NCBI GenBank assembly: GCA_036268855.1
Contig: DATATJ010000173.1
Location: 30,237 to 94,236 of the forward strand
DNA from: Vicinamibacterales bacterium
Lineage (GTDB): Bacteria; Acidobacteriota; Vicinamibacteria; Vicinamibacterales; CAVVIG01
Reading direction: 5' to 3'
DNA length: 64,000 nucleotides
Below are positions 1-64,000 of this stretch, piece by piece. Numbering within the stretch: the stretch's first letter is position 1; each line of letters opens with the position of its first letter. The notes below the pieces were generated by a model. That model was not told where the DNA came from. It saw nothing but the letters and a program-made list of their open reading frames with translations, and made no database searches. The position numbers and the translations under genes were made by a program.

Positions 1-1
1 T

Positions 2-733
2 CTGTTCGATGCGCCGCACAACCAGAAAATCAAGTGGGACGACCTGCTGCGGCAGACGAGCGATTGGCAGGGCACGCTATGGGGCAAGCCCGACTGGGCC
101 GATCGTCCGGAAGGGAAGACGTCCGCGGACTGGCCCAACCGCGAGCTGCACGACCCGGGCACGCACTACAAGTACAACGACGTTCGCGTGAACGCGATGG
201 CGCTCGCGGCGCTCGAGGTCTGGCGCCGTCCGCTGCCAGAAGTACTGCGGCAGGAAATCATGGAGCCGATCGGCGCCTCGTCCACCTGGCGGTGGTACGG
301 CTACGAGAACTCGTGGGTGGAGGTCGACGGCCAGAAGATGCAGTCGGTGACCGGCGGCGGACACTGGGGCGGCGGCATGTTCATCAACGCCTACGACATG
401 GCGCGCTTCGGTTACCTGTTTCTTCGCAACGGCACGTGGAACGACAAGCCGATCGTGTCCGAGAAATGGATCCAGATGGCGCGCACGCCGGGGCGCGCGA
501 ACCCGAACTACGGATTCGCGAACTGGTTCCTCAACACGGGCCGCACGCCGCTGACCAACGCGCCGGAAACGGCGGTGTACTTCGAGGGCAACGGTGCCAA
601 CATCATCTACGTCGACTGGGAGCACGACATCGTCGCCGTGGTGCGGTGGATTCGCGGGACGGGTCCGCTGAACGAATTCATCGGCAAGATGCTGAGCGCG
701 ATCAAGGCGCCGGCGTCGACGGACGGCCGCTGA
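2..733 (+). CDS. beta-lactamase-fold serine hydrolase, C-terminal part (5' end outside window)
   Basis: Frame 2 is open from the window edge (LFDAPHNQKIKWDDLLRQTSDW...) and continues into track ORF 188..733. The GGGHWGGGMFINAYDMARFGYLFLRNG block resembles esterase/beta-lactamase-family proteins. TGA at 731-733. Confidence 0.55.
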   Translation: MFDAPHNQKIKWDDLLRQTSDWQGTLWGKPDWADRPEGKTSADWPNRELHDPGTHYKYNDVRVNAMALAALEVWRRPLPEVLRQEIMEPIGASSTWRWYGYENSWVEVDGQKMQSVTGGGHWGGGMFINAYDMARFGYLFLRNGTWNDKPIVSEKWIQMARTPGRANPNYGFANWFLNTGRTPLTNAPETAVYFEGNGANIIYVDWEHDIVAVVRWIRGTGPLNEFIGKMLSAIKAPASTDGR

Positions 734-760
734 CGTGGCGCCGGCGGACGTCGACGTGCC

Positions 761-1648
761 TTATCCCGGCGTCGTCCCGCCGCCCATGACCGCGAGCACC
801 TCGCCGGTGATGTAGCTCGAATCGGCATCCGACGCGAAGAAGACATACGCGGGCGCGAGCTCCTCGGGCTGTGCGGGCCGTGCCAGCGGCGTCTTCTCTC
901 CGAACGACGCGATCTTGGCCGGGGGATTCCCCTCGTCTGCCAGATTGAGAGGCGTCCACACCGGGCCTGGCGCGACGCAGTTCACGCGGATGCCGCGCCC
1001 GGCCAGCATCTTCGCCATCGCTTTCGTCAGCGTGTGGATGGCCCCTTTGGAGGCCGCGTAGTCGGGCAGCATCTCGGGGCCTTCGAACCCCGTTTCCGAG
1101 CCGGTGACGATAATCGATGCGCCGGCGCGCAGGTGCGGCAGCGCCGCGCGCACGAGACGAAAATATGCGTACACGTTCGTCTTGAACGTGCGATCGAACT
1201 CCTCGTCGGTGACGTCCTCGATCTCCGCTTTCCGATTCTGGTGCGCTGCGTTGCTGACGAGAATGTCGAGCTGCCCAAGCTCGGCCATCGTCCTGTCGAT
1301 CACGCTGAGGCAGAAGCGTGCGTCCGTGAGATCGCCTTCGAGCGTGAGGCATCGGCGGCCTTCCGCTTCAATCACCCGCCGTGTCTCGATCGCGTCGCCG
1401 CGCTCCGCGGGAAGGAAGGCGATGGCGACGTCGGCGCCTTCACGTGCGTACATGACGGCAACGGCCCGGCCAATACCCGAGTCGCCGCCGGTAATCAGCG
1501 CAACTTTGCCTTCGAGCTTGCCGGCCGGCCGATAGCGTGGTGCCTGGTATTTCGGCCGCAGGGCCATCTCGTCTTCGAGCCCGGGCTTCTCGAGCTTTTG
1601 CGCGGGAAAGGGTGGTGTCGGTTCGGATTCGATCTGCGGCTTGGCCAT
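761..1648 (-). CDS. SDR-family oxidoreductase (YhdF/general-stress-protein-39-like)
   Basis: Track ORF of 295 aa. Rossmann motif ITGGDSGIGRA, NAA motif (VSNAA) and catalytic YAASK (YxxxK). Confidence 0.9.
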   Translation of the reverse strand: MAKPQIESEPTPPFPAQKLEKPGLEDEMALRPKYQAPRYRPAGKLEGKVALITGGDSGIGRAVAVMYAREGADVAIAFLPAERGDAIETRRVIEAEGRRCLTLEGDLTDARFCLSVIDRTMAELGQLDILVSNAAHQNRKAEIEDVTDEEFDRTFKTNVYAYFRLVRAALPHLRAGASIIVTGSETGFEGPEMLPDYAASKGAIHTLTKAMAKMLAGRGIRVNCVAPGPVWTPLNLADEGNPPAKIASFGEKTPLARPAQPEELAPAYVFFASDADSSYITGEVLAVMGGGTTPG

Positions 1649-1724
1649 GGTGCCTGGCGAAGCAACTTTCGATCCTGGGAGCCGCGACGCCGGGGTCTGC
1701 CGACGCTCGGCCGCAGTCCCGCGA

Positions 1725-2645
1725 TCAGTCGAGCGCGCCGTTGACGTGCGGCTGCAGAACGGTATTGATGAAGCGGTGAATGGGCGTGTGGACGCCGTAC
1801 GCGGCGCCGATGCGCACGACCGCGCCGCTCAGCCAGGGCAGTTCCAGACGCTTACCGCGCTCGAGATCCTCGAGCATCGACGACTTCGCGTTCGGCGGGA
1901 GCCCCTTCACCATGGCGGTCATCTCGTCGAGGAGATCGGCCGGCACCTGCACGCCGCTCGCGCGTGCGACGCTGATCGTTTCCATCGCGGCGGCCTGAAG
2001 CATCGCGAAGAGATCCGCATCCTCTCGGATGGGGCCGAGCGGGCAGCGCGTCACCGCGGTCATGCCGCTGAACACCGACAGCCGGACGAATTTTGCCCAG
2101 ATGTCGATCAGCACATGGTCGCTGAGTGTCGACTGAAACCCTGCCGGCTGGCACGCCGCGAGCAGCCGCTCGAGGCGCGGCGAGCGGACGCCGTCGAGCT
2201 CGCCGAAGATCAGATGATCCATCGCCGTGTGCCGAATCAGCCCTGGCTCGGCAATCACGGCGGCGACGTAGGCTGTCCCGCCCGCGACGTGCGCCTGCCC
2301 GACCGCACGCGTGAGCACGCCCACGCTGTCCACGCCGTTCTGAAACGGGATGACGACCGTGTCCGGGCCCAGCAGCGGCGGGAGAAGCTGCGTCGCCGGC
2401 TCCGTGTCGTACAGCTTCACGGCGAAGAGCACGATGTCCACGGGGCCGATCGTGGAAGGGTCGTCCGTGGCGGCGACCTTCGGCACGTGGAGAGGGCCCT
2501 TGGGACTCTCGATGCGGAGCCCCCGGCTGCGAAGCGCCGCCAGGTGGGCGCCGCGCGCGATGAAAGTGACGTCCACACCGGTGGCTGCCAGCCGCCCGCC
2601 GAAATACCCGCCGACGCCGCCGCTGCCGACAATCGCAATACGCAT
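1725..2645 (-). CDS. panE: 2-dehydropantoate 2-reductase (ApbA/PanE family)
   Basis: 306 aa. N-terminal MRIAIVGSGGVGGYFGG dinucleotide fold. Overall ketopantoate-reductase-like layout. Confidence 0.75.
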   Translation of the reverse strand: MRIAIVGSGGVGGYFGGRLAATGVDVTFIARGAHLAALRSRGLRIESPKGPLHVPKVAATDDPSTIGPVDIVLFAVKLYDTEPATQLLPPLLGPDTVVIPFQNGVDSVGVLTRAVGQAHVAGGTAYVAAVIAEPGLIRHTAMDHLIFGELDGVRSPRLERLLAACQPAGFQSTLSDHVLIDIWAKFVRLSVFSGMTAVTRCPLGPIREDADLFAMLQAAAMETISVARASGVQVPADLLDEMTAMVKGLPPNAKSSMLEDLERGKRLELPWLSGAVVRIGAAYGVHTPIHRFINTVLQPHVNGALD

Positions 2646-2682
2646 AAGACGACGATCGTAGCACTTCGACCGGCGGCTTCTT

Positions 2683-2717
2683 CACGAAGGCACGGAGCAC
2701 GCGAAGATCACGACGAG
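2683..2717 (+). repeat. degenerate copy of the CACGAAG-heptamer repeat family
   Basis: Intergenic CACGAAGGCACGGAGCACGCGAAGATCACGACGAG between the panE start and the permease stop. Same heptamer as the hairpin elements at 11721 and 44051. Confidence 0.45.
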
Positions 2718-2728
2718 CATCCTGGTCG

Positions 2729-5209
2729 CTATTCATACCGCAGCGCCAGCATCGGATCGACGCGCGTCGCCCGGCGGGCTGGAAGATAGCCCGCCACGAA
2801 GGCCACGGTCGCGAGCAACGCCGTGGCGACTGCGAGCGCAATCGGGTCGGTGGCGGAAAGGTCGAAGAGCTGCGACTGCACGACGCGTCCAAGGGCGATC
2901 GCCACCGGCACGCCGATGCCGACCCCGACCGCCACCAGCACCGCCACCTCGCGAAGCACCATCCACAGGACCGACGTGCGCTCCGCGCCGAGCGCCATGC
3001 GGATGCCGATTTCGCGTGTCCGTCGCGCGACCGAGTACGACATCACGCCGTACAGCCCGATGGCGGCGAGCAGCGTGGCCAGCGCACCGAAGGCGATCGA
3101 CAGGCCCGCCACCATCCGTTCGATGAACAGCGAATCGTCCACCTGCGTCGTCATCGTCTTCAGGCCGTAGATCGGAAGGTTTGCGTCCGCCTGACGCACG
3201 GCGGCACGCAGGGACGCGGAGGCCGCCGCGGCGTCGCCGCGGGCGCGGACGTAGAGCGTCATCTCGTTCAGCTCGTCGGTCTGCGCGTAGGGCAGGAACA
3301 CGAAGCGCTTTGGCTCCTCGCGAAGGTTCGTGTTCTTGAAATCCTTGACGACGCCGACGATTTCGGCATCGTTCGCGTTGCTCTTGCGCAAGCCGAGATG
3401 CCGCCCCAGCGGGTTGCCGTCGCCGAAGAAGTAGTGCGCCATCGCCTCGTTGACGATCGCGACCTTGGGCGCGCCGTCCACGTCGCGGTCGGTGAACTCG
3501 CGTCCGGCCACGAGCGGCTGGCGCATCGTTTCGAAGTACTGCGGACCGACCGAGTTGATGTCGGGATTCATGTCGGCGCCTTCCTTCGCCTGGTACCCTT
3601 CGACCGTCACTGACGATCGCCATTCGCTGTCGGACAGGAGCGGAATCACCGACGGGGAGACCGCACGCACCTCCGGGATTCCGGCGATGCGCTGCTGGAG
3701 GTCGTGAAACAGGCGGATCGTCCGCTCGCGCGAGTACCCGCTGAGCGAAGGGTCGACGGCGAAGGCGAGGAGGTGCTCCGTGTCGAAGCCGGGGTTCACG
3801 TTCTTCAGGTTGTAGAGGCTTCGCGCGAACAGCCCGGCGCCCGCCAGCAGCAGCACGGAAAGGCCGACCTGCGCGATCACCAGCGCCTGCCGGAATCGTG
3901 CGTGGCCGGTGCCGCCGACCACACCCGACGACTCGTCCTTCAGCGTCGTGGTCAGCGCCGGCCGCGTGGACTGCATCGCCGGCGCCAGGCCGAACAGCAC
4001 GGCCGTGATCAGCGACACGGCCACCGCGAAGAGGACGACGCGAAGGTCGGGCGCTGCGACGAACGTCTGCTCCGCGCTTTGCGACGGCAGCGTGTGGACC
4101 AGCAGAGCGGTCGCGCCCCACGCGAGCGGCAAGCCGATGCCCGCACCGGCGAGCGCGAGCAGCAAGCTCTCGACGAGGCGCTGGCGGACGATCGTACGGC
4201 GTCCGGCGCCGAGCGCCAGCCGAATCGCCACCTCCTTCTGCCGCGCCGCGCCGCGCGCGAGCAGCAGGTTCGCCACGTTCGCGCACGCGATCAGCAGCAC
4301 CAGGCCGACCATTCCCATCAGCACGACGATCGGCGTCGAGAACTCCTGCCGAAGATCGGAACGTCCCTTCGCGCCCGGCTTGACGAACAGGTGCTTCGCG
4401 AGAAACCGCTCGCGCGTCTTCGCCGATGCACCCTCGACCGACTTCACCTCGAGCTCGTTGATCTGGTGGTAGAGCACGTTCATGCCGGCTTCGGCCTGTG
4501 GCGCCGACAGGCCCGGCTTGAGCCTCGCCATCAGCACGAGCCAGCGGCTGCGGCGATTCTCCAAATCGTCCCACGTGGGCGTCATCTGCGCTTTCAGCGT
4601 CACCGGCACCAGCACGTCCGCCGACTGGCCGATCGAGATGCCGAAAAATCCCGGCGGGGTGATGCCGACGATGGTCATCGGATGGCCGTTCAGCCCGATC
4701 GCGCGGTTCAGGATGCTGCGATCGCCGGCGAACCGGCGCATCCAGTAGCCGTAGCTGATCATCGCCGCCTGACTCCCGTTCGCGACGCGGTCGTCGTCTG
4801 GCATCAGCACGCGGCCGGCAAACGGGCGGACGCCGAGCACGTCGAAGTAGTTGCCGCTGACGAGCTCGCCCATCACGCGTTCGGACTGGCCGTCGATCGT
4901 GAGCGTCAGGCTGGCGTTGAAGCTGGCGAGCACGCCGTCGAACACCGTGTTGCGGTCGCGGAAATCGCGATACATCGGGTACGAGAACGTGTTGCTGTTG
5001 TTCGTCCGTCCCTGAAAGGGACCTGGATTCTCGAACATGACGAGCTGCTCGGGGTGCTTCACAGGGAGCAGGCGCAGCAGCAGCTGATCGGTGAGCGAGA
5101 AGATCGCGGTGTTGGCGCCGATGCCGAGCGCCAGCGTGAGCACGACGACGATCGTGAACGCGGGGGCGTTCAGCAGCGTCCGGATCGCGTAGCGGATGTC
5201 CTGCGTCAT
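2729..5209 (-). CDS. ADOP-family duplicated FtsX/MacB-like ABC permease (orphan, no adjacent ATPase)
   Basis: 826 aa. N-terminus MTQDIRYAIRTLLNAPAFTIVVVLTLALGIGANTAIFS is typical of the family. Two FtsX-like 4-TM modules separated by large extracytoplasmic domains. Confidence 0.85.
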   Translation of the reverse strand: MTQDIRYAIRTLLNAPAFTIVVVLTLALGIGANTAIFSLTDQLLLRLLPVKHPEQLVMFENPGPFQGRTNNSNTFSYPMYRDFRDRNTVFDGVLASFNASLTLTIDGQSERVMGELVSGNYFDVLGVRPFAGRVLMPDDDRVANGSQAAMISYGYWMRRFAGDRSILNRAIGLNGHPMTIVGITPPGFFGISIGQSADVLVPVTLKAQMTPTWDDLENRRSRWLVLMARLKPGLSAPQAEAGMNVLYHQINELEVKSVEGASAKTRERFLAKHLFVKPGAKGRSDLRQEFSTPIVVLMGMVGLVLLIACANVANLLLARGAARQKEVAIRLALGAGRRTIVRQRLVESLLLALAGAGIGLPLAWGATALLVHTLPSQSAEQTFVAAPDLRVVLFAVAVSLITAVLFGLAPAMQSTRPALTTTLKDESSGVVGGTGHARFRQALVIAQVGLSVLLLAGAGLFARSLYNLKNVNPGFDTEHLLAFAVDPSLSGYSRERTIRLFHDLQQRIAGIPEVRAVSPSVIPLLSDSEWRSSVTVEGYQAKEGADMNPDINSVGPQYFETMRQPLVAGREFTDRDVDGAPKVAIVNEAMAHYFFGDGNPLGRHLGLRKSNANDAEIVGVVKDFKNTNLREEPKRFVFLPYAQTDELNEMTLYVRARGDAAAASASLRAAVRQADANLPIYGLKTMTTQVDDSLFIERMVAGLSIAFGALATLLAAIGLYGVMSYSVARRTREIGIRMALGAERTSVLWMVLREVAVLVAVGVGIGVPVAIALGRVVQSQLFDLSATDPIALAVATALLATVAFVAGYLPARRATRVDPMLALRYE

Positions 5210-5257
5210 GGTCGGAATCCCCGGCGCCGAGTATCCGCGACGCGCGGCCGTTTGTCA

Positions 5258-5271
5258 ACGAAGACCTTCGT
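5258..5271. repeat. single-unit ACGAAG-AC-CTTCGT palindrome in the divergent promoter region
   Basis: ACGAAGACCTTCGT read directly. It shares the ACGAAG/CTTCGT core with the REP-like family. Confidence 0.35.
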
Positions 5272-5383
5272 AGATTGGCGGCTCGGCTAATATGCCCGAT
5301 GGCTAACGGGCCCCGATCGGGATGCCACATCGAGCGCAAGCTGCGGATAGCGGCGGACGCCCTGGTCGCGTCAGACTCGCCGT

Positions 5384-6448
5384 ATGATGAAGATGACCGC
5401 CCGCCACTCTGTAGACGATTCACGATGGGATCTGGTTGTGCGCCACGATCGCGGCGCCGATGGGACCTTCGTGTACGCGGTGAGCTCGACCGGCGTGTTC
5501 TGCCGTCCGTCATGCCCGAGCCGCCGCCCTCGCCGCGATCGCGTCGCGTTCTTCGACACCGCCGCTGACGCCGTCCAGGCGGGGTATCGCGCCTGCCTGC
5601 GCTGCCGTCCCGATCGCGAGGCCGCGGCCGATCCCTGGGTGGACAAGATTCGGCGCGCCTGCGTGTATCTCGCGAACGTGAACAGCCACCCGTCGCTTGC
5701 GACGCTCGCGCGCCGGCTGGGCGGCAGCCCCTACCATCTGCAGCGGAACTTCAAGCGGATTGTCGGCGTCACGCCGCGGGAGTACGCCGAGGCGTGCCGG
5801 CTGCGCACGGTCAAGACGCGGCTGCGCGAGGGCGCGGGCGTCACCGGCGCGGTGTTCGAGGCCGGATACGGGTCGAGCAGCCGCTTCTACGAGCGCGCGG
5901 CGCCGAAGCTCGGCATGCGTCCGGCCACGTACCGGCAAGGCGGCGCCAACACGACGATCCGATATGCGATCGTCGCGTCGCCGCTCGGCCGCCTGCTCGT
6001 CGCCGCCACGCCGCGCGGGATCTGTTCGATCGCGATGGCGGCATCGGATCGCGAGCTCGAGACCGCGCTGGCACGCGAGTATCCCGCGGCAACGATTGCC
6101 GCCGATCAGGGTGGTCTGGCGCAGTGGACGACGCAAATCCTCTCGCACCTCGAGGGAGCGCGGCCGCGCCTCGACCTGCCGCTCGACGTGCGGGCGACGG
6201 CGTTCCAGTGGCAGGTGTGGCAGGCGCTCGCCGCGATCCCGTACGGCGAGACGCGCACCTACGGGGACGTCGCGGCGTCGATCGGCCGTCCGCGCGCCGT
6301 GCGCGCCGTCGCGCGCGCCTGCGCCACGAATCCCGTGGCGCTCGCCGTGCCGTGCCACCGCGTGGTCGCCGCTGGCGGCGCAGTCAGCGGCTACCGGTGG
6401 GGTGCCGCCCGGAAGAAGGCTCTGCTCCAACGCGAACGCCGCGCGTGA
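5384..6448 (+). CDS. ada: bifunctional Ada: methylphosphotriester-DNA methyltransferase/AraC-type activator plus O6-methylguanine-DNA methyltransferase
   Basis: 354 aa. N-terminal Zn-Cys region (FVYAVSSTGVFCRPSCPSRRP), central AraC HTH, C-terminal MGMT active site VPCHRVV. Confidence 0.85.
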   Translation: MMKMTARHSVDDSRWDLVVRHDRGADGTFVYAVSSTGVFCRPSCPSRRPRRDRVAFFDTAADAVQAGYRACLRCRPDREAAADPWVDKIRRACVYLANVNSHPSLATLARRLGGSPYHLQRNFKRIVGVTPREYAEACRLRTVKTRLREGAGVTGAVFEAGYGSSSRFYERAAPKLGMRPATYRQGGANTTIRYAIVASPLGRLLVAATPRGICSIAMAASDRELETALAREYPAATIAADQGGLAQWTTQILSHLEGARPRLDLPLDVRATAFQWQVWQALAAIPYGETRTYGDVAASIGRPRAVRAVARACATNPVALAVPCHRVVAAGGAVSGYRWGAARKKALLQRERRA

Positions 6449-6465
6449 GGCTACAATGTGCCTCC

Positions 6466-7359
6466 ATGAAGCGCGTAGCCGCGTGCATCCTTCTCGTGCT
6501 GCCGCTGTGCCTGCTGTCGCTCGACGCGCAGGCGCCGCGCGCACGCAAGGTGTTCATCTCGGTGGACATGGAAGGCATCACCGGAGTGGTCCAGCCGGCG
6601 CAACTCGGCCCCGAAGGGTTTGAGTATCAGCGCGCCCGGGAATGGATGACGGGCGAGGTCAACGCGGCGATCGACGGCGTCCGCTCCAGCGGACCTGCCG
6701 GCATCGTCATCGCCGACTCGCACGGCAACGGTCAAAGCCTGCTCATCGATCGCCTGCCGGACGATGTGCAGATCGTGCGTGGATTTCCCCGGCCGCTCGA
6801 GATGATGCAGGGGATCGACGACTCGTTCGCCGCGGCGATCTTCATCGGGTATCACGCCAGCGAGTGGACAGCCGGAGCCGTCCGGAGCCACACGATCTCC
6901 AGTGCGCGCCTGCTGGGCGTGAAGTTGAACGGCCAGGAAGTCTCCGAAGGCATCTACAACGCTGCCGTGGCGGGATCCTTCGGCGTGCCGGTCGCGTTCG
7001 TGTCCGGCGATCGCCTCGCGGTGACACAGCTCCAGGGCGCGATTCCGGCCGCCGGCGGCGCCATCGTGAAAGAGCCGCTCGGGTATCATTCGGCGATGAC
7101 GGTCACGCCGGCGCGCGGTCAGGCGATGATCCGCGAGGGCGTCACGCGCGCGATGGCCAGCCTGACGGCGATGCGCCCCTATCGCGTGACGATGCCGGTG
7201 ACGGTCGAAGTCGGCTTCAAGCTGACCATCGACGCCGAGCGCGCCGCGTTCGTGCCGGGGCTGACGCGGTCCGATGCGCACAGCGTGAAGGGGACCTTCG
7301 CGGACATGATCATCGTGACCAAACTCCTGCAGGTGCTGACGAGCCTGGAAGCGCCGTAA
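6466..7359 (+). CDS. M55 family metallopeptidase (DppA-like D-aminopeptidase), with signal peptide
   Basis: An internal ATG at 6466 gives MKRVAACILLVLPLCLLSLDAQA followed by VFISVDMEGITGV and ADSHGNG motifs. The upstream part of track ORF 5794..7359 overlaps ada and was trimmed. Confidence 0.8.
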   Translation: MKRVAACILLVLPLCLLSLDAQAPRARKVFISVDMEGITGVVQPAQLGPEGFEYQRAREWMTGEVNAAIDGVRSSGPAGIVIADSHGNGQSLLIDRLPDDVQIVRGFPRPLEMMQGIDDSFAAAIFIGYHASEWTAGAVRSHTISSARLLGVKLNGQEVSEGIYNAAVAGSFGVPVAFVSGDRLAVTQLQGAIPAAGGAIVKEPLGYHSAMTVTPARGQAMIREGVTRAMASLTAMRPYRVTMPVTVEVGFKLTIDAERAAFVPGLTRSDAHSVKGTFADMIIVTKLLQVLTSLEAP

Positions 7360-7417
7360 CTCGAGAGGCGCGGGGGCGAAGACACGTAGCGGGACAAAGC
7401 CAGGGAGCCACGACCGG

Positions 7418-8647
7418 ATGACGAAGTACGGGCGCTCGCCGTGGATCGAACAATTCCCGAAATCGCGCGTGCGGTCGTATCCGCGCTACCGTGGCGCTTC
7501 TCAGCGTGACGTCGTCATCGTCGGCGGCGGGCTGACCGGGTGTGCGGCCGCCTACGCGTGTGCCGCCGCGGGCGTGAACGCCACGCTGCTCGAAGCCGAT
7601 CGGGTCGGGCATGGCAGCACCGGCGGAGCGGGCGGCTGGATTTCTGACGAACTGGGCAGCGGGTTCGGCGTGCTCGAGAAAACAGTCGGCCGCCGTGCCG
7701 CGAGACAGGCGTGGCAGGCGTGGCACCGGGCCGCGCTCGACTTCTCCGCGCTCCTGCGGCGCCTCGACATCAAGTGCCAGTACGATCCGCACGGCGCGTT
7801 GACCGTGGCGATGACCCCGGAACAAGCGACCCGGCTGAAGCGCGAACAGAAAGCCCGCCGCGACGCTGGAGTGAGCGCGTCGATGGTGAACGCGCGCGCC
7901 GTCGTCTCCGAGTCCGGACTGGCGGCTTTCTCGGCGCTTCGCACCAGGGACGGCGCCACGCTTGATCCGTATCGTGCATGCGCCGGCATCGCGAGCGCCG
8001 CCGCGCAGCGCGGCGCGCAGATCTTCGAGAAGTCGCCAGTGGTCCGGATCGGATTCAATCGCAAGACGGCCGACGTCGTCACCGCCGACGGCGCGATTCG
8101 CACCCGTGCGGTCGTGATCGCCACCGGCGTTCCGACGAAACTGTGCGCATCGCTGGTGCGCCATTTCTGGTTTCGTTCGACGTATCTGGCGCTGACCGAG
8201 CCGGTGCCGGCCCGGGTGCGGCAGCGTCTTGGCGGTCGCGACGCCGTGATCCGCGACGCTGGCGATCCGGCGCATGTGGTCCGCTGGGTGAACGACGAGC
8301 GGTTGCTCGTGTCCGGCGCCGATGCCGCGATACCGGAGGCCAGGCTGCGCGACAAGGTCCTCGTGCAGCGGACCGGGCAGCTGATGTACGAGCTGTCCAC
8401 GATGTATCCCGACATTTCAGGGATTCAGCCTGCCTATGGCTGGGACGCGCCGTACGCCACGAGCGGCGACGGCTTGCCGCACATTGGACCGCACCGCAAT
8501 TTCCCCCATCATCTGTTTGCCTTCAGCGACGGCGCACACAGCCTGACGGGCGCTTACCTGGCCAGCCGTATCCTGCTGCGACACGTGGTGGGCAAACTCG
8601 AAGCGGCCGACGAGACCTTCGGATTCGCGCGAACGACCGCCCGCTGA
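7418..8647 (+). CDS. FAD-dependent oxidoreductase (DAO family)
   Basis: 409 aa. The VVIVGGGLTGCAAAYACAAAG dinucleotide-binding motif lies near the N-terminus. Confidence 0.8.
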   Translation: MTKYGRSPWIEQFPKSRVRSYPRYRGASQRDVVIVGGGLTGCAAAYACAAAGVNATLLEADRVGHGSTGGAGGWISDELGSGFGVLEKTVGRRAARQAWQAWHRAALDFSALLRRLDIKCQYDPHGALTVAMTPEQATRLKREQKARRDAGVSASMVNARAVVSESGLAAFSALRTRDGATLDPYRACAGIASAAAQRGAQIFEKSPVVRIGFNRKTADVVTADGAIRTRAVVIATGVPTKLCASLVRHFWFRSTYLALTEPVPARVRQRLGGRDAVIRDAGDPAHVVRWVNDERLLVSGADAAIPEARLRDKVLVQRTGQLMYELSTMYPDISGIQPAYGWDAPYATSGDGLPHIGPHRNFPHHLFAFSDGAHSLTGAYLASRILLRHVVGKLEAADETFGFARTTAR

Positions 8648-8771
8648 CCGGCGCTCCGGCCGGTTGGATCCCGGTCCGAAAGCGATCGAAACGGCGTGGA
8701 CACGCGTCAAACCACCGTGTAATGGCGGTGTATACTGCCACGGTTAGCCCATCTTTAAGGAGTTTGTGCAT

Positions 8772-11687
8772 ATGCTCCGCGCCTTGTGTGCTGCGCTCAT
8801 GTCAGTCGTGCTCGCCGGTCCTGCGTACGCGCAGTCCACGGCGACCAACGGTGCGATCGAAGGCACCGTCCTCGACGCGTCAGGTGGCGTGCTGCCCGGC
8901 GTGACCGTGACGATTACCAATACCCAGACCGGCGCCGAGCAGACGGTCGTCACGAATGAAAAGGGCTTGTACCGCGCGCCGCTACTGCCGCTGGGCACGT
9001 ACCGGGTGGTGGCGGAGCTGCAGGGATTCAAGAAGTTCGAGCAGACCGGCATCACCTTGTCGGTCGGCCAGACGGCGCTGATCAACGTCACACTGGGCGT
9101 CGGCACGTTGAACGAGACGATCACCGTCAACGCCGACAGCCCGCTGCTCGACGCTGCACGCATCGACATCGGGCACACGATGAGCGACCAGGAAGTGCAC
9201 AACCTGCCGCTGGTCGCGCGCAACCCGTACAACTTCGCGCTCGTGCAGCCCGGCGTCACCGGGTACGAGAACGTCGAGTTCGGCGTGCCGCACCTGGCGG
9301 CCAACGGCGCGTCGATGCGCATCAACTACGAGATCGACGGCAACACCAACACGGAGAAGGACCGCGCCGGGCTGCGCCTGCTGCCGATGTCGGAAGTGAT
9401 GATCCAGGAAGTGAAAGTCGTCACCACCGGTTTCGCCCCCGAGTTCGGCCAGACGATGGGCATGGTGTACAACGCGGTGACGCCGTCGGGCACGAACACC
9501 TTCCGTGGTGAAGGCAGCTACCTGTTCCGCCGCAATCCGTTCAGCGCGTTCCCGTTCTACTTCGGTTGCGGCAGCACGACGGCGACGGCGAGCTGCCCGG
9601 ACATCGCCGCGAATGCGGCGAAGCCGCAGACCCGCACCGACAGCGGCACGGCGCTGCTGGGCGGCCCGATCATCAAGAACAAGCTGTTCTTCTATGGCGG
9701 GTGGGAGCAGACGCGGCGCGATCTGTCGTCGGGCAGCCTCATCACGGTGGATCCGTCGATCGTGGCGGCGGTCGGTGTCAAAGCGCAGCCGGCGGCGGCG
9801 CCGAACGTCCAGACCGCGAAATTCCTGATCGCCAAGTCGGACTACCAGATCGGCGAGGGGAATCGCGCGACCGTCCGGTGGGTGCGCTTCCACAACGACG
9901 CGCCGTACAACAGCGGCGGCGGCACGTCGACGCTCGAACGTGCAACCAACTTCCTCGACGCGATGGACTCGCTCGCGGGCCAGCTCGTGACCTCCGTCGG
10001 ATCGAGCAAGCTCAACGAGCTGCGCCTGCAGTACGCCCATCGGCACCAGGGCTCCGTCGCCAACAGCGATTCGGGCATCGGCCCGGCGATCACCATCTCG
10101 TCGCCGGCGATCGGATTCGGCAGCCCCGAATCGGGGACCGGCCAGGGCAACGCGGGCTTCGACTTCAAGCAGAACATCACCGAGGTGATCGACAACTTCA
10201 CGTATCTTCGGGGTGCGCACAGCTTCAAAGCGGGCTTCGACCTGCAGCACATCTACGACGAGCGCACGGCCGCGCCGCAGTTCGTCTACACCTTCCCGAC
10301 GCTGGCGTCGTACCTGGCGGCGAAGAGCGGAGCGAATCCCTTCGGCTATTCCTCGATGACCCAGATCACCGGCGATCTGGGATTCAACATGTCGACGAAC
10401 CTGTTCAGCACGTTCGTGCAGGACGACTGGCAGGTCGCGCCGACGGTGAAGGTGCTCTACGGCGTCCGGTACGATCTCTACAAGTATCCCGCGGGCCTGG
10501 CGAACGCGCCGCTGGCGCAGACGGCGGCGTTCAACACCGACAAGAACAACTTCGGACCGCGCGTCGGTGTCGCGTGGTCGGCCGACACGAAGACCGTGGT
10601 GCGCGCGAGCACGGGCATCATGTACGACCAGGCGATTCTGGGCGGTTACGAGCAGGCGCTGCAGCTGTCGGGCTCGCCCCGCGCGCCCGCATACACGTTC
10701 AGCGGCACCAGCGCCGGTGCGCCGGCGTTTCCCGCGTCGGCCGGCACCGGTGTCCTGACGCAGCAGTCGCCTTGGGCGATCGATCCCGGGTTCAACGTCG
10801 CGCACACCTGGCAGAGCAACGTGCAGGTGGAGCGGGCGTTCGGCAACGATATGACGGCGTCCGCGGGCGTGATGTACGCAAAGGGCACGCAGCTGCCGGT
10901 CGTCACCGACATCAACCTGATCAACCCCATCGGCACCCTCGCCGACGGCCGTCCGATCTACAACACGACGGCGAGCGCCGCGACGCGCCTCGATCCGCGC
11001 TTCAATCACATCCTCGAAGTGCAGTCGATCGGCGACTCGACGTTCAAGGGGATGACGCTGCAGATGTCCAAGCGGTTTGCGAAAGGGCTGTCGTTCAACG
11101 TGCAGTACGCGCTCAGCAAGGGTGTGGACGACACGCCGCTGCTCACACAGCTGACGGTGCAGTCGGAATCGGGCCGGTCCGATCCGAGCAACCTCACGCG
11201 CGACGAGGGGCCGAACCCGCTCGACATGCGGCATAACTTCACGGGCAACATCATCTACACGTCGAGCAGCGAGTCGTCGAATCCGGTGGTCCGCGGCCTG
11301 CTGAACGGCAATGAGCTCGGCATCCTGCTGCAGTTCAACAGCGGCCTGCCGCTGAACCAGCAGTCGAACCTCGATCTCAACAAGGACGGGGTGACCAGCG
11401 ATCGCCCGTTGAACGTGTCGCGCAACGCGCTGTACCTGCCGGCGCGCAAGAACGTGGACTTGCGCTATACGCGCTCGTTCCCGCTCGGCGGCTCCGTCAA
11501 GGCGCAGCTCATCGCCGAGCTCAAGAACGTGTTCAACACGCCGCAGTTGATGAACGTCACGACGACGATCACCACCGACGCGCTGGGCAACCCTTTGAGC
11601 GCGATTCCGTCCGATCCGCTGCAGTATCCGAACCCGGTCGGCTTCGAACAGCGCAAGTTCCAGTTGGGCTTCAAGGTTCGCTTCTGA
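8772..11687 (+). CDS. TonB-dependent outer-membrane receptor, Oar-like (CarboxypepD_reg N-terminal domain)
   Basis: Signal peptide MLRALCAALMSVVLAGPAYAQ, then GAIEGTVLDASGGVLPGVTVTITN...GLYRAPLLPLGTYRV. Long beta-barrel ending in a terminal F. AAGGAG at 8757-8762 favours ATG 8772 over the track's GTG 8766. Confidence 0.85.
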   Translation: MLRALCAALMSVVLAGPAYAQSTATNGAIEGTVLDASGGVLPGVTVTITNTQTGAEQTVVTNEKGLYRAPLLPLGTYRVVAELQGFKKFEQTGITLSVGQTALINVTLGVGTLNETITVNADSPLLDAARIDIGHTMSDQEVHNLPLVARNPYNFALVQPGVTGYENVEFGVPHLAANGASMRINYEIDGNTNTEKDRAGLRLLPMSEVMIQEVKVVTTGFAPEFGQTMGMVYNAVTPSGTNTFRGEGSYLFRRNPFSAFPFYFGCGSTTATASCPDIAANAAKPQTRTDSGTALLGGPIIKNKLFFYGGWEQTRRDLSSGSLITVDPSIVAAVGVKAQPAAAPNVQTAKFLIAKSDYQIGEGNRATVRWVRFHNDAPYNSGGGTSTLERATNFLDAMDSLAGQLVTSVGSSKLNELRLQYAHRHQGSVANSDSGIGPAITISSPAIGFGSPESGTGQGNAGFDFKQNITEVIDNFTYLRGAHSFKAGFDLQHIYDERTAAPQFVYTFPTLASYLAAKSGANPFGYSSMTQITGDLGFNMSTNLFSTFVQDDWQVAPTVKVLYGVRYDLYKYPAGLANAPLAQTAAFNTDKNNFGPRVGVAWSADTKTVVRASTGIMYDQAILGGYEQALQLSGSPRAPAYTFSGTSAGAPAFPASAGTGVLTQQSPWAIDPGFNVAHTWQSNVQVERAFGNDMTASAGVMYAKGTQLPVVTDINLINPIGTLADGRPIYNTTASAATRLDPRFNHILEVQSIGDSTFKGMTLQMSKRFAKGLSFNVQYALSKGVDDTPLLTQLTVQSESGRSDPSNLTRDEGPNPLDMRHNFTGNIIYTSSSESSNPVVRGLLNGNELGILLQFNSGLPLNQQSNLDLNKDGVTSDRPLNVSRNALYLPARKNVDLRYTRSFPLGGSVKAQLIAELKNVFNTPQLMNVTTTITTDALGNPLSAIPSDPLQYPNPVGFEQRKFQLGFKVRF

Positions 11688-11720
11688 CAATGCGGTCGCG
11701 GTAAGATCGACCGTCTTGAA

Positions 11721-11793
11721 CCACGAAGGGCACGAAGAACACGAAGATCCATAATGGATTTTCGGAGTCTTCGTGCCTTTCGTGTGTTCGTGG
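11721..11793. repeat. REP-like hairpin: three CACGAAG units, loop, three (C/T/G)TTCGTG units
   Basis: Left arm CCACGAAGGGCACGAAGAACACGAAGATCC (11721-11750). Right arm TCTTCGTGCCTTTCGTGTGTTCGTGG (11768-11793). Intergenic between the receptor stop and the PIG-L gene start. Confidence 0.75.
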
Positions 11794-11801
11794 TGATCAA
11801 C

Positions 11802-14654
11802 ATGTCCAAGCCGCTCCGTCGTTTCGCCCTGGCCGCCAGCCTCATCGCGGCCGCGTCGCTCACCCTGCCCGCTCAGATGCGCGTCGTGCCGCTCGACGAC
11901 GAGCAGGGGCACGTCGCGCTCGGTCTGGCGCTGCGGCACCTCTCCAACGTCGGCATCTTCATGCACACCACCGCGCACCCCGACGACGAGAACAACGCGC
12001 TGCTGGTGATGCTCAACCGGGGACAGGGATTCCGCACGGCCCTGGCGACGGCCACGCGCGGGAACGGCGGCCAGAACGAGATCGGCCCGGAGATTTTCGA
12101 AGCGCTCGGCGTGCTGCGAACCGGCGAGCTCGCCGCGCTGCACCGCTTCGACGGCGCCGAGCAGTACTTCACTCGCGCGGTCGATTTCGGCTATTCGTTC
12201 GGCATCGACGAAACGTTTGAAAAGTGGGGCCGCACCGAGATCACCTCCGACTACGTGCGCTTGATCCGGATGATTCGCCCCGACGTCGTGATCGCCCTCC
12301 CGCCGACGGGCAACGCGGGCGGCCAGCATCACATGGCCTCGTCCGTGATCACGCACGATGCGGTGAAGCTGGCAGGCGACGCGACGAAGTTCCCCGAGCA
12401 GATCAAGGACGGCCTGCACGCGTGGCAGCCGAAGAAGTTCTACGAGAGCGCCGGCTTCGGCTTTCCGGGTGAGCCGCAGACGCCCGGTCCTCTGACGCGC
12501 GTCAACAGCTCCATCTACGACCCGCTGCTCGGCAAGACGTACACGGAAATCGGCATCGAGGCGCGCAGTATGCACAAGTGCCAGGGCATGGGCCAGCTGC
12601 TGGCGCTGCCCGGTACCACCGGCACCGCGAGCTACCGCCTCGTGGAATCGACCTTGCCCGCGCAGGCCGCGGAGGAGAAGTCGCTGTTCGACGGCATCGA
12701 CACCACCGTCGCGGGCCTGGCGAAGTTCGTTCCCGGCAAGCCGCCGAAGGAGCTGACGGAAGGCCTCACTGCTATCACCGGCGCCGTCCTCGCCTCGCAG
12801 AAGGCGTTCGACACGCAGAACGACGAAGCCACGTTGCCGCACCTGATCAACGGCCTCCGCGCCGTGCGGACGCTGCGCCGCCAGCTGCGCACCCTCAACA
12901 TCGACGACGCCGCGAAATTCGAGATCGATTTCCGTCTGCGCCAGAAGGAAGGCGAGTTCCAGAAGGCGGCGATTCTCGCCAATGGCATCACCGTGGACGT
13001 GCTGGCTGACGACGGGATCGTCGTGCCCGGGCAGCCGGTGAAGGTCAACGTCATCGTCGCCAACCACGGCGCCGCGGAGGTCGTGATCAAGCAGGTGAAG
13101 ATCGGCGGCTTCGAAGGCGACGCGACGTGCTCGATGGTGGCGTTCACGGCGAGCCCGTTCGGTTTCCCGGTCGGGCGCGGGCGCGGCGCCGAGGCGCCAG
13201 CCGCGGCGATGTCCACGTTGAGAAAAGATCAGACGGCCCACTGCGAGCCGGCGCTGACGATTCCCGCCGCCGAGCGGATTACAGAACCGTACTGGCACCG
13301 CAAGGATTTCGGGGGCCGCTACACGTTCGACGATGATGCGCCGTTCGGGCTGCCGTTCCGGCCGACGCCGTTTTATGCACAGGTGACGCTGGGCCTGCCG
13401 GGCGGCGAGGAGATCATCGACGGCCTGCCGGTGCAGCACCGCTATCAGGGCAACATCTTCAGCGGCGAAAAACGGACCGACCTGCTCGTGGTGCCGGCGC
13501 TGTCTGTGCGAGTCTCGCCGGAGATCGCCATCGTGCCGGCCGACGCCGTTCGGCCAGCGGCCGCGCCGACGACGACAAAGTCGACCCGCACGGCGGCTGG
13601 CCGCGGGCGCGGGGCCGCGGCTGCCGCCGCGTCGGCTCCGGCCAAGAACGCTCCGTCGCCGACGCGCGAGATCCGCGTCACCGTCGTCAACGACACGAAC
13701 GGCCCGAAGGAGAGTTCGGTGAAGCTCCAGATGCCGGCCGGGTGGACCGCGGCGCCGCCGCAGCAGTCCGTGAGCTTCACCCGCGCGGACGAGTCGCTGA
13801 CCGTGCGGTTCGTGGTCAAGCCGAGCCCCGTCGCGACGCCGGGCGCCTATCGGGTGCAGGCCGTCGCGACATCCGGATCGCAGTCCTTCGATCGCGGCTA
13901 CGAGGTGATCGAGTACCCGCACATCAGCCGCTATCACATCTACGACAGCGCGGACACCACGCTGAAGATTCTCGACGTCAAGACGGCCCCGAATCTGGTG
14001 GTGGGCTACGTGATGGGGGTTGGCGATCAGGTGCCGTCCGCCATCGAGCAGCTCGGCGCCAAAGTCGAGATGATCAGCGCGGACGACCTGGCGTGGGGCA
14101 ACCTGTCGCGCTTCGACGTGATCGTCACCGGCGTCCGCGCGTACGAGCGGCGCGAGGATCTGCGCGCGAACAACTCGCGCCTGCTGGACTATGTGAAGAA
14201 CGGCGGCTTGATGATCGTGCAGTACAACAAGTTCGAGTTCAACGACGCGCAGTACGGGCCGTACCCGGCGAAGGTGAGCGCGAATCGCATCACGGACGAG
14301 GGCGCGCCAGTCAAGGTGCTCGAGCCGGAGAACAAAGTGTTTACGCAGCCGAACCGGATCCAGCCGTCGGCCTGGAACGGCTGGGTGCAGGAGCGCGGAC
14401 TCTACTTCCTTGGCGAAAAAGATTCGCGCTACAAGGATCTGCTGGAGATGGAAGATCAGTTCCCGTACAACAAGGGCGTCAAGGACGGGGCGCTGGTGGA
14501 AGCGACCTACGGCAAGGGCAAGTGGATCTACGTCGGGCTGAACTTCTGGCGGCAGCTACCCGAGGGCACCGACGGCGCGTATCAACTGTTCGCGAATCTG
14601 CTGAGCGTGGGCAAGACGACGGCGCCGGTAGTGCCGGCGATCAAGGGAAAGTAG
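11802..14654 (+). CDS. large secreted PIG-L/LmbE-family deacetylase, multidomain
   Basis: Start chosen at MSKPLRRFALAASLIAAASLTLPAQ (signal peptide). LmbE signature HTTAHPDDENNALLVML. C-terminal block FDVIVTGVRAYE...GGLMIVQYN looks like a class-I glutamine-amidotransferase-like fold (inference). Confidence 0.75.
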   Translation: MSKPLRRFALAASLIAAASLTLPAQMRVVPLDDEQGHVALGLALRHLSNVGIFMHTTAHPDDENNALLVMLNRGQGFRTALATATRGNGGQNEIGPEIFEALGVLRTGELAALHRFDGAEQYFTRAVDFGYSFGIDETFEKWGRTEITSDYVRLIRMIRPDVVIALPPTGNAGGQHHMASSVITHDAVKLAGDATKFPEQIKDGLHAWQPKKFYESAGFGFPGEPQTPGPLTRVNSSIYDPLLGKTYTEIGIEARSMHKCQGMGQLLALPGTTGTASYRLVESTLPAQAAEEKSLFDGIDTTVAGLAKFVPGKPPKELTEGLTAITGAVLASQKAFDTQNDEATLPHLINGLRAVRTLRRQLRTLNIDDAAKFEIDFRLRQKEGEFQKAAILANGITVDVLADDGIVVPGQPVKVNVIVANHGAAEVVIKQVKIGGFEGDATCSMVAFTASPFGFPVGRGRGAEAPAAAMSTLRKDQTAHCEPALTIPAAERITEPYWHRKDFGGRYTFDDDAPFGLPFRPTPFYAQVTLGLPGGEEIIDGLPVQHRYQGNIFSGEKRTDLLVVPALSVRVSPEIAIVPADAVRPAAAPTTTKSTRTAAGRGRGAAAAAASAPAKNAPSPTREIRVTVVNDTNGPKESSVKLQMPAGWTAAPPQQSVSFTRADESLTVRFVVKPSPVATPGAYRVQAVATSGSQSFDRGYEVIEYPHISRYHIYDSADTTLKILDVKTAPNLVVGYVMGVGDQVPSAIEQLGAKVEMISADDLAWGNLSRFDVIVTGVRAYERREDLRANNSRLLDYVKNGGLMIVQYNKFEFNDAQYGPYPAKVSANRITDEGAPVKVLEPENKVFTQPNRIQPSAWNGWVQERGLYFLGEKDSRYKDLLEMEDQFPYNKGVKDGALVEATYGKGKWIYVGLNFWRQLPEGTDGAYQLFANLLSVGKTTAPVVPAIKGK

Positions 14655-14707
14655 GAATCGCGAATTGCTTATTGCAAATTGCCTATTGCAATTGTGCAAA
14701 TTGCCGA
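14655..14707. repeat. AT-rich array of (A/T)ATTGC heptamers with nested palindromes at a convergent gene junction; probable bidirectional terminator
   Basis: GAATCGCGAATTGCTTATTGCAAATTGCCTATTGCAATTGTGCAAATTGCCGATTA. AATTGC...GCAATT and TTGCA-ATTG-TGCAA pairings are possible. Confidence 0.5.
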
Positions 14708-15103
14708 TTACGGGCCCTTCTTGATGACCCGAACGCGCATCGTCCTGCGGCCGAAGTGGACGGCGCCGGCGCAGCTGGGCATGAAGATGTCGACCGTTCG
14801 CCCCTTCACTGCACTACCTGTATCCATCACCGTGTAAATTCCACCGTACTGTCGAGGTGGACCGATGATGCGGAGGACGGTGCCGAGGGGCAGGAAACGG
14901 GGGTCAGCCGCGACGATGCCTGGCTGGGCGTCGACGCCAGATTTCGTGGTGCCACGCTGGCAATAGGCCGTGGCGACCACCCGCATCGTGCCGTCTGATT
15001 GGGACTTGGGGGTTTCCGACGACTCTGCTGCCGTCGCCATCAAGCATGGGCTGAGGAGCAGGCAGAGAACGGATGAGCCGACAATCCGCGAGAGACTGGG
15101 CAC
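14708..15103 (-). CDS. 3D-domain (MltA/YabE-like) secreted protein
   Basis: 131 aa. Signal peptide, then VVATAYC...TKSGV...GIVAADPRFLPLGT...DTGSAVKGRTVDIF, which fits the 3D domain. Confidence 0.7.
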   Translation of the reverse strand: MPSLSRIVGSSVLCLLLSPCLMATAAESSETPKSQSDGTMRVVATAYCQRGTTKSGVDAQPGIVAADPRFLPLGTVLRIIGPPRQYGGIYTVMDTGSAVKGRTVDIFMPSCAGAVHFGRRTMRVRVIKKGP

Positions 15104-15115
15104 CCAAGGGACGGT

Positions 15116-15643
15116 TCAAGGCTCATGCCGGGGACGCGATGGCCGGCTCAGCCAGATGAAGAAGGCGATCAGGAACGCGGCTGGGATGAACGGCCCCCAC
15201 CATTCGCGCAGGCCGAACGCCGACAGCGCTCCCGACCCGAGCTTCACCAGCAGCATCAGCGCGCTCGCCCAGGCAAACGCGCTCAGCGTGTTGAGCGCGC
15301 TGAATTTCAGCGGACGCACGTTCGCGTACGCGCAGGCCACCGGGATTGCCGTCCGCAGACCGGGAAGAAATCGGCTGGCCAGGATGATCAGCCCTTCGTG
15401 CGCGTGCACATGTGCGCTGACGCGATCCCGGTATTTCGCGATCTTCGGATAGCGATTGAGCCATTCCACGCGGCCGCGCAGCACATAAAACCAGAGCTGA
15501 TCGCCGGTTGCGCCGCCGAGGGCGCCGGCAATCAGCACGGGGATCCAGTGGAGTCGGCCGCTGATCGCGAGCCCGCACGCGCTGATGTAGTAGATCTCGC
15601 CCTCGAGAATGGCGGCGATGTAGATCGGCAGGTAGACGAACAT
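15116..15643 (-). CDS. DedA/VTT-family membrane protein
   Basis: 175 aa, multi-TM. Contains the GDQLWFYVLRG and ASRFLPGLRT motifs of the DedA family. Its ATG overlaps the upstream TAA by 1 nt (TAATG). Confidence 0.8.
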   Translation of the reverse strand: MFVYLPIYIAAILEGEIYYISACGLAISGRLHWIPVLIAGALGGATGDQLWFYVLRGRVEWLNRYPKIAKYRDRVSAHVHAHEGLIILASRFLPGLRTAIPVACAYANVRPLKFSALNTLSAFAWASALMLLVKLGSGALSAFGLREWWGPFIPAAFLIAFFIWLSRPSRPRHEP

Positions 15644-16887
15644 TACGTGGCGAGCACGTCGCGCACGGTGGCGGCGACGCGATCGACCTGTTCGCGGGTC
15701 AATCCCGCGTAGATCGGAATCTGCATCGCCTGTGCCGCCCGGCGCGCGCCGTCTGCCTGTGCGGTGGCTCCCTGAAACAGCTCCATGTCCGGCGGCACGT
15801 CCACGTGCAGCGTCTCCACGTCGATACCGCGCCGGACGCAGCGGACGACGAGGTCGTCGCGCTTCGGGCCGTCCGGCCCGTACACGCAGTACTGGTAGTA
15901 GACGTGCGTGCGATCCGGCGGCACCTGCGGCACCTTGACGCCGGGAACCTCACCGAGCACGGCGTCCACGCGGCGCGCATTGTCCTGCACCTGCGCAGTC
16001 CATCCGTCGAGGCGCTTCAGCGCGGCGAGGCCGATGGCCGCCTGCACGTTCGGAAAGCGCTCCGTGTACTGATCCGGCAGCGGGTGCAGCGATCGGATCT
16101 TCTCCCAGAGGAACACGTCGGGGTTCGCGTCGATGAGCGCGGAGACCCAGAGCACCGGAAACAGCGAAATCGAAAAGACCCACGGCTTGATGAAGATGCG
16201 CTGCAGGCGCCCCGTCAGCAGGCGGTCGCGGACGCGCTTCTCGCTCGGCCATGGCCGCACGTCGACAATCGCGCGCACCTTCGCCGCGACGCCGGCGTCA
16301 TGTACCAGCGCCATCCCTCCGCCGTAGCAGTTGAGCGGCTTCAGGGTCTGAAAGCTGAACAGCGCGCCGGTGCCGAACGTACCGACGGGCCGGCCCTTGA
16401 ACGTGGCGCCGAGCGCGTGCGCACAATCCTCGATGACGACGAGATTGTGGCGCGCGGCGATGTCCAGGATGCGGTCCATGTCGCACGGCAGCCCGTACAG
16501 GTGCGTCGGCACGATCGCGCGGGTCTTGTCGGTGATCAGGCGCTCGACCGAGTCCGGATCCAGGTTGAACGTCGCCGGATCGACGTCGGCGAAGACGACC
16601 GTGAGGCCTGCGACGCGGGCCAGCTCGGGGACGACCCAGAACGTCAGGGAGGGAAAGATGATCTCGGACCCGGCCGGGAGATCCAGCGCCTTCAGGATGT
16701 AGTAGAACGCGATGCGCCCGTACGCCGCGGAGATCGCCGTGCCGCGGCCGGCGCGCTGCTCGAACGCGCGCTCGAACTCGGCAATCTCGGGTCCCTGGAT
16801 GAATTCGCCGCGCGCCTTGAGACGCGCGACGATCTCTTCGGTCTCGGGCAGGACTCGCGCGCCGTAGCGCGAGATGGCGGTCAGCAT
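15643..16887 (-). CDS. DegT/DnrJ/EryC1/StrS-family PLP aminotransferase
   Basis: 414 aa. Contains GSEIIFPSLTFWVVPE, VVIEDCAHALGA and FSFQTLKPLNCYGGG (candidate PLP lysine). Confidence 0.85.
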   Translation of the reverse strand: MLTAISRYGARVLPETEEIVARLKARGEFIQGPEIAEFERAFEQRAGRGTAISAAYGRIAFYYILKALDLPAGSEIIFPSLTFWVVPELARVAGLTVVFADVDPATFNLDPDSVERLITDKTRAIVPTHLYGLPCDMDRILDIAARHNLVVIEDCAHALGATFKGRPVGTFGTGALFSFQTLKPLNCYGGGMALVHDAGVAAKVRAIVDVRPWPSEKRVRDRLLTGRLQRIFIKPWVFSISLFPVLWVSALIDANPDVFLWEKIRSLHPLPDQYTERFPNVQAAIGLAALKRLDGWTAQVQDNARRVDAVLGEVPGVKVPQVPPDRTHVYYQYCVYGPDGPKRDDLVVRCVRRGIDVETLHVDVPPDMELFQGATAQADGARRAAQAMQIPIYAGLTREQVDRVAATVRDVLAT

Positions 16888-16986
16888 CGATCGAAGCGTA
16901 CTACGAGACCACGAATCACGCTCGACGCAGAAGCCGCGGATCGAACACCGCGCGCCGCGTGTTCCGCGTCGAGTGCCGCGCCGGTT

Positions 16987-18396
16987 TCAGCAGGCCACGG
17001 GGCGCGAGATGTCGGCGATCTCCTCGCGCGAATGGCGATCGTTCACGCGCCGGTCCATCCGGCTCACCCACTCGCGGACGCCGGTGTTCTGAATCTTGAG
17101 GAAGTTCGCCAGGTACGACGGCCGCATATAAAATCTCTTGTACGCGGCGCCGAGCAGGAATTTCAGCTCGTGATTCGTCAGGTTCGGGTGCTTGAACGTC
17201 GGGCTGAACCCATCGAACTGCTCCCAGTCGGTCTCGGTGAGCAGCGGTTCGATCTGCTTGAACATCGGCGTGCCCGGATACGGCGTCAGCATCTTGAACT
17301 GCGCGAACGTCGATCCGAGATCGGTCGCGTAATCGATGGTCGCCGCGATCGAGCTCCAGTCGTCCTGCAGGAAGCCGAGCACATAGAAGGCCGCCGTGAC
17401 GATGCCGAGCTTGCGGCAGTGGCCGATGATCTCGCGCTGGTGCGCCTGCGGAATCGGGCGCCGTCCCGACTTCTTGAGAATCGCCGGGTCGAGCGATTCG
17501 ACGCCGAAGCTCATCGCGCGGAAGCCCGCTTTGTAGAGCATGTCGAGCAGCTCCACGTCGAGCCGATCCAGCCGCGTTTCGGCCTCGAACGTCAGCGAGA
17601 GGCCGCGCCGGCCAATCTCTTCGCACAACTCCACGACGCGATCGCGCTGCTCGGTGAAGAGCGGGTCGCGGAAGATCACGTACGGCCGCTTGACCTGGTC
17701 GCAGAGCCGCTCCATCTCGTCCACGATGTTCGTGATCGACCGCACGCGGTAGCCGGCGAGAATGCGATGGGGGCAGTACGTGCAGAACTCCGGGCAGCCG
17801 CGGCTCGCCAGCAGCGGATACCCGCCGCCGATGGGGCGCGACGACCACTTGATGCCGGTCTTGAACGCGCGCCCTTCGGTGACCAGGTCCCACCGCGGAA
17901 ACGGCAGCGAGTCGAGATCGTTGATCTGCTCGCTGACGACGATGCCCGACGGGATTTCGCCCTGCGCCAGGCGCATCACCGCGCCTTCGGGCTCGCCGTT
18001 GAGGATGAAATCGCAGTGGCCGGCAAACAGCTCCGGCATCTTCGAGGCCGTGATGCCGATGAAGCCGACTTTCACGCCGCGGGCGCGCATCATGTCGGCC
18101 CACGCCGTTTCGGCCTTGTAGTCCACCAGCGACGACAGGACAAGGGCGACGTCGCCGTCCACGGCCTCGCCGCGCGTCCACTTCACCTCGTGGTTGGCGC
18201 GCGCGAGAATCGCCGCGATGTACGCCATGTGGACGCTGGGCACGTCGTGATATTTTTTCTTGAGATACGCCATCACGGCGGTGACGCGCGAGAACGGATT
18301 GAGCCGCGACCCGTATCCGCCGACCACCGTGTCTTTACTGACGAATCCTCGATCCGACTTCAAATCTGCGAGCACGACTCGCATGGGCCACCTCAA
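16987..18396 (-). CDS. B12-binding-domain radical SAM protein (class B)
   Basis: 469 aa. N-terminal flavodoxin-like/B12-like region. CxxxCxxC cluster motif in ASRGCPEFCTYCPH. The start may instead be ATG 18384 (MRVVLADLK). Confidence 0.85.
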   Translation of the reverse strand: MRWPMRVVLADLKSDRGFVSKDTVVGGYGSRLNPFSRVTAVMAYLKKKYHDVPSVHMAYIAAILARANHEVKWTRGEAVDGDVALVLSSLVDYKAETAWADMMRARGVKVGFIGITASKMPELFAGHCDFILNGEPEGAVMRLAQGEIPSGIVVSEQINDLDSLPFPRWDLVTEGRAFKTGIKWSSRPIGGGYPLLASRGCPEFCTYCPHRILAGYRVRSITNIVDEMERLCDQVKRPYVIFRDPLFTEQRDRVVELCEEIGRRGLSLTFEAETRLDRLDVELLDMLYKAGFRAMSFGVESLDPAILKKSGRRPIPQAHQREIIGHCRKLGIVTAAFYVLGFLQDDWSSIAATIDYATDLGSTFAQFKMLTPYPGTPMFKQIEPLLTETDWEQFDGFSPTFKHPNLTNHELKFLLGAAYKRFYMRPSYLANFLKIQNTGVREWVSRMDRRVNDRHSREEIADISRPVAC

Positions 18397-18429
18397 TCTG
18401 CGGAACCGGAACCTGCGTGAACGCCGGCA

Positions 18430-18870
18430 TCAGCCGGCGACAGGCGGCCCCCGGGGCGATCGCGGCGAGAAGTCGTGGGCTTTCGGCTGGCGAACGCAGG
18501 CGCGGGCGAGCACCCCGATCGGTTCGAGCGCAAACGCGACGCTGGTGTCGGCGTCCACGAAGGCCGCCGGCGCGTCGTTCTGAATCACCGCGTCGTCGTC
18601 GTCGATAGACGTGTGAGGGGCGTGCTGCAGCCGCAAACCTTCGTCGATGAGGCCCGCCGGCCCGCGCGAGTACGGATGGGCGACCGGCCCGCTGAGCGAT
18701 TTCGTGACACGTACGAGCTTGTGAAGCGTGAGGCCGGCCTGCGGGTCGCACACCCTCCCTCGGCTGACACCTGCCTGGGCTGCCAGCGCGATCGAGGGGA
18801 CGAGCAGCCACAACAACACGAGGCCGCCGCCCTTCACCAGGCTCCGAACGAGGGATGAAGAGGAACGCAT
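18430..18870 (-). CDS. hypothetical secreted protein (first gene of the radical-SAM operon)
   Basis: The internal ATG at 18870 gives MRSSSSLVRSLVKGGGLVLLWLLVPSIALAAQA (signal-like). GC-rich third codon positions. No recognisable domain. Confidence 0.5.
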   Translation of the reverse strand: MRSSSSLVRSLVKGGGLVLLWLLVPSIALAAQAGVSRGRVCDPQAGLTLHKLVRVTKSLSGPVAHPYSRGPAGLIDEGLRLQHAPHTSIDDDDAVIQNDAPAAFVDADTSVAFALEPIGVLARACVRQPKAHDFSPRSPRGPPVAG

Positions 18871-18919
18871 CAAAAAACGGATTAGGTGCGCGGGAAAAGC
18901 GATATCACTATCCCACAGC

Positions 18920-18933
18920 GCGCACGCGTGCGC
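18920..18933. promoter_or_regulatory. perfect 14-bp palindrome GCGCACGCGTGCGC upstream of the radical-SAM operon (possible operator)
   Basis: Read directly. Lies 50-63 nt upstream of the 18870 start. Confidence 0.3.
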
Positions 18934-19002
18934 AACAACAGAACCCCGCAAAGATCGTAGGCGATCGGGCACTGATTCGCCTAATTTTCGCCGCGATCTC
19001 TC

Positions 19003-19158
19003 TTATTTCGCCGGCGGAGGTCGAAGCGGGAGGCTGAACTGGTAGTGGCACCGGTTACAGATGAACCATCGCTGCGAGCTGCCTGATTGCTCCTCTTCCT
19101 CCACCTGGTCGGCGCGCTGGCATCGCGGGCACGAGGGGATCGGACGAGGGGCCGGCAT
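19003..19158 (-). CDS. candidate 51-aa zinc-ribbon protein (below the track cutoff)
   Basis: Hand translation: MPAPRPIPSCPRCQRADQVEEEEQSGSSQRWFICNRCHYQFSLPLRPPPAK, TAA stop. CPRC-x20-CNRC. GC-rich third positions. No clear SD. Confidence 0.35.
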   Translation of the reverse strand: MPAPRPIPSCPRCQRADQVEEEEQSGSSQRWFICNRCHYQFSLPLRPPPAK

Positions 19159-19213
19159 GAGGCGCGAAGTCTAGCACGCGCGACCGATCTGCACGGTGCA
19201 ATAGACTGGAAGC

Positions 19214-20197
19214 ATGCCGCCCATCAAGCGGACGAAGTTCAAGCTCTCGTCGGAACAGCTGCTCGAGATGTTTCAGTGGCTCAAGCTGATTCGCGCGTTC
19301 GATGAGCGGCTCAGCATTCTCGTCAAGCAGGGCCAGGTCCGCAGCGGCGTCTATACCGGCATCGGCCAGGAAGCGGTGATCGTCGGTACCGGGTTCGGGC
19401 TGCGCACGGACGACTACATCTGCCCGCTCCATCGCGATCTCGGGTCCTTCCTCATGAAGGGGGTGGAGCCCCGCGTGATGATGTCGCAGATGTTCGGCAA
19501 ACCAACGGGCCTGTCCAAGGGCCGCGACTCGGCGCTGCACAGCGGCGTGTCCGAGCTGGGGATTTTCGGCAACACGAGCATGCTCGGCGCGAATCTGCCG
19601 GTGGCGGCGGGCCTCGCGCTCACCTTCAAGATGGAGCAGACCGACCGCGTCGTCGTCGCGTACTTCGGCGAGGGCGCGAGCAACGTCGGCGACTTCCACG
19701 AAGCGCTGAATTTCGCAGGCGTCCAGCGGCTTCCCGTCGTTTTCGTCTGCGAAAACAACCAGTACGCCTACTCCGTTCCGCTCGAGAAGAGCATGGCGAT
19801 CGACGACGTCGCCGATCGCGCGGAGAGCTATGGGTTCGAGGGCGTGTCGATCAACGGCAACGACGTGCTGGCGGTCTACCAGTCCACGGTCGGCGCCATC
19901 GCGCACGCCCGCAGCGGCGAGGGGCCGACGCTCATCGAGTGCAAGACCTACCGCTGGCACGGCCACTCGGAGCACGACAAGGCGTTTTATCGATCCGACG
20001 AAGAGCTCGCGATGTGGAAGAGCCGCGACCCGATTCCGACATTCACCACCTACCTCCAGGCGCGCCACGTGCTGGACGATGCGAAGCTGAAGGAGATTGA
20101 AGCGCGCGTCAAGGACACGATCGACGATGCGGTGGAGTACGCGGCGAACGCGCCGGAGCCGCGACTCGAAGATGCCGTGACGGATCTCTATGCGTAG
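19214..20197 (+). CDS. TPP-dependent 2-oxoacid dehydrogenase E1 component, alpha subunit
   Basis: 327 aa. TPP-binding block GEGASNVGDFHEALNFAGVQRLPVVFVCENNQYA. Confidence 0.9.
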   Translation: MPPIKRTKFKLSSEQLLEMFQWLKLIRAFDERLSILVKQGQVRSGVYTGIGQEAVIVGTGFGLRTDDYICPLHRDLGSFLMKGVEPRVMMSQMFGKPTGLSKGRDSALHSGVSELGIFGNTSMLGANLPVAAGLALTFKMEQTDRVVVAYFGEGASNVGDFHEALNFAGVQRLPVVFVCENNQYAYSVPLEKSMAIDDVADRAESYGFEGVSINGNDVLAVYQSTVGAIAHARSGEGPTLIECKTYRWHGHSEHDKAFYRSDEELAMWKSRDPIPTFTTYLQARHVLDDAKLKEIEARVKDTIDDAVEYAANAPEPRLEDAVTDLYA

Positions 20198-20242
20198 CAC
20201 ACCTGTCGGATGTTCAGGCCTTCGACGTTCGGGCGGGCGGTC

Positions 20243-21226
20243 ATGAGCCGGGAGCTGTCGTATCTCGAAGCGATCCGCGAGGCGATGGTCGAGGAGATGC
20301 GCCGCGATCCGAAGGTGTTCGTCCTCGGCGAGGATGTCGGCGCCTATGGCGGCGCATTCGGCGTCACGCAGGGCATGCACGAGGAATTCGGCGACCTGCG
20401 CGTCGTGGACACGCCGATCTCGGAGTCCGCGATCGTCGGCATCAGCATCGGCGCGGCGCTGCGCGGATATCGTCCGATTGCCGAGATGCAGTTCGCCGAC
20501 TTCATCTCGTGCGCGTTCGATCAGATCGTGAACCAGGCCGCGACACTGCGCTATCGCTATGGCGGCCGCGCGGCGGTGCCGATGGTCATCCGCGCGCCAA
20601 GCGGCGGCAACGTCGGCGGCGGCCTCTATCACTCGCAGAATCCCGAAGCCTGGTTCGTGCACCGTCCGGGGCTGAAAGTGGTGGCGCCGTCCACGGCGTA
20701 CGACGCGAAGGGGCTGCTCAAGGCCGCGATTCGCGACGACAACCCCGTCGTCTACTTCGAGCACAAGTATCTCTACCGCCGGGCGAAGGGGCCCGTGCCC
20801 GAAGGCGACGAGGTGGTGCCGATCGGTGTCGCCGCCACGCGCCGGGAGGGCCGCGACGCGACGCTGCTGACGTACGGCGCGATGGTCCAGCCGTCGCTCG
20901 ACGCGGCCGATCGCCTCGCGAAGGAGGGCGTCGAGGTGGAGGTGATCGACCTGCGAACGCTGCTGCCGCTCGACAAGGAAGCGATCTTCACCTCGATCGA
21001 GAAGACGAACCGTGCGCTCATCGTCCATGAGGACGTGAAGACGCTCGGCGTCGGCGCCGAGATATCGGCGGTGATCATGGAGGAGAAGTTCGAAGCCCTC
21101 GACGCTCCCGTGATGCGGTTGACGTACCCCGACACGTACACGCCGTTTGCGCAGATCCTCGAAGCCGCCAATCTTCCGAACGCCGACACGATCGCGGACG
21201 CTCTCCGAAGGCTGGCCAGTTACTGA
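20243..21226 (+). CDS. 2-oxoacid dehydrogenase E1 component, beta subunit
   Basis: Start at MSRELSYLEAIREAM. Typical transketolase-like pyrimidine-binding and C-terminal domains. No E2 or E3 gene adjacent. Confidence 0.9.
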   Translation: MSRELSYLEAIREAMVEEMRRDPKVFVLGEDVGAYGGAFGVTQGMHEEFGDLRVVDTPISESAIVGISIGAALRGYRPIAEMQFADFISCAFDQIVNQAATLRYRYGGRAAVPMVIRAPSGGNVGGGLYHSQNPEAWFVHRPGLKVVAPSTAYDAKGLLKAAIRDDNPVVYFEHKYLYRRAKGPVPEGDEVVPIGVAATRREGRDATLLTYGAMVQPSLDAADRLAKEGVEVEVIDLRTLLPLDKEAIFTSIEKTNRALIVHEDVKTLGVGAEISAVIMEEKFEALDAPVMRLTYPDTYTPFAQILEAANLPNADTIADALRRLASY

Positions 21227-21278
21227 CGGTACGCGGGAATTGGATGGACGCGGCGCTTCGGCCGTCGAATCTTTGCGG

Positions 21279-22199
21279 CTACTTCCCAGCAGGACGTTTG
21301 AAGAGCGCGTCCAGCGCCCGCCCGACATCCTCGAAGCGGAACGCGTACTCCTGCTGCGCCCGTGCGGGAATGGCGCGCTGGCCCGAGAGCAGCAGCGCGT
21401 CCGCCATCTCGCCAAGCAGGAGCCGCAGTGCGAATGCGGGCGCCGGCATGAGGGCCGGCCGGTGCATCGCGCGGCCGAGCGCGGCGGCGAATGCCTTGTT
21501 GGTGACCGGGTTCGGCGCCGTCGCATTCACCGCTCCCGAGACGCTGCTCTGGCCGATCGCCCAGCGAACAATCCCGATCCAGTCGTCGCGGTGAATCCAC
21601 GGCCAGTACTGACGGCCCGAGCCGACCGGGCCGCCCGCGAGCAGCCAGAAGGGCGGCAGCATCCGGGGCAGCGCGCCGCCGTCGCGCGCCAGCACCAGCC
21701 CCGTGCGAATGCAGACGACGCGCGTGCGGTCCGAAGCGGCGCGATTGGCCTCCGCTTCCCACGCCACGCACACACGCCCCAGAAAGTCCGATCCGGGCGC
21801 CGAGCTCTCGGTGACGATGTCGTCGCCGCACGGGCCGTAGTAACCGACGGCGGAGCCGCTCACGAGTACCGCCGGCGGTGCGCTGGCGCGTGCGATCGCG
21901 TCGGCGAGGCTGCGCGTGGCATTGACGCGGCTGTCGAGGATTTGCTGTTTTCGCGGAACCGACCATCGACCCGCGGCGATCGACTCGCCCGCCAGGTTGA
22001 CCACGGCGTCGGCGCCATCGATCTCGCGCGCGGCGGCGCCGGCGCGGCCGTCGGGCGCCCACGGCGCGAGGCGGACGCCGCCGGGGCGGATGGCGGCTGC
22101 CGCGCGGGTGAGGACGACGACGGTGTGTCCGTCGGCGGCGAGGGCGTCGGCGAGCGGGCGTCCGAGGAATCCGGTGCCGCCGGCGATGACGATTTTCAT
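21279..22199 (-). CDS. TIGR01777/YfcH-like NAD-dependent epimerase-family protein (C-terminal DUF1731)
   Basis: 306 aa. N-terminus MKIVIAGGTGFLGRPLADAL. C-terminal LLLGEMADALLLSGQRAIPARA block. Confidence 0.85.
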   Translation of the reverse strand: MKIVIAGGTGFLGRPLADALAADGHTVVVLTRAAAAIRPGGVRLAPWAPDGRAGAAAREIDGADAVVNLAGESIAAGRWSVPRKQQILDSRVNATRSLADAIARASAPPAVLVSGSAVGYYGPCGDDIVTESSAPGSDFLGRVCVAWEAEANRAASDRTRVVCIRTGLVLARDGGALPRMLPPFWLLAGGPVGSGRQYWPWIHRDDWIGIVRWAIGQSSVSGAVNATAPNPVTNKAFAAALGRAMHRPALMPAPAFALRLLLGEMADALLLSGQRAIPARAQQEYAFRFEDVGRALDALFKRPAGK

Positions 22200-22242
22200 G
22201 CGCGAGGTCTAGTGTAGGCGGCGGGGCGGCCGGCGGCTCGTG

Positions 22243-22283
22243 TTGACAATGCAGGCGTATTTTTGTTAACTAACCAGTTAGTT
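22243..22283 (+). promoter_or_regulatory. sigma70-like promoter (TTGACA-17-TTAACT) overlapped by the AACTAAC-CA-GTTAGTT operator-like palindrome
   Basis: TTGACA at 22243-22248, TTAACT at 22266-22271, 7-bp inverted repeat at 22268-22283, directly upstream of the TetR gene ATG at 22291. Confidence 0.5.
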
Positions 22284-22290
22284 TTAATTT

Positions 22291-22926
22291 ATGACCCGCG
22301 CCGCCCGCGTCTCCCCCGACCAGATCCTCGCCGCCGCCGCCGACGAGTTCGCCGAGCGCGGTTTCGCCGGCGCCCGCGTCGACCGCATCGCCCGCCGCGC
22401 GCACGTGAACAAGGCGATGCTCTACTACCACTTCAAGAGCAAGCAGCACCTCTACCGTACCCTCCTGCGCCGCAGCTTCACGCTGGCGGGCGGCCGCCTT
22501 CAGGCGATCGCCGCGGGCAACCGTCCGCCGGCCGACAAGGTCCAGGATGCCATCGTGGCGCTCGGATCGCTCATCCGCGAGCACGCGCAGCTGCCGTCGA
22601 TGATGCTTCGCGAAGTCGCCGACGGCGGCGCACACCTCGACCGCGAGACGCTGGCCGCACTCGCCAGCGTGCCGCGCGCGTTTGCCGAAATCGTCACCGA
22701 AGGGGTCGCGGCGGGGGCGTTCCGCGATCTCGATCCGCTCGCCGCCTACTTCACGATCATCGCGCCCGTACTGTTCTTTCACGCGTCGGCACCCATCCGC
22801 CGGCAGCTCACCGCGATGCACCTGATGCCGCACTTCGCCGCCTCCGACGACTTCGTACGCCACGTCCAGGACAGCGTGCGTCTGGCGTTCGCGCCGGATC
22901 GTTCGCGGAAGAGGACCACACGATGA
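22291..22926 (+). CDS. TetR/AcrR-family transcriptional regulator (CecR/YbiH-like position)
   Basis: 211 aa. HTH block ILAAAADEFAERGFAGARVDRIARRAHVNKAMLYYHFKSK. Confidence 0.9.
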   Translation: MTRAARVSPDQILAAAADEFAERGFAGARVDRIARRAHVNKAMLYYHFKSKQHLYRTLLRRSFTLAGGRLQAIAAGNRPPADKVQDAIVALGSLIREHAQLPSMMLREVADGGAHLDRETLAALASVPRAFAEIVTEGVAAGAFRDLDPLAAYFTIIAPVLFFHASAPIRRQLTAMHLMPHFAASDDFVRHVQDSVRLAFAPDRSRKRTTR

Positions 22927-23969
22927 CGCCTCGCGTCCTTCCCCCGCCGCCCCGATGGCGCGCGGCGCTGCTCGCCAGCGCGGCGCTCGCGGCGTTGGCT
23001 GTCGCCGCCGCCTGCAAGCCGAAGCCACCGGCCGATCGCATCCGCGTGTCGGGACAGGTTGAAACAACAGACGTCCACGTGGCGGCCACCGTCGGCGGGC
23101 GTCTGCTGGATCTCCGCGTCAAGGAAGGCGACCGCGTTTCGGACGGCGACGTCGTCGCGAAGCTGGACACGGCCGACGCCGAGCTCCAGCTCGCGCGCGC
23201 CGTGGCAGACCGCGATCAGGCCGGCGCGCAGCTGCGGCTGCTCGAGGCCGGCGCCCGCCCCGAGGACGTGCGTCAGGCGCAAGCGCAGGCCGCGACGGCG
23301 CGGTCCGACGTGGGCGCTGCCGACGCCGAGCTGTCGTCGGCCCAGGCGGACGTCGACCGATTCGAGTCGCTCCTCGCCTCCAAGTCGGGCTCGCGCAAAC
23401 AGCGCGACGATGCGGTGACGAAGCGGGATGTGGCGCGCGCGCACGTCCAGGGCACGCGCGATCGCGTGCGCGCGGCCGACGAAAGCGTCGCGCGCCTGCG
23501 CGCCGGATCCCGGAAGGAAGAGATCGCCGCCGCGCGCGCTCGCGTGGCTTCTGCCGACGCGCAGTTGGCGACGCTTCGCAAAGCCATTGCCGACGCCACG
23601 GTCGTCGCGCCGATCGGCGGGATCGTCACCGAGAAGCTGGCGGATCCCGGAGAGATTGTTCAGCCTCTCGGGCCGATCGTGGTCGTGTCCGATCTCGATC
23701 ATGCGTGGGCGAACGTGTATGTCGGCGAGCCCGACGTGCCGCAGCTGCGCGTCGGCCGGCCGGCCACCGTCTTCACCGATGCCGGCGGCGCCGGCATCGC
23801 CGGCACCGTGAGCTACGTCTCGGCGAAAGCCGAGTTCACGCCGCGAAATGTGCAGACGGCCGAGGATCGATCGAAGCTCGTGTACCGCGTGAAGATCGCC
23901 GTGGACAACCGCAACGGCGTGCTCAAGGCCGGCATGCCGGTGGAAGCGGAGATTCCCATTGCCCGCTGA
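22923..23969 (+). CDS. HlyD-family periplasmic adaptor (YbhG-like), lipoprotein-like N-terminus
   Basis: ATG 22923 overlaps the TetR stop (ATGA). LAVAAAC lipobox-like sequence, coiled-coil region, beta-barrel C-terminus. Confidence 0.85.
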   Translation: MTPRVLPPPPRWRAALLASAALAALAVAAACKPKPPADRIRVSGQVETTDVHVAATVGGRLLDLRVKEGDRVSDGDVVAKLDTADAELQLARAVADRDQAGAQLRLLEAGARPEDVRQAQAQAATARSDVGAADAELSSAQADVDRFESLLASKSGSRKQRDDAVTKRDVARAHVQGTRDRVRAADESVARLRAGSRKEEIAAARARVASADAQLATLRKAIADATVVAPIGGIVTEKLADPGEIVQPLGPIVVVSDLDHAWANVYVGEPDVPQLRVGRPATVFTDAGGAGIAGTVSYVSAKAEFTPRNVQTAEDRSKLVYRVKIAVDNRNGVLKAGMPVEAEIPIAR

Positions 23970-24885
23970 CAGCATCGTCCTCGACGGTGTGACGAAGCGC
24001 TACGGCGCGACCACCGCGGTGCGCGAGCTCTCGCTCGCGGTCGCGCAAGGCGAAATGTTCGGCCTCATCGGTCCAGATGGGGCCGGCAAGACCACGACGA
24101 TTCGCATTATCTGCGGCCTGCTCAAAGCGGATGCCGGCCATGCGCGCGTGCTCGGCCTCGATCCCGTGCGGGATCACCGGCAGCTCACCGCTTCGGTGGG
24201 ATATCTGTCGCAGCGCTTCAGCCTGTATGGCGACTTGAGCGTGGACGAGAACATCGCGTTCTTCGCCGAGATCCACGGTTTGCGCGACTACCGGGCGCGC
24301 CGCGATCGGCTGCTCGAGATGACGCAGCTGGCGGCGTTCCGCACACGGCTCGCCGACCGGCTGTCGGGCGGGATGAAGCAGAAGCTCGCGCTGGCATGCA
24401 CGCTGATCCACGAGCCGGCCCTGATCGTTCTCGACGAGCCGACCACCGGCGTGGACCCGGTGTCGCGGCGCGAATTCTGGAAGCTGCTCTCGGAATTCCT
24501 GTCTCAGGGCATCACGATCGTCATGGCGACGCCGTATCTGGACGAAGCCGAGCGCTGCGCGCGGGTCGCACTCCTGCACGGCGGCCAACTGCTGGCGCTC
24601 GACCGGCCGGACGCGTTGCGGGCGTCGCTGCCCGGCGCCCTGTTCGAAGTGATCGTCGCCGATCACCGCCGCGCGCAAGAGGCCTTGGCGCTTGTACCAG
24701 GCGTCTCCGACGTGCAGTTCTTCGGCGAGCGGGCCCATGTGCGCATGAGCGCGTCCGATGCCACGGCGTCCGCAGCGCTGCGGTCCCGGCTCGAAGCGTC
24801 CGGACTGACGGTAGACGCCATCAGGCCGATTCGGACGTCGCTCGAAGACGTTTTCATCGCTCGACTGAGCGAGGCCGGATCATGA
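23959..24885 (+). CDS. ABC transporter ATP-binding protein (YbhF N-half-like)
   Basis: 308 aa, TTG start. Walker A GPDGAGKTT, signature LSGGMKQKL, Walker B LIVLDEPTTG. Confidence 0.9.
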   Translation: MPADSIVLDGVTKRYGATTAVRELSLAVAQGEMFGLIGPDGAGKTTTIRIICGLLKADAGHARVLGLDPVRDHRQLTASVGYLSQRFSLYGDLSVDENIAFFAEIHGLRDYRARRDRLLEMTQLAAFRTRLADRLSGGMKQKLALACTLIHEPALIVLDEPTTGVDPVSRREFWKLLSEFLSQGITIVMATPYLDEAERCARVALLHGGQLLALDRPDALRASLPGALFEVIVADHRRAQEALALVPGVSDVQFFGERAHVRMSASDATASAALRSRLEASGLTVDAIRPIRTSLEDVFIARLSEAGS

Positions 24886-26216
24886 GGGGCGTCACCGCGA
24901 TCGCGACGGCCCTCTATCTGATGTCCGGCTCCGCCTGGGCGCAGACGCGAGGAGACACGGCCGCGCCGCCGGTGTCGATCACCGTGGACGACGCGATTGC
25001 GCGCGGGCTGGCGGCCAGCCATCGTCTCGCCGAAGCCATCGCCCGTGGCGACGCCGCACAGGCCGCCGTGGCGCAGCGCCGCGCGGCAGCGCTGCCGCAG
25101 ATTGCGGCGCAGGCGGGCTACACGCGGACGAATCACGTCGAGGCCTTCGGCCTGGCGCTCCCGAATGGCCGTCTGCAGATCATCTATCCAGACGTTCCGG
25201 ACAACTATCGAACCCGCCTGGATTTGCAGTGGCCGATTTACACCGGCGGGCGCACGGACGCCCTCGAACGCGCGGCGCGCGGCGAGATGGCAGCCGCCGG
25301 GCAGGACGTGGCGGCCGCACGCGCCGATCTCCGCCTCGAGCTCACGCGCGCGTACTGGGCGCTCGTCACCGCGACCGAATCGCAGCGCGTCGTGGACGAA
25401 TCCGTGGAGCGCGTGGACGCGCAGCTGGCTGACGTTCGCCACCAGCTCGATGCGGGGTTGATTCCGCCCAACGACGTGCTGACGGTCGAGGCGCAGGCGT
25501 CGCACCAGCGCATGCTGAGCGTCCAGGCGCATTCGCTCCGGGAGGTCGCCGAGTCGCTGCTCGCCTATCTCATCGGCGCCGAGCCGGGCACGGCGCTCGC
25601 CGCGACGTCGCCCCTCGAACCCGTTCCAGTGCCCGCGCCGTCGGCCGACACACTCGCGGAGACCGCGCGACGCCAGCGGCCGGAGCGAGCGGCGCTCGAC
25701 GCACGCCTGGGGGCAGCCGGCGACCGGACGCGTGCGGCGCGTGCGGAGGCGAAGCCGACGATCGCGATCGGCGGCGGCGGCGACTACGCGCGGCCGAATC
25801 CGCGGATTTTTCCCCGCGACGATGTCTGGAGCTCGTCGTGGGACGCCAGCGTCAACGTCAGCTGGCCGATCTTCGACGGCGGACGCACGCGCGCGGACAT
25901 CGCGGAGGCCGAGGCCGGAAGGCGCGCCGCCCAGGAGCGGCTCCGGGAGTTCGATGCCGCGCTCCCGTTCGAACTGCAGCAGCGGACCAGCGAAGTCGTC
26001 TCGAGCCGGGCGGCCATCGCCGCCGCGGAAGACGGCGTCCGCGCCGCCACCGAGGCGCGCCGGGTCGTCGGCGATCGATTCGCGGCCGGGGTGGCGACGA
26101 GCACCGACGTGCTCAACGCGCAAGTGGCGCTGCTGCAGGCGGCACTCGACCGCACGCAGGCGCTGGCGTCCGCCCGGCTCGCGGAAGCGCGCCTCTCGAG
26201 GGCGCTCGGACAATGA
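24882..26216 (+). CDS. TolC-family outer-membrane efflux protein
   Basis: An ATGA overlap at 24882 gives MRGVTAIATALYLMSGSAWAQ. Two OEP repeats (e.g. TNHVEAFGLALP... and DYARPNPRIFP...). Confidence 0.85.
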   Translation: MRGVTAIATALYLMSGSAWAQTRGDTAAPPVSITVDDAIARGLAASHRLAEAIARGDAAQAAVAQRRAAALPQIAAQAGYTRTNHVEAFGLALPNGRLQIIYPDVPDNYRTRLDLQWPIYTGGRTDALERAARGEMAAAGQDVAAARADLRLELTRAYWALVTATESQRVVDESVERVDAQLADVRHQLDAGLIPPNDVLTVEAQASHQRMLSVQAHSLREVAESLLAYLIGAEPGTALAATSPLEPVPVPAPSADTLAETARRQRPERAALDARLGAAGDRTRAARAEAKPTIAIGGGGDYARPNPRIFPRDDVWSSSWDASVNVSWPIFDGGRTRADIAEAEAGRRAAQERLREFDAALPFELQQRTSEVVSSRAAIAAAEDGVRAATEARRVVGDRFAAGVATSTDVLNAQVALLQAALDRTQALASARLAEARLSRALGQ

Positions 26217-27148
26217 ACGCCATCAGCGTCCGGGATCTCTCGCGCCGGTTCGGTGACTTCGTCGCCGTGGACGGCCTCACCTTCGACGTCCGTCAGGGCG
26301 AAATCTTCGGCTTCCTCGGCAGCAACGGCGCGGGCAAATCCACGACGATCCGTATGCTCTGCGGCCTGCTGGCGCCCACGAGCGGCACGGCGACGGTGGA
26401 CGAAGTGGACGTGACACGGGATCCGGAGGGCGTGAAGCGCCGCATCGGCTACATGTCGCAGCGCTTCTCGCTCTACGAACAGCTCACGGTCGATCAGAAC
26501 ATCCGGTTCTTCGCGGGCATCTACGGCCTGACCGGCGCGCGGCTCGCCGAGCGCCGCCGCTTCGCGATCGAGATGGCCGGGCTCGAGGATCGTCAGCAGG
26601 CGCGCGCCGCAGACCTCGCTGGCGGGTGGCGCCAGCGACTGGCGCTCGGCTGCGCCATCCTTCACGAGCCGGCGATCGTGTTTCTCGACGAGCCCACGGG
26701 CGGAGTGGACCCGATCTCCCGCCGGCAATTCTGGCGGCTCATCGACCAGCTCTCGGCGTCGGGCGTCACGGTGCTGGTGACCACGCACTATCTCGACGAG
26801 GCCGAGCACTGCCATCGCCTCGCGATCATTCACGCCGGCCGGCTCGCGGCGATCGGGACGACCGACGAGCTCAAGCACGTATTTGCCGGCCGCGCCATCG
26901 TCGAAATCCAGGCGGCGAATCCGGTCGAGACGATGCGTACGCTCGATCGCCTGCCGGACGTCGAGAAGACGAGCCTCTTCGGCACGGCGGTCCACGCGGT
27001 GCTGAAATCGGCGCATGCGGACGCCGTCGATCGCCTGCACCAGGAGCTCGCCGCCGCGCGCGTTCCGGTGCAGGCCGTCTCGCTCGTGGAGCCGTCGCTC
27101 GAGGACGTCTTTCTGGATGTCGTGGACGGACGGGCGGTCCATGCGTAA
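26213..27148 (+). CDS. ABC transporter ATP-binding protein (YbhF C-half-like)
   Basis: An ATGA overlap with the TolC gene stop gives MNAISVRDLSRRFGDFVAVDGL. Walker A GSNGAGKST, signature LAGGWRQRL, Walker B IVFLDEPTGG. Confidence 0.9.
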   Translation: MNAISVRDLSRRFGDFVAVDGLTFDVRQGEIFGFLGSNGAGKSTTIRMLCGLLAPTSGTATVDEVDVTRDPEGVKRRIGYMSQRFSLYEQLTVDQNIRFFAGIYGLTGARLAERRRFAIEMAGLEDRQQARAADLAGGWRQRLALGCAILHEPAIVFLDEPTGGVDPISRRQFWRLIDQLSASGVTVLVTTHYLDEAEHCHRLAIIHAGRLAAIGTTDELKHVFAGRAIVEIQAANPVETMRTLDRLPDVEKTSLFGTAVHAVLKSAHADAVDRLHQELAAARVPVQAVSLVEPSLEDVFLDVVDGRAVHA

Positions 27149-28253
27149 GGCGCTCGCCGTAGCGCGCAAGGAGTTCCGGCAGATCGTGCGGGACACGCGC
27201 ACGCTGATGACGCTGCTGTTCGTGCCGGCCTTCTTCCTGCTCCTGTATGGCTATGCGCTCAATTTCGACATCCGCCACGTGCGGCTTGGCGTGGACGACC
27301 GCGACCACACCACCGAGAGCCGCTCGATCGTGTCGGCGTTCGTCAACTCCGGCTATTTCGATCTCGTCGCGAGCGTGGACGATGCGTCTACGACGCCGCT
27401 GATGAACCGCAACGAGGTTGGCGCGGTGGTCGTGATTCCGAGCGGCCTCGGCCGCGCGCTCCTCACACGCCGGACCGTGCCCGTGCAGGTGCTGATCAAC
27501 GGCGACAACGCCAACACCGCGACGACGGTGATGAGCTATGCGCTGACGATCCTGGACAGCCAGTCAGCGAAGTATCAGACCGACGACGGCGGCGCGGCGG
27601 CAGGGCCGCTCCTGACGGTCGAACCGCGCGTCTGGTACAACCCGCAGCTGCGCAGCACGCTGTTCCTCGTGCCCGGGCTCATTGCCTATATCGCCATGAT
27701 CACAGCCGTGGTCTCGACAGCGCTGTCCGTCGCGCGCGAAAAGGAACGCGGCACGATGGAGCAGGTGCGCATGGCGCCGCTGGACGCGGCCTCCTTCGTG
27801 GTCGGCAAGAGCATTCCGTACTTCGTCGTGTCGCTCGTCTCCGCGTTCGGGATCATCGTCGTGGCGATGGCGCTGTTCGAGCTGCCGATGCGCGGGTCGT
27901 GGGCGGCGCTGCTGCTGGCGCTGTCGCTATTCCTGGTTGGCGCGCTGGCGCTCGGACTGTTCATCTCGAGCGTTTCGGAGTCGCAGCAGGTCGCGTTTCA
28001 GCTGGCGCTGCTGGCGTCGTTCCTCCCGACGCTGATGTTGTCGGGCTTCATCTTTCCGATTGCCAGCATGCCGGCAGCGCTGCGTCTGGTCACCTACGCC
28101 GTGCCGGCGCGCTATTTCCTCATCGCGCTGCGCGGCATCGTGCTGAAAGGGGCCGGCGTGCAGACGTTCTGGATCGAGCTGGTGGCGCTCGCCCTGTACG
28201 CGGCGCTGATGCTTGCGCTCGCATCCGTCCGGCTCCGCCGGCAGTGGACCTGA
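27141..28253 (+). CDS. ABC-2 type permease (YbhS/YbhR-like)
   Basis: Start at MRKALAVARKEFRQIVRDTRTL. Large loop after TM1, then 5 C-terminal TM segments. Overlaps the upstream gene by 8 nt. Confidence 0.85.
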   Translation: MRKALAVARKEFRQIVRDTRTLMTLLFVPAFFLLLYGYALNFDIRHVRLGVDDRDHTTESRSIVSAFVNSGYFDLVASVDDASTTPLMNRNEVGAVVVIPSGLGRALLTRRTVPVQVLINGDNANTATTVMSYALTILDSQSAKYQTDDGGAAAGPLLTVEPRVWYNPQLRSTLFLVPGLIAYIAMITAVVSTALSVAREKERGTMEQVRMAPLDAASFVVGKSIPYFVVSLVSAFGIIVVAMALFELPMRGSWAALLLALSLFLVGALALGLFISSVSESQQVAFQLALLASFLPTLMLSGFIFPIASMPAALRLVTYAVPARYFLIALRGIVLKGAGVQTFWIELVALALYAALMLALASVRLRRQWT

Positions 28254-28254
28254 T

Positions 28255-29373
28255 ATGCGGCGCATTGGATTCCTCGTCTGGAAGGAGCTGCTGGAGCTCA
28301 AAGCCGACCCTCGCCTGGTCGGCATCGTCGTCGTCGCGCCGCTGCTGCAGCTCTTCATGCTCGGTTACGCCGCGACCACCGACATCCGCAATGTGCCCGT
28401 CGTCGTCGCCGACGCGGATCGATCGGTTGCGAGCCGCGAGCTGATCGCGCGCTTCCAGGCGTCGCCGAGCTTTTCGATCGTGTCGGTGGTGGGCGGCCTG
28501 AACGACGCGGACTTCTATCTCGAGCGGGGCACCGCGTGGATGGCGCTGGCGATTCCTTCGGGTTTCGGCGCCGGCATCGAGGATCGACGCCCGCAGACGC
28601 TGCAGATCGTCGCCGACGGCAGCGACGCGAACTCCGCGACGGTGTCGCTCGGCTACGCGGGCAGTCTGATCGCGGCGTATGGCCGGGACAGAGCGGTGTC
28701 GATGCACGCGTTGCCGGCCGTCCGCGCCGGCATCGAGCCGCGGGTGCGCGTGTGGTACAACGCCAGGCTCGAAAGCCGCGACTTCATGATCCCCGGCGTC
28801 GTGGCGCTGCTCCTGCTGGTCATCACCACGAACCTGTCGTCGATGGGCATCGTGCGCGAGAAGGAGCTCGGGACACTCGAGCAGTTGAATGTGACGCCGC
28901 TGCGCCGGTGGGAACTGATCGTCGGCAAGCTCCTGCCGTACGCGCTCGTCGGCATGCTGGACGTCCTGCTCGTGATTGGCGTGGCGCTGTTGTGGTTCCA
29001 GATTCCGCTGCGCGGCAGCTTCTGGCTGCTCATCGCGCTCACCGGCGTCTACCTGTTGAGCACGCTCGGCCTCGGCCTGTTCGTGTCCACGATCTCGTCC
29101 ACTCAGCAGCAGGCGATGATGACGACGATGTTCTTCTTTCTGACGCCGATGATCTACCTCTCGGGCTTCATCTTTCCGATCGAGAACATGCCGGCGGTCA
29201 TCCAGCCGCTGACCTACCTGATCCCGCTGCGGTATTTCCTGGTGATCGTGCGATCGATCTTTCTCAAGGGCGTCGGCCTCGAGACGCTGTGGCCCCAGGC
29301 GCTGGCGCTGGCCGGCTGGGGTGTCGCGATTCTGGGACTCGCCATCGCACGCTCGAGCAAGCGAACGGCGTGA
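28255..29373 (+). CDS. ABC-2 type permease (YbhS/YbhR-like), paralog of the preceding gene
   Basis: Start at MRRIGFLVWKELLELKADPRL, 1 nt after the previous stop. Same architecture as the preceding gene. Confidence 0.85.
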   Translation: MRRIGFLVWKELLELKADPRLVGIVVVAPLLQLFMLGYAATTDIRNVPVVVADADRSVASRELIARFQASPSFSIVSVVGGLNDADFYLERGTAWMALAIPSGFGAGIEDRRPQTLQIVADGSDANSATVSLGYAGSLIAAYGRDRAVSMHALPAVRAGIEPRVRVWYNARLESRDFMIPGVVALLLLVITTNLSSMGIVREKELGTLEQLNVTPLRRWELIVGKLLPYALVGMLDVLLVIGVALLWFQIPLRGSFWLLIALTGVYLLSTLGLGLFVSTISSTQQQAMMTTMFFFLTPMIYLSGFIFPIENMPAVIQPLTYLIPLRYFLVIVRSIFLKGVGLETLWPQALALAGWGVAILGLAIARSSKRTA

Positions 29374-29398
29374 TGCGGAAGGTGCGATAATCGCGCGA

Positions 29399-30337
29399 AT
29401 GTCTCGAAGGAGCCTGGCGTCGCGGGCGGCTGTCGTCGCCGTCGGTCTGTTCGCTCTCTGGGCGTCACTCGCCTTTGCGCAAACCGCGGCGCCCGATCCG
29501 GCGGCGCTCGTCAGGCAGGCGCGCAAGTTGAACCTCGAAGGGAAGCAGGACGAGGCGATCGCGACGTACCGCGAGGCACTGATGCGCGCGCCCGATCTGT
29601 ACGACGCCCACTACGGGCTCGGCATCGCGCTCGATCTCACGGGCGCGTACGGGCAGGCGCGGCAGTCGTTCATGAAGGCGATTCAACTGGCGCCCGACGA
29701 GAGCAAGGAGCAGGCGCTGAGCGCCATGGCCGTCTCCTACGCCTTCAGCGGCGACGGGCGGGAGGCGTCGTCGTTCTACCGGCAGGTGTTCGATCGCCAG
29801 ACCGCGGCCGACAATTTTTCCGCCGCGGCCGAGACCGCGAACGCGCTCGGTCGGGTGTATCTCGAGACGGGCGATCTCGACAACGCGGCCAAGTGGTATC
29901 AGACCGGATACGAGACCACGCGGCGCCAGAAGGCGATGTCGAGCGCGCAGATCGACCTGGCGGATCTGCGGTGGGCGCACGCGCAGGCCCGGATCGCCGC
30001 GCGGCGGGGGAACGCGGCGACCGCGCGCGCGCAGGTCGCCGAGGTGACGCGTCTGCTCGACAAAGGCACGAACGAGGAGCAGCGGATTCAGCTCCCGTAT
30101 CTGCTGGGATACGTCGGTCTGTTTCTCAAGGACTACGCCGGCGCGGTCACCGCGCTGCGGCAGGCGGACCAGCAGGATCCGTTCGTCCTGTTCCTGCTGG
30201 CACAAGCCCAGGAGAAATCGGGCGACGCCGCCGGCGCGCGCGAGCTGTACGAGAAGGTGCTCGCCTCGAACGCGCACAGCCTCAACAACGCGTTCGCCCG
30301 CCGGACGGCCCGGAGCAAGCTGGCGGCAACGCGCTAG
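29399..30337 (+). CDS. secreted tetratricopeptide-repeat protein
   Basis: Start at MSRRSLASRAAVVAVGLFALWASLAFAQ. TPR units such as EGKQDEAIATYREALMRAPDLYDAHYGLGIAL. Confidence 0.8.
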   Translation: MSRRSLASRAAVVAVGLFALWASLAFAQTAAPDPAALVRQARKLNLEGKQDEAIATYREALMRAPDLYDAHYGLGIALDLTGAYGQARQSFMKAIQLAPDESKEQALSAMAVSYAFSGDGREASSFYRQVFDRQTAADNFSAAAETANALGRVYLETGDLDNAAKWYQTGYETTRRQKAMSSAQIDLADLRWAHAQARIAARRGNAATARAQVAEVTRLLDKGTNEEQRIQLPYLLGYVGLFLKDYAGAVTALRQADQQDPFVLFLLAQAQEKSGDAAGARELYEKVLASNAHSLNNAFARRTARSKLAATR

Positions 30338-30353
30338 TCTTCAACGCATCGGG

Positions 30354-30414
30354 CCCAAATCCTCAAATCCCCAAATCCCCAAATCCCCAAATCCCAAATC
30401 CTCAAATTTCCCCT
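30354..30414 (+). repeat. tandem C(3-4)AAAT(C) repeat (about 7 units); G-free on the + strand, G-quadruplex-capable on the - strand
   Basis: CCCAAATCCTCAAATCCCCAAATCCCCAAATCCCCAAATCCCAAATCCTCAAATTTCCCCTC. No G from 30354 to 30419. Confidence 0.9.
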
Positions 30415-30418
30415 CTAT

Positions 30419-30530
30419 TGCGGTTTCGACATCAGCGTAGACGTAGCGCGACGGCTTTATCCGAGCGTTTCTGGCGCCGCGCGGCGCGCGGCTAAAGCCG
30501 TCGCGCTACATCGAATCGAAAACCGCGCTA
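30419..30530. terminator. long nested inverted repeat at a convergent junction (probable bidirectional terminator or structured RNA)
   Basis: Perfect 17-bp arms GTAGCGCGACGGCTTTA (30443-30459) and TAAAGCCGTCGCGCTAC (30493-30509). Outer arms GCGGTTTCGA/TCGAAAACCGC. The loop contains the palindrome GCGCCGCGCGGCGC. Confidence 0.55.
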
Positions 30531-31283
30531 AGGGTATTCATAAATAATATGCACCCGCACCGGCTTATCTTTGTCGTCCAGCAGGTTGGACGGCCCGGCG
30601 AACTCGAGCAGGCGCCCGGACGCGAGATCGATCGTGACGTCGCTCGGCGTCGAGAAGAAGCGAAAGGCCGCCGAGCTCATTTCGAGCCGGACGGTCAGCA
30701 GGTTGCCCTGGACCGCGCGCTTGTAGATGCGCACGCCGTATGACGTCATCCGCGACGGCACGATCGACTGCGCGTACAGCGATTGCCCACGCTCGAGCGC
30801 GGCGCGCTGGTCGATGATGTACAGCATGATGCCCTGGAACGTCATCAGATCGTCGCGCAGCGCGAGCGTCCGGTGCTCTTCCGCGCCGTGTGCCAGCTGC
30901 TGGGTGATGAGCACGCCGTGACGATCGATCTGCGGCTCGATCGCGTACCGGTAGTTATCGCGATGATCGATCATCCGCGTCGTCGGCAGATATCGCCGGC
31001 TGCCGACGTCCGCCGACAGCTCGGCGATCGGCGCGCCGCTGGCGGCGACATAGCGTGTGTTGATGTCGGTGCGGCCCTTGGCGGTCCGCAGCGTGTGATA
31101 TTCGGTGTACCAGAACGTGCCGGCATCGGTGACGGCGCGTCCGAAGAATGAGGAGTACGCCGGGTCGCCGGGCGCCCGCCCTGTAGAGATGACCTGCCGG
31201 CGGTCGGGCAGCGTCGCGCCGCGAAGGACCGCCGCCGCAGCCGTCATCACGACCAGCCCCCAGCAGACACGCCGCAGCGTCAT
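30528..31283 (-). CDS. hypothetical secreted protein
   Basis: Start at MTLRRVCWGLVVMTAAAAVLRG, sharing 1 nt with the upstream stop (TGATG). No recognisable domain. Confidence 0.6.
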   Translation of the reverse strand: MTLRRVCWGLVVMTAAAAVLRGATLPDRRQVISTGRAPGDPAYSSFFGRAVTDAGTFWYTEYHTLRTAKGRTDINTRYVAASGAPIAELSADVGSRRYLPTTRMIDHRDNYRYAIEPQIDRHGVLITQQLAHGAEEHRTLALRDDLMTFQGIMLYIIDQRAALERGQSLYAQSIVPSRMTSYGVRIYKRAVQGNLLTVRLEMSSAAFRFFSTPSDVTIDLASGRLLEFAGPSNLLDDKDKPVRVHIIYEYP

Positions 31284-32428
31284 CAGAACGTCCGCCTCGC
31301 CACCCACTCTCGCAGCAGGGAGTCCACCACGACGTACCGGTCGGCGTCGCGGGCGATCACATCGTCTCGCACCAGTGCGGCGAGCGAGGCCTGGACCGTC
31401 GATGGTCCGCCGAGGCGATAGCGCGTCCGTGCATCGCCCGACAGGAGCTCGCGTCCCTCCTCCAGCACGACGGCGCGCAGCGCGGCGCGCTGCGCCAGCG
31501 TCAGCCGCTGCCAGAGGGCCTCGTACATGGTCTGCTGTTCCGTCAGCAGGCGGCGGAGCGCGCGATGCAGATCATCGAGCGTCGCCCGACGACGGCCGCT
31601 GGCGCGCAGATGGTCCCACGTTTCGTGGGCGAGCCGCTGCACGTCGTAGGGCAGATTGCCGGCCAGCTCGACCACCGCGTCGCCGAAGCCAGGCTCCGGC
31701 CGCAGGCCCGACCGCGCGAAGCGCGCGTCGATGAACGCCGCGAACTCGTCGGCGGGAATCTTCTCGAGGCGCATGACCGGGCCGGCCTTGTAGAACGGAC
31801 GTTTCGGTCCGAGCATCCGCTCCATCAGGCTCGGCTCGGAGCCGGCGAACACGTATCCGACGTCGCGCTGATGCTGCACCGCCGCGCGCATCGCGTGCTC
31901 GACCGAGCCGCCGTTGAAACCGCCAATCGCCTGGAATTCGTCGAGCGCGACGACCACCTGGCGGCGTCGCGCCTCGGCCAGACGCGCCGGCAGGGCGAAG
32001 ACGTCCTGCGCGAGTCGGGAGACGTCGCGATCCGATCGAACGCTGGGAAACGAGACGGCGAGCGCGCCCGGAGGGGAGCCGTCCGGCGCGTACCGGATCT
32101 CTACGCGTGCGGAGCCGACCGCCTCGCGGAGCCACGTGCGCGCGCGATCCCATTTGGTCTCGGCGGCCATCACGGCCCGGGCGTAGCCTTCGAGGAATGC
32201 GACGTACGAGCTGAAGCTGCTGACGGTCACCTCGACGGTGAGCGCCCCGTGCCTCGCCATCGCGGACAGGGCGTGGCGGATGAGCGACGACTTGCCGTAC
32301 CGCCGGGGTGAGATCAGGAAAATCTTCTGACCGGCCCCGAGATCGGCGACGAGGCGATCGAGCTCGACGACGCGGTTGACGAACGCCGCCACGGGAACGA
32401 CCTCGCCGTAGACGAAAGGATTCTGCAT
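31283..32428 (-). CDS. P-loop ATPase of the Arch_ATPase/ATPase_2 type with C-terminal winged-helix-like region
   Basis: 381 aa. Walker A SPRRYGKSS, Walker B VVVALDEFQ. C-terminal LTLAQRAALRAVV...STVQASLAALVRDDVI. Confidence 0.75.
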   Translation of the reverse strand: MQNPFVYGEVVPVAAFVNRVVELDRLVADLGAGQKIFLISPRRYGKSSLIRHALSAMARHGALTVEVTVSSFSSYVAFLEGYARAVMAAETKWDRARTWLREAVGSARVEIRYAPDGSPPGALAVSFPSVRSDRDVSRLAQDVFALPARLAEARRRQVVVALDEFQAIGGFNGGSVEHAMRAAVQHQRDVGYVFAGSEPSLMERMLGPKRPFYKAGPVMRLEKIPADEFAAFIDARFARSGLRPEPGFGDAVVELAGNLPYDVQRLAHETWDHLRASGRRRATLDDLHRALRRLLTEQQTMYEALWQRLTLAQRAALRAVVLEEGRELLSGDARTRYRLGGPSTVQASLAALVRDDVIARDADRYVVVDSLLREWVARRTF

Positions 32429-32466
32429 TACGGCGCCATGCGTAATGATTACGTTATATCACGTAA
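32428..32466. promoter_or_regulatory. two tandem TTACG-N8-CGTAA inverted repeats, centres 21 bp apart, overlapping the ATPase start codon
   Basis: + strand: TTACG 32428-32432, CGTAA 32441-32445, TTACG 32449-32453, CGTAA 32462-32466. Confidence 0.6.
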
Positions 32467-32489
32467 GAGGCCACGCGGCCGCCGGCGTG

Positions 32490-33737
32490 TCAGTAGTACC
32501 TCAGCGGCAGGTCGATCACGACGCGCCGCCGCACCAGGTCGGCCAGCAGGGGGGACAGCGTGCCCGCCGGCAGCGACTCGAGCGCGGCTCGAGGAACCGT
32601 CAGGTCGGCCGGCAGATACTCGCGGCACGCACCGTACTCCTGCTCGTAGTCCTCGGACGGAAAGCGCAGCGTGAGCCGGACGCCGCCGCCCTCTGGCGCC
32701 GTCGCATACAGTGGGTTGACCCGAAACTCGCCGCGCGCTCCAGCCGGCGGGCGAAGCGAATGCGCGGCGAACACGCCGGGGCAGGAGGACGCGACGATCG
32801 TCAGCGCCAGCTCGCCGTGCAACGTCTCCGGCGGCTCGTGCCGCGAGAGATCCAGCGGCCCCTCCCGCACGACGTCCCGAAGCAGCGCCGTCTCGCCAAA
32901 CAGGCGAGGCGACAAATCCTCGAAGAGATCGCGGTACGCCTCGGGCGGCAGCGGCATGCCCGCCGACGGATTCCACTGATGGGCGTTGTGCGTGTGGCTG
33001 ATCACGACGGCCCGGCGTGCGTCGCCCGTGTCCGTGAGCCGGATCATCTCCGACGCGAACAGGCGCTTCGTCCAGATGTAGTGATACGCATCCGAGCAGA
33101 CCGCCACGCGAAATGCGCCGCGCGCGAACGGCAGCGGTGCGTTGCCGTCGCAGCAGACGCCGGCGCAGCCGGGCGCCGTGAACCGCCGGCCGAGCCAGAC
33201 CTTCGAGTAATACAGGTCGGCCAGCACGGGCGGCGGCGTCGAGACGTCGAGCAGCGTGCGCGTCAGGTGACCGGATCCGCCGCAGACGTCGATGGCGCGT
33301 CCGCCGCCTGCCAGCACCGTTTCGGCAACCGCCCGCACGACGGCCTGCGAGACGAGATAGGTCGGATCCGTGAAGCGATAGAGGAAGTAGCCCCCCTCGA
33401 AGTGCGGACCCAGCGCGACGACAATGTCCTTGTAGGTGGCCGTCGGCGAGGCCGCGACCTCGGCGAAGCGCCGCACGCCGTCCTCTTCCTCGATCCCGAG
33501 CATCGCCAACAGCGCCAGATCGGCGCGCCCCGCGTCCAGGTGCTCGCGCGCGGCCACCGCGGAAGGCTCGAGATGGATGACCGGAATGCCGTCCACGACG
33601 GGGTACGCGCAGCAGTGGCAGCCGAGAATGCCGTCGATGACCTCGTCGCCGCGGCGATGGACCCGGCCCGATTCGACGACGCCGAGGCGTCCGCCGCAAA
33701 AAGGACAGCGGAGGATGTCGAGGAGATCGGGCCGCAT
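32490..33737 (-). CDS. class I SAM-dependent methyltransferase with N-terminal Trm112-like zinc ribbon
   Basis: 415 aa. LLDILRCPFCGGRL...GILGCHCCAYPVVDGIPV, then motif-I-like IDVCGGSGHLTRTLL. Confidence 0.75.
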   Translation of the reverse strand: MRPDLLDILRCPFCGGRLGVVESGRVHRRGDEVIDGILGCHCCAYPVVDGIPVIHLEPSAVAAREHLDAGRADLALLAMLGIEEEDGVRRFAEVAASPTATYKDIVVALGPHFEGGYFLYRFTDPTYLVSQAVVRAVAETVLAGGGRAIDVCGGSGHLTRTLLDVSTPPPVLADLYYSKVWLGRRFTAPGCAGVCCDGNAPLPFARGAFRVAVCSDAYHYIWTKRLFASEMIRLTDTGDARRAVVISHTHNAHQWNPSAGMPLPPEAYRDLFEDLSPRLFGETALLRDVVREGPLDLSRHEPPETLHGELALTIVASSCPGVFAAHSLRPPAGARGEFRVNPLYATAPEGGGVRLTLRFPSEDYEQEYGACREYLPADLTVPRAALESLPAGTLSPLLADLVRRRVVIDLPLRYY

Positions 33738-33740
33738 CGA

Positions 33741-34559
33741 TCAGCGTGCCTCTTCAGACGACGACGCCGGCATCGGATCCCCAAGCCATTCGAGCACGGA
33801 CGGCCCGCCGGCGACGGTCGCGGCTCGCCGGAAGTGCTCGGCGCCAAGCCACCGGCGCATGCCGGCCACGTCCACCCATGCGATCGGATTGCGCACGCCG
33901 AGCTGCGTTCGATGGCAGCGCAGCGCGGCGAGCTTGGCTTCGGCCCATGGCCGGACATCGACGACCAGCGTGCACGGTTGGGCGGAGTCGCCGAACGCGT
34001 CGGGCTCGATCCCCCAGAAGCTCGCGTCGGGTGCGCCGCCCTTCGCGCGCGCCTCGTCCACCATCGCGCGGATCGCCCCCTTGGGCATCGTGACGTAATA
34101 AAGCGGCGGGGCCTCCGTGCCGAGCGACCGCAAGGCCGTGTACGTGCGCTCGTGCACGCCGATGTGATCGAGATGCCAGTACAGCCCGTCTTCGCCGAAC
34201 GTGATCACGGCGTCGGGGCGGAACCGGCGGAGCGCGACGACGATTTCGCCGTGCAGCTCGGGCACGTCCGCCCACCGCACGTCGCCATCGGGATGACGGC
34301 AGACGATCAGGTCGCTGATGCCGAGCGCTTCGGCGGCCGTGCGCAGCTCCGCGACGCGTGCGCGCCCCAGATCGCCGTCGGCCACGAGCGCCGGGTCGCT
34401 CACCGATCCCTTCTCGCCGCGGGTCGCGCAGATCAGGACGACGCGCGCGCCCGCGCTGGCTGCGCGGGCGAGCGTCCCGCCGCAGGCAATCGACTCGTCG
34501 TCGGGGTGCGCGAAGATCGCCAGGATGGTGCGGCCCGAGAGGGAGCGATCACCCGGCAC
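33741..34559 (-). CDS. PIG-L/LmbE-family N-acetylglucosaminyl deacetylase
   Basis: 272 aa, GTG start. Signature ILAIFAHPDDESIACGGTLA and HxDH-type block WHLDHIGVHE. Confidence 0.85.
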   Translation of the reverse strand: MPGDRSLSGRTILAIFAHPDDESIACGGTLARAASAGARVVLICATRGEKGSVSDPALVADGDLGRARVAELRTAAEALGISDLIVCRHPDGDVRWADVPELHGEIVVALRRFRPDAVITFGEDGLYWHLDHIGVHERTYTALRSLGTEAPPLYYVTMPKGAIRAMVDEARAKGGAPDASFWGIEPDAFGDSAQPCTLVVDVRPWAEAKLAALRCHRTQLGVRNPIAWVDVAGMRRWLGAEHFRRAATVAGGPSVLEWLGDPMPASSSEEAR

Positions 34560-35586
34560 GATGGGTCTCGACCAGGCGGTGATAGACGGCGATGTACTCC
34601 CGCACCATCCGGTCGATCCCGAAGCGCTCGACGGCGCGGTCCCGGACGCGCCGGCGGTCCAGGTCGAAGACGCGCGGCAGCTGGTTCACCATCTCTTCGA
34701 GGTGCTCGAACACCAGGCCGGTCACGCCGTCGTCCACGATTTCCCGCACGGCGCCGCGATCGAGCGCGGCGACCGGTGTCCCGCAGGCCATCGCCTCGGC
34801 CAGCACGAGCCCGAACGGCTCGCGCGCCTGGATTGGGTAGAGCAGCGCCCGCGCCCCGCCGTACAGCTTCACTTTCGACGGGTAGTCGGCTTCGCCGTAG
34901 TACACGACGTCGGTGCCGTCGACGAGCGGAGCCACTTTCTCGCGATAGTACTCGTCCTCGGCCGCCGCGAGCATCAGCCGGATGCCCAGCCGCTTCGCGA
35001 TCTCGATCGCCTGCAGCACGCCTTTGCCGTCGGTGAAGCGGCCGAGGAAGAGCAGGTAGTCGTCCGGTTTCTCGCGGAACGTGAAGTTGGCGGTGTCGAT
35101 GCCGTGCAGCACGATGTCCACGACGTTCAGGCCGTGCAGGAGGCGTCCCTGCTCTTGCGAGATGGCGACGAATGGCGCCTCAGGATAGCGCGACCAGAGC
35201 TTGATTTCCGCCTCGCTCGGCGAATGATGCAGGGTCTGGACGATCGGCGTCGGCGAGAGCCGCGCGAACGCCAGCGACATCGGGTAGTACGCCGCCTCGT
35301 AGTGGATGATGTCGAATTCGCGCGCGCGCTCGACGGCGGCGGCGAGGTTCAGCATCTCGTAGAGCTCCCACGGCCACATGTTCTCGTCGTGCCAGTAGCC
35401 GTGCGGATACGTGGCGGAGAGCTTCGCGTCCGTCTGCGAGTCGCCGGTGGCGAAGAGTGTGACGTCGTGACCGTGCGCGACGAGCCCCTCGGTGAGCAGC
35501 GACGTCATCAGCTCGACGGAGCCCGATTTCTGCGGCGGAATCGTCGTGGCGACCGGCGCGATGTGCGCGATGCGCAACGGCGTCAT
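34549..35586 (-). CDS. GT4-family (GT-B) glycosyltransferase
   Basis: Start at MTPLRIAHIAPVATTIPPQKSGSVE (ATGA overlap at 35583-35586). C-terminal EPFGLVLAEAMACGTPVAALDRGAVREIV (E-x7-E). Confidence 0.85.
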   Translation of the reverse strand: MTPLRIAHIAPVATTIPPQKSGSVELMTSLLTEGLVAHGHDVTLFATGDSQTDAKLSATYPHGYWHDENMWPWELYEMLNLAAAVERAREFDIIHYEAAYYPMSLAFARLSPTPIVQTLHHSPSEAEIKLWSRYPEAPFVAISQEQGRLLHGLNVVDIVLHGIDTANFTFREKPDDYLLFLGRFTDGKGVLQAIEIAKRLGIRLMLAAAEDEYYREKVAPLVDGTDVVYYGEADYPSKVKLYGGARALLYPIQAREPFGLVLAEAMACGTPVAALDRGAVREIVDDGVTGLVFEHLEEMVNQLPRVFDLDRRRVRDRAVERFGIDRMVREYIAVYHRLVETHRAG

Positions 35587-36701
35587 GACAGCGCGTCCTC
35601 GAGCAGCCGCGGGAGCACGACGTTGGCGTCGAAGTGCTCGCGGGCGATCTCTGCGGCGCGGCGCGCGTGCGCCGGATAGTCGCTGTTGAGGCGATCGATG
35701 CCGGCAAGCGCTTCGTCGGGGCTCGAGAAGGCGAGGAGACCGCAGTCTGACGGCAGATGCGCTGTCCAGCCGGTGTCCTGCACGAGCGCAGGGCGTCCAG
35801 CGGCCAGGTAGCACTCGGTGCGATCGCTGAACCAGCCGCTGCGCGTGGACACGTACGTGTGCTTGGCGACGCCGAATTCCGCGCGCGACCGCAGAATGAA
35901 TTCGCGGTAGTCCCACAGCGTCCGGGAGACTCCCATGGCCGCCACCGTGTCCCAGCCGTGCTCGCGCAGCATCGTCTGCGGACCATTGATCGCCAGCTCG
36001 AACGGCTGCGTCGTGCGCGCCGGCAGATCGATGTACTTCACGAACTCCTGATCCTTGTTGCCGCCGACGTCGGTGAAGCTCTCGATCTGCCAGGTCATCA
36101 CGGTCGTCATGCGATCGCGCGGCGTGAGCGTCGTCGTCCACTGATCGAGCGTGATCGGCTGCCAGGTCTTGCGCCACGTGAAATCCCCGACGGGGATGGT
36201 CGACGCTGCGGTTCCGACGTTCGATCCGAACGTGAACAGGCGGTCGAAGGTTTTGAAGAATGCCACATACCACGGCTCCGCCTTCGCGATCGCGAGCTGG
36301 GTGAACGCTGGGTCCGAATCGATGAAGATCTTACGCGGGATCCGGACGTACTCGTCGCGCCAGAACCACGAGCCGCCCGACAGGTTGATGAACAGGTCTG
36401 CGGTCGCGGCATAGCGCCGGACGGCGTCGGCGCTTTGTCCATGATACGTGCCGTCGTAATTGACGAACGACCAGCGATCGCCGAGCCCGAACGAATCGAG
36501 CGCCTGGTGAATGTACGACGTGCCATAGGAGGGATCGGTGGCCCGCGTGTTGAGCACGGGATCGTACACGCACTCGCCCGTGTCCTCGATGTAGAAGACT
36601 TCGTGGCCGAGCGCCCGCAGGCCCAGGAGGTACATGAGGGAGCACCACGTCACGCCGCCGAAGGGATAACGCGCGATGATGCCGGCGAACAAGATCCTCA
36701 T
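35583..36701 (-). CDS. putative GT-B glycosyltransferase (CgeB/Glyco_trans_1_2-like C-terminus)
   Basis: 372 aa. N-terminus MRILFAGIIARYPFGGVTWCSLMYLLGLRALGHEVFYIED. C-terminus ECYLAAGRPALVQDTGW...GLLAFSSPDEA. The assignment is tentative. Confidence 0.5.
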   Translation of the reverse strand: MRILFAGIIARYPFGGVTWCSLMYLLGLRALGHEVFYIEDTGECVYDPVLNTRATDPSYGTSYIHQALDSFGLGDRWSFVNYDGTYHGQSADAVRRYAATADLFINLSGGSWFWRDEYVRIPRKIFIDSDPAFTQLAIAKAEPWYVAFFKTFDRLFTFGSNVGTAASTIPVGDFTWRKTWQPITLDQWTTTLTPRDRMTTVMTWQIESFTDVGGNKDQEFVKYIDLPARTTQPFELAINGPQTMLREHGWDTVAAMGVSRTLWDYREFILRSRAEFGVAKHTYVSTRSGWFSDRTECYLAAGRPALVQDTGWTAHLPSDCGLLAFSSPDEALAGIDRLNSDYPAHARRAAEIAREHFDANVVLPRLLEDALS

Positions 36702-36729
36702 AAAGAGTTAAGAGTGCAGAGTTCAAATG

Positions 36730-38574
36730 TCACCGCTTCGCCGCCTCGATGAGCTCGTCCACCGTCTCGGGATCATCGAGCGACTTGCCGACCGACAGGC
36801 GGGCGCACATGCGCCGGTACAGATTGCTCGTCGTCAGCAGCTCTTCGTGGCGCCCCTTGGCAGCGATGCGGCCGCCGTCGAGCACGAGGATGCAATCCGC
36901 GTCGCGCACGGTCGAGAGCCGATGGGCGATCACGATCGTCGTGCGGCCGTCGCGCAGACGCCGCAGCGCGGCGAAGACGATCTCCTCCGAGATCGCGTCG
37001 AGCGACGAGGTCGGTTCGTCGAGAATCAGGATCGGCGCATCCTTCAGGATGGCGCGGGCCACGCTCAGCCGCTGACGTTCCCCGCCCGACAGCCCGCCGC
37101 CCGCTTCGGCGATCTCCGTCTCGTAGCCCTTGGGCAGCCGCACGATGAAGTCGTGGGCATGCGCCGCGCGCGCCGCCTGCTCGATCTGATCCTGCGTGGC
37201 GTCGAGGCGCCCGTAGCGCAGGTTGTCGGCGATGGTTCCCGAAAAGAGCACCGGATCCTGCAGCACGATCGCGATCCGATCGCGCAGCGCGCGCACGCGG
37301 TAGCGCTGCACGTCCACGCCGTCGATCAGCACGCGGCCGGTGGTGGCCGTGAAGAACCGCGGAATGAGGCTGACGAGCGTCGTCTTGCCCGCGCCCGTGA
37401 GCCCGACGAGCGCCACGACCTGGCCGGGCTTCGCCTCGAACGCGATGTCGTGCAGCACCTGCGTGCCGTCGGGATACGAGAATCCGACGTTGTCGAACGT
37501 GATCTCGCCGGTGATTCGCGTAGCGTCGATCGCGTCGGGCGCCTCGGCGGTTTCCGGCATGAGCGCGAACATCGCCCGCACCCGCTTGGTGCCCGCGAGC
37601 GCACCCTGGAGTTGTCCGGTGGTGTGCGCGATGGCCGCCAGCGGCCCGTACACCGCCGCGAGATAGCCGATGACCACAGTGAGCTGCCCGATGGTGAGCC
37701 GTCCGCTCATGACGAACCGGCCGCCGACGATCAGCACGAGCGCGGTGCCGAGAATGGTGATGGTGCTCACGACCACGCCGAAGACCGATTGCTGCCACGT
37801 GATCGCGATCCGCGCGGTCATCGTCCGATCGCCCGCGACGCCGTAGCGCATCAGCTCGTGCGGCTCGCGCGCAAAGCTCTTGACGAGGCGCATGGCCCCG
37901 AACGTCTCGTACAGGCGCTGCAGGAGCTTCGATTCGAGCTCCTTCACGCGCTCTTCACGGTTGACGAGCGTGGACGTGTAGTAGCGCAAGCACAAGTACA
38001 GGAACGGCACGACCGTGAGCGACAGCAGCGCGATCGTGACGTTGAGGTACAGCAGCACGCCGAACATCACCGTCAGCGCCGCGATCGATGTGGCGAGCGG
38101 AAAGATGCCGCTCATCACCAGGTTCTCGATCGCGTACGCGTCCACGTCGACGCGGTACACGGCATCGGCCGTACTCGTCGTGATGTGATGATGCAGGCCG
38201 AGCGCCGTCAGGTGCTCGAACAGGCGCTTACGCAGGTCGTACACCAGGCGCTGACCGGTATCGACCTGAACCTGCGTGCCGTACGCCGACACGAGCTGGT
38301 TGACGATCTGCAGTACCACGCCGCCCACCACCACGAGGACGAGCAGGCTGGTCCGGTTGCCCTGCGTGAGATCGTTCACCCAGACCGCGAGGCGTCCGGG
38401 AAACGCTTTGGTGCCGAGCACGTAGTCGATCACGACGGCCAGAGGCCACGGCTGCAGCGCACCGAGGCCGATCTCCGACGCGAGCAGCACGGCGAGCAGT
38501 CCGACACTGCGGCGGTACGGGCGCAGGAACGACAGCGTCCACGGCAGGAGCGGTTGCTGAGCCGGCTCGGTCAT
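36730..38574 (-). CDS. MsbA-like ABC exporter (fused 6-TM domain plus NBD)
   Basis: Start at MTEPAQQPLLPWTLSFLRPYRR (ATGA overlap with the upstream gene). Walker A GLTGAGKTT, signature LSGGERQRL, Walker B ILILDEPTS. Confidence 0.9.
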   Translation of the reverse strand: MTEPAQQPLLPWTLSFLRPYRRSVGLLAVLLASEIGLGALQPWPLAVVIDYVLGTKAFPGRLAVWVNDLTQGNRTSLLVLVVVGGVVLQIVNQLVSAYGTQVQVDTGQRLVYDLRKRLFEHLTALGLHHHITTSTADAVYRVDVDAYAIENLVMSGIFPLATSIAALTVMFGVLLYLNVTIALLSLTVVPFLYLCLRYYTSTLVNREERVKELESKLLQRLYETFGAMRLVKSFAREPHELMRYGVAGDRTMTARIAITWQQSVFGVVVSTITILGTALVLIVGGRFVMSGRLTIGQLTVVIGYLAAVYGPLAAIAHTTGQLQGALAGTKRVRAMFALMPETAEAPDAIDATRITGEITFDNVGFSYPDGTQVLHDIAFEAKPGQVVALVGLTGAGKTTLVSLIPRFFTATTGRVLIDGVDVQRYRVRALRDRIAIVLQDPVLFSGTIADNLRYGRLDATQDQIEQAARAAHAHDFIVRLPKGYETEIAEAGGGLSGGERQRLSVARAILKDAPILILDEPTSSLDAISEEIVFAALRRLRDGRTTIVIAHRLSTVRDADCILVLDGGRIAAKGRHEELLTTSNLYRRMCARLSVGKSLDDPETVDELIEAAKR

Positions 38575-41500
38575 GCGCCGGGCCTCTTCAACGGGACCGG
38601 CACGAACGGCCGCGGGACCAGAATCGGGCCGGACGACGTCTTGGGGATGTTGACGGCGACCACGTTGTCGTTGCTCGAATCGGTGACGTACAACCAGCCC
38701 CGCCGCGGCCCGCTCGCGGCGAACGCGACGCGCGACGGCGCGCCGAACGCCACGCGCCCCTCGTCGCTGACGTTGCGCATGATGCCGTCGGGCCCAACGG
38801 CGCGCACCTGCCCGTTGTAGTAGTCGGCGATGAAAATGGTGACCGCGCCTCCCGACTCCGGCACGATGGCGATTCCGGCCGGGCCGGCGAGGTTCGCAGC
38901 AATCGCCGGACCGTCGTCGCCGCCCGGCCCGAACGTGCCGCTGCCGGCGACCGTCATGATCAGGTGCGACAGCGGATTCACCTTTCGGATGCGCTGGTGG
39001 TGCATGTCGGCGATGTAGATGTCGCCGTTCGGCGCCAGCTGCACGTCGGCCGGCATGTTGAGGTGGGCGGCGGGCGCCGGACCATAGTCGCCGACGTTGT
39101 TGTTGTCGCCAGGCTTGCCGTCGCCGGCGACGGTGTGAATCAGCCCCGTTCGCGAATCGACGACGCGGACGCGGTAGTTCAGGGTGTCCGCGATGTAGAT
39201 GTCGCCGTTCGGGGCGCACGCGACCGCGCTCGGCGTGTTCAATGCCGCTTCGGTCGCCGGCTTGTCGTCGCCGTCGTAGCCGTTGGCGCCCGACCCGGCG
39301 ACGGTGGTGATGATGCGCGTCGGCTTGTCGATGCGGCGAATGCGATCGTTGTGCGAGTCGGCGACGACGAGGTCGCCGTCAGGCGCGATGCAGACGCCGT
39401 CAGGCGTGTCGAGCTGCGCCTTGAGCGCCGGTCCGTTGTCTCCAGAGAAACCAGTCTTGCGGCTGATGCCGACCACAGCGACCGGCGGGCTCGCCTTGCC
39501 GAGCGTGTTCGCCGCGGCGCGGACGATGACGTCGTTGTTGGAGTCGGCGACGTAGAGATCGCCGTTCAGGTCGACCACGATGCCGCCCGGCGCGTCCAGC
39601 CACGCCGACATGGTCGGCCCGTTGGGCCCCGCGGGTCCGCCGGCCTTGGCGCCGATGACGACCTCGGCGATCGCCGCCTGGCGCAGCATCACGGCGCCGG
39701 CGCCGAGCGCGAGAATCATCACGACGAAGATGATCGCGCTGCGCAGGCCGTACACGCGCAGGATCGACGGCGCGATCAGCGGCACGCGCGCCGGGCCCGA
39801 CTTCAGCACCATCATGCCGCCGTCGACCGCGACGCGCTCGATGCCACGGCGCAGAATCGCGGTCACCTGGGCCGTCCGCCACGACGCGAACGCGATGACC
39901 ACGAGCATCAGCGTCGCGGCGATCGCGGCGCCGAGCGGCTGATTCAGCGCAAAGCCGCGGAACGCGGCGACCAGCAGCGCCACGCCGAGCGCGACGGCCG
40001 TGACTACGCCGAAGGTGGTGGGCCGCAGGTGCGTGCTGACGCGCACCAGCGCCTTGCCGCCGGCATGCTCTTCGACGAGCGCACGCACGTCGAGCCAGGC
40101 CCAGCGGCCGACGAAGACGCTGACGTCCCGGTCGTTGGACCATCCCTCGTCGACCTCGACCGAGCGGACTGCCCGTGAACGGCGCAGCCAGTCGGTGAGC
40201 TGCGTGAGGACGCGGTCGGCCGACGTCCACGTCTCGCTCCAGAAGCGATCTTCGGTGACCGTGCCCGAGAGCAGCAGCAGCGCGCGCCCGGCTTCGCGCA
40301 GCGACGGGCTCGGCATGCGGCTGGTCTGCGGCTCGGTCGGGGGCAGCGCGATCTCGGGCGGCGCGAGCACTCCGCGAATGCGGCCGCGGATGCGTGCAAG
40401 CGGCTGGATGAAATGGAGGTACGAGACCATCGCGCGATACCAGAGCCGTCCGCCGGGCAGCGAGGCGACGTCCGATCGCTTCGCATACGCAACGTTCTTC
40501 GCGATGGTGAACGCCATGCCGAGAATGCCGCAGCCCAGGAGCAGGTAGGACGCCCAGAGATGCGCGCGGGTGGCCGCGACGCCGGCGCCCGTGAGCGTCA
40601 GGACGAACGACAGCACCTGCCAGCGGATCGAATGCGGCAGGAATGCAAACGGGTGCACGTCGGTGCGGTACACCGAGGGAAACGCCGCCGTGCCCCAGAC
40701 GCCCGCGTTGATGCGCGTGCCCCAGAGCGATCGCACGAAGGGCAGCGGACTGTAGATGCGCCCGCGCCACAACATGCGCCCGTCGAGAAACTTCTCGGGA
40801 TGGTGCGCCATCAGCCACGTTTCGCCTTCGCCGTAGCCGACCTGCTGACGCCAGTAGGCCTTCACCGAGGAGCGATGGTGGTGCCAGACCAGCGCCGACG
40901 AGGCGAAGCCGATTTTCCAGCCGCGTGCCTGCAGCCGCCAGCACACATCCACATCGTCGCCCGCGCGCAGATAGATGGGGTTGAAGCCGCCGATGGCGAG
41001 GAGGGCCTCGCGGCGGAACGCCATGTTGCAGCCCGGCACGTGCTCGGCGATGCGGTCGTCGAGCAGCACGTGCGTCGGGCCGCCGGGAGCGCGCGCGATG
41101 CACTGCGCGATCGGCGGATCGTCGGGCGGCACGACGTTCGGTCCGCCGGAGCCGACCACGTCGAGCGTCAGGAACGGCTGAATCAGAAATGTGAGCCAGT
41201 CGCGATCCACACGCGTATCGGCGTCCGTATAAGCGACGATGTCGCCGGTCGCCTCCGCGAGGCCCACGTTGCGCGCCGCGCTGAGGCCGCCGTTCGGGAT
41301 GTCGATGACGTGGACGCGCGGATGCGCGCGCCCGATCTCGCCGGTGCGATCCTTCGAGCCGTCGTTGACGAGGATGATCTCGTAGTCGGGATACGTCAGC
41401 TTCTCGAGCGAGGTGAGGTTGTCTTCGAGCGTGTCCGCCGCGTTGTAGGCGCAGACGACGACCGAGACGCGCGGCCAGGTGGCGCGCCGGCCGGCGGGAA

Positions 41501-42428
41501 ACGGCGCATCGGCGAAGGCGGCCGCCACGGCGCGCGCGGCCGGCTTCAGCCGGCGCTCGCGGTCCACGAGGCCGAAGTTCCAGTCCTCGACGGTATTTCC
41601 GCCGCGCCACCATGCGTCGGTCCACGCGAACGCGACGGCGCCGCACGCGCCTTCCTCGAACGCCGCACGGATGTGCATCGAGGTGATAGCGGCCTGTCCG
41701 TCCTCGCCCTCGCGGATCGAGTCGGCGCCCGCCTCCGCCAGCAGGAGCGGCTTGTGCGCGGCGACATGCTGGAGGCGCGCGAGATACGCGCGCAGCTCCG
41801 ACTCGCGATGGAGATAGACGTTGAAGGCGCAGACGTCCAGGAACGAGAGATCCAGAAACTCGGTCGGAGGGAAATTGACGTACGTGAACAGACTCTGCGG
41901 CAGCGCGCCTTTCGCGTCTTCGTACAGCCCGCGGATGAAACGCTCGACCCGCACGCTGCCATGCCAGCGAACCACGCCCGGCGGAATCTCGTTGCCCAGC
42001 GCGAACATCAGGATCGCCGGGTGGTCGCCCAGCGCGCGGACCCGCTCGGTGACGTCGCGGCGGATCTCCTGCTGCAGGCGGCGGTCGTCGAGGAACGCGA
42101 CGTGCTGCGACCACGGCAGGCCGACCATCACACGCAGCCCGTGCTTCGCGGCCTCGTCCAGCAGGTCGTGGCGCGGCGCCGTGTACGTGCGAACGGTGTT
42201 GATGCCGAGGCCCGCCATGAGGCGGAAGTCTTCGGCGATCTGGGGCGGCGACGGAAACTGATAGCCGTCCGCGTCGGGCGCGAAGGTCCCGTACGTCACG
42301 CCCTTGACGAGAAAGCGCGCGTCGCCAAGGCGCAGAAATTTCCCGTCGGCGCTGACGCGCTCGGCTGAGGCCGGCGCCGCCGTGTCGGGGCGCACCTCGG
42401 GGTCGGCCTGAAGAGCAGTAGGGCTCAC
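38571..42428 (-). CDS. 1285-aa fusion protein: clan GH-A-like TIM-barrel hydrolase, GT2 glycosyltransferase, multi-TM region, six NHL repeats
   Basis: GTG start. aa 27-305 has KGVTYG...GINTVRTY...LGNEIP...LLLAEAG. aa 318-545 has VVVCAYN...ILVNDGSKD...YTDAD...GDDVDVCWRL...YWRQQVGYGEG. About 6 hydrophobic segments lie in aa 575-915. aa 945-1260 has the repeats DLYVADSNNDVIVR, DLVVADSHNDRIRRI, DIYIADTLNYRVRVV, DIYIADMHHQRIRKV, IFIADYYNGQVRAV and WLYVTDSSNDNVVAV. Confidence 0.8.
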   Translation of the reverse strand: MSPTALQADPEVRPDTAAPASAERVSADGKFLRLGDARFLVKGVTYGTFAPDADGYQFPSPPQIAEDFRLMAGLGINTVRTYTAPRHDLLDEAAKHGLRVMVGLPWSQHVAFLDDRRLQQEIRRDVTERVRALGDHPAILMFALGNEIPPGVVRWHGSVRVERFIRGLYEDAKGALPQSLFTYVNFPPTEFLDLSFLDVCAFNVYLHRESELRAYLARLQHVAAHKPLLLAEAGADSIREGEDGQAAITSMHIRAAFEEGACGAVAFAWTDAWWRGGNTVEDWNFGLVDRERRLKPAARAVAAAFADAPFPAGRRATWPRVSVVVCAYNAADTLEDNLTSLEKLTYPDYEIILVNDGSKDRTGEIGRAHPRVHVIDIPNGGLSAARNVGLAEATGDIVAYTDADTRVDRDWLTFLIQPFLTLDVVGSGGPNVVPPDDPPIAQCIARAPGGPTHVLLDDRIAEHVPGCNMAFRREALLAIGGFNPIYLRAGDDVDVCWRLQARGWKIGFASSALVWHHHRSSVKAYWRQQVGYGEGETWLMAHHPEKFLDGRMLWRGRIYSPLPFVRSLWGTRINAGVWGTAAFPSVYRTDVHPFAFLPHSIRWQVLSFVLTLTGAGVAATRAHLWASYLLLGCGILGMAFTIAKNVAYAKRSDVASLPGGRLWYRAMVSYLHFIQPLARIRGRIRGVLAPPEIALPPTEPQTSRMPSPSLREAGRALLLLSGTVTEDRFWSETWTSADRVLTQLTDWLRRSRAVRSVEVDEGWSNDRDVSVFVGRWAWLDVRALVEEHAGGKALVRVSTHLRPTTFGVVTAVALGVALLVAAFRGFALNQPLGAAIAATLMLVVIAFASWRTAQVTAILRRGIERVAVDGGMMVLKSGPARVPLIAPSILRVYGLRSAIIFVVMILALGAGAVMLRQAAIAEVVIGAKAGGPAGPNGPTMSAWLDAPGGIVVDLNGDLYVADSNNDVIVRAAANTLGKASPPVAVVGISRKTGFSGDNGPALKAQLDTPDGVCIAPDGDLVVADSHNDRIRRIDKPTRIITTVAGSGANGYDGDDKPATEAALNTPSAVACAPNGDIYIADTLNYRVRVVDSRTGLIHTVAGDGKPGDNNNVGDYGPAPAAHLNMPADVQLAPNGDIYIADMHHQRIRKVNPLSHLIMTVAGSGTFGPGGDDGPAIAANLAGPAGIAIVPESGGAVTIFIADYYNGQVRAVGPDGIMRNVSDEGRVAFGAPSRVAFAASGPRRGWLYVTDSSNDNVVAVNIPKTSSGPILVPRPFVPVPLKRPGA

Positions 42429-42467
42429 GGTATATAGTGCGCCACGCTACGCCGGACGCAACTACTT

Positions 42468-42476
42468 ATTGTATCA
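42468..42476 (-). promoter_or_regulatory. candidate extended -10 element (TGATACAAT on the - strand) upstream of the giant gene
   Basis: The + strand reads attgtatca. Lies about 40 nt upstream of the GTG at 42428. No good -35 element. Confidence 0.3.
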
Positions 42477-42531
42477 AGAGGTTGGAGCGGATGTTGCCCT
42501 GACCGGCAGGTTGAGCTGGGTCCCAGGTTCC

Positions 42532-43296
42532 CTACTGAGAAATCCTAAGACTCCCGCTGAACGTCTTGACGCGCAGCTCCCCCGACCCCGATCCACGCGT
42601 GCCGAGCGTCGCGCGGACACTTCGCCGGCTGCTGCTGTTGAACGTGAGCGGCAGGTCGGAATTCAGCTGCCCGCTGAAGGAGTTGAAGGCCACATCCGCC
42701 TGAGCCGAGGCGGGAACCGCGACCTCGACATTGCCGCTGAACGTGTTGACGTCGATCCGCTGGTCGGGCTGCCAGCGGTGCTCGCGAATGGCGATGGCTC
42801 CACTGAAGGAGTGCGCCTCGATCGAGCCTGCGGCATCGGTCGTCTCCAGGCGCGCCGAAAAACTGTGGATCTTCTGCGTGCCTTCGACTGCGCTGATATT
42901 GACCGGCGCGCTGAACACGGAGATGTCGAGGTTCGCGTGCCGCGGCACCTGGATGTCGAAGTCGGTTTCGACGACGTTGTTGCGCCCGGAGAACTCGTAC
43001 CACGAGCGCTCCCGATGGTTCGCGTCGACGACCACATTCGACCCTTCGGTGTGGATGTCGAGCTTGATCGCGTCGAGCCGGTCGCGCGGCCCCCGGCGGA
43101 CGGCGTCGATTGCCACGTCGCGCCGATCGGCGGCCCTGATGGTCACGCGGCCAGAAAAGCTCTTGAGCCGCAGCGTGCCGCCCGCCTCGAGCGCAACGGT
43201 CCGGCTGATGTGCTCGGTCTCGTCAGCGGCGCGCGCCGCGGGAGCGCTCAGCGTCGTGACGGCGGCGACAGCGACGGCAAAGGCCAGGTACCGCAT
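42532..43296 (-). CDS. DUF4097-like beta-strand-repeat secreted protein
   Basis: Start at MRYLAFAVAVAAVTTLSAPAARA. Repeated FSGRVTI / FSGAIAI / FSGNVEV / FSGQLNS / FSGSLRI strands. Confidence 0.6.
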   Translation of the reverse strand: MRYLAFAVAVAAVTTLSAPAARAADETEHISRTVALEAGGTLRLKSFSGRVTIRAADRRDVAIDAVRRGPRDRLDAIKLDIHTEGSNVVVDANHRERSWYEFSGRNNVVETDFDIQVPRHANLDISVFSAPVNISAVEGTQKIHSFSARLETTDAAGSIEAHSFSGAIAIREHRWQPDQRIDVNTFSGNVEVAVPASAQADVAFNSFSGQLNSDLPLTFNSSSRRSVRATLGTRGSGSGELRVKTFSGSLRISQ

Positions 43297-43338
43297 GGCC
43301 TCTTTGACGGGAAGGCCCGGCAAAGAGTTCGCCAGACG

Positions 43339-44025
43339 TCAATCAGGGGTGTCGAGCTTCAAGGCTCCGGTATAGATCGCCATGCCGACGACGGCGTCCA
43401 CGCCGCGAGCGTCGAGATCGTCGATTTCCTGCTGGGTGGTGATGCCGCCGGCGGCGGTCACCCGGCGCGTGGTCGCGTCGCGAACGGCCAGAATCGCCGC
43501 CAGGTTCGTCCCGCCCATGAGCCCCTCGGCGTCCACGTGCGTGTAGAGAAACTCGCCGCAGTACGGCTCCAGGGCGCGGACGGCCTCGACAGCGGTCAGC
43601 GACAGTTGCGTCTTCCAGCCGTGGATCACGACGCGGCCGCCGCGGCTGTCGACCGCGGCGATCACGCGGTCGCCGCCGACGGCATCGGCGAGTCCTTTCG
43701 CGAACGTCAGATCGGGCTGGCCGTCTTTGAAGAGCGCGGACCCCGCGATGATCTGCTGCGCGCCGGCTGCCAGCACGTCCCGCGCGCGCGCGAACGTGCG
43801 GATGCCACCGCCGACGCGGCACGACAAGGCAGCTGCGATCTCGCGAACGAGCGGGAGATTGTCGCCCGCGCCCATCGCCGCGTCGAGGTCGATCACCTGC
43901 ACCTTGGGAAACCGCGCGAAGCGCCGCACCCAGCGATGAACATCCGCGTCCCTGATCGCCAGCCGCTCGCCCTGGACGAGCTGCACGACGGCGCCGCTCT
44001 GAAGATCGATTGACGGAATCAGCAT
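43339..44025 (-). CDS. hisA: ProFAR isomerase HisA
   Basis: MLIPSIDLQSGAVVQLVQGE...VGGGIRT...GGITTQQEIDDL. ATG 44025 is preferred over the track's TTG at 44037. Confidence 0.8.
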   Translation of the reverse strand: MLIPSIDLQSGAVVQLVQGERLAIRDADVHRWVRRFARFPKVQVIDLDAAMGAGDNLPLVREIAAALSCRVGGGIRTFARARDVLAAGAQQIIAGSALFKDGQPDLTFAKGLADAVGGDRVIAAVDSRGGRVVIHGWKTQLSLTAVEAVRALEPYCGEFLYTHVDAEGLMGGTNLAAILAVRDATTRRVTAAGGITTQQEIDDLDARGVDAVVGMAIYTGALKLDTPD

Positions 44026-44050
44026 CTCGTTATCCAACGATCATGTGCGA

Positions 44051-44120
44051 ACCATGAAGGACACGAAGGCACGAAACGATTCTTGTACGCGATTCCTTCG
44101 TGAGCTTCGTGACTTCGTGG
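44051..44120. repeat. REP-like hairpin of the CACGAAG family, between hisF and hisA
   Basis: Left arm ACCATGAAGGACACGAAGGCACGAAACG. Right arm CCTTCGTGAGCTTCGTGACTTCGTGG. It fills the hisF-hisA intercistronic gap. Confidence 0.75.
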
Positions 44121-44900
44121 TTAAAGACGCACGGGAATGCCGCGCTGCCGCAGGTACTGCTTCAGCGATCGCACGCTCGTCTCGGCATAGTGGAAAATCG
44201 AGGCGGCGAGCGCCGCGTCGGCGCGGCCGGCGGTAAACACGTCGACGAAGTGGTCGAACCCTCCCGCGCCGCCGGAGGCAATGACGGGAATCGAGACAGC
44301 TGCGCTCACAGCCGCCGTCATCACCTCGTCGAAGCCCGCCTTGGTGCCGTCGCGATCGATCGACGTGAGCAGGACTTCTCCGGCGCCATGCGCCTCGGCA
44401 TCTCGGGCCCACTCCGTCGCGTCGCGACCTGTGCCGGCCTGGCCGCTGCGCGAGTACACGAGGAAGCGCTCTTCGTCACGGCCTGCCATCGCGTGCGCCG
44501 GCCGTTTCGCATCGATGGCGACGATCACCGCTTGACTGCCGTAGCGCCTGGCCAGCGCGGTAATCAGCGCCGGGCGCTCGAGCGCCGCGGTGTTGAGGCT
44601 CACCTTGTCGGCTCCCGCGTCGAACGCGGTCGCCGCATCATCCTCGGTGCGAATGCCTCCGCCGACCGTGAGCGGGATGAACAGCTCGCGCGCCACAGCG
44701 CGAATCGTCTCGGCCATGGCGCGGCGCCCCTCGAGGGTCGCGGTCACGTCCAGGATGACGAGCTCGTCGATCCCTTCGTCGTTGTAGCGGCGCGCCAGGG
44801 CCGCCGGATCTCCCGCCGTGCGCAGCCCCTCGAAGTTCACGCCCTTGACGACGTGGCCGTCGCGCACGTCGAGGCAGGCGATGATGCGCTTAGACAGCAT
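44121..44900 (-). CDS. hisF: imidazole glycerol phosphate synthase cyclase subunit HisF
   Basis: Start at [27 protein letters not shown]. Contains [11 protein letters not shown] and IASGGAG motifs. Confidence 0.95.
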
Positions 44901-44938
44901 CGGAAGCTCCGCGGCGCCTGGGTCCCTGTTGCGGCACG

Positions 44939-45535
44939 TCAGCCAGCGAGCTGCACGAAGTTGCGCAGGATGCGGAGGCCGGCCTCGCCCGACTTTTCCG
45001 GATGGAACTGCACGCCCGCGACCTGGCCGCGCTGCACGACAGCCGCAAACGGCTCGCCGTGTACCGTGACCGCGACGGTGTCGCCGGTCACGGGCGCGGC
45101 GTAACTGTGCGTGAAGTACATCTGCGTGTCCTGGGGGACGCCGTCCACGATGGAGGTCTCCAACCGCAGATTGAGCGAGTTCCATCCTACGTGCGGAATC
45201 TTCACGCCGGCCGACGGCAGCCGGATGCACGAGCCGCCCAGCAGTCCGAGGCCGGGAAGGTCGGGCGCTTCTTCACTCCCCTCGAACAGCCACTGCATCC
45301 CGAGGCAGATGCCGAGGATCGGCCGCCCTTCGCCGAGGCGGGCCACAATCGCCTCGGTCCAGGCCCCCTGGAGCGCGCGCGTGGCTTCGAAGTTGCCGAC
45401 GCCCGGTACGACGATCGCCGTCGCCTGCTCGAGATCCGCCGGGTCCGACGGCACGAGCACGTCCGCGCCGATGGCGGCGAACGCCTTGCGCACCGACGTC
45501 AGATTGCCCGCGCCGTAGTCGATCAGCGCAATCAC
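44939..45535 (-). CDS. hisH: imidazole glycerol phosphate synthase glutaminase subunit HisH
   Basis: 198 aa. [15 protein letters not shown]...GICLGMQ (catalytic Cys). Confidence 0.95.
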
Positions 45536-46107
45536 AACAGGCCCTTGGTGGACGGGAGCATCTTCGCGAGCCGTTTGTCCCGCGCGCAGGCGACGCGAAG
45601 CGCGCGCGCGAAGGCCTTGAACACCGCTTCGATTCGATGATGGCTCGATCGCCCGTACATCACCTTGACGTGTACATTCGCCCGGGCGCCGATCGCGAAG
45701 CCCTCGAAGAAGTCGTGCACCAGCTCGGTCTGCAGATCGCCGACGCGCGCCGCGCGGACCTTCAGATCGACGACCGCGTGCGGGCGGCCGCCGAGGTCCA
45801 CCGCCGCAATCGCGAGCGTCTCGTCCATCGGCATCAGGAAGTAGCCCGCCCGGTTGATGCCGCGCCGCGTGCCGAGCGCTGCCGAGACGCCTTCGCCGAG
45901 CGCGATGCCGAGATCCTCCACGGTATGGTGCTGATCGACGTCGAGATCACCTGCCGCCTGCACCACGAGGTCGAACGCTCCGTGGCGGGCGAATAGCTCG
46001 AGCATGTGGTCGAGAAACCGGATGCCCGTGCGGACGTCGTAGCGGCCGGTGCCGTCGAGCCGGATCGTCAGCGCGATCTGCGTCTCGGTCGTCCGCCGAT
46101 CGATCAC
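45532..46107 (-). CDS. hisB: imidazoleglycerol-phosphate dehydratase HisB (monofunctional)
   Basis: GTG start at 46107 overlaps the hisC stop (GTGA). [10 protein letters not shown]...[13 protein letters not shown]...[14 protein letters not shown]. Confidence 0.9.
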
Positions 46108-47147
46108 CGCGCGGCGCACAGCACCTCGTCCATCGCGGCGATGCAGCGCTGCGTGTGCGAGACGATGCCGGTGCCGATGCGGATGCAGCCGTCGCAGCCG
46201 GGCTCCGTCGAGCGATCGCGGATGTAGACGCCGCGCGCCCGGGCGCCTTCCACGAGGTCGGCGGTCCGATCGCCAGCGTGCACGAGCACGAAGTTCGAGC
46301 CGCTGGTCCAGTATCGGAGCCCGAGCCGATCGCACGCCGCGTACATCAACGCCTTGGACGCTTTCACTTGCTCGAGGTACTGAGCGAGAAATTCCGTATC
46401 GGCGAGTGCGGCCTGCACCGCCGCGACCGCGGCGATGTTGACGCTGTAGACCGGAATGGCGTGCCGGATCGGATCGAGCGCGGCCGGCGCGCCCACCAGG
46501 CAGCCGATGCGCAGGCCCGCCAGGCCGTACGCCTTTGAGAAGGTGCGCCCGACGATCACGTTGGGATGCGACGCGAGCTGCGGCAGGAACGTGACGCCAG
46601 AAAACTCCGCATACGCTTCGTCCACGAAGACGACCGCCTCTTTCGGCAGACGGGTGGCGATCGTGTGGATCGCGTCGAGCGGCATCATCACGCCGGTGGG
46701 GTTGTTCGGATTCGTCAGGAAGACGACGCGCGTGTTCGGCGTGATCGCGGCCAGCACCTGGTCGAGCGGAAAGCGGAACTCCGGCCGCGGCGGAATCTGC
46801 ACGAGCCGTCCGCCCGCCACGGCGGTGTCGAACCGGTAAATCTCGAAGGCCGGTTCGGGCACGATGGCTTCGGGTACCGGGCCGTTCCTCGAGGGCCGGA
46901 GGTACGACACGGCCAGCGCCATGATGCCCTCGTCGAGGCCGTTGGTCAGCGCGAGGCGATCCGCGTCCACGCCGAAGTGGCGCGCGATCATCTCGGTGGC
47001 CGCCGCGTACGGCGGATAGAAGCCGATTTGATCCGGCCGCAGGCGTGCGAGCGCCTCGATCACCTTGGGCGAGCAGCCCCCGGTGTTTTCGTTCTGGTGG
47101 AGGCGGAGGCCGTCGTAGAGCTCAGCGGGTTTCTGATATTGCGTCAT
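46104..47147 (-). CDS. hisC: histidinol-phosphate aminotransferase HisC
   Basis: Start at [21 protein letters not shown] (ATGA overlap with hisD). [14 protein letters not shown] contains the PLP lysine. Confidence 0.9.
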
Positions 47148-48403
47148 GGCTGGGACCGAACGGTTGTTGAGGGCTGCATCCGGATCTCGATCGATTCCGC
47201 GTGCGCGGCGAGCCCTTCGGCGCGCGCGAGCGGGAGGATCGTTGGCGCGAGGCGCGCCAGGCCCGTGCGCGTCACGCGCTGCACGGACATCACGCGCACG
47301 AAGTCGGCGGCGCCGAGCCCGCCGCGAAACCGCGCGGCGCCCCCTGTCGGCAGCACGTGGTTCGAGCCGATCGCGTAGTCGCCGGCGGCCTGCGCGCTGA
47401 ACGGGCCCACGAACACCGATCCGGCAGTGAGCGGACGCCGCGTCAGCGTTTCGCGATCGACGACGAGATGCTCCGGCGCCATGCGGTTGGCGAGCGCCAT
47501 CGCTTCGTCTGCCGTGCCGGTGACGACGATCGCGCCGTGGGCGGCGAGCGAGCGTTCGGCGATCTCGCCGCGGTCGTGCGACGCCACCGCCTCCGCCACG
47601 CGCGTCGCCAGCGACCGGTTCCACGTGATGAACACCGCGCGCGCGTCGGGATCGTGCTCGGCCTGCGCGGCCAGATCCGCGGCGATCCAGCTGGCGCGGC
47701 CGGCGCCCGCCACGACGACGATTTCGGTCGGCCCGGCGTAGAAGTCGATCGCGCAGTCGGCGGCGACGATCGCCTTGGCGACGGCGACGTAGCGGTTGCC
47801 GGGGCCGACGATTTTATCCACCCGCGGCACGGTGGCCGTGCCGTAGGCCAGCGCCGCGATCGCGTGCGCGCCTCCCACACGGAAGAGCCGCGACACTCCC
47901 GCCTCGAGGGCGGCCGCCATCACGGCCGGCTCCGGCCGGGGGCAGACGACGACGATGTCGCGCACGCCGGCCACACGCGCGGGGACGACCGTCATCAGCA
48001 AAGACGAGGGCAGCGGAAACCGTCCGCCCGGCACGTAGCAGCCGACGCTGGCGATCGGCTCGATGCGCTGCTCGACGGTCACCCCCGGCGCGATCGGCAG
48101 GTCGAAGTGCTTCGGCATCTGGCGCGCCGCCACGCGCGCGATATTCCGCGCGGCCGTGCGCAGCGCGCGGCAGACTTCGGCCCCCGCCAGCGACGCCTGC
48201 TGCCGCATCTCCGCTTGCGTCACCTCGAGCGGCGGTGTCACGTTGTCGAAGCGCTGGGCGAATCCGGCCAGCGCCGCGTCGCCGCCGACGCGCACGCGGT
48301 CCACGATGCCGCGGACGCGCCGCTCGAACGTGCGGTCCACGTCGGCGCCGTGCGCCAGGAGATCGGCAATCGCGCGTCGATTGTTCGCCTCGATGATCTT
48401 CAC
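47144..48403 (-). CDS. hisD: histidinol dehydrogenase HisD
   Basis: 419 aa, typical HisD blocks (e.g. YVPGGRFPLPSSLLM, DFYAGPTEI). Confidence 0.95.
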   Translation of the reverse strand: MKIIEANNRRAIADLLAHGADVDRTFERRVRGIVDRVRVGGDAALAGFAQRFDNVTPPLEVTQAEMRQQASLAGAEVCRALRTAARNIARVAARQMPKHFDLPIAPGVTVEQRIEPIASVGCYVPGGRFPLPSSLLMTVVPARVAGVRDIVVVCPRPEPAVMAAALEAGVSRLFRVGGAHAIAALAYGTATVPRVDKIVGPGNRYVAVAKAIVAADCAIDFYAGPTEIVVVAGAGRASWIAADLAAQAEHDPDARAVFITWNRSLATRVAEAVASHDRGEIAERSLAAHGAIVVTGTADEAMALANRMAPEHLVVDRETLTRRPLTAGSVFVGPFSAQAAGDYAIGSNHVLPTGGAARFRGGLGAADFVRVMSVQRVTRTGLARLAPTILPLARAEGLAAHAESIEIRMQPSTTVRSQP

Positions 48404-48454
48404 ATTCAGCCTGTCTGCCTGCCTGCCCGCGGTTCCGTCGGCCCCACGCCGCCG

Positions 48455-49342
48455 CTACAGCACAATCTTGTTCAGCGGGTATTCGACGATGCCCTCGGCC
48501 TGCGCCGCCTTGAGCCGCGGAATCAGATCGCGGACGGTCCGTTCCTCGATGATCGTGTTGACGGCCACCCATTCCTCGTCGCTGAGCGCCGAAATCGTCG
48601 GCCGCTGCAGCGCCGGGAGCAGGGCGAGGACGTTCGCCAGGTCGGCCCGGCGGACGTTCAGCATCATACCGACGCGTCCCTGCGCTTCGATGGCGGCCTT
48701 GAGCAGCAGCGCGATGTTCTCGATCTTCGTGCGCTTCCACTCGTCGGCCAGCGCATCGTGATTGGCCACCAGCTGGGTGTTCGACTCCATCACCGTGTCC
48801 AGGATGCGCAGGCGGTTGGCGCGCAGCGACGAGCCCGTTTCGGTCACCTCCACGATGGCATCGGCGAGCGTCGGCGGCTTCACTTCGGTCGCGCCCCAGG
48901 AGAACTCCACGTTGACGCCCACGCCGTGCGATGCGAAGTACGCCTTCGCGACCCGTACGAGCTCGGTCGCCACCGTTTTGCCGTCGAGATCAGCCGCCGA
49001 GCGGATCGGCGAGTCTTCCGGGGCGGCGAGCACCCAGCGCACCTTGCCGAAGCTCTGCTTCGCGTACACCAGATCGGCAACGCTCGTGAGTACCCCCGTG
49101 CGGCCGTCGCCCAGTTCGTGCTCGGCAATCCAGTCCTGGCCGGTGAGCCCCGCATCGAGCACGCCATCGGAGACGTAGCGCGCCATCTCCTGTGCGCGAA
49201 TCAGCATGCACTCGACCTCGGGGTCGTCGATGGCGGGGAAATACGAGCGCGAGCTCACGTAGATGTTGAACCCGGCGCGTGCGAACAGATGGACGGTCGC
49301 CTCCTGCAGCGAGCCTTTCGGGATGCCGAGCTTGAGTTTCAT
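48455..49342 (-). CDS. hisG: ATP phosphoribosyltransferase HisG, long form with regulatory domain
   Basis: Start at [20 protein letters not shown]. About 295 aa. Confidence 0.9.
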
Positions 49343-49376
49343 GCGTGACGAACGCTCTCCACCACCGAAGTGGCCG

Positions 49377-49697
49377 CTAGTTGGTGTCCTCGAGCGCTCG
49401 ATAGAAACACGTGCGCTGCCCGGTGTGACAGACATTCCCGTCGCCATGCCGCTTCACCTTGAGCAGCACGGTATCTTCGTCGCAATCGACGAGCGCCTCG
49501 ATCACTTCGAGCCTGTTGCCCGAGGTCTCGCCCTTCGTCCACAGCGTGTTGCGCGTGCGGCTGAAAAAGGTCGCGAAGCCGGTGCGCCGCGTCTCGGCGA
49601 GCGCCACCTCGTTCATGAAGCCGACCATCAGGACCTCGCTGGTGTCTGCGTCCTGAATCACGGCGGGAATCAAGCCGTCGAGCTTTGAATAGTCCAT
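49377..49697 (-). CDS. hisI: phosphoribosyl-AMP cyclohydrolase HisI (monofunctional, no HisE fusion)
   Basis: 106 aa. [21 protein letters not shown]...WTKGETSGN...[11 protein letters not shown]...CHTG. Confidence 0.95.
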
Positions 49698-49728
49698 AAA
49701 ATAAAAAACCCCGCCATCCGGGGCGGGG
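49698..49728 (-). terminator. intrinsic terminator hairpin of the his attenuator (CCCCGCC-CCGGAT-GGCGGGG followed by TTTTTTATTTT)
   Basis: 7-bp GC stem (49722-49728 with 49709-49715) plus a U-tract (49698-49708) that abuts the hisI ATG. Confidence 0.75.
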
Positions 49729-49758
49729 TTGCTGGTCGTTCGGGTTTCGCGTCAGACC

Positions 49759-49833
49759 CTAGATTGCGTGCAACTCCGCCGGCTCGCAGCCGCGGCTGAA
49801 ATGGTGGAGCACGTGATGGTGGCGCGGAAACAT
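49759..49833 (-). CDS. putative his-operon leader peptide, 24 aa (MFPRHHHVLHHFSRGCEPAELHAI)
   Basis: Hand translation: ATG TTT CCG CGC CAC CAT CAC GTG CTC CAC CAT TTC ... ATC TAG. Five His in seven consecutive codons. Located between the promoter-like hexamers and the terminator. Confidence 0.6.
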   Translation of the reverse strand: MFPRHHHVLHHFSRGCEPAELHAI

Positions 49834-49843
49834 GTCGCTGAAG

Positions 49844-49873
49844 AGCCTACCTGTACACGTTCGGCCGCGTCAA
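49844..49873 (-). promoter_or_regulatory. candidate his promoter (TTGACG-18 nt-TAGGCT on the - strand)
   Basis: TTGACG at 49873-49868, immediately after the MFS TAG stop. TAGGCT at 49849-49844, 10 nt before the leader ATG. Confidence 0.4.
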
Positions 49874-51157
49874 CTAGGCCGGCAGCGCCTGCCCTCGTGT
49901 TTCTTCGCCGAATGGCAGCAGCGCCAGGCCGATCAGGAACGCGATCGACGTGAAGGCGACCGGCGTACCGATCGTGTGGTAGTACGCCACGCCCGCGCCG
50001 ACCAGAAACGTGATGCCCGCTCCCGCAAAGCGGCCGACCGACGTCGCGAACGCGAACGCGCTCGCCCGGCACTCGGTCGAGTACTGCTCCGGCAGCCACA
50101 GCGTGTACATCGCGAAGTTCGCCCCGCCGACGCCGAGGAAAAACAGGCAGACCATGAACCACGACAGCGCGTTGGCGTCGAGATAGAAGACGTAGCCGAA
50201 GCCGAGCGCGATCGACACGAACATCAGGACGAAGTACAGGCCGAGCGTCACGCGCCGGCCAACCGATTCGGCGATCGGCGGCAGCACCACGCAGCCGAGG
50301 ATCGTGCCAATCGAGAGGACGATCGTGCCATACGACGCGAGCCTCGCGGCGTCCGGAGCCGACCGCCCGCCGCGCAGGGCGAGCTGCGTGACCGAGGTCG
50401 GCACGTACACCGATCCAGCCCAGAGACCGACGATCGAGACGAGCAGGTACACGGAGTTCAGCACGGTCCGCCGCGCATATCGCGGCGAGAACAACGCCAT
50501 GAACGCCGCGCCCATCGTCGGCCGCTGCCGCCGCTCCTCGACGCGCGTCCGCCATGCGGCCGATTCGTGCACGCCGTACCGAATGAAGGTGACGAGCAGC
50601 GCCGGAGCGCCCCCGATGGCGAACATCACGCGCCAGCCGTACCGGGCGCCGACGACGTAGTTGGCGATCGCGGCGAGGAAAAAGCCGAAATAGTAGCCGG
50701 TGTGCATGTAGCCGGCGCCGGCGGCGCGGCGATCTTCCGGCCATTCCTCGGCGACGAAGGTGCCGCCCATCGACCATTCGCCGCCGATGCCGATGCCGGC
50801 GAACAGGCGCAGCACGGCCAGCTGCCAGACGGTGGAGACCACGGCACACAGGAACGTGAACAGCGAGTAGCAGAGGATCGTGAACGTCAGCGTGCGGACG
50901 CGGCCGAAGCGATCGGCGATCGGTCCCCACACCATCGAGAGGCCCCAGCCGACGAGGAACAGGGCGAACAGGACGCTGCCGTAGTAGCCGATGTTGCCTG
51001 GCGTCGCCGCCAGCCCGGACTTCGGCAGCAGCTCGGTGAGCGCCGGGGCGAGGACCAGCGCGTAGATGAAGGAGTCCATGCCGTCGAGCGCCCAGCCGGC
51101 CCACGCCGCCCAGAACCCGCGTACCTGATTTCGTGTGAGCTGCGACCGTGTCGTCAT
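49874..51157 (-). CDS. MFS transporter
   Basis: 427 aa, 12 predicted TM segments. Contains the GPIADRFGRVRT motif typical of MFS loop 2-3. Confidence 0.85.
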   Translation of the reverse strand: MTTRSQLTRNQVRGFWAAWAGWALDGMDSFIYALVLAPALTELLPKSGLAATPGNIGYYGSVLFALFLVGWGLSMVWGPIADRFGRVRTLTFTILCYSLFTFLCAVVSTVWQLAVLRLFAGIGIGGEWSMGGTFVAEEWPEDRRAAGAGYMHTGYYFGFFLAAIANYVVGARYGWRVMFAIGGAPALLVTFIRYGVHESAAWRTRVEERRQRPTMGAAFMALFSPRYARRTVLNSVYLLVSIVGLWAGSVYVPTSVTQLALRGGRSAPDAARLASYGTIVLSIGTILGCVVLPPIAESVGRRVTLGLYFVLMFVSIALGFGYVFYLDANALSWFMVCLFFLGVGGANFAMYTLWLPEQYSTECRASAFAFATSVGRFAGAGITFLVGAGVAYYHTIGTPVAFTSIAFLIGLALLPFGEETRGQALPA

Positions 51158-51206
51158 CGGGCGTGATTATCGTCTAGAAGGCGCGGCGCTCGGCTACACT
51201 GCGGCC

Positions 51207-53354
51207 ATGCGCCCATCTTTCTCGACCGAGAGGCTCGTGTGCTCGCCCGGAATCAGACGGCGCCTCACGCTTGCACGCGCCTGCCAGGCCGGTGTGATCG
51301 CCGCAGTCGCGGTCGCGGTCATTGCGCCGCTCGGGGCGCAGCGGGCTCCGACGCTCCCGGCCGAGACCCTGCTCGATCGCGCGGTGCTCGACGCGCTCGA
51401 TCAAGAGCTGTCGGGCGTGGCGGCAAAGGACCATGTGTCGCACCTGGCGCAGATGCATCGGGTTCCGGCGTCTCCGGGCTTTCACGAAGCGATCGAATAT
51501 GTGATGGGCCGGGCCAAGACGTTTGGCCTCCACGACGTCCACATCGAGACGTTTCCGGGCGACGGCGAAACCTGGTTCGGCACGCTCCACGGCAACCGCG
51601 GCTGGCGCGTCGACGGGGGCACGCTCGATGAAGTGCAGCCGCAGCCGCGGCGCATCATCTCGTTCGACGACGTGCGGCTGGCGGTGGCGGACAACAGCGA
51701 GAGCGGCGATGTCACGGCAGAGCTCGTGGACGCGGGTAGCGGCGCCCGGGCCGCCGACTACGAGGGCAAAGACGTGCGCGGCAAGCTGGTACTGTGCGAT
51801 GCCACGCCTGGCGTGTGCCATCGGCTGGCGGTGGAGGAGCGCGGCGCCAAGGGGCTCGTCAGCTACAACTCGAATCAGCCGAGCGCCTGGTGGCGCGACG
51901 ACCAGGACCTGATTCGCTGGGGTCACCTGGATGCGCGGGGGCGGAGGAACACCTTCGCGATCATGATCTCGCTGCGCGACGCACGCGCTCTTCAGCAGCG
52001 GCTTGCCCGCGGCGAGCACATCACGCTGCACGCCGTCGTCAAGGCGCACAACGACGATGCGTCGCCGTACGAGACGCTCGTGGCGACGATTCCCGGCTCC
52101 GACCCCGCCGCAGGCGACATCGTCTTCAGCTGCCACCTCGATCACCAGAAACCGGGGGCGAACGACAACGCGAGCGGATGCTCGGCGAACCTCGAGATCG
52201 CGCGGACGTTGCAGACACTGATCGACGCGAAGCGCATCCCGCCGCCCGCGCGGACGATCCGCTTCATCTGGCCGTCGGAAATGACGGGGACGATCGCCTA
52301 CCTGACGAAGTATCCGGAGATCGCCGGCCGCATCCGCGCAGCGGTGCACCTGGACATGGTGGGCGGCGATCCGTTCATCACCAAATCGGTTCTCCACGTC
52401 ACACGATCCCCGTGGTCGATCGCGACGGTCACCGACGACGTGGAGGAAGTGTTCGGGCGATACGTGATCGACGGCGCGTTCCGCGCGGCGGGCGACGGCG
52501 ACATGACGCACGCGATTCGATCGCAGTCTGGCTCCAAAGATGCGTTCTGGGCCGACATTACGCCGTACGAGAGCGGCAGCGATCACTGGATCTACCAGGA
52601 GGGGGGCTTCGCGATTCCGTCGATCTACCTGCGCGATCACCCGGACATCTACATCCACACGAACAAGGATCTCCCGGACAACATCGAGCCGACCAAGATC
52701 AAGCGCTCGGCGTTCATCGCCGCCGCCAGTGGCTACTACCTGGCGACGATGCCGGATCGCGGAGCGTCGCTCATCGCCTTGAGCTACGCGAACGCCCAGC
52801 AGCGGCTTGCCGAGGACGGACGCCGCGCCGTGGCGCTGGCGGCGGATGCCACGCAGACGCGCGAGGCGACCAACATCGTCGCGCAGGGCGTGCTGCGCGA
52901 GCAGCGGCGGCTGGCGTCCGTGTCGCGGTTCGTGGCGGGAGGCGCGCCTCCGCGCGTGGCGACATTGAGTGCGTCGCTGGCCGAGACGGGGAAGGGCTTG
53001 CTGCTCACGTTTCTTCCGGGAGCGGAGGCGCAGCGCGTGCAGTCGGCGGGCTTCCACTTGCCGTCGAGCGATCCGCGCGTGCCTGTGCGGAACGGATCGA
53101 TCAAAGGTCCGTTGGCGCCGGAAGGCGACTGGGTGATCGCCAACGCCGGGCCAGACGCGGGGAAGGTGGCGATCGCGCGCGTGCCGGGCAGCGACGACGT
53201 CACCTACGAGCTCGTCAACTTCATCGACGGCGTCCGCACCGTCGGCGAGATCCGCGATGCCGTCAGCGCAGAGCTCGGTCCGGTCGAGCTGAAGGCGGTC
53301 GCCGAATACTTTGACGTGCTGGCGAAGGCGGGCGCTGTTACGTTCAGGAGATGA
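51207..53354 (+). CDS. M28-family metallopeptidase, multidomain
   Basis: Start at MRPSFSTERL. Zn-ligand region CHLDHQKPGANDNASGCSANLEIARTL and HLDMVGG. TACACT lies 6 nt upstream of the ATG. Confidence 0.8.
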   Translation: MRPSFSTERLVCSPGIRRRLTLARACQAGVIAAVAVAVIAPLGAQRAPTLPAETLLDRAVLDALDQELSGVAAKDHVSHLAQMHRVPASPGFHEAIEYVMGRAKTFGLHDVHIETFPGDGETWFGTLHGNRGWRVDGGTLDEVQPQPRRIISFDDVRLAVADNSESGDVTAELVDAGSGARAADYEGKDVRGKLVLCDATPGVCHRLAVEERGAKGLVSYNSNQPSAWWRDDQDLIRWGHLDARGRRNTFAIMISLRDARALQQRLARGEHITLHAVVKAHNDDASPYETLVATIPGSDPAAGDIVFSCHLDHQKPGANDNASGCSANLEIARTLQTLIDAKRIPPPARTIRFIWPSEMTGTIAYLTKYPEIAGRIRAAVHLDMVGGDPFITKSVLHVTRSPWSIATVTDDVEEVFGRYVIDGAFRAAGDGDMTHAIRSQSGSKDAFWADITPYESGSDHWIYQEGGFAIPSIYLRDHPDIYIHTNKDLPDNIEPTKIKRSAFIAAASGYYLATMPDRGASLIALSYANAQQRLAEDGRRAVALAADATQTREATNIVAQGVLREQRRLASVSRFVAGGAPPRVATLSASLAETGKGLLLTFLPGAEAQRVQSAGFHLPSSDPRVPVRNGSIKGPLAPEGDWVIANAGPDAGKVAIARVPGSDDVTYELVNFIDGVRTVGEIRDAVSAELGPVELKAVAEYFDVLAKAGAVTFRR

Positions 53355-54367
53355 CCTGGCGTAGACGCGCAGCGGTCGCGCTGCTGTGCGGGGCAGCGGC
53401 CGCGACGCCGCGAGCGGCGGACCCCGCGGCGAAGCTTCAGACGATCCTGACGCGCGACCTGCAATTTTCAGCTGGCGAGCTGGCCGACCTGGAGCGCGGA
53501 CGAACGGTGCGGCACTCGCTGAAAGCGAGCAGCCCCGGAGAGATCGGCGTGGCCGGCGCCACGCGCGTGAACACGTCCAAATCGCGCCTGCTCGATCGGG
53601 TGCGCGATGTCGCCACGTTCAAGCGGGGACCGGATGTGCTGCAGATCGGCACGTTCAGCACGCCGCCGGTAGAGGCGGATCTCGCGGCGCTCACCGTCGA
53701 CGCCGAAGACTTCGATGCGAGCGACTGCCGCGTCCACGATTGCGACGTGCGCCTGCCTGCGGACGCGATCGGGCGCTTCGCCGCCATCGATCCGAACGCC
53801 GCGGACGCACAGGCGCGGGGCGCCGCGCTATTGAAGCACCTGATCTTCGAGCAGGTCTCGGCGTATGTGTCGGGCCGGCCCGGGCGCTTCACGCAGTACG
53901 ACGATGGCGAGCGTCCGATTCGGCCGCTCGATGCGTTCGCCGATCTGCTGTCGCACGAGCGCGCCCTCGACGACCTGGTGCCGGGCCTGCGCGATCATCT
54001 GCGCGAGTTTCCCGCCGCGAGGCTCGCCGGCGCTCAGGAAGTGCTGTACTGGTCGAAGGAGAAGTTCGGATTCGACCCGTTCATCACCGTGACGCACATG
54101 ACGATCGTCTGCCCGGAGCCCGCGCTCTGCGTCGTGGCGTCGAAGGACGTGTACTCGACGCGCTACATCGACGCGTCGCTCTCGCTGACGATCGCCCACG
54201 ATGCGCCGGAGCCGGCCCGCGCGTTCGATCTGGTGTACGTGAATCGCACGCGCGCCAGCGCCCTCACCGGGTTCTTCAGCGGGCTGCGCCGATCGATTGC
54301 CGAACGGCGTGCCCGGAGCGGTCTGGAAGAGCGGTTGAAGGCGACCCGCGCGATGCTCGAACGCTAG
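53351..54367 (+). CDS. hypothetical secreted protein, translationally coupled to the M28 peptidase
   Basis: 338 aa. ATGA overlap at 53351-53354. Signal-like MTWRRRAAVALLCGAAAATPRAA. No recognisable domain. Confidence 0.6.
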   Translation: MTWRRRAAVALLCGAAAATPRAADPAAKLQTILTRDLQFSAGELADLERGRTVRHSLKASSPGEIGVAGATRVNTSKSRLLDRVRDVATFKRGPDVLQIGTFSTPPVEADLAALTVDAEDFDASDCRVHDCDVRLPADAIGRFAAIDPNAADAQARGAALLKHLIFEQVSAYVSGRPGRFTQYDDGERPIRPLDAFADLLSHERALDDLVPGLRDHLREFPAARLAGAQEVLYWSKEKFGFDPFITVTHMTIVCPEPALCVVASKDVYSTRYIDASLSLTIAHDAPEPARAFDLVYVNRTRASALTGFFSGLRRSIAERRARSGLEERLKATRAMLER

Positions 54368-54413
54368 CGTCGCCGCGCTCGCCTGAAGCCTTCGCGCTAC
54401 TTCCGAAGCGCCA

Positions 54414-56426
54414 TCAGCGGCCAGCGGTGGACGATTTCGCCGCCGGCTGGAACAGGTACTGGTCGAACCACTCGACGTTGTGGTCCATCGTCGCCCGATG
54501 GCTCTTGGGCTTGGATGGGCCGTGGCCGATGCCGCCGAAGCCCTGATACACGATCAGCTTCACGGGCACGTGCTGGTCCTGCAGACCTTGGTACAGCTCG
54601 AACGCATCGGGCAGCGGCACGCGCTGATCGGCGGCGCCGTGCTGAATCAATGTCGGCGTCTTCGCCTGCTTGATGTAGGTGATCGGCGACGTCTTCGCGT
54701 AGATCGCCGGGTCGTCCCACGGCGTGCTCTTCAAGTACTGACGCGTGAACGGGTGGATGTCGGTGCTCACGTAGTAGGTCATCCAGTCGGAGATGCCGGC
54801 GCCGACCGAGATCGCCTTGAATCGCGTGCTGTCGTGCGTCGCAAGGAACGCCGAGATGTAACCGCCCTGGCTCCAGCCCATCGTGCCGACACGCACGGGA
54901 TCGACGAAGCCTTTTGCAATCAGCGCGTCGATACCCGACAGCACGTCCCAGGCGTCGCCGATTCCGAGATTCCGCACGTTGAGCGCGCGGAATTTCTCGC
55001 CGTAGCCGGCGCTGCCGCGATAGTTTGGCTCGAGGACCAGCACGCCGCGCGGCACCCAGACGTCGATCGGATAGGTCGCGCTGGTGAACGGCACCGCGCG
55101 CGAGACGCCGGTCGGTCCGCCATGAATCACCACCAGCAGCGGATATTTGCGCGAGGCATTGAAGTCCGCCGGCTTGTGCAGCACGCCTTCGATCGTCGTG
55201 CCGTCCTGGCTCTTCCACGAAACGATCTCGAGCGAGGACGTCACCCAGGCGGCGGCCTGCGCACTCACGTCGGTCAGCTTCTTCGGCGACGTCATCGCCA
55301 CCGGGGCGACGAAGACATCGGCCATGCTCGTCGCGTCCGCGCGAAGGAAGGCGACGGCCGACCCGTCCTTCGAGAGCGAAAAGCTCGAGTCCACTGCCTG
55401 CGGCGTCGGCGCGAGCTTCGTGATTGCCCTCGACGCCGGATCCAGACGATACAGGTGCGACCAGGTACGCTCGGACGCCGCGAAATACAGCCCTCCCGGC
55501 TTCCACGCGACGATGGACGGATCCTCGTCGAACGCCGCGGTGAGCACAGCCGGGGTGCCACCGGAGGCGGGCACCGTCGCGATCACCGCGTTGGTGTACA
55601 TGTATGCCGGATTCGCCATCGCCGACTGAAACGCGATCTGCGATCCGTCCGGCGACCACACGGGATGACGGTCCGGACCCTCCTGCGAGACCAGCTCGCG
55701 CACTGTTCCATCGGCGGCGGTGACGATGGCGATGTCGGCGGTGCCGGAATTGGCAGGGTCGCTGTTGACGACATGGTCGAACGCGATGGCGCGCCCATCG
55801 GGCGACCACTCGAAGCTGCCGACGACGAACGCCTCGGTGGTGAGCGTCCGCGTCGTATGCGTCGCCAGATCGACGACGAAGAGGTGCGTCATGCGCGCGT
55901 CCTGATCGACCACCTCGAATTCGCCGTATCTCTTCTCGCGGTCCTTCACCCGCTGCAGCTTCGCCTCGGTGGCCGTGTAAGCGATCCGCGTCCCGTCAGG
56001 CGACCAGGCGAAGGCGCTGACGCCGTCTTCGACCGCGGTCAACGCCTCAGCTTCTCCCGCCTGCGGGTTGATGAGGTAGATCTGCCGCTTGTCCGTGCGA
56101 TCGGACACGAAGGCGAGCTTCGCGCCGTCCGGCGACCACGCCGGCGCCGAGCTCGATTTCTTGCCGGCGGTCAGCTGACGTGTTGTCCCGTTCCGAACGT
56201 CAGCGATCCAGATTTCCGTTTCGTACGCGTTGTCGTCCCAGTTGGTCACGCGCATCGTGTACGCCACGTGCTGGCCATCCGGCGAAATCTCGGGCGATCC
56301 CGCGCGTTTCAGCGACAGGATCTGGTCCACCGTCGGCGCGATGTGGGGCAGCGCGATCGGCGCCTGGGCCTGCGGCCCGGCAACAGCCAACGCGGCAAGG
56401 CAGGCGACGGTCAGGATGTGCTTCAT
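54414..56426 (-). CDS. S9-family serine peptidase with N-terminal beta-propeller (TolB/WD40-like repeats)
   Basis: Start at MKHILTVACLAALAVAGPQAQA, with GAGGTGA upstream. Repeated SPDG motifs. Nucleophile elbow GWSQGGY. Confidence 0.85.
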   Translation of the reverse strand: MKHILTVACLAALAVAGPQAQAPIALPHIAPTVDQILSLKRAGSPEISPDGQHVAYTMRVTNWDDNAYETEIWIADVRNGTTRQLTAGKKSSSAPAWSPDGAKLAFVSDRTDKRQIYLINPQAGEAEALTAVEDGVSAFAWSPDGTRIAYTATEAKLQRVKDREKRYGEFEVVDQDARMTHLFVVDLATHTTRTLTTEAFVVGSFEWSPDGRAIAFDHVVNSDPANSGTADIAIVTAADGTVRELVSQEGPDRHPVWSPDGSQIAFQSAMANPAYMYTNAVIATVPASGGTPAVLTAAFDEDPSIVAWKPGGLYFAASERTWSHLYRLDPASRAITKLAPTPQAVDSSFSLSKDGSAVAFLRADATSMADVFVAPVAMTSPKKLTDVSAQAAAWVTSSLEIVSWKSQDGTTIEGVLHKPADFNASRKYPLLVVIHGGPTGVSRAVPFTSATYPIDVWVPRGVLVLEPNYRGSAGYGEKFRALNVRNLGIGDAWDVLSGIDALIAKGFVDPVRVGTMGWSQGGYISAFLATHDSTRFKAISVGAGISDWMTYYVSTDIHPFTRQYLKSTPWDDPAIYAKTSPITYIKQAKTPTLIQHGAADQRVPLPDAFELYQGLQDQHVPVKLIVYQGFGGIGHGPSKPKSHRATMDHNVEWFDQYLFQPAAKSSTAGR

Positions 56427-56546
56427 GGACGGCTCACCTCGGACTGGAGGAGTATAGGGGAATCCGTTCGGCAGTGTTGGCCGTAGATAATCATAAGGAC
56501 GGACGTGAACCGAAATTGCAGTGACCAGCATCTAATCGGCCGGATG

Positions 56547-56576
56547 TTGACACCATCCAGCGCGAAGGGATATAAG
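56547..56576 (+). promoter_or_regulatory. sigma70-like promoter TTGACA-18-TATAAG
   Basis: TTGACA at 56547-56552, TATAAG at 56571-56576. AGGAGG SD at 56607-56612, 7 nt before the ATG at 56620. Confidence 0.55.
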
Positions 56577-56619
56577 CGGGAGGCTTATTTCCCCAGGTTC
56601 TTCTACAGGAGGCTTCAGC

Positions 56620-56982
56620 ATGCGTAAGTTCTTTGCCGGTATGTCGGTCGCGGCGTTCGTCGTGGCTCTCGGTGTTCCCGCGTTCGCGAAGACCGAAACG
56701 ATCAAGGGCGAGCTCGTGGACCAGACCTGCTACACGAAGGATCACAAGAACATGGGCGAGGCGCACAAGGAATGCGCGGTCACCTGTGCGAAGAAGGGGC
56801 AGACGGTGGCGCTCGTCACCGCAGACGGCAAGATGTACGAAGTGATGGGCGATCTGGCCGCCGACAAGAACGCCAAGATGGTGGCCCACATGTCGCACAC
56901 CGTGGAAATCACGGGCGACGTCAGCGAGAAAGACGGCAAGATGATGATCATGGCCGACTCGCTGAAGATGGCCAAGAAGTAG
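56620..56982 (+). CDS. small secreted Met/His/Lys-rich protein with 3 Cys (possible periplasmic metal-binding protein)
   Basis: 120 aa. Signal peptide MRKFFAGMSVAAFVVALGVPAFA. The mature part has 9 Met, 4 His and 3 Cys (e.g. KMVAHMSH, GKMMIMAD). Confidence 0.7.
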   Translation: MRKFFAGMSVAAFVVALGVPAFAKTETIKGELVDQTCYTKDHKNMGEAHKECAVTCAKKGQTVALVTADGKMYEVMGDLAADKNAKMVAHMSHTVEITGDVSEKDGKMMIMADSLKMAKK

Positions 56983-57042
56983 CGCGCGCCGCTGGCGGTC
57001 GAGCGGGCACGAGCCCGAACGCCCGCAGCCGGCTTTCAGAAA

Positions 57043-57072
57043 ACCCCGGGTTTGCGACCCGGGGTTTTTGTT
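57043..57072 (+). terminator. rho-independent terminator
   Basis: ACCCCGGGT-TTGCG-ACCCGGGGT (9-bp stem) followed by TTTTGTT. Confidence 0.85.
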
Positions 57073-57074
57073 GG

Positions 57075-57102
57075 TTGAATTGTACTAAAAAACTAGTATA
57101 AT
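57075..57102 (+). promoter_or_regulatory. promoter TTGAAT-16-TATAAT with an embedded TACTA-N6-TAGTA inverted repeat
   Basis: TTGAAT at 57075-57080, TATAAT at 57097-57102, inverted repeat at 57083-57098. The GntR-family gene's GTG start at 57109 lies 6 nt after the -10 element. Confidence 0.55.
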
Positions 57103-57108
57103 AATTCA

Positions 57109-57492
57109 GTGGCTCTGGTCTCGATCGATCCGCGCGACGCCACCCCGCTCTACGCGCAGCTCGAACGCGCGCTGCGCGCCGCCATCGCCGCCGGCCGTCT
57201 CCGGCCAGGCGACCAGCTGCCCACCGTGCGCGAGCTCGCCGTCGAGCTCCAGATCAACGCCAACACCGTCGCCCGCGTCTACGCCGAGCTCGAGCGCGCC
57301 GACGTCCTCGAAACCCGCCGCGGCGTCGGGTCGTTCGTCGCTGCGACACCCGCTCACGCACGACCCCCTGTAGAGCACCAACGGCGGCTGCGCGCCTTCA
57401 TCACGCGTTTGATCGGCGACGCGGCAGCCGCTGGGTTCACCATCGACGATGTGCTGGCCGAACTGGGCAGCCATCGCCGGAAAGGAGCATGA
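57109..57492 (+). CDS. GntR-family transcriptional regulator (short, YtrA-like)
   Basis: 127 aa. PLYAQLERALRAAIAAGRLRPGDQLPTVRELAVELQINANTVARVYAELE. Confidence 0.85.
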   Translation: MALVSIDPRDATPLYAQLERALRAAIAAGRLRPGDQLPTVRELAVELQINANTVARVYAELERADVLETRRGVGSFVAATPAHARPPVEHQRRLRAFITRLIGDAAAAGFTIDDVLAELGSHRRKGA

Positions 57493-57494
57493 CC

Positions 57495-58427
57495 ATGGCC
57501 CTCATCGTCCGTCCGCGCAGCGCCGAGAGCAGCTTCACGCGTCCGCACCCGAACGTCGTCGCCGCCGCCCTTCTGTTGCTGTCGATCGCCAGCGGCGCAG
57601 CCTTGAGCGTGGCCGCCGGCAACCCGGTGCCAGTTATCGTGTTCGTCGCGATCGGCCTGATCGTCATGCGGGCGCCGCAGATCGCGCAGCAATGGGAGCA
57701 GGCGGTGGTGCTCCGCCTCGGGCGCTTTCGCGCGATGCGGGGCCCCGGCCTGTTCTGGATCGTCCCGTTCGTCGATTCGGTGGCGTCGTGGATCGATCAG
57801 CGCACCATCACGACGAGCTTTGCCGCGGAGCAGACGCTGACGTCGGACACCGTGCCGGTGAGCGTGGACGCCGTGCTGTTCTGGATGGTGCACGACGTGC
57901 AGAAAGCGGCGCTCGAAGTGCAGGACTTTTCGCAGGCGGTGAGTTGGGCGGCGCAGACGGCGCTGCGCGACATCATCGGACGGACCGAGCTGACGGTGCT
58001 CCTGCGCGGACGCGAGAAGATCGAGCAGGAGCTGCAGCTGCTGATCGACGCGCGGTCCAACCCGTGGGGCGTCACCGTGCAGTCGGTCGAGATGCGCGAC
58101 GTGGTGATTCCGGTCGCCCTGCAGGATGCGATGTCGCGCGAAGCGCAGGCGGCGCGCGAAAAGCAGGCGCGCATCATCCTCGGACAGGCCGAGCAGGAAA
58201 TCGCGCACTCGTTCGAGGAGGCCGCGCGGTCGTACCACAACAACCCGACGGCGCTCCATCTCCGGGCGATGAACATGCTCTACGAGGGCCTGAAGGAGAA
58301 GGGCGCGCTGATGCTGATCCCGAGCAGCGCGGTGGAGTCGATGGGCATGGGCGGCCTGATGGGCGCCGCGGCGCTGCAGCAGCAACAGCTGACGGGCAAC
58401 AGCGGGTCGAAGCCCGAGCCCGAGTGA
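57495..58427 (+). CDS. SPFH/band-7 (stomatin-like) membrane protein
   Basis: AAAGGAG at 57481-57487 favours ATG 57495 over the track's 57489. N-terminal TM segments, then the SPFH core QWEQAVVLRLGRF...TLTSDTVPVSVDAVLFW... Confidence 0.85.
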   Translation: MALIVRPRSAESSFTRPHPNVVAAALLLLSIASGAALSVAAGNPVPVIVFVAIGLIVMRAPQIAQQWEQAVVLRLGRFRAMRGPGLFWIVPFVDSVASWIDQRTITTSFAAEQTLTSDTVPVSVDAVLFWMVHDVQKAALEVQDFSQAVSWAAQTALRDIIGRTELTVLLRGREKIEQELQLLIDARSNPWGVTVQSVEMRDVVIPVALQDAMSREAQAAREKQARIILGQAEQEIAHSFEEAARSYHNNPTALHLRAMNMLYEGLKEKGALMLIPSSAVESMGMGGLMGAAALQQQQLTGNSGSKPEPE

Positions 58428-58454
58428 CAGGCGTGGAGAGAAGGGAGGCGAATC

Positions 58455-58562
58455 GTGGCGCTGGTGAATGTCGATCGCGAGGCGCAGGTGATTCGGCTGA
58501 TTCTGGTGATTCTCGGTGCGGCGCTCGCCATCGTCGGCTGGTTACGATGGCTGAATGGATAG
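58455..58562 (+). CDS. candidate 35-aa single-TM protein (below the track cutoff)
   Basis: GGGAGG SD at 58443-58448, 6-nt spacer, GTG start. MALVNVDREAQVIRLILVILGAALAIVGWLRWLNG, TAG stop. Confidence 0.4.
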   Translation: MALVNVDREAQVIRLILVILGAALAIVGWLRWLNG

Positions 58563-58614
58563 AACGCCAGACGACCGAGCAAGGCCGCGAGCGCCCGGTG
58601 GCGCCCGCGGCTCC

Positions 58615-58638
58615 AATCTGAAATCTGAAATCTGAAAT

Positions 58639-58641
<3 letters not shown>
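58615..58641. repeat. AATCTGA heptamer x3.9; the last unit contains the ahcY stop codon
   Basis: AATCTGAAATCTGAAATCTGAAATCTA, read directly at the convergent junction. Confidence 0.85.
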
Positions 58642-60138
<1,497 letters not shown>

Positions 60139-60207
60139 TATTCTCCCTCCAAAACCGTGGGCGTATCCGTGTGGACCGCCCGTCGCGCCGGGCCTCGAGG
60201 CTCCGGC

Positions 60208-61209
60208 TTACGCAGCGAGCGACCGTCGCGCGGTCGCGACAAACAATCCCGGGCCTTTGGACCGGGAATCGGGCGGCAGCGGCACCACCCGGAGATCCGA
60301 GAAGCCGGCATCGGTCAGCATCTCGCGGAGATGGTCTTCGGAGAATCCGAGCCAGACGTGGCCCATCTGCTGACGATACCGTTCGCGATCGTGCGGCAGC
60401 ATGTCGACGATCAGCAGGCGCCCGCCGGGCGTGAGCGCGCGCGCCACGTCGGCGAGTGCGCGGCCGGGCTCCGGGACGTGATGCAGCACGAGCATCAGCG
60501 TCGCCGCGTCGAGCCGCGCATCGTCGATCGGCAGCGCTTCGAGATCGCCGCGCCGGAGATCGACGTTGGCGGTGCCGTGCAGCCGCTTCTTCGCCGCCTG
60601 CAGCATCGCGGCGGATGCGTCCACCGCGATCACGCGCGCGACGAACGGCGCGAGCGCCGCGGTCGTCTGCCCGGTGCCGCAGCCGAGGTCGCCGACCACC
60701 CAGCTCGCGTCCGCGAATGCCGCGAGTGCGGCGAGATGGAACCGGTCGCCGAACAGATCGTCGCGCATTCGATCCCACTGGCCGGCAGACGAGGAGAAGA
60801 ACTCCTGCGACGCCGTGCGCCGCGCGGCCAGGGCTGCCTGCAGCCGCCGCTGATCCTGCGAGGCCGCGGGTGCGCTGCCCACCTGCTCGCGCACGAGCAG
60901 CCAGAGGCGGCGTGCGGCGGCATCGAGCTCGTCGCGCCCGTCCCGCCCGTCGCCGTTTTCGTTCCGCCCTGCGCCCGCGAAGCGGGACATCGTGTAGAGG
61001 TGGCTCGTGCCCTCCGCGCGCGCGGCGATCCAGCCGCTGTCGGCCAGCGCCTTCAGATGCCGGCTCACGGTGGACTGCGGCAGCTGGACGATGCCGCAGA
61101 GCTCGGAGACCGTCAGCTCGTGGCGGTCGAGCAGCAGCAGAATGCGGCTCCGCGTCGCGTCAGAGAGCGCGGTGAGATGATCGAGGATGGCCGGGGCGCG
61201 TCCATTCAT
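60208..61209 (-). CDS. ArsR-family HTH fused to a class I SAM-dependent methyltransferase
   Basis: Start at MNGRAPAILDHLTALSDATRSRILLLLDRHELTVSELCGIVQLPQSTVSRHLKAL. Methyltransferase motif I VGDLGCGTG. Confidence 0.8.
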   Translation of the reverse strand: MNGRAPAILDHLTALSDATRSRILLLLDRHELTVSELCGIVQLPQSTVSRHLKALADSGWIAARAEGTSHLYTMSRFAGAGRNENGDGRDGRDELDAAARRLWLLVREQVGSAPAASQDQRRLQAALAARRTASQEFFSSSAGQWDRMRDDLFGDRFHLAALAAFADASWVVGDLGCGTGQTTAALAPFVARVIAVDASAAMLQAAKKRLHGTANVDLRRGDLEALPIDDARLDAATLMLVLHHVPEPGRALADVARALTPGGRLLIVDMLPHDRERYRQQMGHVWLGFSEDHLREMLTDAGFSDLRVVPLPPDSRSKGPGLFVATARRSLAA

Positions 61210-61301
61210 CCGTGTAACCGGATGGAAGGATATATCGGCTCGGGGGTTCGCGTCAAGCCAGGGCCGCGAAACGGGGCGATCGCCGCGACTCGCACGGCGG
61301 G

Positions 61302-61817
61302 CTATTTCCCGCAGATCGCGATCCCGGCGCCCCCGTCCGGCTGGTCCGCGCAATAGGCGTCGATGGCGCGACGCACGTCCTCGCGCGCGGCGGCCGCCGA
61401 ATGCGCCGCGTGCGCATGCGCGATGCCCCGCCCGATGGCGATCAGATCCACGAGAAAGAGCGGCTGTGGCTGCGTCAGGCCGCTGCGCTGGAGCTGCTCG
61501 TACGCGTACAACCCGCCCGGCGGCACCGGCCCGCTCCGATAGTCCACCGGCGGCACGAGCTTGTCGAATCGCTCGCGCTCGTCGATATGAACGGAGAAGT
61601 CGGCGGCGATGGGCTGAAGCGTCAGACGATCGGGCCTTGCCAGCCCCGCACGCACGCGGTCGAGCGATACCGGCAGATCGAGCGGCGGCGGTGCATCGGG
61701 CGGCGGCTGCGTCTCTTGGGGCTGTTGTGCCGGCTGCGCGTGTTGCGGCGGCTGCGCCTCCGGCGCCTGCTGCGCGTACAGCATCAAGCTTGCAACCAGG
61801 AGTCCGGCGAGGATCAT
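61302..61817 (-). CDS. hypothetical secreted protein, paralog B of a tandem pair
   Basis: ATGA overlap with paralog A. MILAGLLVASLMLYAQQ, then a Pro/Gln-rich linker. Blocks shared with paralog A: LPVSLDRVRAGL and SGPVPPGGLYAYE. Confidence 0.6.
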   Translation of the reverse strand: MILAGLLVASLMLYAQQAPEAQPPQHAQPAQQPQETQPPPDAPPPLDLPVSLDRVRAGLARPDRLTLQPIAADFSVHIDERERFDKLVPPVDYRSGPVPPGGLYAYEQLQRSGLTQPQPLFLVDLIAIGRGIAHAHAAHSAAAAREDVRRAIDAYCADQPDGGAGIAICGK

Positions 61818-62389
61818 CGTGATGACAGGCCGTTCAGCGTTGCCACGGCGCGATCGCTCGCGCCCGCGAGGTGCGCGGCGAGCGCCTTCTGCACCTCGTC
61901 GCGTGCCGCCTGCTCGGCCGCCGCGCGCTCGGCGCTGCTGACTGCGTTCAGCGCCCGGCCGCCCAGATAGTGCGCCTCGAGATTTTCGATCGCGATCGTC
62001 AGCAGCTCCGCCTGCCTGAAGGCCGCGTACGGTTGAACCCGCGGATTGTCCACCGACGGGAAGGCCTGCTGGCTCACCTCGTAGCCATACAGACCACCCG
62101 GCGCCGGCGGACCGCTCGTGAAATCCAGGCTCGCGATCAGGTCGTCGATCCGCCGCCTCTCGCTGACGCCGATCTTGAAACGCGGCTGTTCGTCCAGGCC
62201 CCGCAGCGGCGTCGCAGGCATCTGGGCCAGCGCGTCTCGAATCTTGTCGATTGATACCGGCAAGGACCCGGCGTCCTGTGCCGGGGACGCTGCCTGCGTC
62301 CCTGAGGGCGCGTGGCCGGTTGGAGTTTGGGCTGCCGCCGGGGCGGCAGCCGCCACGGTCGCGGCAAGTACCAGAGCCATCAGGCACAT
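61814..62389 (-). CDS. hypothetical secreted protein, paralog A of a tandem pair
   Basis: 191 aa. MCLMALVLAATVAAAAPAAAQ. Blocks LPVSIDKIRDAL and SGPPAPGGLYGYE. Confidence 0.6.
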   Translation of the reverse strand: MCLMALVLAATVAAAAPAAAQTPTGHAPSGTQAASPAQDAGSLPVSIDKIRDALAQMPATPLRGLDEQPRFKIGVSERRRIDDLIASLDFTSGPPAPGGLYGYEVSQQAFPSVDNPRVQPYAAFRQAELLTIAIENLEAHYLGGRALNAVSSAERAAAEQAARDEVQKALAAHLAGASDRAVATLNGLSSR

Positions 62390-62538
62390 TGTCTTGTTAG
62401 ACGCTCGGCGTCATACCTCAGCTCGTTCCGACTTCACACCCCTATCGTGCAGGACTCGCGCCAGTGGGACGGCGTCCGAATCTGAACAGATGTCACGAGC
62501 CCCGCCGAGGCGTAGAATGCGCATCAGGGAGGCCTCGC

Positions 62539-62871
62539 ATGCATCAGGTCCCGCGCGAAGATCAGCTCGAGCTCGCCGATGCGATCGCCCTGGGCGCCCG
62601 ACGCCGCCCGCAGGCGTTCGGCGAGTATTTCGACGAGCACGGCGGCTCCTGCGCGCTCGGCGCCGCATACGAAGGTGCCTACTCGCTGCCTGACGATGCC
62701 CACGCCATCCGTCCGCGGATGGACCGCCTCTTCGACTGCCTGGAAAACGTCCGGCGCAAATGTCCGGAGGGCTGCCACAAGCGCCTGCCGCTCAACGCGA
62801 TCATCCTGCACTTGAACGACGATCATCACTGGACGCGGGAGCAGATCGTCGCCTGGCTGAAGACAGGCTGA
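62539..62871 (+). CDS. hypothetical small protein
   Basis: GGGAGG SD 6 nt upstream of ATG 62539. 110 aa (MHQVPREDQLELADAIALG...WTREQIVAWLKTG). TAGAAT -10-like hexamer upstream. Confidence 0.55.
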   Translation: MHQVPREDQLELADAIALGARRRPQAFGEYFDEHGGSCALGAAYEGAYSLPDDAHAIRPRMDRLFDCLENVRRKCPEGCHKRLPLNAIILHLNDDHHWTREQIVAWLKTG

Positions 62872-62959
62872 CGCGCTCGCGCCGCCGGCCGCGCCAATCG
62901 AACCCCACGCGGACACGACATGCATCCGGCGAGTGCGACGTGTGTGACGGGACGAACAC

Positions 62960-63850
62960 ATGCCGGAGCTCCCCGACGTTGTCGTCTACACCGAAGCGCT
63001 GACGCGATACGTCGCTGGTCAGCGGCTCGACCGCGTGCGGCTGTTCAGTCCGTTCGTGCTTCGCACCGTCGATCCGCCGCTCGACGCGATTGCCGGCCGG
63101 GCCGTGCGCGACGTGAGCCGCGTCGGCAAACGTCTCGTCATCGCCTTCGACGACGACCTGTTCCTCGTGATCCACCTGATGATCGCCGGCCGGCTGCGAT
63201 GGCGCGAGCCCGGCCGGAAGCCCGGCATGGGCCCGAAGATGATCCTCGCGTCGTTCGATTTTCCTGCGGGGACGCTTTTTTTCACGGAGGCGAGCACGAA
63301 GAAGCGCGCGTCCCTCCGGCTGGTGCGCGGCCGCTCGGGCGTCGCCGCGCTCGATCCCGGAGGGCTCGAACCGCTCGACGCGACGATCGATCAATTTTAC
63401 GAGGCGCTGACGCGCGAGCAGCACACGCTGAAGCGCGCGCTCACCGACCCGCACCTGTTCAGCGGCATCGGCAACGCGTACTCTGACGAAATCCTGCATG
63501 CGGCCCGGCTCTCGCCGCTGGCGTTGACGCGGTCGCTCTCGCACGAGGAGACGGTGCGCCTGTTCGAAGCCACTCCGGCAACGCTCACGCGGTGGATCGA
63601 TCGGCTGCGCGCGGAAACCGGCGGAGGGTTCCCGGAGAAAGTCACCGCGTTCCATTCCGACATGGCCGTTCACGGCCGGTTCAGGCAGCCCTGTCCCGTC
63701 TGCGGCTCACCCGTGCAGCACATCGTCTACGCGGCGAACGAGTGCAACTACTGCGCGACGTGCCAGACCGGCGGACGCCTCCTGGCGGACCGGGCGCTGT
63801 CGCGCCTGCTGCGAGAGGACTGGCCCAGGCGCCTCGACGAGAACCGGTGA
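62960..63850 (+). CDS. Fpg/Nei-family DNA glycosylase/AP lyase
   Basis: 296 aa. N-terminal MPELPDV (catalytic Pro2/Glu3), H2TH region, C-terminal zinc finger CPVCGSPV...CNYCATCQ. Confidence 0.9.
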   Translation: MPELPDVVVYTEALTRYVAGQRLDRVRLFSPFVLRTVDPPLDAIAGRAVRDVSRVGKRLVIAFDDDLFLVIHLMIAGRLRWREPGRKPGMGPKMILASFDFPAGTLFFTEASTKKRASLRLVRGRSGVAALDPGGLEPLDATIDQFYEALTREQHTLKRALTDPHLFSGIGNAYSDEILHAARLSPLALTRSLSHEETVRLFEATPATLTRWIDRLRAETGGGFPEKVTAFHSDMAVHGRFRQPCPVCGSPVQHIVYAANECNYCATCQTGGRLLADRALSRLLREDWPRRLDENR

Positions 63851-63867
63851 ACCTCCAGCCCGGCTTG

Positions 63868-63894
63868 CATCCGTAAATCTACGGATGTAGATTT
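63868..63894. promoter_or_regulatory. two overlapping 8-4-8 palindromes upstream of the ArsR-family gene (operator and/or fpg terminator)
   Basis: CATCCGTA-AATC-TACGGATG (63868-63887) and AAATCTAC-GGAT-GTAGATTT (63875-63894). Both arm pairs are perfect. Confidence 0.5.
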
Positions 63895-63900
63895 ATAGAT

Positions 63901-64000
63901 ATGAAGCAGGCCTCCGCCGTGTATCGGCTGCTCGGCGACGAGGCGCGCCTGCGCCTGCTGCGCGTGCTGGCGAACGAGCGGCTGAACGTGACGGAGCTGA
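63901..64000 (+). CDS. ArsR/SmtB-family transcriptional regulator, N-terminal part (3' end outside window)
   Basis: ATG at 63901. MKQASAVYRLLGDEARLRLLRVLANERLNVTEL matches the ArsR HTH start. Confidence 0.7.
   Translation, partial: MKQASAVYRLLGDEARLRLLRVLANERLNVTEL

Follow-up and report, generated by a model that had tools for sequence, protein, structure and literature searches.

Attenuators in which a leader peptide senses histidine have been described in Proteobacteria, and certain Firmicutes are predicted to have them as well (PMC9413887; PMC2965389). In the enterobacterial hisL family (RF00514), a short ORF whose His codons form a run is combined with a terminator and a competing antiterminator, and together these control the first his gene, following the logic described in PMC9413887. 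The Firmicutes predictions, made for the Bacillus cereus group, Peptostreptococcaceae and Erysipelotrichales, likewise pair a His-rich mini-ORF with a terminator and antiterminator and give no RF00514 match (PMC9413887; PMC2965389). Two attenuators that sense other amino acids carry their sensor ORF at the very 5' end of the transcript or immediately beside it. These are S. meliloti trpL, whose attenuator RNA begins at the ATG (PMC7298713), and the leaderless poly-Cys sORFs of mycobacteria, which work as attenuators by sensing Cys and sequestering a ribosome-binding site (bioRxiv 10.1101/834739).

The window analysed here, by which we mean the full 64-kb stretch of DNA, carries on its minus strand an element that shares the ORF, terminator, antiterminator and controlled first gene of hisL. 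We consider it highly likely that the element, by a ribosome-mediated mechanism, attenuates transcription of the hisIGDCBH(A/F) operon in response to histidine, because every part of it is conserved across the genomes of about 65 Acidobacteriota. The analysis establishes computationally that all parts are present, that they are conserved and what their geometry is, and from these we infer the transcription start site, the stalling of ribosomes and the response to histidine in vivo. The initial annotation had proposed the same core, namely a His leader peptide with control of hisI by a terminator and an antiterminator that exclude each other. It is supported by the conservation of these parts and by a covariance model which, although built from relatives alone, recovers the window.

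The enterobacterial his leader has a multi-hairpin layout, with hairpins A to F. By contrast, the acidobacterial element comprises three segments, lacks a conserved anti-antiterminator, has its start codon within about 10 nt of the −10 element, and precedes hisI rather than hisG as first gene. Nor does it match RF00514 in sequence or structure: a search of window positions 49400-50100 against Rfam 15 gave no His_leader match at E ≤ 10. No T-box match was obtained in the same region at E ≤ 10 or in 20 related loci at the gathering score, and those 20 loci matched no Rfam family at that score. The terminator alone gave weak Rfam matches to Leu, Phe and Trp leaders. The acidobacterial element is non-homologous to the enterobacterial hisL family and conserved across Acidobacteriota. 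A literature search found no description of a his attenuator in Acidobacteria, leaving the initial claim of novelty for this group uncontradicted; an earlier prediction is possible in the multi-phylum survey of Lopatovskaya et al. (2010, Mol Biol 44:128).

Leader ORF, promoter and terminator upstream of hisI

Related hisI loci (numbered from L001) were collected by a HisI protein scan with one genome per species. This gave 80 loci, mostly from MAGs of Acidobacteriota (Vicinamibacteria, Terriglobia and Bryobacterales), the closest of which shows 84% HisI identity. Enough upstream sequence was available in 77 loci, and a leader was sought within 350 nt upstream of hisI. A start-to-stop His-run ORF of 20–48 codons was found in 64 of the 77.

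Re-reading the minus strand of 49300-50200 showed that all coordinates in the initial annotation were correct. The leader ORF (49759..49833, minus strand) runs for 24 codons from an ATG at 49833 to a TAG at 49761-49759 and encodes the peptide MFPRHHHVLHHFSRGCEPAELHAI, and homologous His-run ORFs accompany it in the 64 related loci. As had been claimed, five His fall within seven codons, in the order CAC CAT CAC GTG CTC CAC CAT (49801..49821, minus strand), and we take these to be the regulatory codons. Across all six frames of the window, this is the sole ATG-started ORF of up to 40 aa with at least four His in seven codons. Clustered codons for the end product, His, in a short 5'-leader ORF are a defining feature of an attenuator, and are present in the window and in the 64 related loci. 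The window leader has only five clustered His, interrupted by Val-Leu, and most relatives have more; the median across loci is 7 (range 4–10). Firmicutes leaders, by comparison, have 3–5 consecutive His, and belong to a different phylum and an unrelated sequence family. The rarer His codon, CAT, is enriched in the leaders of these GC-rich genomes, making up 52% of their His codons compared with 22% in the adjacent hisI genes (Fisher p 2.5e-8, without correction for phylogeny). Selection on decoding in the sensor, or on its RNA structure, would fit this enrichment: slower decoding may be favoured, or structure formed by CAC repeats may be disfavoured.

The leader ORF is preceded by promoter-like hexamers. 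The −35 hexamer TTGACG (49868..49873, minus strand) lies directly 3' of the stop codon of a co-oriented MFS-family gene (PF07690), whose TAG (49876-49874) abuts it. After an 18-nt spacer comes the −10 hexamer TAGGCT (49844..49849, minus strand), which ends 10 nt before the leader ATG and corresponds to a conserved TAnnnT in relatives. Among the 65 leader-bearing sequences, TTGAC followed by A, G or T occupies the equivalent −35 position in 53 loci, and the variant TTGCCA in one more. When the 70 nt upstream of the leader start codons were aligned, TTGACN with a 17- or 18-nt spacer and TAnnnT was seen in 54 of the 65. We also find a gap of 6–11 nt (mode 9) between the end of the −10 hexamer and the start of the leader ORF in 51 of 65 loci, versus 6 of 5310 other ATGs in the same loci (0.11%), which supports the promoter guessed in the initial annotation.

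What that annotation had overlooked is that there is no room for a 5' UTR, with the −10 hexamer ending at 49844 and the ATG at 49833. Bacterial transcription usually starts about 7 nt past the −10 hexamer. With a distance of 6–11 nt between that hexamer and the start codon, the 5' UTR would be 0–5 nt, which is too short for a Shine-Dalgarno sequence. The leader ORF is therefore probably leaderless, or nearly so, as judged from promoter spacing. This placement would resemble that of S. meliloti trpL and the mycobacterial poly-Cys sORFs, and a prediction of leaderless genes in acidobacteria put their share at about 13% (PMC3160421).

Downstream of the leader ORF lies an intrinsic terminator hairpin, AACCCCGCC-CCGGAT-GGCGGGGTT (49707..49730, minus strand), found by folding and conserved in relatives. 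Its 3' arm includes segment 4, GGCGGGG (49715-49709), which is followed by TTTTTTATTTT and then by the hisI ATG at 49697; the U-tract, TTTTATTTT (49698..49706, minus strand), reaches this ATG. The initial annotation had placed the hairpin and U-tract correctly against hisI, but had given the stem as 7 bp, where we find 9 bp and −17.0 kcal/mol. The first structural gene, hisI (49377..49697, minus strand), encodes a phosphoribosyl-AMP cyclohydrolase of 106 aa (PF01502, E 1.8e-30), with which homologues align from residue 1. The remaining operon (43339..49342, minus strand) comprises, by Pfam matches, hisG (48455-49342), hisD (47144-48403), hisC, hisB, hisH (44939-45535) and two His_biosynth genes (hisA and hisF). 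In the window, the intrinsic terminator thus sits past the leader ORF and ahead of the first structural gene, which is another defining feature of an attenuator.

An RNAfold-based search for a hairpin and T-tract after the leader stop found both, 15–50 nt past the stop, in 61 of the 65 leader-bearing sequences; the other 4 have hairpins with weaker T-tracts. In all 61 loci except L029 (−9.8 kcal/mol), the stems lie between −14 and −29 kcal/mol. In a 24-sequence alignment of Vicinamibacteria type (A1), 98.1% of terminator stem cells are paired and 4 pairs have changed on both sides, giving a covariation score that was reached by 0 of 500 shuffles. A 30-sequence alignment of Terriglobia type (A4) has 97.8% of cells paired and three pairs with compensatory changes.

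The initial annotation also noted that hisI lacks a Shine-Dalgarno sequence and has the U-tract abutting its ATG. This is true in the window but limited to it and its closest relatives. The gap between terminator and hisI ATG is 9–11 nt in the window, L001, L004 and L026 and 19–201 nt elsewhere, and some loci with a longer gap carry GGAG-like motifs before hisI. The long gap in the other relatives indicates that the compact, Shine-Dalgarno-less hisI start is a lineage-specific compaction. In the window's lineage, we infer that the hairpin may hinder 30S binding and so add a translational layer. An alternative is that control is mainly translational, with the hairpin, 9 nt before the ATG, blocking the 30S subunit, and the antiterminator freeing the U-rich leader, so that initiation would be gated instead of, or besides, termination. 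The four compact loci, with no purine-rich Shine-Dalgarno sequence next to their hairpins, would suit such a scheme, and leader-ORF attenuators of translational type are documented in mycobacteria (bioRxiv 10.1101/834739). We nevertheless consider it unlikely, as in most relatives the hairpin with its full U-tract lies too far upstream of hisI (19 nt or more) to occlude initiation, and the near-invariance of the U-tract among relatives points to selection for termination. The mycobacterial system also differs in that it sequesters a ribosome-binding site, whereas the acidobacterial element uses an intrinsic terminator.

Competing folds of the leader RNA

Transcription attenuation would require a second structure that excludes the terminator. 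Duplex tests and folds identify two strands that could form one: segment 2, CGGCGGAGTTGC (49770..49781, minus strand), which lies within the 3' end of the leader ORF and forms the 5' strand of the antiterminator, and segment 3, GCAACCCCGCC (49722..49732, minus strand), which is shared between the antiterminator, as its 3' strand, and the terminator, as its 5' arm. The complementarity at 10 of 11 positions that had been claimed between GGCGGAGTTGC (49780-49770) and segment 3 (49732-49722) is confirmed, and the duplex is stronger than in dinucleotide shuffles (−18.4 kcal/mol, z −2.95, p 0.007). Folded as a hairpin, the window antiterminator reaches −22.0 kcal/mol. An attenuator is further defined by an antiterminator that shares a strand with the terminator and has its other strand placed so that the position of the ribosome chooses the fold, and this is the arrangement found here.

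For each related locus, the best duplex between the region from the His-run end to the terminator and the terminator 5' arm was compared with 300 dinucleotide shuffles. The native duplex beats the shuffles at p ≤ 0.05 in 40 of 61 loci, 18 of them at p ≤ 0.01. Segment 2 falls within the final ~25 nt of the leader ORF, the median distance from the end of the segment to the stop codon being 5 nt. With the register fixed, antiterminator pairing is seen in 70% of cells in A1, versus 23–46% in slid controls, and in 90.9% in A4, versus 24–59%. The covariation test suggested in the initial annotation gave a divided result: the terminator stems show compensatory changes, but covariation in the antiterminator is weak, with two pairs changed on both sides per alignment and shuffles that often reach the observed values. 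We also exchanged strands between clades. Vicinamibacteria segment 2 with the Terriglobia terminator arm gave −18.5 versus −19.9 for the native pair, and Terriglobia segment 2 with the Vicinamibacteria arm gave −17.9 versus −21.1. These energies are similar, and the swap does not discriminate because all arms are GC-rich.

Folds of the window RNA constrained by ribosome position support a switch between the 2:3 pairing and the terminator. A ribosome on the run's last His codon was represented by masking the RNA to 49788; with the transcript ending at 49716, the MFE structure then pairs 49780-49772 with 49722-49730. Masking of 49776-49747, for a ribosome at the leader stop, leaves segment 3 essentially unpaired, and the terminator is present in the full-length fold. 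Without a ribosome, and with the transcript ending at 49716, before segment 4, the 2:3 helix is again formed, so that co-transcriptional folding in the absence of translation predicts read-through. The MFE of the whole leader is not unusual against shuffles (z +0.46), a comparison that is uninformative since GC-rich shuffles fold equally well.

The initial annotation had included a further pairing, between segment 1 (49812-49803) in the His codons and segment 2. This does not hold up. Although the pairing appears in the unconstrained MFE structure of the window, it is no better than in shuffles (z −0.24, p 0.37 for the best upstream pairing there). Across the relatives, the sequence upstream of segment 2 pairs with it better than chance (p ≤ 0.05) in only 8 of 61 loci. 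In several sequences a hairpin directly downstream of the His run looked plausible on inspection. It was rejected as a conserved feature, as RNAalifold returned 0 consensus pairs and the local folding energy between the His run and the segment-2 end is not below that of shuffles (median z +0.33). In short, no 1:2 anti-antiterminator or pause hairpin of the kind found in the trp-type four-segment layout is conserved. With no conserved 1:2 hairpin, the conserved design consists of three segments, with the ribosome itself masking segment 2.

We see from the relatives that the segment-2 block is read in all three codon phases (phase 0 in 14, phase 2 in 9 and phase 1 in one), and the C-terminal tails of the leader peptides are unrelated (AELHAI, GRRSCA, GPVELC, RAARRH). 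Reading of one block in three phases indicates that the constraint acts on the RNA and not on the peptide. These observations also bear on the idea that the His-rich peptide is itself functional, for example in binding metal or as a trans-acting small protein like Sinorhizobium peTrpL. His runs do bind metals. Leader peptides can also act in trans (PMC7298713), but beyond the His run we find no conservation at the peptide level, and four leader peptides gave no Pfam-A or NCBIfam match at E ≤ 10, which together make a functional peptide highly improbable.

Occurrence in related genomes

The unit of leader ORF, promoter and terminator is present in the window and in 64 of about 70 acidobacterial hisI loci. 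The search of relatives for a His-rich mini-ORF and terminator upstream of hisI, which the initial annotation had suggested as a check, thus finds the arrangement conserved in about 65 genomes. The His-run leader is absent from the 7 Bacteroidota or Chloroflexota loci of the scan (labelled Bacteroidales, Parabacteroides, Cytophagales, Cyclobacteriaceae or Chloroflexota), and these account for 7 of the 13 hisI loci that have no leader. In the related loci, hisG follows hisI in 62 of 80, and the MFS gene lies upstream in 0 of 80. The absence of this neighbour, with hisG kept, indicates that the leader unit belongs to the his operon. That the hairpin merely terminates the upstream MFS gene, with the His-rich ORF a chance frame, is barely conceivable, and comparison with the related loci effectively refutes it. 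The MFS gene does lie in the same orientation, and no other terminator precedes the hairpin, but leader and terminator are present in relatives without that gene, a conserved promoter separates the MFS stop from the ORF, and the window contains no other His-run mini-ORF.

For the attenuator itself, we built a covariance model (R1) from 23 relatives (alignment A3), leaving the window out. In the window, R1 gives a single significant match, at 49699-49806 on the minus strand (70.8 bits, E 7.7e-16), and the next best scores 11.1 bits. It also matches upstream of hisI in Terriglobia and Bryobacterales loci, and finds nothing in the Bacteroidota and Chloroflexota loci of the scan. Together with alignments A1, A3 and A4, R1 provides a ready family, absent from Rfam 15, that can be used for annotating genomes and MAGs.

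Several loci depart from the general pattern. Two Acidobacteriota, an Acidobacteriaceae MAG (L053) and a Pyrinomonadaceae MAG (L080), have no His-run leader upstream of hisI, L053 giving only a weak R1 match of 15.8 bits; the element is therefore not universal in Acidobacteriota. L021 and L066 carry degenerate versions. In L066 (2800-3003), the leader ORF, which begins MVAVRLTASHHHHSLGH, has no in-frame stop before hisI, with segment 2 and the terminator intact (R1 58 bits); possible causes are a frameshift, an error of assembly or decay of the leader. Three contigs with an acidobacterial-type leader bear other labels, two as 'uncultured Bifidobacteriaceae' (L019, L061) and one as 'Verrucomicrobiia' (L049). 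Their HisI is 61–77% identical to that of the window, and they are probably mislabelled or mis-binned. In a Vicinamibacterales MAG (L016), R1 located the leader further upstream, at ~2010-2147, with hisI at 3001; an 89-nt tandem repeat (2195-2976; 8.7 copies, 95% matches) lies between the two.

Predicted operation of the proposed attenuator

Transcription would start at the TTGACG-18-TAGGCT promoter, a few nt from the leader ATG, and ribosomes would load on a mini-ORF with little or no 5' leader. With ample charged tRNA-His, the ribosome would reach the TAG (49761-49759) and cover most of segment 2 (49781-49770), which lies 8–20 nt upstream of the leader stop. Segment 3 would then pair with segment 4, and the 9-bp GC hairpin and U-tract would end the transcript just upstream of the hisI ATG. 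If tRNA-His runs short, the ribosome would stall on the CAC/CAT run (49821-49801), with its footprint ending about 8–10 nt short of segment 2. This would leave segment 2 to pair with segment 3 once the latter has been made, so that the terminator is blocked and RNA polymerase enters hisI.

This reading gives a predicted attenuator in Acidobacteriota a concrete, testable function, and would extend a textbook control mechanism of E. coli to this phylum. Leader-peptide sensing of an amino acid would on these data be conserved across at least three acidobacterial lineages of abundant soil bacteria.

The attenuator may also differ from its E. coli counterpart, where the absence of translation leads to super-attenuation; the window fold instead predicts read-through. 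We tentatively propose, with slightly less than even confidence, a simplified design shared across the phylum (Vicinamibacteria, Terriglobia and Bryobacterales), in which a leaderless sensor ORF ties ribosome loading to promoter escape. With no 1:2 hairpin, the default of the untranslated leader would be read-through and not super-attenuation. In the window's lineage, the terminator would double as the only 5' leader of the Shine-Dalgarno-less hisI, coupling transcriptional and translational control. The fixed and very short distance from promoter to start codon would make this a natural system for studying leaderless translation and its synchrony with transcription in an attenuator that has no pause hairpin. 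On a separate point, the MFS stop codon and the his promoter's −35 hexamer (window 49868-49876) have no terminator between them, and any transcript reading through from the MFS gene would arrive at the leader ORF with a 5' leader ahead of it but with no Shine-Dalgarno sequence.
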